Shown here: piece after piece, positions 1 to 64,000 of the stretch | How positions within the stretch are numbered: the first letter of the stretch is position 1 | Layout: every line of letters begins with the position of its first letter | The notes under the pieces: generated by a model | What the model was told of the DNA's origin: nothing | The model's database searches: none | What the model saw: the letters and a program-made list of their open reading frames with translations, nothing else | Translations under genes and position numbers: made by a program | Source: Salpingoeca rosetta | Taxonomy: Eukaryota; Protista; Choanoflagellata | Assembly (NCBI GenBank): GCA_033442325.1 | Contig: JAWQFM010000007.1 | Coordinates: forward strand, 69,007-133,006 | Length of the DNA: 64,000 nucleotides | Direction: 5' to 3'

Positions 1-1599
1 GAGGCGCAAACACAATCACGCCGCATTGAGGACGATTATCAAGAGGTGTGTGTTAATGCAGCCAGCGTCCTCGCTCTGCTTGATCTCATTCAGTCATTGC
101 CAAAGTGGCTGCCGTCCATATCTTGCATACATCTGCAGACACACACACACACGCGCACAAATACGGACATACGCGAAATTGCACACACATACACACTCAC
201 ACACACACACACACACGCATGCACCACGTGTGCACATAACCTCCATTGCTTGCTGGCTTGCTGCAGATTGTTGGGTTGCTGGAGGCCGAGGTGGCGCACC
301 TGCGCGCCCAATTGCAGAGCAGTCCAGACAAGAAGGACGCGACGCTCGCTGCCCTGCGCCAACGCGTGCTCGTGCTTGGTGTGCAGCTCAATAAGGCCGT
401 TGCTGCAAAGAACACTGTCCAGTCCGCCTGCGACACCCTTCGCGAATTCATCGACGTGCGTTTGTGTCTGTGTCTGTATGTATGTATGTATGTATGTATG
501 TATGTATGTATGTATGTATGTATGTATGTATGTATGTATGTATGTATGTATGTATGTATGTATGTGTGTATGTATGTATGTATGTATGTATGTGTGTGTA
601 TGTATGTATGTATGTATGTATGTATGTATGTATGTATGTATGTATGTATGTATGTATGTATGTATGTATGTATGTGTGTGTGTGTTTGTGTGGCTCAGCC
701 ACTGCCGATGCAAGCACCAAATTGCTGCCGGCAAACAACACACCGCACTTGCTTTTTTTGCTCACCCACCATCGTCCACCCACGCTCCTACTCCCCTGCA
801 CGCATGGCGCCACCACCACAGAGGGTCCATCGGCGGCTGAGCGTGGCCGGCACCCAGAAACTGTCTGCCGACCGCAGCCTTGCTGTGCGTGAGGACGGCA
901 CGTTGCTTCACCGCCCGTCCGAGGGGCCCCTGCCACCTGCTGCGCCATGGGCTGCTGGCGACTTCTGCCTCGCCCCTTGCTCCCTGCACAACGGCCAGCT
1001 GCGCCCAGCCGTGATTGAGGCGATTGCTCTGACCGGCGAGGTGGCCCAGGTCAGGTACCAGGAGTACGACGACGTACCTGTTGTGGAGACCGTCTCCGTT
1101 GCACACCTCCGCCCCCTGGAACAGCAGCGCCACTTTGTCGTGCATTCTGCCCGCGACGGTGACTTGGCCCGTCGGTCTGTGCGTCGCGCAGGCCCAGGCG
1201 GTGCTGGTGGTGATGCGATAGTGCGTGGTGAGACGACGTTTCTCTCGCCAACAGAGAAGATGATTCTCGAAGATTGTGAAGAGACAAGCAGACGCGTCAC
1301 CACCATCTTGGAGAAGCAGCGTACGTACACCTGTGTGGTTGTCTACCTTCGACTTTGTGTATGTGTATGTGTGTGTGTCTGTGTTTGTGTTTGTGTGTAT
1401 GTGTGTGTGTGTGTGGGTGTGCGTGTGTTTTGGGGGTTTACTGCTGTTGGTATTCACGTCGGCCACCCTCTCACCCCTTTACCCTGGCTTGCACGTCCAT
1501 GTTCCATAACGTGCAGCGCTCCCGTTTGGTTGGGAGGAGGCATACACGGCTTCAGGAGTCAAGTATTACATCAAGTAAGTGCAGGCGCCACTCTCGCTG

Positions 1600-1655
<56 letters not shown>

Positions 1656-1869
1656 TTGTGTGTTACTGCTGCTCTGTGAGTGTCACGCATACACACACAC
1701 ACACACAAGTATACACGCGCATTTGCACACTAACGCACTCACTCGCTCACACCTTCTCATGTGCACTTGTATCTGCTCCGCCAGTCACGCGACCCAGACA
1801 ACGCAGTGGACGCACCCGGCATCAAACGCAGTGGACCAGCTGGTGCAACAGCCATCAGCCGCACTTTGA
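1..1869 (+). CDS. STXBP4: STXBP4/Synip-like protein, 3' part (coiled coil + Tudor-like domain + C-terminal WW); 5' end lies outside the window
   Basis: Phase-consistent exons 1-45, 267-455, 822-1320, 1517-1574, 1785-1869. Coiled coil 'RRIEDDYQEIVGLLEAEVAHLRAQL...LRQRVLVLGVQLNKAVAAKNT' and terminal WW '[30 protein letters not shown]' closely resemble the STXBP4 coiled coil and WW as recalled ([30 protein letters not shown]). Confidence 0.75.
476..674 (+). repeat. (TATG)n tetranucleotide microsatellite in an intron
   Basis: About 200 bp of nearly pure tatg repeats, directly visible. Confidence 0.95.
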
Positions 1870-2143
1870 AGCGACACATCTCAAAATCAACGCCTTTATT
1901 TGCTTTTTCTCACGTTGATGGCATGGCATGACATGATAGATAAAGCAAGACAACCAGACAAGCGCATGTGGTATCAACATCACAGACAAACAATAAAACG
2001 AAGCAGAAAGCGATTCATGAATGTGAGTGCGTGTGTGTGCGTGTGAGTGCATGTGTGCGTGTGAGTGCGTGCGTGTGTGTGTGATTGTGTGATTGTGTGA
2101 TTGTGTGAGTGTATGTGTGTATGCGTTGTTCGTGAGTTGCACA

Positions 2144-3754
2144 TCAAACACAAGCCTCAGCGTCAGTAGTGGCGATGGCGTCGCTGTCTTTGGCATCTTC
2201 AAAGCTCTCAGGCTCGACGGCGCTGGTGCCATCCTCCTTGTCGTGGTCGATGGCCTCCTCTGTGCCTTCTTCGTTGCCACCATCGGTTGTTTCCTTGCTG
2301 TTGTTGACGTCGGTAGCGGTGTCGTTGATGTCAGGGATGATGGTGGCATCTTCATCACCCTCCTCCTCCTCCTTCTCCTCCTCCACGGCAGCGGTACCAT
2401 CCTTCGTGCCGTCGTCCTCTCCGCCATTGGCTGCTTCCTCGGCACCGTGCTCGTCGTCCTTGCTGTTGTCGACGTCGGTAGCGGTGTCGTTGATGTCAGG
2501 AATGATGGTGGCGTCTTCATCACCCTCCTCCTCCTCCTTCTCCTCCTCCACGGCAGCGGTACCATCCTTCGTGCCGTCGTCCTCTCCGCCATTGACTGCT
2601 TCCTCGGCACCGTGCTCGTCGTCCTTGCTGCTGTCGACGTCGGTAGCGGTGGCGGTGTTGTTGATGTCGTCTTCGTCGTCAAAGGTCTCCATCTCAATCA
2701 TGACGTCGTCCGCACGGGTCAGGGCAAAGTCAAAGTCGGCCACGGTCAGGAGCTCAGGCTCTGCAGTGTCAGCGCAGCTGGCGCCCTTGGTGCATGCGTC
2801 CACTGCGTCGACGACGTGCGCGCTGGATGCTGCTTTGGCGCTCCCCTCAGCACAGCGGTCATCTTCAGCATCATTGACCACCTTCTGCTGTTGCTGTTGC
2901 TGCTGCTGTCGCTGCGTCTTGCTCTGCTTCTTCTTCTTCTTCCTGGCCCTCTGCTCCTTCAGCTTGCGCCGATCTTCTTCCTCCCACTCTTTCAGCTCAC
3001 GCATCTTCTGTTGCTGCCACTCCCGAATCTCCTGGTACGACTCATCCACCTCCTGGCGCAGCCGCTCTTCGCGTAGCTCAAGCTCCTCGATGAACGCTTG
3101 TCGCTTGAATCGCGGAGTCTCCCAGAACGTGTCGGCCATGAAGAAGTAATACTCGCCATTCCCCGTGGCTTGGCTCCAGTAGCGGTGGGCTCGGTTGTAC
3201 CACCGAATTGCCTTCTTGACGTACCCCCGGTACTTGAGCTGGGAGTAGAGGCAGCGCGCCAGCTCGAAGAGAAACATGTTGTGCCTGAATCTGAACACCT
3301 TCGCCTCCTCCTCACCGCCCAGGAGCTCCTTCAGCTCCGCCATCGATTCAAGAGGATCCACGTAGCCATAGAACCTCTTCCACTTCCGCTTGTAGTGTTC
3401 CTCTTCAACAAGGTAGCTCTCCACAGCCCAGGCCATCGAGATATACTCCAGCTCTCTCCGCAGCTCGAACATTGTGATGTGACCGTAATCCGTGTTCCAC
3501 CATATCTTCTCCAGCTGCTTGATGTGCTTCAGCTCGATCCACACGGGCAGCACGGGGTGGTGTCCGTGGCTGTACTTGATGAATTTCACCCTGAGCTGTC
3601 GGCGCACCTGCCGCACGTCGCCTCTGCGGAAGGCGTCTTTCGTCGCGGGCCAGTCCACATCAACAGTGTTGTCGCCGAGCAAGCACGCCGGCAGCAACCC
3701 GATCCGGTACTTGCGGTATGCCCGCACCTTCCGGTGATACTCTCTCTCGCTCAT
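2144..3754 (-). CDS. Intronless hypothetical protein (536 aa): aromatic/helical N-terminal domain, coiled coil with basic patch, acidic repetitive tail
   Basis: Uninterrupted ATG-to-stop ORF with GC-rich third positions and no microsatellites. No family recognised. Confidence 0.7.
   Translation of the reverse strand: MSEREYHRKVRAYRKYRIGLLPACLLGDNTVDVDWPATKDAFRRGDVRQVRRQLRVKFIKYSHGHHPVLPVWIELKHIKQLEKIWWNTDYGHITMFELRRELEYISMAWAVESYLVEEEHYKRKWKRFYGYVDPLESMAELKELLGGEEEAKVFRFRHNMFLFELARCLYSQLKYRGYVKKAIRWYNRAHRYWSQATGNGEYYFFMADTFWETPRFKRQAFIEELELREERLRQEVDESYQEIREWQQQKMRELKEWEEEDRRKLKEQRARKKKKKQSKTQRQQQQQQQQKVVNDAEDDRCAEGSAKAASSAHVVDAVDACTKGASCADTAEPELLTVADFDFALTRADDVMIEMETFDDEDDINNTATATDVDSSKDDEHGAEEAVNGGEDDGTKDGTAAVEEEKEEEEGDEDATIIPDINDTATDVDNSKDDEHGAEEAANGGEDDGTKDGTAAVEEEKEEEEGDEDATIIPDINDTATDVNNSKETTDGGNEEGTEEAIDHDKEDGTSAVEPESFEDAKDSDAIATTDAEACV
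2293..2650 (-). repeat. 165-bp (55-aa) tandem repeat, about 2.2 copies, inside the orphan ORF
   Basis: 'gacgtcggtagcggt' recurs at 2306, 2471 and 2636 (period 165). Unit TATDVD(S/N)SKDDEHGAEEA(V/A)NGGEDDGTKDGTAAVEEEKEEEEGDEDATIIPDIND. Confidence 0.92.
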
Positions 3755-3995
3755 CTCGTGTTGAGCAGGGGTAAGAAGAACGAAAGCTGGGGTCGTTGAG
3801 GGTTGAAGAGGAAGAGGAAGAGGAGTGCTGGAGTGGTGTGCGCGTGCGTGTGTGCGTGCGTGTGTGTGTGTGCGATAGAGGGTGGAAAGAGAAGAGGAAC
3901 AGGAAGAAGGATGGCGTGTGCGTGAGGTTAAGAAGAAGGGGAAAGGAAAGAGGTGGTGGTGGTGGTGGTGGTGGTGGTGGTGATGGTGTGTGTAT

Positions 3996-4061
<66 letters not shown>

Positions 4062-4824
4062 NNNNNNNNNNNNNNNNNNNNNNNNNNNNNNNNNNNNNNN
4101 NNNNNNNNNNNNNNNNNNNNNNNNNNNNNNNNNNNNNNNNNNNNNNNNNNNNNNNNNNNNNNNNNNNNNNNNNNNNNNNNNNNNNNNNNNNNNNNNNNNN
4201 NNNNNNNNNNNNNNNNNNNNNNNNNNNNNNNNNNNNNNNNNNNNNNNNNNNNNNNNNNNNNNNNNNNNNNNNNNNNNNNNNNNNNNNNNNNNNNNNNNNN
4301 NNNNNNNNNNNNNNNNNNNNNNNNNNNNNNNNNNNNNNNNNNNNNNNNNNNNNNNNNNNNNNNNNNNNNNNNNNNNNNNNNNNNNNNNNNNNNNNNNNNN
4401 NNNNNNNNNNNNNNNNNNNNNNNNNNNNNNNNNNNNNNNNNNNNNNNNNNNNNNNNNNNNNNNNNNNNNNNNNNNNNNNNNNNNNNNNNNNNNNNNNNNN
4501 NNNNNNNNNNNNNNNNNNNNNNNNNNNNNNNNNNNNNNNNNNNNNNNNNNNNNNNNNNNNNNNNNNNNNNNNNNNNNNNNNNNNNNNNNNNNNNNNNNNN
4601 NNNNNNNNNNNNNNNNNNNNNNNNNNNNNNNNNNNNNNNNNNNNNNNNNNNNNNNNNNNNNNNNNNNNNNNNNNNNNNNNNNNNNNNNNNNNNNNNNNNN
4701 NNNNNNNNNNNNNNNNNNNNNNNNNNNNNNNNNNNNNNNNNNNNNNNNNNNNNNNNNNNNNNNNNNNNNNNNNNNNNNNNNNNNNNNNNNNNNNNNNNNN
4801 NNNNNNNNNNNNNNNNNNNNNNNN
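4062..4824. other. Assembly gap (N run) flanked by (GT)n and poly-G
   Basis: Run of N bases. Confidence 1.
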
Positions 4825-4849
4825 GGGGGGGGGGGGGAGAAGTGTGTGT

Positions 4850-4977
4850 TCACTTTGATCCTGTGCTCAGGAAGACGGCGACGGCGCAGGCGAAGAGCGT
4901 GGAGATGCCGTAGTTGAAGACGCCCCCAAAGCCCTGGAACATGTAGAAGCTCGACAGCACCAGCACAAAGTAGAACA
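4850..4977 (-). CDS. SSR3: Isolated terminal exon of translocon-associated protein gamma (TRAP-gamma)
   Basis: CAG acceptor, then FYFVLVLSSFYMFQGFGGVFNYGISTLFACAVAVFLSTGSK-stop with GC-rich third positions. Aligns without gaps to the recalled SSR3 C-terminus ([41 protein letters not shown]). Upstream exons are not in the window. Confidence 0.75.
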
Positions 4978-5008
4978 CTGCACACGCATCGGGCATGTTG
5001 CGGGAGAA

Positions 5009-5082
<74 letters not shown>

Positions 5083-5140
5083 TGTGTTTTCAAGCCGCAA
5101 TCGTGTGACGTGTTGTATGCACCTCTGCGCCCCAACCAAC

Positions 5141-5264
5141 CTGCGCAGTTCGTTGAAGCTGCTGTGTTCACTGTATGGGATCCCTGTTGCCGAGAGGCGG
5201 TGGAATACAAAAGCAAAGTCAGAGTCAGCGCCAATGCAGCAAGTCAAAACACTCCCCCAACGCA

Positions 5265-5342
<78 letters not shown>

Positions 5343-5690
5343 AGCAGCAACGCATCAACGTACCGTAGACGGTGATATTCCGCTTTGTCTTTGGTTTGAT
5401 GAACGAGAGTGCGGGGAGCTTCTGGGAATGGGTCCACCCCGTTGGCCGAAAGCCAAGCACGTGCTCAAACCGCTTGCGGAAGCCGTATCCCTCACGGTAG
5501 TAGCGCGCGAGGTTCTGAGAATCAAAGGGAAGTTTGGGATGGCATGATTAGGTTGATCGGAAGCAACGGCTATCACAGACAGACAGACAGACAGGCACAC
5601 ACACACACACACAGACAGACACAGACATCGACAGACAGACACAGACACAGACAGACAGACACACCCACAGACAGACACAGACACAGACAA

Positions 5691-5729
<39 letters not shown>

Positions 5730-7054
5730 GACACCGACACCGACACCGAAGACAGACAGAGACAGAGACAGAGACACAGACACAGACACACAAAAACAGA
5801 CAGACATGGACACAGGCACGCGAGCGCACATCAAGGTTGACGGTTGACATGGAAGTGACATGCACTTGGGCCTCGAGTGGGTTATCTGTTAGCACTTCGT
5901 TCAGGGCATCGTCCTGCAAACAGCCAAATATCTGGCGGCGCAGGCACGCGCGTGGTGCGTGGACGTACATGAGGTATCGGAGAGCGGTGTGGTCGATGTT
6001 CTGTCACAACAACACACACACACACACATATCCACAGACACAGACACACACACACACGCACACACTGACCTGCTGCTTGCGTGTGCTTGCATACACGCGG
6101 CATCCAAGAGCACGCGCAATGGACAGGAACACCTTTTCTTTGCCAATTGTGTATGAGCCCACCACAACCAACAGGTGCCTGCCAAACGCATGCGTGCGCG
6201 CACGTGCGTGTGTGAGAGTGCATGAGAAAGAAAAGTGTGCGTTGGAGTGTATGTGGGAGTGTGTGCATGTAAGTGAGTGAGTGTCACACATGTGTGAGAT
6301 GACAACGGCTGCATGCGCGTGGCGAGCACACGCACACGTGCATGACATGCATGGACTTACGGGTGGCGTTTGAGGTACTTGATGGCAAGGTTTGCCACAA
6401 AGTTGAGAACCGCATACTGCGATGGAAACGTGTAGCGCGGGTCACAGTACGTCTGAAAATAACACAAGCAACACGTACGACGCGGTTCGATGTGATCAAA
6501 CGCGTGCCAGTGTTCAAATGGTTGCCACACAGCAACATGCAACATGTGCTCGCGTGCAATGGCACAGGGGTGGGTTGGCAACAACAGCGGGTGTGCGCAT
6601 CGTACCGTGTCGAGATAGACGGTGTGTATGCGTTTGCCAGCGATGGAGGTGTGTTGCCAGATTGCCTCGCACGCGCGGAAATCGCCCGTATGCACGTGGC
6701 GGCGCCCTGCAGCGTTACAGCAACACAAGCACAAACGCCGCCGTCAAGGCAGGCGTGCACATGCTTGTTTGTTTGAGCATGCTGTGTGCTTGTGTGTGTG
6801 TGTGTGTGTGTGTGTGTGATTGGTGAACGAAAGCCTAACCTGACGGGAGTGTGAAGACGATCACGGCGGCGCCAGGGCAGTGGTTTGCGTCAATCAATTC
6901 CACAGTAACTCCTTGCACCTGGTATTTAGTAAAGAAGGGCAGCCATGTGATCTGATGCAACGCACACACACATACACACACAGACACACATACACCGACA
7001 CACACACACACACAGACACAGAGACACACACAGACACAGAGACACACACGCGCA

Positions 7055-7086
<32 letters not shown>

Positions 7087-7101
7087 AGCACGCGATAGCA
7101 G

Positions 7102-7183
<82 letters not shown>

Positions 7184-7515
7184 ACACACAGGTGCACACA
7201 GAGCGCACCTTGACTGGAGTGTTCATTGGAAGCGGGTTGAGTTTCTCTGGCGGAACGCGAAGAAGAAGTGTGCACAGACGCGCCGTCGCCTCGCTGTTGG
7301 TGGTCGGGCGAAAGAGAGCGAGAGAGAGAGAGAGGGGGGGGGGTGCATGTGCATTCGGAGCATGTTTACGTGAGGTGACACAAGGGAGGCGTGTATGTCA
7401 TCTGCTGGCGCACATGCACAAAGCATACATACACAAAGTCACAGACACAGACACAGACACAGACACAGACAAGCGCACACAGACACAGACACAGACACAG
7501 ACACAGACACAGACA

Positions 7516-7561
<46 letters not shown>

Positions 7562-7566
7562 TGCAC

Positions 7567-7597
<31 letters not shown>

Positions 7598-9166
7598 CAC
7601 ACACACACAGACACACACACGTACCTGCAATAGACTTTTGCGGGAAAAGACTTGGTGAGCCCCGTGTAGTGGTCGGCGTGGAAGTGGGACAGGAAGTACG
7701 CTGTGGCCAAACGACATCGCAAGGGAGGATTACAGAGATGAGCTAGTCGACAAAATGGGGGTCGAGGCCGTCAAGTGATGTGGTGAGTAAGGTGTGGCAA
7801 CAACGAGGGGAAACAAGCATGCAAGGAGGGACTGGCGAGAGTGGATGTGCTCTCAATGACGGTGGGCACCTGTGCAGTTGGGGATTGCTCCGTAGCTGAA
7901 CGCGTCCACTGTGAATGTAGGGCCATGGTCACAACGTGTGAGCATGACGTGTAAGAGCATGGATGCGACCACATGTACACAGACACACACACAGACACAC
8001 ACACAGACACACCCACCCACACACCAACCTGTGAACGAAGTATCCTTGACCCACTTGTAGAAAGGGCACTGCCGCAGACGACGCGGTAGCCCATGAGTGC
8101 TGGCGTCGCTGCCGCTTTCCTTACTCGACCCCCTACGCATAAGTGGCTGCTGTGCCTCCCGCTTTGATGCTCGCATCAGCACATCAAATGCGTTCGCCCT
8201 GCCCGCGGTGTTTGTGTGCGGTTTCACCGGAGCTGCACCAGTAGCGCCTGCTGTTGGCGCTGAGGATGACGATGATGCCGACAGCGACGACGCCGACGTC
8301 TTGGGATGCTTGCGTCTTGGGCTGTTGGCTCCCCTCTCGTGCCGCTCGTTGTTGACGACTGGGGTGGTGGCGATGGCGCTGGTGCTCGGCTCTGCCTCAG
8401 ATGTTATCACGGGAGAGGCCATGCGGTGGGTGGAAACGCCATCGGCTGCGCCTTCAGCTGTTGCAGCGTGTATGTGCCACACTTGCTCGAGCGCTGCCAC
8501 CGTGGCCTCCACATCATTGTCGCTCGCATCGCTGCCGGCGCGCTGACGTTGATGGTGCATGCTGAAGCAGCTACTCATGGTGGAATCACGTACAGGCAAG
8601 ATGGGCCCTTGACGGTCCCAATGCCTGAGTTGTTGCTGTTGCTGTGTGTACTGTTGCTGTTGCTGTGTGTACTGTTGCTGTTGCTGTATGTACTGTAGCT
8701 GTTGCGCCTCATCGGTGTCATCATCGTCATCGGTGTCAATGTCATCGTCATCGTCAATGACGATGACATTTGATGCATCGGTGGTATCCGTAGACTCTTC
8801 TCCTTCGCATGAACGGCTCAAAGTCTGAACGGCATCGCCACTACCACCATGACTCTCGTCGTTCTCCCCTCCTTCCTCTTCCTCCTGTAGCGATGGGTCA
8901 CTGTGCTCCCGATCCACAGCAGTGTCCTTCGCCTGCATGTGATTGGGTGCACGCGTGCACTGCGTCAGCACCAACATGAAGTCGTCATCGCTGTCGCGGT
9001 CATCGTGTGCAAGCTGCCGCCGCTGCTGTTGCTGCTGCATGTCCTGCATGCATGCGTCTATCCCCCCCAGTTCTCCGCCAACATCGTTGTCGACGTCGCT
9101 GTCGTCACCATCATCGTCATCAAACAAGACAGGACTCCCGCATTCCCCACCAATCAAGCTTTCCAT
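5141..9166 (-). CDS. DCLRE1A: SNM1A/PSO2 DNA interstrand crosslink repair nuclease (metallo-beta-lactamase/beta-CASP); 3' end missing
   Basis: Spliced motifs [81 protein letters not shown]. Long acidic/disordered first exon (about 8030-9166). Confidence 0.9.
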
Positions 9167-9236
9167 CACCGTTGTTGTCGTGGATGTTTGCAAAGTGTGC
9201 GTTGTTGTTGTTCACTTGTTCAGTTGTTGTTGTGAT

Positions 9237-9268
<32 letters not shown>

Positions 9269-9492
9269 TGTGGATGTGTGTGTGTGTGTGTGTTTGCGTG
9301 ATGACATGGGATTCTCTAGAGTCGTGCAGTTGTCGTTTTGCTTCTAAGAGAGTAACGGGGTTGGTGTGTCGTGACATGACAAGACCAGGGCGTGTAACCA
9401 GAACAGAGAACGGGGGGTGCTCACGCACAAAGTTTGGCAGACTCGTGTGGTTCATGTTGTGTTGGGGCTGGTCATGCGGCTGGTCGCATCCA

Positions 9493-12271
9493 TCATGGCT
9501 GGTTGGTGAACACAATGTCCACCCGTGGCACGGCCTCGAACGGGCGCGTGTCTTCCACGTCAACCGTGAGCACGCCGAGCGGGTAGCGCGTGGTGCATTC
9601 TGGCAGCGTGACCGTCAGCGTGTGCTCCCCAGGCGGCAGACCGCCCAGCGGCACGTATGCTTTCGTCGTCGTCGCAGGAAACATGCCCACCAGTGCACCA
9701 TCGAGCGTGACTTTTGCCACGCAGCCAGATGCGTCCACACCAACCCCGCTCACCTGCGCCCACTCCACAGGCAGGGTGCCTCCAAGGGTGCTGTTGACGA
9801 CTGTGTGGTTCAGCGGCCGCGCCACCGCCAGCACCGTGCTCGTCGTGTCTGCGTGCGTGTACAGGGCGATGAGGGCGCGGAGGAGGTTGAGGTAGCGAAA
9901 TCCCCACCCGCCGCACCGCCGATTGTTTGGGCGGCGGTACGCGCACTCCGTGTAGCTGGTCGGCTCCATGTCGTTGCCCAGCGTCGCGTTGTAGATGTCC
10001 ACATACACAGACGTCGTGTTCTCCGCCTGCCCAGCAAACTCGTTCCACTGGTTGAACACGACCGTGCGGGGAGCGTCACCACGGCCACTGCGGTCGCGGC
10101 TGAGCAGCGAGGCAACCTCCTGCACGAGCGTGGCGCCCTGGCGCTTGCCCATGGCCTTGACGTCGAACCACCCGCCCGGTGGGAAGAAGGCGCACGTGGC
10201 GGTGGCGACCTCGCTGGCCGTCCTGAAGGGTTGGCGCACCACAACGGGGGACACCACGCCGTCCCTGTGGGCGAGAGGGTAGGAGGGAGTGTTTGCGTGT
10301 ATGTGTGTGTGTGTATGCGCGCGCGCGCGTGTGTGTGCGTGTGTGTGTGTATGAGCGAGTACGTAGGTTGAAGAGATTGTACATCTCGCACACCACCACC
10401 ATCCATCATCGCAAACCACTTACATCCAGCTCCAGTAGCCGCGGGTGGCAAGGCCGGGTGCAGTCTGCAGTTGCGAGGCCATCAGGCGAAGCGTCCAGTT
10501 GCCCACGGAGAGCGGGTTTGTTGGCGAGTACATGCCACCCCCATCTGAACACGCATGCACACATGTAAGTGAACATGTGAGTGTGTGAGTGTGAGTGTGA
10601 GGGTGTGTATGTGTGTATGTGAGTGTGTGTGAGCGTGTGTGGATGTGAGTGTGTGTGTGTCTCTCTCTCTGCGTTCACATAACAACGATGCGAGCCAACA
10701 CCAAGCTACCAAACATCAACGCCACGGTACACGGCACATGGGTGCGCGCACCAAAGACAATGAGCAGCGGCTTGCCCTCATATATGAACATGAGATCTCG
10801 GTACTTGGGCAGATATTCTTCCGTGATCCAGTCCACCTCCTCCTGTGCAGCGACAAGCGAGAGGGGGAAAGATGGATTGGGTTTGGGTTTGGGTCGGTTT
10901 AGGTCGGGTTTGGTTTGATCACGACATGAGGTGACAGGGCGTACGGTCAAACGGGGGGGGGGGAGTGGGGACTTGCGGACATGTGACAGCTAGTGAATGG
11001 AAACATGACATTGACGGGCGTGCACAACGACGAGTACGTTAACACACACACACAGAGACACAGAGAGAACACACACACACACACACACAGATGAGGGGGC
11101 AGACCTGTAGGCATGAGAGGGGTTCTGCTGGGCCGTTATCAAGGCCGAGCAAGAGAACAACATCGGGTGTGCTCATGCCGGCTGCGCGCATTGCACTGTA
11201 CGTCTATGATTGCAACCGTGAGCATGGTATGCGATGTTGCATGCATGTGAGAAAGAGAGGGGACAGCCAAACAAGCGGCAGAAACGGTAGGTGGGAGATA
11301 GAATTAACAGGGGAAGCAACACCAGCGTTGGCTACAGAGTGGATGCACACTCACCTCCAGTGTGAATGTCGTGGCATTGATGAGTTCCTGTGCATACACG
11401 CCTCGCTCCGACCAGTGCTGCAAAGATACAGCAATGTCAAGCCACCACCGTGATCATGAGAGCAGCGAAAACATGGGGAAACACACACAAACACCACAGG
11501 AACACAAGCGTATGCGCACAGATACATGCGCACACAGAGACAGAGACACAGGCACACGCAGATACGCACACACAGAGACAGAGACACACGCACACAGGCC
11601 CAGATGCAGATACAAACCCAGACACACACTCACACACACAGACACAGACACAGACAGACGCACACAGACAGACGCAGACACAGGCGAGCTTACGTTGATG
11701 TTCCAGAGGTTGTTGGTCCAGTCCACCATGATGTAGTCGATGCCAATGTCCACCATCCACATGGCGTGTTGCATGACAACGTTTGCGTCGAAACTGCTGT
11801 AGTATCCAAGCGTGGGTACAGCCTCCGCGAGTGTCCACTGGTCGTTGTGCAGCGTGAACCACGGCTCCCACTGCATGGCCGTGATGCGGTCGCTGCCCTT
11901 GGCTGGCGGGCGAAGGGTGCGCTCCTTCACGTCAACAGCGACAGTATTTGACTCCGTGAGTATCAAGTGCGCCGGGATCACCTTGCCGACAGGAAAAGGT
12001 TCCTTGTATGCGCCGGCAATGGTGGCCGTCACCCCAACCGCATTTGGGCCTGTGCGAGGATAGGGGCACCGGAACGATATGTTCTTGGGCGAGTCAGGCG
12101 ACAAGGTCATCTGTGCACACCACTGCAGGCTGTTCACCGTTGGCCACAGGGTCACTGACTCGTGTCCCATACCAGTCACCTGGGGGAAAAACAGTGCGCG
12201 AGTGAGTGAGTGTATGCGTGAGTGTATGCGTGAGTGTATGCGTGAGTGTGTGTGCGTGTGTGTATGTGTTG

Positions 12272-12306
<35 letters not shown>

Positions 12307-12566
12307 TGTGTGTGTATGTGTTGGTGTGTGTGAGTGTGTGTGTGTGTAAGTGTGTGTGTGAGTGCGCCAGCCAGGTGCGATTGCCACCCCTCCACACCAA
12401 CCTGAGCGGTGCATTCAAACGTGAAGCCTAGTTGGACAGGGGACGTGCATGTCAAGTTGATGTGTAGGGATGGTGCCCCATCAGAACCAGCATGTGGGTC
12501 CACAGCCGCACCATCACCCACCACCACCACCGCCGCTGTCACCACCACCAACGCCAGCACAAGCAT
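9493..12566 (-). CDS. Secreted glycoside hydrolase-like protein (GH99/GH71-like barrel with flanking beta-rich domains)
   Basis: Signal peptide [17 protein letters not shown]; motifs [21 protein letters not shown]...[28 protein letters not shown] across several GT-AG exons. Confidence 0.65.
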
Positions 12567-12665
12567 AACCAATGTCCCCGTTGTGTGTGATCTTCATCCA
12601 CTGGCTGGGCGAAAGTTTTATGAAGACGTTCACAAAATCTCCGGAAACGAGGCAAGGCAAATGCG

Positions 12666-12802
<137 letters not shown>

Positions 12803-12819
12803 GCGTCGTCGCCAATGGC

Positions 12820-12941
12820 TCAGGATGCGGCCGGGATGACATCGCGCCCTTCTGCGCCGTAACGGTACTTTGTCATTTTGTCGGCCGGCTTGAGAATCTG
12901 GTCAAGACACAAAGCGTATGTGTGTGTGTGTGTGTTTGCGA

Positions 12942-12988
<47 letters not shown>

Positions 12989-13584
12989 CGTATGAATGTG
13001 TATGTGTGTGTGTGCGAGAGAGAGAGTGTGTGTGCGAGTGTGCGTATGAATGTGTATGTGTGTGTGTGTGCGAGTGTGCGTATGAATGTGTATGTGTGTG
13101 TGTGTGTATGTGTGTGTGTGTGTGCGAGCGTGTATGTGTGTGTGTGTGTGTGCGAGCGTGTATGTGTGTGTGTGTGTGCATGTGGTGAGCAGCGGCTGGC
13201 TATGGGCTTGATCAAAGGTTGTCACAGACACAGACACAGACACACACCTACAAACACACACCTACACCCACACCCACACACCCACACACCCACACACACA
13301 CCCACACCCACACACCCACACACCCACACACACAGACCCCCCGACACACACACACACACACAGACACACACATTCATGCATATTCACTCCTCCCCGTCCC
13401 TTCTGCGACCCTCTCCTCCCAAAAGGGTGCTCACGTGGAAGCGGCACATGAGGTCCTTGTCAACTTGCATCATCGCCCCGGCATTGTCGAACTCGCCTGC
13501 GCACAAGGGAGGGGAGGAAGCGGGGGTTAGATTGGAGAACAAGCGAGGTCTACGGCACAGTCATACAAAGACCATCAAGTTACC

Positions 13585-13616
<32 letters not shown>

Positions 13617-13905
13617 TACACGCATTGAAATACTCACCGCAGTAGTTTGGAGCGCTGAAGACTGTGACAAGCTGGCGGTTTGCAAAGAACTCGTAACCGT
13701 CCTCCACAACCTGTCGAGGGTGGTCGTGGCGTGTGGGTGAGCTTGCAGCTTTGCACGCGTCACAACGGCTGGGAAGAGGGGCGAAAAAATACATAACAAC
13801 GAACAAGGGCACAGCATCGAAACACACAAACACACACAAACACACACGGACACACACACAGACACACACACACACACACACACAACACACACAGACACAC
13901 ACACA

Positions 13906-13944
<39 letters not shown>

Positions 13945-14447
13945 CAACCACCACCACCACCACCATGCCGCACCTGGTGTGCGCGGCAGATGAGATCGAG
14001 GTCGTGCTGGTGGAGGAAGCGCTCGACAATCGGCGCACCAAACGTGAACGAGACGCCGCGGTCGTTCTCGCCCCAGTGCTCCACCTCCTTCTCCGGATCG
14101 CTCCACATGAGGTCGCACAGCAGGCCCGTGTCGGGGACGTCTGTTGGGCGCTGGATGCTGGTGATCTGGTCCATGGTCTGCAGGTCGGGGGAGAGGCCGC
14201 CGTGGCAGCAGAAGATCTTCTCGCCCACGATGGCGGCGACAGGCAGGCAGTTGAAGCAGTCCGTAAACGTCTTCCACAACTTGATGCTGTACCGCCGCTT
14301 GCCTGTGGTGGTGGGGGTAGCACGCGATGAGCACGTGTGTGTGTGGGGAAGGGAAAGGCAGGAAAGGGAAGGCTCACCAACAGACGCAGACGCAGACAGA
14401 GAAGCAAACGCAGACACAGACGCAGACACAGACACGGATACACATGC

Positions 14448-14491
<44 letters not shown>

Positions 14492-15745
14492 ACACAGGCA
14501 GACAGACAGACACACACACATGCCGGCTAACAAACGGACATTCGTCGTAGAAGCCGTAGATGCGGTTGATGGATGCGCACTCGTGGTTCCCGCGGAGGAG
14601 GAAGATGCGGTCCGGGTACATGATCTTGTACGCCAGCAGCAGGCACACTGTCTCCAGCGACTGGCAGCAGCAGCAGCGTAAGTGCACAGAGGAGGACGTG
14701 AGGTGATGGAAGGAGGCAGAGACGAACGGACACGTGCAAACAGCCAGATGCATGGTTGTGGTGCCAACCAAGCGGCGGGCAAAGCAAGCACATTGACAAA
14801 CAGCGGACAGCTAGCAACAAGCTGGGCTCCACACAACGCGTGCACACACGAACACACACACACACATACACGAACACACACACACACATACACGAACACA
14901 CACACATACACATACACTTACACGAACACACACACACACACGTACACACATACACGAACACACAGGCACGCACTTGTTTGCCGCGGTCGACGTAGTCGCC
15001 GAGGAAGAGGTAGGGCTGGGCAGGCGGGAAGCCGCCAAACTCAAACAGGCGCAGCAGGTCATAGTACTGGCCGTGCACATCACCTGATACAGCGCCGAAG
15101 CGCCGAAGCGACAAAACCAAACGACCACAACAATGAGACCACCCATCATCAGTGTCGGGAACACAGCCCAGCCTGGAGTCACACTACACCCCTCCCCCAA
15201 ACGAATGCAAGCGCGCGATGGCCCGGACCCACAGCCAGCCGTGTGCTCACCGCATATTTGGACGGGCGCGTCGACCTTGAGGAGAATGGGCTCGTTCATA
15301 AACGCCTCCCGTGCACCAATGCACAGGGCACGAATCTCAGCCTCGTCCAAGGTGACTGTCTTTCCGGGACGGCATCCCCTCACTGTTTGTCGGTGTTGTT
15401 GTTTGTCGTGAGTGTCGTTGTTGTCGCGAGTGTCGTCGTTTCAACGGCAAAACGCGGCGCAAAAACGTGAGCACGCCAACAACAAGCACAACAACAACAG
15501 CAGGGATAACAACAACTTAAACAACAACTTAAACAACAACAACAACAACTTCAACAACAACTTAAACAACAACAACAACAACTTAAACAACTTCAACAAC
15601 AACAACAACAACAACAACAACTTAAACAACAACAACAACAACAACAGTAACGCAGCCAGATACAAAGCAAACAGCACGTAGAGCACTGCGCACCTTCGAG
15701 GAGCCTGTTCACAATGTCCTGCACATCGACGTCCAGATCAGCCAT
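12820..15745 (-). CDS. PPP1C: Serine/threonine protein phosphatase PP1 catalytic subunit
   Basis: Spliced [98 protein letters not shown] at 15745; last exon ILKPADK...stop at 12820. Confidence 0.96.
15478..15646. repeat. (AAC)n repeat with TTA/TTC interruptions in PP1 intron 1
   Basis: Directly visible. Confidence 0.9.
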
Positions 15746-16087
15746 GATGCCAAGCGCCAACAGCAACAAAGCAACACACAAAGATGTAACAGCCGCGCTC
15801 CGCGATTGACGAATCAAAAGTGCGCACAGGGGGGACGCTGAAGCAGCGAGTGTTGCTCCTTCTACTCTGCAGACAAGACACGAAGGCTGACTGAGATGGG
15901 TGTTTGGCAGTCGTGTGTTTGGTTGTGTTTGGGAGGGCGGCGACGACAACACAGCAGCAGCGCCAACCAAGGAAAAATAAAAAAATCTGCACTGCGGTTG
16001 TAGAGAATTAATTGAAGATACACATATTATTCCGCAGATCACGGAACAGGAGGAATCCGCGACCACACGAGACTGAGAGGAAGCATC

Positions 16088-19000
16088 ATGGGGGACGCTG
16101 ACGAGCGGTACAATGCGTGGTTTCCACGCACACCACCGCGGGAGTGTGGGCTGAGGGTGGTGTGTTTCCACGGAGCAGGGTGCTCGGACACTGTCTACAC
16201 GATCAGCAGGGTTGCTGGTAAAATGGCGCATAACCCGCTCCTCGCGTGGCAACAGGACGAAGGTTTGTTCGTTGTTCAGTGTGAATGTGAATGTATGTAT
16301 GTGTGTGTGAATGTGTGTGTGTGTGTGACTGTGTGAGAGAGAGAGAGAGAGAGAGTGTGTGTGTGTGTGACTGTGTGTGTGTGTGTGATTGCGATTGCCG
16401 CTTGACCCCAGCTGAGGAGATGCGCGTGCGTGTGCATGTGTGCGCACGCAAGAGCAAGTGTCACAGTCCGCCTTCACGCTCATCAATCCTTGTGCGTTGT
16501 TCTGTTGTCTTCTTCTGCTGGCTTGGGTAGAGAACGATGTGCAGGTGCTTGGGGTGCAGTTGCCCGGACGTGATCAGCGGCACAGCGTCCCGCCGTTCAC
16601 CAGCATCAACGACATTGTCGATGCCTTTGTTGCAGACTGTGGCCATTTGTTCAACACCCCATACGTATGATCAACTTGATGCGTGACGTGTGATGTGACG
16701 CGGTTTAGGACGTGGTCCGTGGACTGGCCATCACTGGCGTGTTGTGGTGGTGTTCCGTATGGTGTCACTTGGATGTTGCGCTGTAGCGATGCACACATGC
16801 ACCAAAGTTTGCACTCAAAAAATACACACTCACATGCACGCGCACACGCACGCAAACACACTCATACAAACGCACACACGCACGCAAACACACGTATACA
16901 AACGCACACACGCACGCAAACACACCCATACAAACGCACACATGCACGCAAACACGCACACAAACGCATGCGCAAACACGCACACGCGATCAGGTCCTGG
17001 TTGGCCATTCCGTTGGCAGCTGGATCGCGCACGGCGTGGCCAAGAAGTTGATGGCGCAAGGATACGAGCCCCCTCTCCAGCTCTTCGTTTCCGCGTTTCC
17101 GCCGCCCACCATCCCAGCAGCCAAGCGCCCTTGGAACTCATCAAGGCGCGTCCGCATTGCTGGTTGCTTTGCACATGCGTCTCCATGTTTATCCCCACAA
17201 GCACGCCGCGCCACACGATTCTTGGACGTCCTCTCTCATTGTAATAATGTAACTCTGCATCCTTTCGCTCTACAGGGTAATGTCGGATTCAGAGCTGCAG
17301 GCGGAAGCGCGCGCGTGGGGCGTCAACCCGGTTGTGTTCCAGCAGCACGTCTGGTCCACGTATGCGCCCCTCTTCCGTGCAGACTTTCGCCTCTTTGACG
17401 AACAACGCCCCATGGTGTGTGTGTGTATGTGTGTGTATGTGTGTGTGCGGGTGAGAGAGAGTGTGTGTGGTTGTGTGTGTGTATGTATGTGGTTGTGTGC
17501 GCGTGCGTGCTTGCTGGTGGCTGTGTGCGTGTCTGTCGTTTGTGGACGCATTCATGCAAGCAATTGTGCCAGGAGTGTACCAATTCCTTCCTTCGACACA
17601 CCACGGGCTTAACCCCCACCCCCCGTTTCATTCATCCCATTTCCCTGCCTGCAGTCGTCGGCGGACGCGTGGCTTGGAAGCGTCCCCATCCACGTCACAG
17701 GCGCCTCGCACGACACCCGCATCATGCCCCATTTGCTGAGTGAGTCCGAGCATTGCAGCGTTGCCGCGTTGCCGTCTATTCCTCGTGTTCGTTGATGTAC
17801 GTCATCGTTGCACTGCATATGCAACATACCTGCCCGACTTCCTGTGTTCTCTCCTTCAATCGCGTCTCACACACCACCGACCCCACACGCCATTCTTGTG
17901 TTGCGTGTGGTGCTGCAGACGGGTGGCGGAAGCTGTCGTCGCACTGCAGCGTCGATACCGTCGATGGCGGACATCTCTTCGTCTTTGATGCACCGGCACG
18001 CGCCAGCGTAAGGGCATGGACGGGGGGAATGCATTTTCGGGAAAGGAGAGTTATGCGACACACACACACACACACACATACATACAGTATCTATCTCACT
18101 CTCACACACACACATGTACAATATCTACCTCACACTCGCACACACACACATACACACACACACATACATACATACAATATCTACCTCACACTCACACTCA
18201 CACACGTTTATTCACACACACACATGCGCACACATGCACACACATGCACACACACACACTCACCCCGCGCCTCATTCCCCTCCGTCTTTGCTCTCGCCAA
18301 CTCCGGCGGTGCAGTGGTTTGATATGATCATCAAGGGTGTCGATGCGTTGACAATATCGCGCCTGACGCCGCAGGTGCTCCTGCATGACGTCATCAGCTC
18401 CATCGTCAACCACGGCACCGCCCCCTCCATCGACCGCCTCGCACGCGCCCACAGCGAGACTGCAGAGACCATCACCACCGCGCTGTGCTCGCTGCCCGGC
18501 GTCGTCGTGCACCCGCTCCTGGCAAGCGTGGTCGAGGTGCAGCCCTTCTCGCTCGTGCCGTCGTCTGTCTGTATCCGCAGCCACATCTCCGACGCAACGT
18601 GGTGGGCGCCGACGCTGTTTGCTGCGCTCGGTGCTGCTGGCACGGCGCTGGCCGAACAGCCGCTGCTGTCCATCACGTGCTCTGTTGGCGGCGCTGAGCA
18701 GCAGGCGAGCATTGTCGTGCGCCACGGCCAGCTGTGCGGCGTCGACCAGGTCGACAGCGATGATGGTGGTGATGGTGGTGGTGTTGGCGATGGTGACGGC
18801 GAGGAGAGCGGCATTGGCAGCAGGAGCAGCCGGCTCGATGCTCATGGTGACGCCGTGCAAAGCAGTGACGTGTCTGACCTGGAGGCCGAGATACAGCGGG
18901 CGCTGCGGCTGCACGACCAGACCACCACCGCCTCCGTCGCCCTTCCCTCATCCTCGTCAGCACCACTGGCATTGTCATCGTCATCGTCATCGTCGTCGTT

Positions 19001-19505
19001 TGGTGCGCGAAGGAACAGCAGCGCCGTGACCGGCCAACATCACATCGACGAGCGAGGTGCTGTGCACGGTGCCCGCCGCCGCCACAGCGAGCAGCACGCA
19101 CCAGCTGCCTTCACGTCATCATCGTCAGCATTATCGTCGTCGTCATACCCAAGCAGCGCGCGTGGTAGCGGTGGGCGCGGGTGCATTGAGCTGAGCGCGG
19201 CCCAACTCGACCGCTGCTATGTGTACTTCCTCGTCGACCCCGTGCCCGTTATCGATGAGCAGGGACGCGAGCAGGAGATGAGGGCGCACACGCCGATGGC
19301 GCAGGAGTCAGCTGTACACCATGTGGATGTTGGATATGGCACGACGCTGCTGCTGTCCAACAAGGTTGCGCATGCGTGGCGTGAGCAGCACCACATGCCG
19401 TCAGGGCGCATTCTGCCGCTCGTGTCCGCCTTTGAGCTCGCCAAGCGCTGCTTTGCTTTCGCGGCTGTGCACGACCCGCAGACAGTAGGCAGCAGCGGGT
19501 GGTGA
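16088..19505 (+). CDS. Type II thioesterase (GrsT/OLAH-like) fused to a C-terminal MerB (organomercurial lyase)-like domain
   Basis: Exons from 16088 give VVCFHGAG, VQLPGRDQR, VLVGHSVGSW, LFVSAFPPP, FRADFRLFD, GASHD, DGGHLF. The last exon (18315-19505) continues without a stop into LHDVISSIVNHGTAPSI..L..GVVVHP..QPFSLVPS..TWWAP..ALG..YFLV..TLLL..HHMPSG..FELAKR. Confidence 0.8.
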
Positions 19506-20228
19506 TGAGGACGGTGGATGGGGGTTAGCGATCATGGTGGTGACGCTGACGGTTGTGGAGGTGGCGATGAAGATGCTGGTTGTGAAAGTGGTTGTGAAAG
19601 TGGTTGTGAAAATGGTGGCGGTGCGAGCTTGAGGTCTTGCACACTGCGTCGTTTCGTGGTGTTGTGAGGTGTAGCAAGATAGGTTTCATTCTATTGTGTC
19701 GTGTTTCGACTGTGGCTGCACGCTTGTATTGCTTGTTTGACCTATTGGTTGAATTTGGCGACACTGCATGTACGACACCATATGTTGTACTGTATTGTAT
19801 TTGTTGAAAGGGTATTTACTACCTCTGCTTCGCTCGTGTGCGTCCAAACAACCGTTTTGTTTTGGTCTCATGACCGGGCTGTGTATGATGTGTTGTTGTG
19901 TGCAATTGACACCTCTCTTCTCCCTGTGATGGCACGTTGGCAGTGCCATTATTGACATGTGTAAACGCCGCTGTAATCCCAGAGCACTATGAAGTTGGTA
20001 CACAGAATCCAATAACAAGCGAGTGACACGGCGTAGAAGGAGGAAGCGAACAAACGAAACAACCTTTGGGAGAGGGGACGAGCCAGGAATACCAACAAAC
20101 AACTCGAAACAGGCAAGCAGCAAAGTAGGTTCACGTCGACAGCTGGACGGGCGGACGGACAAGCAGACAGCGAGCGAGAGAAAGGCACAGACAGACAGAC
20201 AGACACATACACACACACACACACACAG

Positions 20229-20289
<61 letters not shown>

Positions 20290-20305
20290 GAGCACTTCAT
20301 TCATA

Positions 20306-22563
<2,258 letters not shown>

Positions 22564-24364
22564 AGCGGTTATTGATGCGGTGCAAAGTGGGGAGAGAACA
22601 GAAGAACTAGCCAGGGAGCAGAGATGTGGAGTGGGGGTTCCTGTCGGCAAACCAAGATGTGGTAAAGCGAAGTCGGATAGTGTGCTCTTTGCTGGGTGAT
22701 GATAGCCGTCGTCTTTCTGGCACTTGCAGGGAGTCGGTTGGACGGACGGTATGAAGACGGGTCAACAACTGGTGACGCGGTGTGCGGGAAATGCAAGATG
22801 AGAAATGCAGGATGGAAGGATGGAGGGTGTTGTGAGCCAACGGTCGCACACTGCGCAGCCAAGGCGTTGCAGGAGAGGGCGAAAGGCACAGCCGAAGGAA
22901 GATGCAGCCAGAGGCACGCGAAATAGTGCGCGCGCACCCGCGTGCGTGCGTGCTTGTGCGATGCAGTGCGGCAGTGCGCATGCGAGTGTTCATGTGCTTG
23001 CGTGCGAGTGTTCGCGTGTTTGTCTGTGTGTGCGAGTGTGCGAGGGCGTGCACATGCTTGCTTCTGCGCTACTGCACAGCACACCACGCGTGCGCACGCC
23101 TTTGCGCACGTCTAAACGCGGGCGTGGCTGGCCATCACCATCACCACTGTCGAGATGCCACTGTGTCTGAGCTGGAACAGCCTCACCCATACATGCATGT
23201 GGGGCGACCACGTGAAAACCATCCAGCACCCGCGAGTCTCGGAACAGCAGCAGCAACATCAATCAGGTCTGTCATCGCGGGCGAACGCCTGGAAGTGTGC
23301 AAGCAACCGTGGTCGGGTGGGGCGCAGCGGGCAAAGGAAAGGGCTGTCACAGCTGTGCGCAGTGGGTTCACATGTTGTGTGACATGGTGTAAACGCAAGA
23401 ATAAGTGTTCTTGATAATCTTCAATCAGCATGCGACCGTGCAGCAACACACAACCTACTCAGCTCGTGCTCCAATCAATTGCAACGCACCGCCATCATCA
23501 CTGCGGCCATCCATCTTGGTCGTCATTGTCATCATTGTCATCATTCAGCAGCCGCGAAATTCAAAACGCACCGTTACTTTTGCAAGCGAAGCAGGCGGTT
23601 GATTGATGTATTTGACACAACTTACAATGCATCGTGCCGCCCTCTCTCACTCGCTCGCCCGTTCGAGGGTTGGTGAGCAGCTGCAACAACGAGCAAGAGC
23701 TGGGCCATCTATGAATAGATGACGATAGACAATGGCATCTGCAGGCAGGCAGGAAGCGAGTCGAAGGTGCGTGAGCGAGTGTTTGCATGCGCTCATGATT
23801 GCGATTGCGTGAGTGTTGTTTCCGCACTGCAGCCACCCATGCAAGCAGAGCACTGCCGCAGCACCTGCGCCCTGCAAAGCCAACAAACAACCTTCTCAAG
23901 CGTTTGTCATGTTCATGGATCAATCATCATAGACATTCACTCATAGCACCCATCCCTATCTGGCGAGCTAGGTTCACTGCAACCCACCCACCCTTTAGGT
24001 TTCTCACCATCTCCATTGTTTCTATTGATTATGCCTCTCCCATCCCAACTACACGGCCAGGCCGAACGCACCCTGTTCGTGATTGGACGGCAAACACCCA
24101 TACCCATGCCACACCATCAGCATCAGAACACCAAAGTACCAGAGCACGAGCGCATCAGAGCATCAGTACCGCGCGCGATGAACTCAGGATGTGAGCGAGC
24201 AAGTGGCGGCGGCTTCGCCAATGTGTCCATTTTTATCGTCATCTAGCGACCGCATCGACCACACACAATACAGCGCGTGGACGTTGCTTTGTGTGAGCCC
24301 CTGACACCATCATATCCCGATATCTGCATCACACGTGAGCCGAGACAAGAAGACAAGACCCGAC

Positions 24365-25456
24365 ATGACCTGCCAGGTGCTGCTTCTGTTTGGCATTGGC
24401 CTTGCCCTGACGCGGCTGCCTGCGGCTTTCGCCCAGTGTGAAGACCACGTGAGTCCGCGACTGTGTGCTGCAGACCCGGAATGCGAGGTGTCTGGCACGT
24501 GCTCTGCTGTGAGGCAGCTGTGCGCGGCGCCACTCGCCGTCCCTTGCAGCGCCCGTCCAGGCTGTATCATCAACGACGACGGACAGTGCGTGAATGAATT
24601 TGAATGCTCCACCCATGATGTAAGTACACAAGCTGGTTCTGTGCGCGAGTATGCGCTTGGGGGAAGGGACTGCGAATGCCATGAAAATGTACATCATCGC
24701 CTGCTCTGTTTGCGTTGAACACGAACGCGCACGCGCACGCATTGTATTGCTTTTGTATTGGTTCTCTCTCCCTTCCTACATACATACACACACGCACACG
24801 CGCGCCCTCACTCACACGTCTGCCTGTCTTCACCCGCGTCGCTGTGTATGCGTGAGCAGGACCAGCTGTCGTGCCGGCGAACGCCGCTGTGTCTGTGGTT
24901 TTTCACGTGCGTGCCGCGCGAGGGTGGAGATACCACAAGCACCACCGAGGCAGAGCCGACAACAGCAGAGCCGACAACAGCAGCGACGACAACGACGACC
25001 TCGGAGACGACAGCGTCCACCACCACGACATTGGCTGAGAGCTCAACGATGCACTCTTCCACGCACGAAGCAACAACCACCAGCACCACGGCTACGGAAA
25101 CCACGACTGAAGGCGACGAGAGCGGGTCTGGAGAGGCGACACTTGAACCAACTATTCCCTCCTCATCCTCATCAACACCATCCACCGGTAACACGACGAA
25201 CACCACCACTGCCGGCAACAGCAGCAGCACAACGGCGTTCATCAACCTTGGCACGCTCTTCCCAGCCGCTGCTGGTGCTGAGGGGAGTGCCACCGTGAAC
25301 ACGGCCTCGGAGGCTGCTTCTGGCCACGCCGCCATGAGCGGAAACGTGGTGGTGGCCGTTGCCATTGGACTCGCTGCGCTTGTCATTGCTGGCCTCCTCA
25401 CCTACTTCCTCCGGCGCTCATCGCAGCCGGAGGCACAGGCCGGCGAGGACGTGTGA
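24365..25456 (+). CDS. Single-pass mucin/proteoglycan-like surface protein B (paralog of A; one 12-Cys module, Thr/Ser stalk, ESGSGE, TM, tail ending GEDV)
   Basis: Exon 1 24365-24619 (MTCQVLLLFGIGLALTRLPAAFAQC...FECSTHD, donor gtaagt); exon 2 24860-25456 (DQLSCRRTPLCLW...). TM VVVAVAIGLAALVIAGLLTYFL. Confidence 0.85.
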
Positions 25457-25635
25457 GAGACGTGGTTGTGTGTGTGTGTGTCTGTGTGTCTGTGCGTGCG
25501 CGTGCGTGTGTGTGTCTGTGTGCATATGTGAGTATGTGAACGTGAACGTGCATGTGTCTGTGTTTGGTTGGTTGGTCGTCACCATAAACAAGCATCAACT
25601 CTGCAAAAGTAACGGAAACCAACAAGCGAAGCAAG

Positions 25636-27233
25636 ATGACAACAATGATTCAGGCTGTGGCGGCGGGCTCTGTGCGGATGGTGCGAGAGCAGATGGAACA
25701 AGGGGCAGACATCAACTCGGCCGGATCCGAAGGGCTGATGCCCCTCTGCGTCGCAGCCTTCTGGGGCCACCTTCCACTCGTCGAGGTGTGTGTGTGTGTG
25801 ATGTGATGTGATGTGATGTGATGTGATGTGTGTGTGTTTGTGTGTGTGTGTGTGTCTGTGTGTGTCTGTGTGTGTCTGTGTGTGTCTGTGTGTGTCTGTG
25901 TGTGTCTGTGTGTGTCTGTGTGTGTCTGTGTGTGTCTGTGTGCGTCTGTCGTTGTGTGTGTGTGTGTGTGTGCGTCTGTGTGTCTCCCCCTCTGTCTCTG
26001 TCTCTGTCTCTCCCTCTCCCTCTCCCTCTCCCTCTGTCTCTGCCTCTGTCTCTGTCTCTCTCCCTCCCCTCTCTATGCAGGCACGTGCGTACACACGCAT
26101 CCATGCGTGTGCTGCCTCGTGTGCTGCTGTTGTCTCATTGCCGCCGCCACCCAACTGCCACATGTTCCTCTCGTCAGATGATGCTGGAGAACGGTGCAGA
26201 TGTGAACGTGCAGAACCCAAGCAACAAGTGGACGCCGCTCCACGCTGCTGCGATTCAAGGCACGCGCCAGCATCACGTCCAGCCCCTCGCTTCGCTTTTT
26301 GCCATGAAAGCTTCTGTTCACACGCCACGTCTTCACCTCTCACTTCACGCTCTGTCTTGCGCTTCTCCAGGTCACGGTAAGGTGGTGTTTGCCTTGATGG
26401 ATCACAACCCAGACACCACGCTGGTGGACGCCAACGGCTGCACTGCCGGTCCGTAAGCGATGGTGGCGCGTGCGAGTGAGTGAGTGAGTGAGTGAGTGTG
26501 TGTGCGTGTGTGCGTGTGTGAGTGAGTGAATAAGCGAGAGCATGGGTGCGTGCGTACATGTGTGCCCATGCGTATGGTATCGGAAGTGCGTGGTGTGCCA
26601 ATGTCTGTGTGCAAGTGCTGTGAATCTGCCTGACACTGGAACAAGCCGCCTATCTCACATCGCCGACATGCGCTGCCATTCTCCCTTACGCCTCTGCCTT
26701 GAGTGCAGCGGACTATGCATCGGCGCTTGATAACGTGTGGCCACACTTTGCTGCGGCGGGACACACACGCACGCCCAAGCCAGAGCTCATCAAGAAGGGC
26801 ATCATCTTCAAAGTGCCAAAGAAGGTGCGAAAGCACTTGTGTGCATGCGTGCGTGCGTATATGCGTGTGTGTGCATGCACTTTTGTGCGTACGTACGTAT
26901 GTGTATGTGTGTGTGCTAGCGTGCACAAACGTTGCTCATTGCCTTGTGTTGGCTCAAGCTGTGTCATCACCATTGTTGTGGAACGTGACAGACGCACGAC
27001 CACGTCATGGCTGCGTCCCACCTCAACCGACCTGGTTCTGCATATGCGGTCCGCCAGCGTCCTCTTTACGGTCAGTCATGAAACCATACGCACACATGGT
27101 TGGTGTGTGTATGTGTGTGTGTGTGCGTGCGTGTGTGTGTATGTGTGTGTACGTGCTTGCGTGTATGTGTATGTGTGTGTGTCTGTCTGTCTTTGCTCTG
27201 TCTGTCTGTCCGTCACACACACACACTATCTCA

Positions 27234-27272
<39 letters not shown>

Positions 27273-27457
27273 GCACACACACACATTATCTCGCCCTCCA
27301 CACTGCCCTGCGTCTCCACATGTACATGTGCTTGCGCTTCGTTGTGCTATGTGCCCCTGCAGGGCGGGACACGTCCCACGGCGATGTGCTGGCAGAGGAG
27401 GACGAGGGCGATGGCGGCCAGCACCGCAGCAGCGTACCAGAGATTCTCCGCTCCTGA
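25636..27457 (+). CDS. Small ankyrin-repeat protein
   Basis: Spliced [62 protein letters not shown]. The 3' exon structure is less certain. Confidence 0.8.
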
Positions 27458-27460
27458 TGC

Positions 27461-27507
<47 letters not shown>

Positions 27508-27518
27508 ATACACATACA

Positions 27519-27570
<52 letters not shown>

Positions 27571-27979
27571 AACGCACACGCGCGCACGCACGCACACACT
27601 CACACATACACACACGCGCACGTACGCACGCACACGCACGCACACACACACGCACATGTGCTGGTTGCAGCTTGTAGATGAATTGAGAGTGCCAAGGTTA
27701 TGTTACGTTTGCGTGGTGACATTCCATTACATGACTTCTTTGTCGTCCTCTATTTAGGCGAAGGGATAAGGAAAGAATGGAACACTAACACATGCACTAA
27801 CAACGCAAGCAGCGCGCAACACGGCAGCAGCGGACAAACACAAGCCTGTGTAGCCGGCATGTATGTACAAAGGCATAGCAGTCAAACCCAAAGGCACAGC
27901 GACAACAACAACAACAACATGAACAGCAAACATCAGCAACAAACATCATCAACAAACACCGAACAACCAACAACAAAGG

Positions 27980-28307
27980 TTATGCCTCGAGTGCGGGGAT
28001 CATCTGCTTCTTCCTGCTGAGAACACCGTGCAGCACAACGTGCAGCTCCCCATCCTCCGTCTCGCTCACCGACGCCTTGATCCCGGCCTTGCTAAACGCG
28101 TCAGACACGCGCGCAGCCTCCACTTGGTCGTCCGTGACAAGGACAGCGCGACCGGCAGTAATGTCCACCACAAAGAAGAGCACGCGGTCGAGACTTTCGC
28201 GCGCTTTCACAGTGTGGGCGGCTTCAAGGATGTCTTTGCTCCGCGCCAGCACGCTGGGGCCGTGTGTCGTCTCAACCACACTCACTCGTGTACGCCTGGT
28301 GTGTGCG

Positions 28308-28382
<75 letters not shown>

Positions 28383-29147
28383 TAAGTGAGTGTGTTTGGG
28401 GGTGGTCGCAGTGGATAAGAGAGGACAAGGCAAGCACACACAGTCAACACAAACGTGCCCAGACGACTCCACTCTCCCGCCCGTCAAGAACACATCAAAG
28501 GGGTTGCTACGTACTCTCCGTGCAGGGTGTATGTCTTCGAGTCGAGGAGAACGAGCTGTTCGCCAGAGAGGTGCGACACGCGGCTCTTGGCCTCCAGCAT
28601 CGCTGGTCCGAGCTCGGCAGCAGACACGCCTGGCGGTGTTGGCGGAGGCCGGGGGGTGAGGGAAAGGGGGCGTTTGTTGGGGTTTGAAGGGCGTGGGGAA
28701 AGAAGCCAAACGAGGGAAGAGGAACGCAAGCAGGCGGGTAGGTAGGTAGGTATGTGAAGACGCAGACAGACACAGACGCACACCCTCAGACACAGACGCA
28801 GACACACAATACAAACATACATACGCAGACACAGACACACACACACACACACACACCGACACACCTGCGATTGCCTCGAGCTCCTTGGCGGCCTGCTCGT
28901 CGGCGTCGGTGGTGGTGACGCTGCGGAAGTGGAGAGAGTCCGAGAGAATGCACGCCAGCATGAGCTGGGCAACCTCCGGCGTGATGGTGTAACCCTGGGC
29001 AAGCGGTGGCAGGTGACGGGGTGTGGTGATGTGGTGGAAAGCAGTGGTGATGCAGTGTATGAGGGAAGAGGCCGTGTGGAACAAAAAGAAAGGCTGCGAC
29101 AATGTCTGCAGTGTGCAAAGGTTGCATCCACACACGCACACAGACAA

Positions 29148-29224
<77 letters not shown>

Positions 29225-29644
29225 GACAAACACACACACACACACGCACAAACACACACACTCACACACACACACAGACAAACACACACACAGACACACA
29301 CAAACGCACGCACACACACATCGTCTCACCTTGGCCTTGAATCGGTGGAAGAGAACACTGCCTGTGCTGCAGAGCGGGCGCACATCCATCTCAAGCGGCG
29401 CCATGGTGGTCAGGCCGGCGAGCTTATGGTGGTCGATGATGGACGTCACATTCGCTTTGGCAATGTCACTTGGGAGCTCCTGGTGACCGCGTGAGCGGTC
29501 ATGGGTGTGGGGAAGTGATGTGTGTGTGTGTGTGTGTAAGTGATGTGTGTGTGTGTGTGTGCGTGTGTGTATGTGTGAATGAGTGGGTGAGTGAATGAGT
29601 GGGTGAGTGAATGAGTGGGCGAGGAAGTCAGCACACATGAACAA

Positions 29645-29685
<41 letters not shown>

Positions 29686-30386
29686 ACCCACACACACACA
29701 GACAGACACACACACATACATACACACACACACACGGACACACGCACGAGCACACGAGGGAGCAAGACGTACAGCTGGGTTGTTGGTGTCGACGATGGCC
29801 ACAGAGTCGCATGGGCGGGCACGTAGGTCCGGCAGTAGCGGCGGCACGTCCACCTTGAACTGTCGTCAAAACGACGAAGGCAAGAGGAACCATGAGTGTC
29901 AACAAGAGCAGTTGCCACGACAAGGTGCCACGATAAGGTGCCACGATGGGGTTACGTGTGGACAACCTCAGCAAGTCGGGGTGCGAGTGAGCAACAAGGG
30001 CAAGCACGTCGTCACACTCACCCGTTGCAGCACGTATTCCGTCTCTGGGTTGAGGTCACCGAGCCGATATGCCGTGGCCTTGGAGCCATCGTGCTCCAGC
30101 TCAATGGCACGCACAATGGCTGCGCACACAGCATCCGTATCAGGGATCTACAAGACACGTAGCATGGAGTGTGACAATGCAGTGTGCGAGTATCAAGGAC
30201 GTCAACAACAAAGTGAGGTGGTGCGGGCGCACATCTGCGTAGGGAGGCATATGAACACATACACGATGGGAACGACCCCCACGAAGCTGACAGACACGAT
30301 GGGTACACGTACAGACACACACACACACAGACACACAGACACACACACACACACACACACAGACACACAGACACACAGACACACAG

Positions 30387-30417
<31 letters not shown>

Positions 30418-30695
30418 TAGACACACACACACACACACAGACACACACACACACAGACACACACACAGACACACACACACTCACTCACACACACAAAACC
30501 AACCTTATGGCCAAAGACGCAGACGGTAGCCGCCTGTGATGAGTTGAAGCGCATCCCACCACCCATCATGGTAGCAGCAGCAGCAGCAGCAGCAGCAGGA
30601 CAGCTGGTGCTGGTCCCTGCTCTCGCCAAAGCGCTCGTGATCGCAACAACAGGCAACCCGAGTCGCACAAACCTCATCATCATCATCATCACCAT
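27980..30695 (-). CDS. ppaC: Family II (DHH) manganese-dependent inorganic pyrophosphatase with putative mitochondrial presequence
   Basis: Spliced motifs VFGHK.PDTDA, LGDLNPETEYVL, IVDTNNPAELP, IIDHHKLAG, CILSDSLHFRS.TTT, DSKTY, VSVVETT, FFVVDI, GVLSRKKQMIPAL. Confidence 0.9.
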
Positions 30696-30962
30696 CGTGT
30701 GTGTGTGTTGTTGTCCTTCTTGTGCAGACGAAAATGGCGCGACTGCTGTTTCGTTTGTGTTGTGTTGTTGTTTGGATGTTGCACATGCACGTGTGTGTGG
30801 GTGTGATTGTGATCTGATCGACCTGTTTCCCCTCGCGCTTCTTGTGCGCGCGCATGTGTGTGTGTTCACCCAGCTCAGCCTACGCATGTTTAGCATCATC
30901 TTCAGCACCAGATAGGTAGGACAACACGAAAAGCTAACAACATGCCAGGGAGAGACGGGCAT

Positions 30963-31062
<100 letters not shown>

Positions 31063-31067
31063 CGCAC

Positions 31068-39495
<8,428 letters not shown>

Positions 39496-40619
39496 GGTGA
39501 CTCACGCAGAAGGGGGGGGGGAAGAGAGGGGAGACGGGGGAGACGGGGGAGACGAAGAAACAGGCAACAAGCAGGCCAACGGTGTCCGCCTGGACCACAA
39601 CAAGCCAGTCGGTCGGAGCAGACGATGCCAAAAGCACACAGAAGATGGAACACGTTGCTGTCTGCTGTCTGCTGTTGTTTGCGCAGCTCTGTTTGCGCAG
39701 CACGTGTGTTGTGGATTTCGTGGTGTCGCGGACGGTGATTTCGGCGACTGATCAACATTGTGGAAAGTTCTAGAAAGCTTTGCGCCAAATTTCGTGGCAG
39801 CTTTCGCGCAATTGCAACACGACCAACCAAACACCATTCTGCCGGTCGCTGTTGCGTGCGTGTTTTCGAGCGAGCAGCACCCTTCCTCCCCTTGACCTAC
39901 TTGCTTCTTGCTTGCTTGCAGCAGCGGGATACCACATTCTCGCATTTGCTCAGCGCCTGCATTTTTCAACAGTTCAAGGTGGGGGTTTGCCAATGTTTCT
40001 GATGGTGGTGGGAACGGGGAAGGTCGTGCCGTGCGGGTGTTGCGTGCGTGTGAGCCTGCGCGTCTGCCATGTGTGTGTGCGTTCTCCCCGCTTCTCTTCT
40101 TGTTCGCCCATGGTTTTTCTTGTATTGCTCGTGTGACTTCTGGAGTCAGTCAGACGGTTGTGTTTGCAAGTTGGCTCGGCACGAGCAGAAACCCATGAGT
40201 TCTCGAGCTTGCGAGAATTGTCCCTTTGGGTTTTGAAAACCCGCTCTTTTCTCGTGCATCTACGCTCGCACCCTCTTGAGAGCAGCACTTTGCAGCCATC
40301 AATCCATCCCCATTCACGCTGCTTTGCGTGGTCTCACATCACATCGAACAAAACAACCACCTTTGCTCTGCCGCATTGCTTTTTGTTTGGTTTCGTCGCA
40401 TCCACTTCAGACACACAGGAGCACCGTTTGTTCCAACCCAAAGCCCCGAAGTCGTTGACTGTTCCGGACACAACAAGCAGTTACAGGCAGCGTGTATTCG
40501 AGTATTACCCGTTGTCTTGTCGCAGCACACTTGACGTGTTCACAAGCTCGTCGACGCGCAATCAGCCGCCCGGCACCCTTGCAGCACCCCCATTACATTT
40601 ACAGCAACAACTGAAGGAG

Positions 40620-41342
40620 ATGGATCAGGAAAACATCCCGGACGGCTTCCCGCCAACCACGAGCGCGGTGCCGCAGCTCACCAACAGCCAGCTCCCGGCA
40701 GGCTTTGTCACGCCGGAGTTTGACATTGCGGCGCTCACGGTGGATGAGCTGCGGGAGGAGATGAGCCAGCGAGGCCTGCTCGGCACGGGGTCCAAGGCCG
40801 AGCTGTGCGACCGGCTGTCAAAGGCCATCTTGAACGGCGAGACGCCGCCACACCGGCTCACAGCCCCAATTGAGAAGAAGAAGCGGCCGCACACACGCAA
40901 GGAGCCGCGCAGGGAAGACTTTGCCACAGAGGAGGAGTTCCAATCCGTGTGGACCAGGTGGCGGCAGGCCAGGAACAACAACAACAAGTCGGTGAAGAAG
41001 TCGCGGGAGAACCAGCGGAAGCGGCGGCAGGAGCACGAGGAGCTGTGCCGGCGCCGCGAAGAGGAAAACGCAAAGATGGAGGACGAGCTGCAGCAGATCA
41101 AGAGCCAGATCCAGCTCCTTGTCAAGGCCGTGGCCCAGCCCGACGCCCTGTCGCAGGACCAGGTCACCAACCTGCAGCAGATTCTCATGCGCAAGCACGC
41201 CGAGTTCAACGCCGCCAAGCGCGCAAAGGAAGGTGACGGCGTTGATAGTATTGATGGTGCTGTGGATGGTGCTGTGGATGGTTTGGGTGATGCTACGGGT
41301 GATGGTGACGCCAGCGCCCGGGCCAGCGCCCAGCAGCCTTGA
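40620..41342 (+). CDS. Intronless SAP-domain + C/EBP-like bZIP transcription factor (240 aa)
   Basis: ATG 40620. SAP 'IAALTVDELREEMSQRGLLGTGSKAELCDRL'; basic region 'WRQARNNNNKSVKKSRENQR' followed by a heptad zipper 'EENAKMEDELQQIKSQIQLL'. Confidence 0.85.
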   Translation: MDQENIPDGFPPTTSAVPQLTNSQLPAGFVTPEFDIAALTVDELREEMSQRGLLGTGSKAELCDRLSKAILNGETPPHRLTAPIEKKKRPHTRKEPRREDFATEEEFQSVWTRWRQARNNNNKSVKKSRENQRKRRQEHEELCRRREEENAKMEDELQQIKSQIQLLVKAVAQPDALSQDQVTNLQQILMRKHAEFNAAKRAKEGDGVDSIDGAVDGAVDGLGDATGDGDASARASAQQP

Positions 41343-41446
41343 AGAGCTGTTTGGCATGAACCGGTCGAGTTGGAATCGCGTGCACAGGGGAATCGAGTGC
41401 ATGCGCTGTTGATGCCTGCGTGCCTGCGTGTGGGTTGTTAGTGCAT

Positions 41447-41479
41447 GTGTTGTTGTTGTTGCTGCGCTTGTTGCTGCGC

Positions 41480-41529
<50 letters not shown>

Positions 41530-41554
41530 GCTGCTGCGCTTGTTGTTGCTGCGC

Positions 41555-41645
<91 letters not shown>

Positions 41646-41664
41646 GTGTGTGTGTGTGTGTGTG
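41447..41664 (+). repeat. (GTT)n array with (GT)n tail downstream of the bZIP gene
   Basis: Directly visible. Confidence 0.92.
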
Positions 41665-42214
41665 TTATTGTTTTTGCATTCGTGGACGTTTGTTTGTTCG
41701 TGGTCGAAGGCTCTTTTGCTCCTCCCATCTTTTCAGAGCCACCCCCATGGGGTCTACACTTTGTTTTGTTGTTGTTTGCAGTCAGTTAATTGATCACTTT
41801 CTTTTGCTTTTATTTTGCATCAACATTTTCACTGTTGAGTAGTTGCGTTGCTTGTTTGTGTTTGTGTTGGTTGTCGCCGCCCGCTGCTGGTGCCGGAGAC
41901 AGGGTGGCGCATCCCATAGACAACTTTAATCGAAGAAAGAACAAGCCCAGGTAATACAACACAGCACGAGGAGAGAAGGAAAGGAAGAAGGAGAAGGAAA
42001 AGACAAGTCGGGGCCGGCCCATCGGCCCAAGCGACCAACAACAGCTGTGAGGACTGCATGTGCGCTGGCGTGCATCTGTGCTGTGACACGCGCAATCGCA
42101 GTCAACCGGCCCCATCCCACAGCTAAGCAAGCACATACGACAGTGACCATGAGTGCGATGTTGCACGTACACGACACAAAACCACACCAAAGGGCACACG
42201 TGCCTAAGGTGGCA

Positions 42215-45132
<2,918 letters not shown>

Positions 45133-45406
45133 CGTTCCAAGTTTGTTATTGTGCGATGGGAGCTGTCTCACACCTCACGTCACGCTTCCCTCACAAACAC
45201 CAAACAGCTCAGATGTCGTTCTTCGTCGCTGTTGTGTGTGTATTTGTGTGCTTGAAAGTTGGTTGAAGATATTCGCCAATCGCCCTCAACCGCACCGGCT
45301 TTCCAACGCGTGGGTGCATTTCCACAACTTCCATCCACCCAGCACCACCCCACCAGAACACAAGTAGCACGCTCAGATCACCACCACACAGACACACACA
45401 GACAAG

Positions 45407-45644
45407 ATGATCATCCCTGTGCGCTGCTTCTCCTGCGGCAAGGTGATTGGCAACAAGTACAAGCGCTTTCTCGGCTTTGTGGATGCAGAGTACGGCGAGA
45501 GGTCAGTTCTCAACAGGACGTATATGTATGCTGTGTGTGAGTGTTGTGTGTTGTGGGAAGTGTGTTTAGAGAGAGAGAGAGAGAGTGTGTGTGTGTGTGT
45601 GTGCGTATGTTTGTTTGTACTTTGTGTGTGTGTGTGTGTGTGCA

Positions 45645-45685
<41 letters not shown>

Positions 45686-45945
45686 ACGTGTCGTTGTCGT
45701 GCGTGCATGTGTGCTTGTTTGTCTGTGTGCACTTTTGTCCACCATGTGCGTGTTTTTGTTCACCAGCACAATTCTTACCCCCTCGCCAACAAAACCAAAC
45801 CTACTCTCCCTCAACGACAACACCATGCAGCAAAGCGTTGGATGAGGTTGGCCTGAAGCGGTATTGCTGCCGTCGTATGCTGCTGACACACGTGGATCTC
45901 ATTGAGAAGCTCCTCGAGTACTCTGCCCTTGAGCAGCGCGACTGA
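45407..45945 (+). CDS. POLR2L: RNA polymerases I/II/III subunit RPABC5 (RPB10), 69 aa
   Basis: Exons 45407-45501 and 45831-45945: [18 protein letters not shown]...[27 protein letters not shown]. Confidence 0.97.
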
Positions 45946-46073
45946 ACCAGCCACGAACAAACCCTTCCCCCCTCCCCCAGTTGTTGGAGTCATCGTTTCC
46001 GCATGATGTCGGCGCGACTACCATTTGTCCTGCATCAGTCATGTGTCAGCTGCGCCCTCCTCCAACCCACTGA

Positions 46074-46131
<58 letters not shown>

Positions 46132-46706
46132 GACACATAATGTACATTCTCCTGCCCCATGCAATCTCTCCCAATCCGTACCTCACTCGCTCTTTTTCTG
46201 CAATTCTTCCTCACCCCGCTTGATACCCTCAGCGCGCGCGCTCCCATGTTGACTTCCCGTCCACCCGTGTAAACGCTTGCTTGCTTGATTCCCTTTTCTG
46301 TTGGCGTGTCACATTACATTTTGGCTTAAGACAACATGAACCGAAACCCTCACGTCTACACATACACAGCGACAAAGGGAAATCAAACACACAAACACGT
46401 GCACACAGAAAAGTGTTGGGAGCGCGAAGAGCCAAGGCCCTCAACAACGCACAGACACACCACTCACACGACAACAAGGGCAACATGGCACAAACACACA
46501 AAGACGAGGACTCGACACAGCAAGCTAGCGGGATGATAGGTGCTGAGAACTGGAAGGGGGGGGGGGGGACAGGGAGTGGGATACCCAGGGGGCACAACCC
46601 GCACCACGCGACTACGCATTCACGTGAGACAACAGCGAGTGGGCGGGTGGGCGCGTTCATGGATTGATGTGGGTGTGGGCGATGGCTGTGGCAGTTGCAG
46701 TCGCCT

Positions 46707-46836
46707 TTAGCGCACGGTGACAATGTCGTCAATCTTCATGATGCTGCGGACCGTCTCGGCAGCAAACACAACGGCGCTCGTCGACACCAGCAGCGGCTGC
46801 ACAACATTCTCCTCAAGAATGTCCGTGATCATGCCC

Positions 46837-46932
<96 letters not shown>

Positions 46933-46980
46933 TGCGCACGGGAAGACAGTGTCAGGCAGACCATCAAGACAAGAGCCACT

Positions 46981-47016
<36 letters not shown>

Positions 47017-48122
47017 GCTGCGTGTGCGCGTGTACCTTGAGGATCTTTGTGCTGCCTGTGGAGACCTCCTCGACGCGATCCGCCGTTGCCATCACGTCGG
47101 GGGTCAGGTCGTCAATGTGCGCAATTGGCCGGCACCCGAGCGACTGCACGGCAGAGGCGGCGATGGTGTCATGACATTCGCAGAGAGGGTGAGGGAGAGG
47201 TGAGGCAGTGTTGGGTGAAATGAGGCTGTGGCGTGGAGCCATGGCGAGGATGAAGGCGCAAGCAAATGGCTCCAGTGAACTCAAAACCAAGGAAAAGGCA
47301 ATGCGCACCGACGCACCCTGCAGATGAAGTCAACTTGGTCGCGCTCAATGTTCTTGACAACGTTGATCTTCATCTTGTTGAGGAAGTGCAGCGCCTGGTC
47401 GCTCACAGCTTCCCTGCGCACGTGCAAACAGTTTGGGGGGGGGGAGGAGGGGAGCAAGACGAGAAATTGGCGTCAAGTGTGTATGTGTGTGTGTGAGAGT
47501 GTGTGTGAGTGTTGTGAGTGTGTTCGGTGGGGGTCGGGAATGGTGCAAACAACGGCAAAGGTGACGAGGCAGCATCAGCAACAAAAACAACAAACGCAGA
47601 CAAAACGATCAAGCAGTCGAGCCGCAGCACCTGAGGATGCTCTTCTGGACGAGGAGGACGTTGCAGCCAGACTTCTTGATCTTCTTGCACAGGTTCATAA
47701 TGTAATTGCGCTCCTCCTTCAGCACGCGGTCCATCTGAGAATAGTCCGAAATCACAACCTGGTTGTCAAGCTGTCAAGTGCACAGGCAAAACGTCGCAGC
47801 AATGGGCAAACGTGAGCAAAGGCAGTGGCGGGAAACGCGTCGGCACACGCGACACGTGCGTTGTTTACATTGCACAGGCCTCACAGCAACAAGTGCAACA
47901 ATTCGAAGCAGTGCGCTTCCACGAACGAACGAACAAATAAACAAACCCACATACAAACAAACACACAGAGTATACACACAGAGTGTACACACAAACAAAC
48001 AAACAAACAAACAAACAAACAAACAAACAAACAAACAGACAAACAAACGACGGAACGAACCCAGAACCCACCCACACACACACCCACACACACAACACAC
48101 ACAAGCATTCACACCCCTCTGC

Positions 48123-48159
<37 letters not shown>

Positions 48160-50110
48160 CTGCGTGTCCCGTGTGAATGCTCACGTCTGTCTTTGGGGCG
48201 GAGAGGCAGAACTGGACAAGGGCAATCTTTGCGTTGTCCTGCGAGTCGCGGTTGCTCATGAGGTGCGAAAAGTGCTTGTCAATCACAACGCCGTCAACAA
48301 GCTCTGTGTCCTCAATGGTGCCACTGCAATCAGCACACAAGACATGCGAGGAACAGAGTGAGCCACGCCAGAAACGTAGAGGAAGGAAGAGAAAGAGAGG
48401 CGTGCACACACACACACGCACACTCGCACAAAAGCACACACATACTCGCACACACACGCACGCGCACGCACACACACGCACACACACATGAGCGCAAGCA
48501 TTCGCAGGCGCAATGCGTGTACATGAAACCATGAGACTGCAACTCACTCGAGCTTCTGGATGAGCTTGATGTCGTTGAGGTCGACGGTGCAGGCCTCCTG
48601 GTCGGCAACCTTGAGCACGGCATCGACGACAATGGGGGCAATCGTGTCGGCGTACAGCGACACGACCTTCGAGTTGAGCGATGTCTTTGCGCTCTTGATC
48701 AGCTCCTCGCGGTCAGACAGCTCAATCGGCGTCGACATCTGCCATCAACGACAAAAGCAAAGGGAAGAACATATGGCAAGAGGTTGCGTTGTCGTTTGGT
48801 GCGTGGGTGGGTGGGTGAGTGAGCGTATTTTGCAGCTGTTGAAATGGGGGGGGGAGGGTGCAGTAAGGGTGTGACCGCGCCGCTGTGCGACTGCGACTGT
48901 GCGACTGTGCGACGTGATGCATGCAACAACACTTGTTGTCACCCGCAAGCGGAAGCAGCAAAGCACGCTTGCGCGGGCAACAGCCCTGGGCATGTGCGGG
49001 CCCTTGACGGTGTTCTCATGGTTGGTCTGCAAAACAACTTACGGCCTCGAGGATCTCTGCGCTCTTTGCGGCGGCCAGGCCAAAGGCGTTGGAGATCTCG
49101 CTGGGGTGAATGCCCTTGCTGAGAAGGCGCTCGCAGGCATTGAGCAGGCTACCGGCAATCACCACAACGGAGGTTGTGCCATCGCCAGCCTCCACATCCT
49201 GTGCCTTGGACAGCTGCACCAGCTGTAAAAGTGCGCGCACACACACACACACACACAATACAGGAGTGAGAAGTTTGCACACTGGATCGCACACAGACAC
49301 AGACACACACACGCGCTTACGCACACAGACACATACGCACAAGAAGAAGCGCTCACGCTCATACTCTGTTTTGTCAGCCTCTGGCGGGTGAATGATCACA
49401 CAGGCCACTCACCATCTTTGCGGCAGGGTGAAGGACGTCGATGAGGTCGAGGATGGTGGCACCGTCGTTGGTGATGGTGACACTGCCATCGGCCTTCTGG
49501 ATCTGCACATCCACAGATCGCATGATACGTCGCCACGCACGACAACACCAGCCACAATCCAAGCATGAGGTATTGAAGGTCAAGCGTTTCAGCAAACAAC
49601 ACGCCAGCGTCGCCTCCGCTCCCACGCACCGCTTCCAAGCACCAGCCTGAGAGCGCATTCAAGCGATCTCACCATCTTGTCCATGCCCTTGGGGCCAAGA
49701 CTGGTGCGAACGGCATCGGCGACGGCTGTGTTTCGGAGACAAGGGTGCGCGTTGGGGAGTTGACAGATCAAATGAGCCTCAAACAAGGACGGCAGTGGAC
49801 ACACTGTTGACTGCTAGAACCTTCTTCTTCACTCACCCATACAACAACTACAATGACAACAGAAACGATGCCGACGACGACTGCTGCTGCGCATACGTGG
49901 CCGGCATCATGTTTTCTCTCTTCCAACACCATGGCACAACAGCATCGATGACATGCCCCAGCACCATGGCACAAACGCACCCTTTGCGGCGGCAATGTTG
50001 GACATGCGCACGGTGGCGGGCTTGGACTTGTCCTTGTAGACGCCGCCTTGGTTGCCGCCAGCGGCAGGGGCGGCGGGAGCGGCGGGGGCAGCGGCCTGAG
50101 GTTGGCTCAT
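46707..50110 (-). CDS. CCT4: Chaperonin CCT subunit delta (TCP-1 delta); about 120 internal residues absent from this assembly
   Basis: [93 protein letters not shown]. Confidence 0.95.
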
Positions 50111-50462
50111 CGTGGCGGGTGGTGGTGCTTGTGTTTGGTCGAGGGGTTGGTGGCAGTTGCGAGGTGAGGGTGGTGAGTTGTGGTTGTTCGGCCTCGTGTG
50201 GTGGTGGTGCTTGTGTGTGTGTGTGTTGTTGGCTGGTTGTGCGGCTGCAGTTTTCTTTTATTTTTGCCTTGGCGGATGATTTGTAAAGAAAAATATCAAT
50301 GATTTGTGCTGATATCAGCGAAAATATGCCCGACAGCACAAAACAAATCATGACAAACAATACGCGCGGGAGGAGTGAGGCCTCGCGACAACGCGGCGTT
50401 CCAACGCCACCAACAAAACCAGCCAAAACCACAACAGCGACAGCAAAGATGACAAGACGACG

Positions 50463-50497
<35 letters not shown>

Positions 50498-50774
50498 CAA
50501 ACCTACAAACACCCCCACACCTGCCGCTGCACCAACCAAACTGAGAGTCGAGCCAGCAGCAGCAGAAGCAGCAGAAGCAGCAGCATTTGAGTGGCAGGCG
50601 TGACAGAGGAGAGTGGGAGGTGGAGAACATCAGTTGTGGCTGTTCCATCAATACTTCAATACGTCGCTTGCTTGCTTGCTTGCTCATCCCCCTCCCCTTC
50701 CTTCCTTCCTTCCTTGAACCTGCACGAACGCGGAAAAACAAAACCTTCCACAGCAACCAGGCAGCTTCACACGA

Positions 50775-52279
50775 ATGAAGCGTGTTTGGGGCAGCATGGC
50801 GGTGCTTGGCGTGTTGCTGCTGGCGTTGCTGCTGGGCTCGGGTGGCAGAGTCGCCGTGGCACAAAGCAGCACCAGCAGCACCAGCAGCACCAGCACCACA
50901 ACAGCCAGTGCAAGTGGAAGATCAAGTGCTGGTGTTGTTTTCTCATCAGCCACAACAATCGAGCCGCCGCCAGCAACCACCACGGCAGCAGCAGGCAGTG
51001 CCAATGGCACCAACACCACCGCCAACACTGCCTCATACAAGAACCCAAGCATAGTCTGTACGTTCTTGCAACGTTGTGTTGCTGTGAGTGTGGTGGCACA
51101 AAGTGCAAGTGCAAGGGGAGGGGGGCTTTGTTTGTACTTGGTACGAGGCGTGTCTGATCCTTTATGCATATTGCTCGCAACGGACGGGTGTGATCGTGCA
51201 TAGTGCATGCGTGTAGCAACCCATCGCACAGCACCGTTTCCACACATGCCTGCACGCTGCGGCCCGTTACAATGCCACCCTCTCACTTGCTTACGCGATC
51301 GCATCCTCATCCTGCACATGTTGCACTGCCAATAGATGCGGCGTGGTATGCCGAGGTGGCCCTGCTAATCTTGCTCCCGTGCATCATTGCAGTGCCAAGC
51401 CAAATCCACCACACGTCCCTCAAGGTCGAGCATGCACGAGCACATGACAAAGCGCCATGCAGTGTTCTGCACAACGCCAGAACCTGTGATCCTGCAATGC
51501 CACACAGCACTTTGCCAATTTGCCACACACCACACCACCCCCTCCCCCTCACTCCACGAAATCCACTGGTATCCTTGCCGCACCATTATTCCCTGCAGGT
51601 TGGCACCATTGCAGCGCACCTCGCAATGCACACCGTCCTCATTGCTGTACTGCTTCGCCAGCACCACGACAGCACACAGATCCCCTGCCAGGTTGGTTGA
51701 TAATCACCAGTGTGCCTTTGTGTGTGTGTGTCTGTGCCTGTGTGTCTGTACCTGGTTTGTGTGTGTGTGTGTGTGAATGTGTGTTTGTGTGTGGATGTGT
51801 TTGTATGTGTGTGTGTGTGGATGTGTGTCTGTGATCGTTGTTGTGAGACGGATGTCGATTGGTGTTGCATTCGGGTGTGGTTCTGTACGTTGCATGCGTG
51901 CCGCAATGTTGAATTATGCATGCCTACGCTGTGAACAAACGCTGCGCTGTCAAATGTGTCAGCCACCAACAACATGTAACATCCGTTGCCTTGAACGTGC
52001 GTGTCCAACAGGTGTGCGGGTTGGTGGTGTTGGGGTCCGTGGCGCTGCTCATGTGCACGTGGGCAGCGCGCGCAATGCTCATTTACCAGCGCGTCATCAT
52101 CACGCGACGCGAAAACGATATCTTCGCTGCTGTTGGTCGGTGGTGGTGCGGGACCCGTCTGGCACCCGCTGTTGTCGTTCCCGTTGCCCTCGCCATCGCA
52201 GCCTGGTTCCTCTTCCCAAAGTACGCGCGGGACGCATGGGGCAGCAACACACACACACACACACACATTCTTGGTGGTG

Positions 52280-52317
<38 letters not shown>

Positions 52318-52319
52318 TG

Positions 52320-52381
<62 letters not shown>

Positions 52382-52680
52382 CTTGTGCGCCTGCATCGCA
52401 AGCAAGATTAGCACCATCACAACCGTGTCGCACTCACCTCCTCTCCCCCATCCTGTCATCCTGGTTGCATGCAATTGCATCATCAGCAACTTCAAGGAGA
52501 GCGCGTGCATCCCAGCATGGCAGACGCCAACAACATATATGCTTCTGACCACGACGGTTGTGGGCTGTGTTGTTGCTTCTGCACACTTACTCATTGCCCG
52601 CGCTTCCCCGGACATTTACTCTCCAGCTGACAACATCGTTCAGGTGTGTGAGTTGGTGTGTGTGCGTCTGCGAGCGAGTG

Positions 52681-52718
<38 letters not shown>

Positions 52719-53119
52719 GTTTGCACGAATTGCGTGTTTGTTGTTCGTCAGTCGCCAGAAAGGAGAGTGCTTGTGGGTTTGCGCCTTGCGTGTGAATCTC
52801 AAAGGTACTGCCCCACTCATCATCTCGTTCACACCGTTAGTCCTCACACGCCACCTGTCCTTCTCTCCACCTGCATTTTGCACTCCAGCGCGCCACGTCC
52901 CAGTTTGTGCTGCACGTGCTGGTGTGCTGCCTGGTGCTGGCGTGGGTGCACATCGTTCCCTCCAGCGACGCCCTTGTCAGCGTCTTCTCGGCAGCGCTCG
53001 TGCTCATGGTGGTGCGTTGCTAGTCGGTGTACTATCAACGCATTCTTGAATATGACGCCAGCAACAGAACACAGTTCCTGAACACATGCACATGTAACAC
53101 ACACACACGCGCGCGCGCG

Positions 53120-53187
<68 letters not shown>

Positions 53188-53399
53188 TCGCATCAAACAA
53201 CATGCAACGCACACGCACACGCACGGCGCCCACTCATTCATCCACCCGTTCACGCACTCATCCACTCATTCACTCATCCTTCTCTCCCCGCCTGCCGCCT
53301 TGACACCGTGTAAAGCTGGTGGAGTACTTGGAGTTTCTGCTGCTGCACACATGGCGGCGACGCTGGCTGCTCGCTGGCTGCCAGGAAACCGACGACAAG
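50775..53399 (+). other. Signal peptide + Ser/Thr-rich ectodomain + seven-transmembrane domain (divergent secretin/adhesion-GPCR-like)
   Basis: Seven hydrophobic segments on phase-matched exons; Cys at the top of TM3 (IPCQVCG) and in ECL2 (SACIPAW); TM3 end '[10 protein letters not shown]' recalls family-B W..E...LY; basic helix-8-like HTWRRRWLL. Confidence 0.7.
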
Positions 53400-56300
53400 G
53401 TATGCTGTGTGTACGTGCGTATGTGTGCGTGCGTGCGTGCGAAAATGCCTCCTCGTCCACCGAATCTTGAGGCTGCTTCGTATTCAGCCTCAGTCCACAC
53501 ATGCCATTCACACAAACACCTCTCGCTGTCACATGATTACATCATCACATCGCATCGAATACACATTGTGTCTCTTTAATCACTGTGCTCACATGCCCAA
53601 AATGTGACCTGCACACGACAGGATGAGCTGATCGAGTTGTCGTTTCCCGGCGACCCGCACTACGGCGCCGATGTGGACGAAATCAGGAGGCACAGAGGTA
53701 CAGTGAGCAGCTGAGATCTGTATTGGTACTGTGGCCTCGTGTGTCCTTCCTTTGTCTGCACGCTCCCTTGCCTGCAGGCAACATCTCCTTCCGTGTGTGG
53801 GATGTGCGTTTGTTGAGCAACCACGGGACGTCAGGAAATGCGCTTGTGCGTTCCACGTCGCGCAGTGATACCACCCTACTCACAGCCATCACGGGCACAC
53901 AACCTCGCACACAGATGCGTGCAACTTCGCCACAGAGGCGGCGCGACGCCAAAACTCGTACATCCGTGAACTCCGCACCCAAAACAGCAACGCAAGGTGC
54001 GCTGTGGTCTCGCATGTGGTTTGTACCTTGCGTTTGTTGCTGTTGCATGTATTCGTGGTTGTTGTGTGCGTGTATTGATGATATGTGTGCACGTGTGTGC
54101 GTGTATTGATGATGTGTGTGCACGTGTGTGTGTGTGTGTGCATGCAACGTGCATCAGGTGAGACAAGACCTTAAATGTTGTAATACAAGGCATGGTTTGC
54201 TTGGTGGTACTGACGCTATCTTAAACACGCTGTGCCACATGTACACATTACACTTTCTGCACCACACTCCTCCATGACACAGTCTTGAGTGGGACAATGA
54301 CCTTGGCGGTGTGCGTCCTGGCTCGGGCTATTTCGACAACATCGACCATCTTGGCGGCGTGATTGCACAGCAGCCTCGCAGCAGGTGCACACCGCTGCTG
54401 TTGTTGACGTTTGAATGCTGTTGCCGCTGTTGTTGACGTTGGTGATGATGTCGGAAAAACGAGTGGGCCTACTACTTTTTTGTTGTTGATCGTGCTGATG
54501 GTTGTGGCTGGTTTGCATTGGTTGTCTTTGTTTCTGCCATCCACACATCACGCATTCCAATCATCACGACGACATACTCAACGATGGCCCATCACAACCA
54601 CCGTGTTTGTTGCGACATCAGGACTGAAAGTGACAGCAGCGGACAATCGGGCCAGTTCGACTCGCTGGACGCGCTCTTGTTTCTCGACACGCCTGCACAT
54701 CAGCAGCAGCAGCAGCAGCGGGACAGTGGTGCCCGCCACCAGGCAACGACGCACCAACAACACCAACAACAAATGTCGAGAGGGGGCAGCAACGGCACGC
54801 GCCCACCTCAAGCCCAAGATGTCGTTTTGTTGCACGACGACAATGACGACCATCAACATCAAGGCCGCGATGTGTACGCTGAAACTGACGATATTGCTGA
54901 TGACGATGATGATGATGATGGCGCGAAGCTGCACCGTGGCACATCATCTTCGCAGCAGGAGCACACGATCCGGGTGATCAGTTCTCGAAGACGACGGAAG
55001 CAATCGATGGCCGCCAATTCTCGCGCGTACGCCTCCACACGCAGCACACGCGCACACCAGCAGCACGCCTCGATGCAACGGGGTGCTGCTGCTCGCCGGT
55101 CTAGCAGGAAGACGACGCTTCGCTCCAGGTGGGATGATGAGCCTGGGATTAAGATGGAGATGGCGAGGAGCAGTGTGACGGGTTGACAGAAGACGCTTTG
55201 TATTGCAGTCAGCGTCGTTGATCATACACGCACACAAGCACACAGGCTGACACACGCGCACATACGAACATACACTTATTTCCCTCATTTACTCACGCTC
55301 TTACGCTCGCCAACTCACTCACTTGTTCACGCTAGGTCTGCCTCGCGATCACGCCACTTGAGGAGCACCGGAATGGCAAACGCCGATTTGGCGACACTTC
55401 GGTTTTGCCTGCAAGCAACGCAGGACGATCACCGCATCAGTCCTTCGTCTGCACCTGGTCACTGTTTCCAGCGTCCTACCAGCACTTCCCCCGTCAACAT
55501 GCGCCCACATGGTAGGAAGACGCCCATCACATCATTATGATCACACAACATGGTGCACCTGTTTGCAGCCGATCACATGTTGTGCTTGCAAATGGATACG
55601 CTGCACTCATGAACACTTGCGTGTGCGTCTGTCTGTCTTGACGTTTTCGTGCGTGTGTGTGTGTGCGTGCGTGTGTGTGTGTACGTGTGTGTGTGTGCGT
55701 CTGTCTGTCCTGACGTTTTCGTGTGTGTGTGTGTGTGTGTGTACCTTTCACTTTTCCGTTCCAGCAAATTCCATTGCAACGCTGCGACGTGAGGATCTCG
55801 ACAACATGCGGTAATTTACATCGCTGCTGTATTTTCTGCTTTGCTTCGGTGGTCCTGGCTTGCTCATGCAGCTTGTTCCAAGACGTTCCGTACTTTCAAA
55901 AGCGCACTCCCATCGATGCGCTTGCGATGAGTCACATCGACCGCACATATTCACGCATGCAAATGCACACACAAACATGCACACCCACCCATTTTGTTTG
56001 CAGGTGTGCGCTGGCAGCATCAGATCCGCGAAAAGTCACGCTTCGCCCGTACATTTCGCTGCAGAGCAGCCTGCTCGCCCAGCAATGTGAGTCACGTTCA
56101 GCGGCGTGTGCATATGTTATTGTGAGCAGTGCATGGGAGCGATGGATGTGTGTGGTGTGTGATTGTTCGGACTTGCGTTGTTGCCTTGCTCTTTGCTGCT
56201 GTCGTCGCAACCAGAGTTGATGTGTTATGAATGTAACCCCCCCCCCCTTTGCAACACCACCAACGCCCACGGTTTATTGCGTGTATCATGCAGCCTCAGC

Positions 56301-59300
56301 GAGCGTGAAATCAAACGCCAGCAACGAAGGGCCCGCATACGATCTCGTGTCGGATGCGTCTGAGTCGCGAACGCCAACACCGCACACTGGCACAGGAACC
56401 TGCGGAACACACGACGGGGCGGCACAGCGCACGGAGCGGTGCAGGCAGCACAGTTGTGTTGAAGACGCGAGTCGTCGCGGCGACACCAGCGTTACCAGTG
56501 TTCACCAAGGACACACCGAAATGGTGATGGCCCAAGATGAACCTCAATCTACAGCCGACGGCCGATTCGCGCAACCCAGCCAAGAACGAGAGCAGCAGCA
56601 GCGACACCAACAGCAGCGACAACGACAACAAGAGCACGAAACAGAGGCGTCATCAGCTGGAAGCGCCGCATCAGACGAAGATCCATACGTCACCATCGGT
56701 AAGTTGTGGTTGATTCCCCCTTTTCTGTTGCCGGCAGTCTTGATCTCTCCCTGCGTGAGACACACAGTCATGTTAATAATCACGTACACTCACACACTTA
56801 CACATTTACACACTTACACACTTAAACACACACACACACACACTTTCTTACACACGTGTATAGACCCTCGGTTCGCGCCCATTTGGCGAAACGTGCCCAT
56901 CCCAAACACGCGGCCAGAGGTGCAGCAATCACCAGGAGAAGTACCATTTACCACCGTGGCCAACAGCAGCAACACCAGCAGCAACAACAGCAACAACAGC
57001 ACCGGCGGCGATGATGCAAAGGCTACCACACCCAATGCAACAGACATTAGTGTTCAAGCAGCATCAACTCCAGCGAAAGGCCCCCTCACGCCAGCACAAC
57101 TCGCCGACCTGCGGACCCGAAAGTACACGGGCATCAGCCAAACAGCACTTGTTGCGCTGCGCAGGCGCACGCGCACCGCAAATGCCACGATGAACGTCGC
57201 CCTGCGTCAGAACAGCGCACGCGGGTTGCCTGCAGGCACGGCATCAAAGGATACTCCCGCTCAACCCGCACATGGCAGCGAAGGCGATGCGAGCGTGATC
57301 AGTGTCAGCGACAGCAACCCAAACACAGACAGCAGCACCACGACCAGCAGTGCAGGCGCGAAAGACAAGGTGCAGCAGAAGGACCAGCAGCAGCAACACA
57401 GAAAGAAGAACAAGAAAACGAAGAAGAGGCGACATGTGTGGTTGAGGCGGAAGCGACACCACAACCAGCCAGCACAGCGTCCCACGTCTCACCACGACGA
57501 TGACTCGTCTGATGACGAGTGTGCAGCAAGGAATGGTGCGGGTAACGCCAGCACGGGTATTCGTGTGGATGCACGACACGACGGAGCCGATGTTCATGAC
57601 GAAGCGACTTGGCTGCCCTACCGACAGCAGCGCTGGTCCATGTCAAACGCATCCGTGCTTGGGATGCCGGGGAGCGCGCGCATATCCCCGCAGCCGTCCG
57701 CAACCACTTGGCCTGCGCCCCCAGAGATTTGGGGTGATCACTTCCCGTCGGGTGTGAGGCACGATGCTTACAGCAGCCCAGGAGGCATGCATGCACATGT
57801 ACTGGATAGCACGCCAACCGCAAGTACTCCCCACGAAGTTGCCGTGTCACTGCCAGGGTATGACGACGTGAGCCATGAAGAAGGTAAAATCATCAAGTAC
57901 GACTCCTCCTCGCGCGGGAGTGAGAATTCGTCAGAAGCCGTGTTCCCACAGCTGCGTGGTGACAATGGGCGCGATGCTGCTACTGATGGTGATGATGGTG
58001 ATGATGGTGATGATGGTGATGATGACGAGGGGGATGGCGATAGCAACAGCGGTACGCACGCGACTCTTCCATCGACGGACAGCGGGCACCCCAGTGACGC
58101 TGACACACGTGTAGCGGGCAACGACGTGGTGCCATATGTCAGCATGAACGTTCAGCGAGGTGCGTTGCACGGCCGTGAATATGCGGATGTGGGGATGTGG
58201 TACGGCCTTGTCTTGCCTGCTGTGTGTGCGTGCGTGTGTGTGTGTGTGTGCGTGCGTGTGTGCGTGCGTGTGTGTGTGCGTGCGTGTGTGAGTGTGTGTG
58301 CATGTGTGTATGTGTTGCTGATGGGTGTTGGTGTGCAGCGCGAGAATGACAACACCACTGCTCATTGTCACGCTTGCGTACGAATTCGTGTCTATTGCGT
58401 TCTGCAGGCCGTCCGTGCGCGCTGAGTCTTCGCAACAAGACATCGACGGAGCAGACGCCATTCAGGGAGGATCAGCTTGAGATCCAGGAAACCATTGGCC
58501 AGGTGAGACGGTGCTAAACGCTACCCGCCGCGCCATCTGCCGCTATTGCACACGCACACACTGTGATTGAAAAGACGAAGGCTTGTTCCGCAGCACACAC
58601 ACACACACGTGCACACCGCTTGCTTGTACTCACACGTGCACACACCATGCATGCACGCACACACTGTACAGGGCGCGTGCGGTGTTGTTTGCCGTGCCAT
58701 TCTCCGCTCTGACGAGCGAAGCCGGTGTGTTGCCGTCAAGCTGCTGCCAAACCCAAACGACACAGCAGGTACGAAGGCTTCCATGCATCAGTCTGTGGGT
58801 GTGGGTGTGGGTGTGGGTGTGGGTGCTATTCTTTGGCTGTCCATCACCTGACCGGGGCGTATTGCATTGGTTAGCTGTTGATGCGTCAATCACGATATCG
58901 TCTCGCGAACATGATTTGTTCGTTCGCACAGGCCGTGCGTTGTTGGATGCTGAGGAGAAGATGCTCAGAGGGCTGGATCATACCAATATCGTTCGGCTGA
59001 TTGGCACTGTCAGCACAACACCCCCCATGCTCGTGTTCGAGTACATGCGACACGGCTCTCTCGACAAGGTATGTGCAACACACACGGCACTGGTGTATTG
59101 ACGTTTATCACATTGCACGCTGTTGTTGATATCGCCCGCATCACACGTTGTTTTGAAACAGCACCGCCCAAGCAAACTAGTTGCGTTGCATTCGTTCATC
59201 TCCGACACCACGCCGCCATCGCCAACAACAATGTCATCTTGTCTGCTGTGTTACCTCAGGTGCTTCGGAAGCGCCCCCATCGGCCGATTGAAGTGATGCA

Positions 59301-59371
59301 GTGGGCCGTCAACACTGTTGCTGCAGCAGAATATCTCCACCGAAACAGGATCATCCACCGCGATCTCGCTT

Positions 59372-59456
<85 letters not shown>

Positions 59457-60177
59457 CGTGTGACGTGTGAATGCGTGCTTTCCCGCGCTTGGGTGTGCGA
59501 AAATGCTTCACAACATCAACCTTCACAACATCCACCTTCACACTCATCTTCCGTCTTTCACCCTCATCAACGCCTGTTCCGCGTCGTCCCGCGCATGTCA
59601 CAGCCGGAACATCTTGCTGGATGGCAACATTGCAAAGGTACACACATGGACGCTACAAACCACAACACAGCACAACAATCAGCGCGACAATCCCACGCAC
59701 GACGCTGTGCTTCAGTGCCCACCCTCACCACGAAAGCCCTACTACATCTACCACCACGTTCGCCACGCTTACCCCCACTGCCATGCCATCATGGCTGTTT
59801 CATTGCTGTTGTGTCACCGCAGGTGGGCGACTTTGGCTGCAGCATTCGCCTTCCACCCAATGAGGACGTTGTCACGGAGACAGAGGCAACCATTCCAGTC
59901 AGGTGTGAACACGCGTACCTCTGGTACTTGCTACTGATTTTGCTGCGGTGTTCTTGGTTTTGAGTGCCCACACATCACCGCCTCACTCCATTGCGTCGCT
60001 TCTCAGGTGGACCTGCCCTCAAGCCCTCAACTATGGCCTCTACAGCACCAAGAGCGACATGTGCGTTTGAGTGACGAAGATGCGACAGTGCTGTGTCCCA
60101 ACATGCGATCCTGCCATCTGTATATATGTGTGTGTGTGCGTGTGCGTGTGCGTGTGCGTGTGCGTGTGCGTGTGCGT

Positions 60178-60241
<64 letters not shown>

Positions 60242-60665
60242 GAGTGTGTTAGAGCGTGTCACTTCCTCCAAGACTCGCGCTTCCCTGTTGATCGCACGAT
60301 CTTTGTACTCACACTCACGTTACGCGCTTGCGTACACAATTGCAGTTGGAGTCTTGGCATTGTTCTCTTTGAGCTTGTGTCTGGCGGTACCGTGCCATAC
60401 AAGGTGTGTGTGTGTGTGTGCTTGGCGCGCGTGTGTTTGCACTGCGCGTTCTTCTGCATCAATGGTGATGCACTGCCACACAAAGAAGCAAAACGGATGT
60501 TTTGTTTGGCTGTGTCGCGCTCACTGTCTTGCTTTCGTGTTATGGTTGCTGATCACAAACATCAGGGATGGGGCAACATCGTTGTCGTGACACACGTTGG
60601 ACAGGGTCACCGTCTCCCGCCACCAAAGGTGTGGGCGTTGTGTGTGCGTGCGTGCGTGCGTGCGC

Positions 60666-60729
<64 letters not shown>

Positions 60730-62423
60730 GTGCGTAAACATGTCACTGTGCGGACGCGTTGTAAATGCCTAAGTTCGCACGAACATGTGTCAACTTGTTC
60801 GTCACACTGTTGTGTAGGTTGCGACATCACACAACAACATCCATTGCACCTCATCACACAACACACGCTGCTGCTCACGTGTTGAAATGCTGCCTCAAAT
60901 GCCGATGCGATTGCCAGGGCTGCCCGCGCAAGATGTACGAGATCATGATGGACTGTTGGCACCCAAACCCTTCCGAACGGCCAACGGCAGCGGCGCTGAA
61001 GCTTCGACTCATGGAACTCGCCTTTGAGTACGTTCAACACACCGCCCATCCATGCAGCGACCTGGTTTTTTTCATGTTCGACCCGATGCGTGACAATTGC
61101 AAGCTGGCGAAGCAAAGAAGTCGAAGAAGCAGAGATGAAGAAGGATGCATAACAAAGCGAAGATTTTTCAGTTGTCATCGCCGTTGTGCCTCGTCTCAAT
61201 GCCACACTCACCACTGCAATACATCCATTTACTCACGACAACGCATTCATTCTCATTCAACCCATCTTTGCAGCACAACTGCACTTCGTGACGTGTATGA
61301 GACAGAGGACTCGCCAATTCAGGACAAATACAGGAGCAATGAGGTGCGCTGCTCTTGACTGCATGCGAGACACGAGACGATGCGATACGAGGAACGCTTT
61401 GCAATTTCTTCTGCAACGCATATGGCACAGCCTCTGAACAACAGCTACGAAGATGCTCACAACTCAGCGTGCTTGTTTTGACAATTTCGCTATTCGCTGC
61501 TTCTCGTTGCCTGCAGGCATTGGCGACGTCGTGGACACTGAAGGGGTGCCCAAGCCTCATCGATCCAGAGAAGGTACACGGGAAGAGCTTATAGGCTTAT
61601 GGTTCCATGCGACACGCTTCAATAGAACACGATCTTGTGTGGACTGAACATGTTTTGCATTTGTTCATCGATGCTTCTCCACAGCGCACGAGTCGAGTCG
61701 CAACCTCATATCATGATGCCATCACATCTCGCTTCTGTTTACAATCCAGATGGCGGCAATGCTGACAGATGATGGTGATGATGACGATGACGAACGCTTT
61801 TCAATCACGAGTGTTCACCAGCGAAACAGCATCCAGACATCACGTTCCCGCTGCAAGACGCACAGCGGCGCCAAGCCCACATCACGTACGTTCTATTGGA
61901 TGCAATTCAACCACACAACACAACATAACACAACAGCCAGCCAGCAAGTAGGCACAATCATGAGGCGTAGCAGCTTGCACACGCACAGAAACACGCATAC
62001 AAATGACAACACGCATATCCGCGCACACACTTGCTCATTGCACACACTGTGTGTCTTTTATGTCGACATGTACATGTGTGCAGGAGGAAACACGCTGAAG
62101 TCGCGCGGGCTGCCGCCACCGCCATCCCACGAAAACCAACCAACATACACGCAAATGGGAACACGGTAAGCTGGTGTGTGTGTGTGTGTGTGTCTGTGTG
62201 TCGGTGTGTTACATCGAGCAACTGAGGATGGCGTTTGACAATGGTTAAACAAGCTACACCCGCCCATCTCACTCCTGTCCCCTTGCAACTCTCAAATGCA
62301 AGCAGACGATCAACGGTTGCATATCCGCAACACGCTCACAAGACGATGAGGAGAAATGAGACGCTGGCCATACCAGAGGAAGACGAGGAGGTAGAGGAGG
62401 AGAGGGAGTCGGCGATGTATTGA
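50775..62423 (+). CDS. Putative 7TM (family-B/adhesion-like) receptor-tyrosine kinase fusion: signal peptide, Ser/Thr ectodomain, 7TM, about 1000-aa disordered linker, tyrosine kinase, C-tail
   Basis: Hand-built GT-AG chain with matching phases and no stop: 50775-51057, 51336-51424, 51599-51691, 52012-52220, 52487-52643, 52889-53011, 53316-53399, 53622-53702, 53778-53803, 53886-53996, 54283-54384, 54622-55128, 55336-55511, 55765-55810, 55872-56086, 56294-56698, 56864-58159, 58408-58502, then kinase and tail exons to the stop at 62423. Could instead be two adjacent genes. Confidence 0.6.
58408..61027 (+). other. Protein tyrosine kinase catalytic domain (spliced)
   Basis: [106 protein letters not shown]. 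HRDLAxRN and PVRW are tyrosine kinase signatures. Confidence 0.93.
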
Positions 62424-62622
62424 ACCACAAACCATGCGCTCTGGTCTGGGTCCGTGTGCACATTTGTATGGCGTGGTGGGTGCGCGCATACACCCACGCA
62501 GACCACTGTTGATTGTTGCTGATAGATCTCTTTTGAGTTATGTTGATTGTGTCCACTGTCACAGCGAGATGGGCGCTGCTTGTTACACGTTGTGCATACA
62601 TTGTTTCTTTGCGTGCGTTCAA

Positions 62623-62678
<56 letters not shown>

Positions 62679-62909
62679 GACGGTTCTGGCCAACCTGTGG
62701 CATAAGTAAAGCTGAATCACATGCGCATCCGCAAATCGCTAAATGGTCAATTAAAGTGAACCAAGCCGGCGACCTCGGCATGGCAGCTAGTAGGTATTTC
62801 TAATTCTCGGGCGTTACGTATCAGGTACTTATATACGAGAAGCCGACAGCTCGCCATACTGATGATGGTAGGTATCCTCCTCTCCATTGAATATTCTGTA
62901 ACGGGTTAG

Positions 62910-62956
<47 letters not shown>

Positions 62957-63382
62957 TATGCGCGGATGCGATGTGGAGGGTGATGCATTTAATTACCGTG
63001 ATGTGACTTAGAGCAAAGAGCAGGGCAGTAGTGACAAGCAGCCAGTACAAATGATGTGAATATAAACATAAGACAAGCATGCACACGTTTGAAGCACATG
63101 TAACAAACACACACACACACACACACACACAAATGGAATGCCTTGCATAATTGAATATGACCAACGACGACTAAATACGCAACACTGAAGCAAGCTGGTG
63201 GTCTAAAGTCGTGCAAGGGGGCGACATTAAGAGCAACCACAAGCACGTTGGAACAGCCCCGCATGGCTCCGCCAGTTCACTGCTGTAGTTGCAGTGACAG
63301 TCAGGTGTCAAACAGTTTTGGCCAGTCGCAGCAGTGCCACGATACGGTGGAGTACAACGATACCGCGTCAACGCCTCTGATG

Positions 63383-64000
63383 TTACAGCTCCTGCACAGG
63401 CAAGGAGCGCTGTTGGAGGTGACACATGGACGTTGTGTGAGTGAGCGAAACCGTGAGTGAAAGAAAAAGAGATGCAGAGAGAGAAGCGTAATGAAGTCGA
63501 AAGGTAATGGGAACCCAGATTCACAAGCGCACACATCACGAATCATGCACCACACTCAAGCACAGCAAACACACACACGCACACACACACACGCACACAC
63601 ACCCACACACTCACTCGTTGATAGCGCTCGGAGCGGGAGCGTGTGCGTCCATGCTCAGCCGATGTTGAGAGCTGCAAAGGCCCAAAGCGTGAACATGCGT
63701 GAACATGTATGTGCATGTGTGCAAGTGAGTGTGTGTGTGCAAAGGACACCACAGCAGGCAAACACGCATCTAGGCGCACCACATCAAGCATGCGCCAGCC
63801 CAACAAGTGCTTGTGTGCCAGCAGCACACACCTGTGGGTGCAGTGCGGAGTACGGGGGTGGTGATCTGCGTCCCTGCACGTCATGGCTCGTTCGCGTGCG
63901 CCGCAGTGGGTTTGGCGCCGATGCGCGTGTGTACGGCGGTGGAGGTGGCAGACTTGACTCCAACACCATCGCAGGCTGTTGTGGATGATGCTGCTGGAAC
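63383..64000 (-). CDS. 3' end of a gene entering from the right edge; Pro-rich tail with two PPxY motifs
   Basis: Exon ...LPPPPPYTR...SPPPYSALHPQ with gt donor, then LSTSAEHGRTRSRSERYQR with gtgagt donor, then EL-stop. Phases match but no domain is recognised. Confidence 0.4.

What the first reader, a model, noticed from the sequence alone, without database searches (positions are those of the whole stretch)
16088..19505. Type II thioesterase fused to a catalytically degenerate MerB (organomercurial lyase)-like domain
Seen in sequence: a complete thioesterase (GHSVG nucleophile, later Asp, GGH) whose last helix (WFDMIIKGV) shares an exon with about 380 further residues. These read LHDVISSIVNHGTAPSIDRLA..GVVVHP..QPFSLVPS..TWWAPTLFAALG..SITCSVG..IVVRHGQL, a Ser/Gly-rich insert, then YVYFLV..YGTTLLL..AWREQHHMPSGRILPLVSAFELAKR. 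Established knowledge: this order matches bacterial MerB-family proteins (HTH, PFS..P, W..CA.D/C.LG, C...F, W...H...G), which need two Cys and an Asp. Here those positions appear to be Thr, Ala and Gly. Inference: a horizontally acquired MerB fold repurposed as a non-catalytic module on an acyl-thioester hydrolase. I do not recognise this fusion.
Basis: partly seen in the sequence, partly recalled or inferred. Interest (0 to 1): 0.75.

Follow-up and report, generated by a model that had tools for sequence, protein, structure and literature searches.

The report
Thioesterase fused to dead MerB-like domain
A choanoflagellate (Salpingoeca rosetta) gene joins an intact type II thioesterase to a domain with the fold of the bacterial mercury-detoxifying enzyme MerB that has lost all three active-site residues. 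Two related choanoflagellate genera keep the same fusion, and it has not been described, so it is a moderately interesting case of a bacterial-type fold reused as a non-enzymatic module.

Summary
The observation and most of the interpretation hold.

**The gene.** Window 16088-19505 (+) is S. rosetta gene PTSG_13169, a 654-aa protein from 7 exons. My exon reading translates exactly to the database protein.

**Thioesterase half.** Residues 1-269 are a canonical type II thioesterase (Pfam E 7e-20) with Ser109, Asp220 and His247 intact.

**MerB-like half.**
- The last thioesterase helix and about 385 further residues share exon 7.
- An exhaustive HMMER search links that extension to genuine Pfam MerB members (E 7e-9).
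- An AlphaFold model matches MerB crystal structures over nearly their whole length (Z 14.8, next unrelated fold 5.6).
- The Cys96/Asp99/Cys159 equivalents are Thr358, Ala361 and Gly598. They are also lost in the orthologues.

**Conservation.** The same fusion occurs in Microstomoeca roanoka (a complete transcript ORF) and in Barroeca monosierra.

**Nuances.**
- The nearest bacterial relatives are not canonical MerB. They are an uncharacterised, widespread three-Cys subfamily found outside mer operons.
- Bacterial origin is likely from the distribution, but the tree does not prove it (AU p 0.38).
- "Non-catalytic" is an inference.

The scan had already noted this stretch in an overlapping window.

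Interest is moderate: a new domain architecture, not a new kind of system.

The parts
16088..16262 (+). Exon 1. Start codon and the N-terminal strand of the thioesterase (VVCFHGAG).
   Evidence: The joined translation equals P0001.
16531..16664 (+). Exon 2 of the thioesterase.
   Evidence: Intron 1 is GT-AG and rich in TG repeats.
16994..17145 (+). Exon 3. Holds the GHSVG nucleophile elbow, with Ser109 at codon 17009-17011. It ends at a GC donor.
   Evidence: Pfam Thioesterase E 3.4e-7 on this exon alone. Triad alignment. Splice sites.
17276..17414 (+). Exon 4. Thioesterase lid region (PLFRADFRLFDE).
17655..17739 (+). Exon 5. Holds catalytic Asp220 at codon 17712-17714.
17919..18007 (+). Exon 6. 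Holds catalytic His247 (GGH) at codon 17972-17974.
18315..18353 (+). Start of exon 7. End of the last thioesterase helix (residues 259-269) and a short linker of about 7 residues.
   Evidence: Solved thioesterases align up to residue 266-273. The model has helix 253-269 and the next helix from residue 277.
18354..18749 (+). N-terminal part of the MerB-like domain (residues 272-403).
- Winged-helix subdomain, then PFSLVPSS, TWWAPTLFAALG and a GG-hairpin.
- The Cys96 equivalent is Thr358 (18612-18614).
- The Asp99 equivalent is Ala361 (18621-18623).
   Evidence: phmmer hits, alignments. pLDDT is above 90. MerB structures match at Z 13-15.
18750..19178 (+). Insert of about 143 residues, rich in Asp, Gly and Ser, in a loop of the MerB-like core.
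- It is predicted to be disordered apart from one helix, residues 441-463 (about 18861-18929).
- That helix is conserved in the orthologues (LE.EIQRAL.L).
- Parts of the insert are codon-scale microsatellites.
   Evidence: pLDDT is below 50 except at the helix. Tandem repeats at 18759-18802 and 18970-18999. The helix is conserved in P0005/L097 and P0027.
19179..19469 (+). C-terminal part of the MerB-like domain (residues 547-643): YVYFLVDP strand, VGYGTTLLL, AWREQHHMPSGRILPLVSAFELAKR. The Cys159 equivalent is Gly598 (19332-19334).
   Evidence: Pfam MerB below threshold at E 0.005, profile positions 84-125 of 126. hhalign columns. pLDDT about 95.
19470..19505 (+). Short unstructured tail and the TGA stop codon (19503-19505).

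Best explanation
PTSG_13169 is one protein with two domains.

**Thioesterase half (residues 1-269)**
- It is an intact type II, discrete editing/releasing-type thioesterase with the Ser109-Asp220-His247 triad.
- Its likely job is to hydrolyse acyl groups from the phosphopantetheine arm of carrier proteins, or from acyl-CoA. The giant multi-module polyketide synthases encoded elsewhere in the S. rosetta genome are the obvious clients.

**MerB-like half (residues ~272-643)**
- It has the fold of organomercurial lyase MerB.
- It descends from an uncharacterised bacterial three-Cys MerB-like subfamily.
- It was most probably acquired by gene transfer in the common ancestor of S. rosetta, Microstomoeca and Barroeca, and joined to the last exon of the thioesterase gene.
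- Since then it has lost all three thiol/carboxylate site residues (now Thr, Ala, Gly), dropped the bacterial C-terminal tail, and gained a disordered insert carrying one conserved helix.
- It therefore cannot cleave carbon-mercury bonds or hold a metal in the MerB manner.
- It most likely serves the thioesterase as a non-catalytic ligand-binding or docking module.

**Shown:** gene structure, fusion, homology, fold, loss of the site residues, conservation in three genera.

**Inferred:** the thioesterase substrate, the transfer, and the role of the MerB-like domain.
For: **Fusion**
- One exon and one frame carry both parts, and the model equals the database protein.
- M. roanoka has a complete Trinity ORF of 522 aa with the same order. 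It is 53% identical and aligns contiguously over residues 4-398.
- The B. monosierra model of 564 aa has the same order.

**Thioesterase**
- Pfam PF00975 E 6.9e-20, 72.7 bits against a cut-off of 26.4.
- PDB hits are RifR, surfactin TE II, YbtT and human OLAH at E 1e-14 to 1e-10, with the triad aligned.

**MerB homology**
- phmmer E 6.9e-9 to P0004 in a library of 1.84 billion proteins. P0004 scores Pfam MerB E 2e-32.
- The M. roanoka orthologue passes the Pfam MerB cut-off, 31.8 against 27 bits.
- hhalign of the choanoflagellate plus subfamily profile against canonical MerB gives probability 97.2%, E 3e-11 over 168 columns.
- Foldseek's top 11 PDB hits are all MerB.
- VIA-align gives Z 14.8 with 187 of 206 residues of MerB2 (5c17) aligned. 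The next unrelated fold scores Z 5.6.
- The ESM Atlas model matches MerB clusters independently, TM 0.72.

**Lost site:**

**Distribution**
- No paralogue in the S. rosetta genome.
- Apart from the S. rosetta protein itself, the only eukaryote-like hits belong to three choanoflagellate orthologues: M. roanoka, B. monosierra, and one unnamed metagenome fragment.
- B. monosierra's closest relatives are S. rosetta, other Salpingoeca species and M. roanoka (PMC11389367).
- The bacterial subfamily is found in many phyla, with 266 confirmed stretches.

**Tree:** the choanoflagellates are one clade (99*) on the subfamily side of a 100* split from canonical MerB.

**Candidate clients:** at least 10 ketosynthase domains in two loci of the genome.
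Against: - No experiment or expression data for S. rosetta itself was examined here.
- The S. rosetta domain on its own is below Pfam's MerB cut-off (15-17 bits). It has no NCBIfam hit and no direct phmmer hit in the PDB.
- The choanoflagellate-only profile against canonical MerB is weak, probability 14%.
- Placement inside the bacterial diversity is not resolved. AU p is 0.38 for bacteria as one clade, and long branches are involved.
- The function of the bacterial subfamily is unknown, so "degenerate" is relative to an unknown ancestral activity.
- A new catalytic site built from other residues is not excluded. A Cys just before the YFPV strand recurs in the choanoflagellate copies.
- The polyketide synthase loci are on other contigs, so nothing ties them to this gene.
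- The thioesterase half of the full-length model has only moderate confidence, and domain packing could not be judged.
Confidence: 0.6

Rival explanations
1. The MerB-like domain is still an enzyme. It would use a rebuilt active site, for example the Cys that recurs just before the YFPV strand together with conserved Arg, His or Asp residues. It would act on the product or substrate of the thioesterase, making the protein bifunctional.
For: - The domain is conserved in three genera at 32-39% identity, with fold-defining motifs kept.
- A Cys sits 3-4 residues before the F(P/L)V strand in all four choanoflagellate sequences and is absent from the bacterial relatives.
- Bacterial relatives are also found fused to another acyl-thioester enzyme, a GNAT acetyltransferase (P0009).
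Against: - All three positions that define chemistry in MerB and in the three-Cys subfamily are replaced by Thr/Ser, Ala and Gly/Asp.
- The branch leading to the choanoflagellate clade is very long, about 4 changes per column. That fits relaxed or changed constraint.
- I had no coordinates with which to inspect the pocket.
Confidence: 0.15
2. The fusion is an annotation or assembly artefact. On this view the thioesterase and the MerB-like part are separate products, or the MerB-like part is bacterial contamination.
For: - The MerB-like part is a single intron-free stretch of 1.19 kb, whereas the thioesterase coding sequence has six introns.
- No S. rosetta transcript data were examined here.
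Against: - The last thioesterase helix and the MerB-like domain lie in one exon with no stop between them.
- The M. roanoka transcript ORF has the same fusion.
- The locus lies between ordinary eukaryotic genes with introns on a 321-kb contig.
- GC3 of the extension is 0.77-0.83, similar to the thioesterase exons at 0.74.
Confidence: 0.03
3. The MerB-like domain was not acquired from bacteria. It would be an old eukaryotic gene kept only in this small choanoflagellate clade.
For: - The AU test does not reject a tree with all bacterial subfamily members as one clade and the choanoflagellates outside it (p 0.38).
- The branches are long.
Against: - No other eukaryote appears among 1.84 billion representatives at E<=1e-3. 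That library draws on a collection holding EukProt records, the source of the M. roanoka and B. monosierra orthologues.
- The subfamily spans at least ten bacterial phyla.
- In the free trees the choanoflagellates sit inside the bacterial rows (95-98*).
- The acquired part has no introns.
Confidence: 0.12
4. The MerB-like domain is a functional organomercurial lyase or mercury-binding domain.
For: It has the fold and homology of MerB.
Against: - Cys96, Asp99 and Cys159 are named as the essential, strictly conserved signatures of MerB (PMC8261052). Here they are Thr, Ala and Gly.
- No NCBIfam MerB hit.
- No merA-type context was seen.
Confidence: 0.02

Closest known systems
Type II thioesterases (Pfam PF00975): RifR, surfactin SrfD/TE II, YbtT, animal OLAH (S-acyl fatty acid synthase thioesterase, medium chain)
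   Same: Residues 1-269 match the family along its length with the Ser-Asp-His triad in place. The nearest Atlas clusters are animal OLAH and bacterial TE II.
   Different: Among the relatives these searches returned, none carries a C-terminal MerB-like domain. Here the last helix runs into about 385 more residues. Whether the thioesterase half is vertical (OLAH-like) or itself bacterial was not resolved.
Organomercurial lyase MerB / MerB2 (Pfam PF03243; PDB 3f0o, 5c17)
   Same: Same fold over almost the whole chain: Z 13.9-14.8 with 180-187 residues aligned. Same order of motifs. Profile-profile probability is 97% when the bacterial subfamily bridges the gap.
   Different: - Cys96, Asp99 and Cys159 are replaced by Thr358, Ala361 and Gly598.
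- A 143-residue disordered insert sits in a core loop.
- The domain is eukaryotic and fused to a thioesterase.
- It scores below the Pfam and NCBIfam cut-offs.
Uncharacterised bacterial three-Cys MerB-like subfamily (WWGxCxWCxLG; e.g. P0004, P0008 and the loci)
   Same: These are the closest sequence relatives (E 7e-9 to 1e-3). They lie on the same side of the 100*-supported split from canonical MerB. The motifs HPFS.PT, WW, LG, GGE, FP.P and W..H..P.G are shared.
   Different: - The bacterial proteins are stand-alone proteins of about 230 aa.
- They have Cys at the first and third MerB site positions in every sequence aligned, and at the second in nearly all.
- They carry an extra C-terminal tail (WYGxH..W.KWs..A..iF), which the choanoflagellate domain lacks, along with the three Cys.
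- Their function is unknown. No mer genes or conserved neighbours were found.
SaoL, the MerB-like organometallic lyase of the selenocysteine-assisted organometallic system (NCBIfam NF040728)
   Same: It is another MerB-related branch. The bacterial relatives of this domain hit it weakly (19-35 bits against a cut-off of 140).
   Different: The S. rosetta protein does not hit it at all. SaoL has a Cys-Sec site (PMC13188914), whereas this domain has none.

Membership tests
Type II thioesterase (Pfam PF00975) | Family profile score above the curated cut-off | tested here: met
   72.7 bits against 26.4, E 6.9e-20, residues 54-251.
Type II thioesterase (Pfam PF00975) | GxSxG nucleophile, catalytic Asp and His of the alpha/beta-hydrolase triad | tested here: met
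   GHSVG Ser109, Asp220 and GGH His247 align with the triad of 7e3z, RifR and others.
Type II thioesterase (Pfam PF00975) | Discrete protein, not a domain of a synthase, that hydrolyses acyl-S-carrier-protein or acyl-CoA | not testable with these tools
   No synthase domains are present in the protein. The activity needs an assay.
Pfam MerB family (PF03243) | Family profile score above the curated cut-off (27 bits) | tested here: not met
   S. rosetta scores 15-17.3 bits, and only on the last ~40 profile positions. Its M. roanoka orthologue passes at 31.8 bits.
Pfam MerB family (PF03243) | Significant sequence homology to family members | tested here: met
   - phmmer E 6.9e-9 to P0004, which scores Pfam MerB E 2e-32.
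- hhalign probability 97.2%, E 3e-11 against canonical MerB through the subfamily profile.
Pfam MerB family (PF03243) | MerB fold | tested here: met
   - AlphaFold model with pLDDT above 90 in the folded parts.
- Foldseek's top 11 hits are all MerB.
- Z 14.8 with 187 of 206 residues aligned, next unrelated fold Z 5.6.
- Atlas TM 0.72.
Canonical organomercurial lyase MerB (NCBIfam NF009710 / NF033555) | Cys96, Asp99 and Cys159 (R831b numbering) | tested here: not met
   They are Thr358, Ala361 and Gly598. The orthologues have Ser/Ala/Asp and Ser/Ala/Gly. The signature is as given in PMC8261052.
Canonical organomercurial lyase MerB (NCBIfam NF009710 / NF033555) | NCBIfam model score above the cut-off | tested here: not met
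   No hit at E<=1 for the extension or at E<=0.01 for the whole protein.
Canonical organomercurial lyase MerB (NCBIfam NF009710 / NF033555) | Carbon-mercury bond cleavage | not testable with these tools
   Needs an enzyme assay. A negative result is predicted.
Bacterial three-Cys MerB-like subfamily | Groups with the subfamily rather than with canonical MerB | tested here: met
   A 100*-supported split puts the choanoflagellates with the subfamily. Whether they sit inside it or beside it is unresolved (AU p 0.38).
Bacterial three-Cys MerB-like subfamily | WWGxCxWCxLG motif, third Cys, and the C-terminal WYGxH...W.KW tail | tested here: not met
   The motif reads TWWAPTLFAALG. There is no third Cys, and the tail is absent.

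The most novel reading that the evidence does not exclude
The disarmed MerB-like domain, with its conserved insert helix, would be a new kind of accessory module. It would dock the thioesterase onto carrier proteins of the choanoflagellate's giant polyketide synthases, or hold the hydrophobic acyl product. Its bacterial parents, the three-Cys MerB-like proteins (also found fused to a GNAT acetyltransferase), would then be an unrecognised enzyme family acting on thioester-linked or thiol-reactive small molecules rather than on mercury compounds.
Probability: 0.2. Interest if true: 0.65.

Novelty: new variant of a known kind. Interest (0 to 1): 0.45.

Why it matters
- **A traceable history.** A bacterial-type enzyme fold entered a close relative of animals, was welded to a host enzyme, lost its chemistry and was kept for some other use. 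A pseudoenzyme domain with that history is uncommon and easy to follow here.
- **An experimental handle.** It is a starting point for choanoflagellate polyketide and lipid metabolism, which is almost unexplored, in a species where gene knock-outs are possible.
- **An overlooked bacterial family.** The work exposes a widespread MerB-like family with three Cys at the site positions and no link to mer operons. Surveys of mercury-resistance genes that rely on Pfam MerB would miscount these as MerB.
- **Limits.** It does not open a long-standing question, and the protein's role is unknown.

Tried and rejected
**Searches that found nothing or too little**
- NCBIfam on the extension gave no hit.
- phmmer of the extension against PDB sequences gave only a chance low-complexity hit to an ATP synthase delta chain.
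- The word-based protein search found only the protein itself, both with exon 7 and with residues 259-400. Low-complexity words and the length window hid the orthologues.
- Pfam MerB on the whole S. rosetta genome gave only a chance-level hit on another contig (E 0.49). There is no paralogue of the domain.
- A profile of the four choanoflagellate sequences alone against canonical MerB was weak (probability 14%). The comparison works only with the bacterial subfamily as a bridge.
- Literature searches found no paper that treats this gene, a choanoflagellate MerB-like gene, or a MerB-thioesterase pairing.

**Calls that failed and were redone another way**
- Fetching plasmid pI258 by an accession recalled from memory failed because it is not in the collection. 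Canonical MerB was taken instead from genomes found with NCBIfam NF009710.
- The first alignment given to the search for related loci was too diverse.
- My first Pfam call had a frame error in exon 4.

**Inconclusive**
- The AU test of nesting within bacteria.
- The careful tree did not finish in time, so the quick trees were used.
- Gene neighbourhoods of the bacterial subfamily showed no conserved partner and no mer genes.
- The full-length model gave no usable information on domain packing.

**Not resolved**
- The origin of the thioesterase half.

**Handling of the spliced model**
- My own model went to searches exon by exon, by reference.
That joined step is left out.
- Whole-protein searches used the database protein P0001.
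- A local script only checked that the joined exons translate to P0001.
Full report
**What is there**

The window is from the choanoflagellate Salpingoeca rosetta (G000:C7:69007-133006). Exon 7 of the finding matches NCBI protein PTSG_13169 at 100% identity. That protein is called "hypothetical protein" by NCBI and "Thioesterase domain-containing protein" by UniRef, is 654 aa long and is held here as P0001.

I read seven exons from the DNA: 16088-16262, 16531-16664, 16994-17145, 17276-17414, 17655-17739, 17919-18007 and 18315-19505.
- The introns are rich in TG/AC repeats.
- Five introns are GT-AG and intron 3 is GC-AG.
- A local script confirmed that these exons translate exactly to P0001.

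No self-joined sequence was handed to any search tool. Whole-protein searches used the database protein P0001.

**Thioesterase half**

- Exon 3 alone passes Pfam Thioesterase (E 3.4e-7).
- The whole protein scores E 6.9e-20, 72.7 bits against a cut-off of 26.4, over residues 54-251.
- The best solved relatives are discrete type II thioesterases: 7e3z, RifR, surfactin TE II, YbtT and human OLAH, at E 6e-14 to 2e-10. Ser109 (GHSVG), Asp220 and His247 (GGH) align with their triad.
- Some of these alignments run to residue 266-273, which is inside exon 7.
- In the full-length model the last thioesterase helix is 253-269. A linker of about 7 residues follows, and the next domain begins at 277.

**The extension is a MerB-fold homologue**

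On its own the S. rosetta sequence gives only a sub-threshold Pfam MerB hit (E 0.005, 17 bits, profile positions 84-125 of 126). It has no NCBIfam hit and no direct PDB sequence hit. Four other lines settle the question.

1. *Exhaustive sequence search.* phmmer of exon 7 against 1.84 billion representatives gives 25 hits at E<=1e-3.
   - Four of them come from three choanoflagellate orthologues, described under the next heading.
   - The ten bacterial or metagenomic hits I scanned are Pfam MerB members, for example P0004 (E 6.9e-9 to the query, Pfam MerB E 2e-32). The remaining hits align with them.
2. *Profile comparison.* A profile of these sequences against seven proteins found with the NCBIfam MerB model NF009710 gives hhalign probability 97.2%, E 3e-11 over 168 columns. 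Only one of the seven passes the model's cut-off, but all carry the Cys, Asp and Cys signature.
3. *My own structure model.* An AlphaFold model built on the 26-sequence alignment has pLDDT above 90 for exon-7 residues 20-150 and 290-385.
   - Foldseek's eleven best PDB hits are all MerB entries (5c17: E 1e-5, TM 0.70 by target).
   - VIA-align gives Z 14.8 to MerB2 5c17 (187 of 206 residues, rmsd 3.3) and Z 13.9 to MerB 3f0o.
   - The next unrelated fold scores 5.6 and covers only the winged-helix part.
4. *Independent model.* The ESM Atlas's own model of this protein matches MerB-family clusters at TM 0.72 and 0.63.

**The fusion is conserved**

- P0003 is a complete 522-aa ORF from the Microstomoeca roanoka transcriptome (EukProt). 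It has the same order of domains and passes Pfam cut-offs for both Thioesterase and MerB (31.8 bits). It aligns to P0001 without a break across the junction, residues 4-398 at 53% identity.
- P0027 is the 564-aa Barroeca monosierra model. It has the same architecture.
- L097 is an 836-bp metagenome contig that carries the 3' part of a further orthologue.
- A published three-gene phylogeny gives S. rosetta, other Salpingoeca species and M. roanoka as the closest relatives of B. monosierra (PMC11389367).
- No other eukaryote appeared in the exhaustive search. S. rosetta has no paralogue.

**The active site is gone**

The alignment of P0004 to MerB2 and the alignments with canonical MerB fix the columns.

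| MerB position | Bacterial subfamily | S. rosetta | M. roanoka | B. monosierra |
|---|---|---|---|---|
| Cys96 | Cys | Thr358 | Ser | Ser |
| Asp99 | Cys | Ala361 | Ala | Ala |
| Cys159 | Cys | Gly598 | Asp | Gly |

- The Gly598 column can shift by one residue to Tyr. No Cys or Asp lies nearby.
- Cys96, Asp99 and Cys159 are the essential, conserved signatures used to define MerB (PMC8261052).

Carbon-mercury lyase chemistry and MerB-type thiolate metal binding are therefore excluded on sequence grounds. That the domain has no catalytic role at all is an inference.

**What the ancestor was**

The nearest relatives are not canonical MerB. They are proteins of about 230 aa with the motif WWGxCxWCxLG, a third Cys, and an extra C-terminal tail.
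- They score far below the NCBIfam cut-offs for MerB and for the MerB-like lyase SaoL.
- A pattern scan of species-representative genomes confirmed 266 stretches. They come from Gemmatimonadota, Acidobacteriota, Myxococcota, Pseudomonadota (many Pseudoalteromonas), Bacteroidota, Chloroflexota, Deinococcota, Planctomycetota, Ignavibacteriota and others.
- In 76 loci no neighbouring gene family recurs beyond close relatives, and no mer genes are present.
- One branch is fused to a GNAT acetyltransferase (P0009).

In maximum-likelihood trees the three choanoflagellate sequences form one clade (99*). They lie with this subfamily on one side of a 100*-supported split from canonical MerB. In the free trees they sit among the WWAPC-type members, on a very long branch.

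An AU test does not reject a tree with all bacterial members together and the choanoflagellates outside (p 0.38). Transfer from bacteria is therefore the most economical reading of the distribution, and the acquired part is intron-free, but it is not proven.

**Changes since the fusion**

- The bacterial tail is gone.
- A loop of the core holds an insert of about 143 residues in S. rosetta (about 45 in M. roanoka and about 95 in B. monosierra).
- The insert is predicted to be disordered, and parts of it are codon-scale microsatellites.
- It contains one helix, residues 441-463, whose LE.EIQRAL.L core is conserved in B. monosierra and in the metagenome orthologue.

**How it most likely works**

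- *Shown:* an intact type II thioesterase joined by a short linker to a conserved, well-folded MerB-like domain with no MerB site.
- *Inferred:* the thioesterase removes acyl groups from carrier proteins or CoA.
  - S. rosetta encodes at least ten ketosynthase domains in two giant loci (C5:2.052-2.065 Mb and C21:701-721 kb). These are candidate clients, though nothing links them to this gene.
  - The MerB-like domain has small residues where the thiols were. It most likely binds a ligand or a partner protein, or regulates the thioesterase.

I put about 0.6 on this overall reading. Within it, I put more than 0.9 on the fusion, the homology and the lost site, and about 0.5 on the docking or ligand-binding role.

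**Rivals**

- A rebuilt active site (0.15).
- Ancient vertical inheritance rather than transfer (0.12).
- An annotation artefact (0.03).
- A working mercury lyase (0.02).

**Novelty**

- The gene is in the databases as hypothetical, and one orthologue carries precomputed Pfam MerB.
- I found no paper that treats this gene, a choanoflagellate MerB-like gene or a thioesterase-MerB pairing.
- It is a new domain architecture made from two known folds, and a lineage-restricted pseudoenzyme domain.
- The scan had already noted this same stretch in an overlapping window (s1-431486).
- Interest is moderate.

Noticed in passing
L009-L088 (bacterial loci); P0004, P0008, P0009: - There is a widespread bacterial MerB-like subfamily with the motif WWGxCxWCxLG. 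Cys replaces Asp99, a third Cys is present, and there is an extra C-terminal tail.
- 266 stretches were confirmed across many phyla. There are no mer genes and no conserved neighbours.
- One branch is fused to a GNAT acetyltransferase.
- The function is unknown. Pfam files these proteins as MerB although they fail the MerB signature.
   Followed up: partly
G000:C5:2052751-2064621 and G000:C21:701434-721145: S. rosetta carries two giant multi-ketosynthase loci. One has an open frame of 6015 aa with four KS domains. These are possible clients of the thioesterase, but they lie on other contigs.
   Followed up: no
window 18861-18929: The otherwise disordered insert of the MerB-like domain contains one predicted helix (SDVSDLEAEIQRALRLHDQ). 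It is conserved in B. monosierra and in a metagenome orthologue (L097).
   Followed up: partly
window 17146-17275: Intron 3 of the gene uses a GC donor (GC-AG). The other five introns are GT-AG.
   Followed up: yes
P0027 (Barroeca monosierra model), residues ~96-110: The B. monosierra model lacks the GHSVG nucleophile motif exactly where S. rosetta has the exon 2/3 junction. This is probably a gene-model error, but it could be a real loss of thioesterase activity.
   Followed up: no
window 14527-15120 (-): An exon of a PP1-type Ser/Thr protein phosphatase ([21 protein letters not shown]...[12 protein letters not shown]) lies just upstream on the opposite strand.
   Followed up: no
window 18759-18802 and 18970-18999: There are codon-scale microsatellites inside the coding insert: GATGGT repeats giving Asp/Gly runs and CATCGT repeats giving Ser runs. 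They suggest the insert grew by replication slippage.
   Followed up: partly
L025:8397-9236, L004:7207-7674: Small GNAT acetyltransferase and glyoxalase/bleomycin-resistance family genes lie near some bacterial three-Cys MerB-like genes. The association is too irregular to call an operon.
   Followed up: partly
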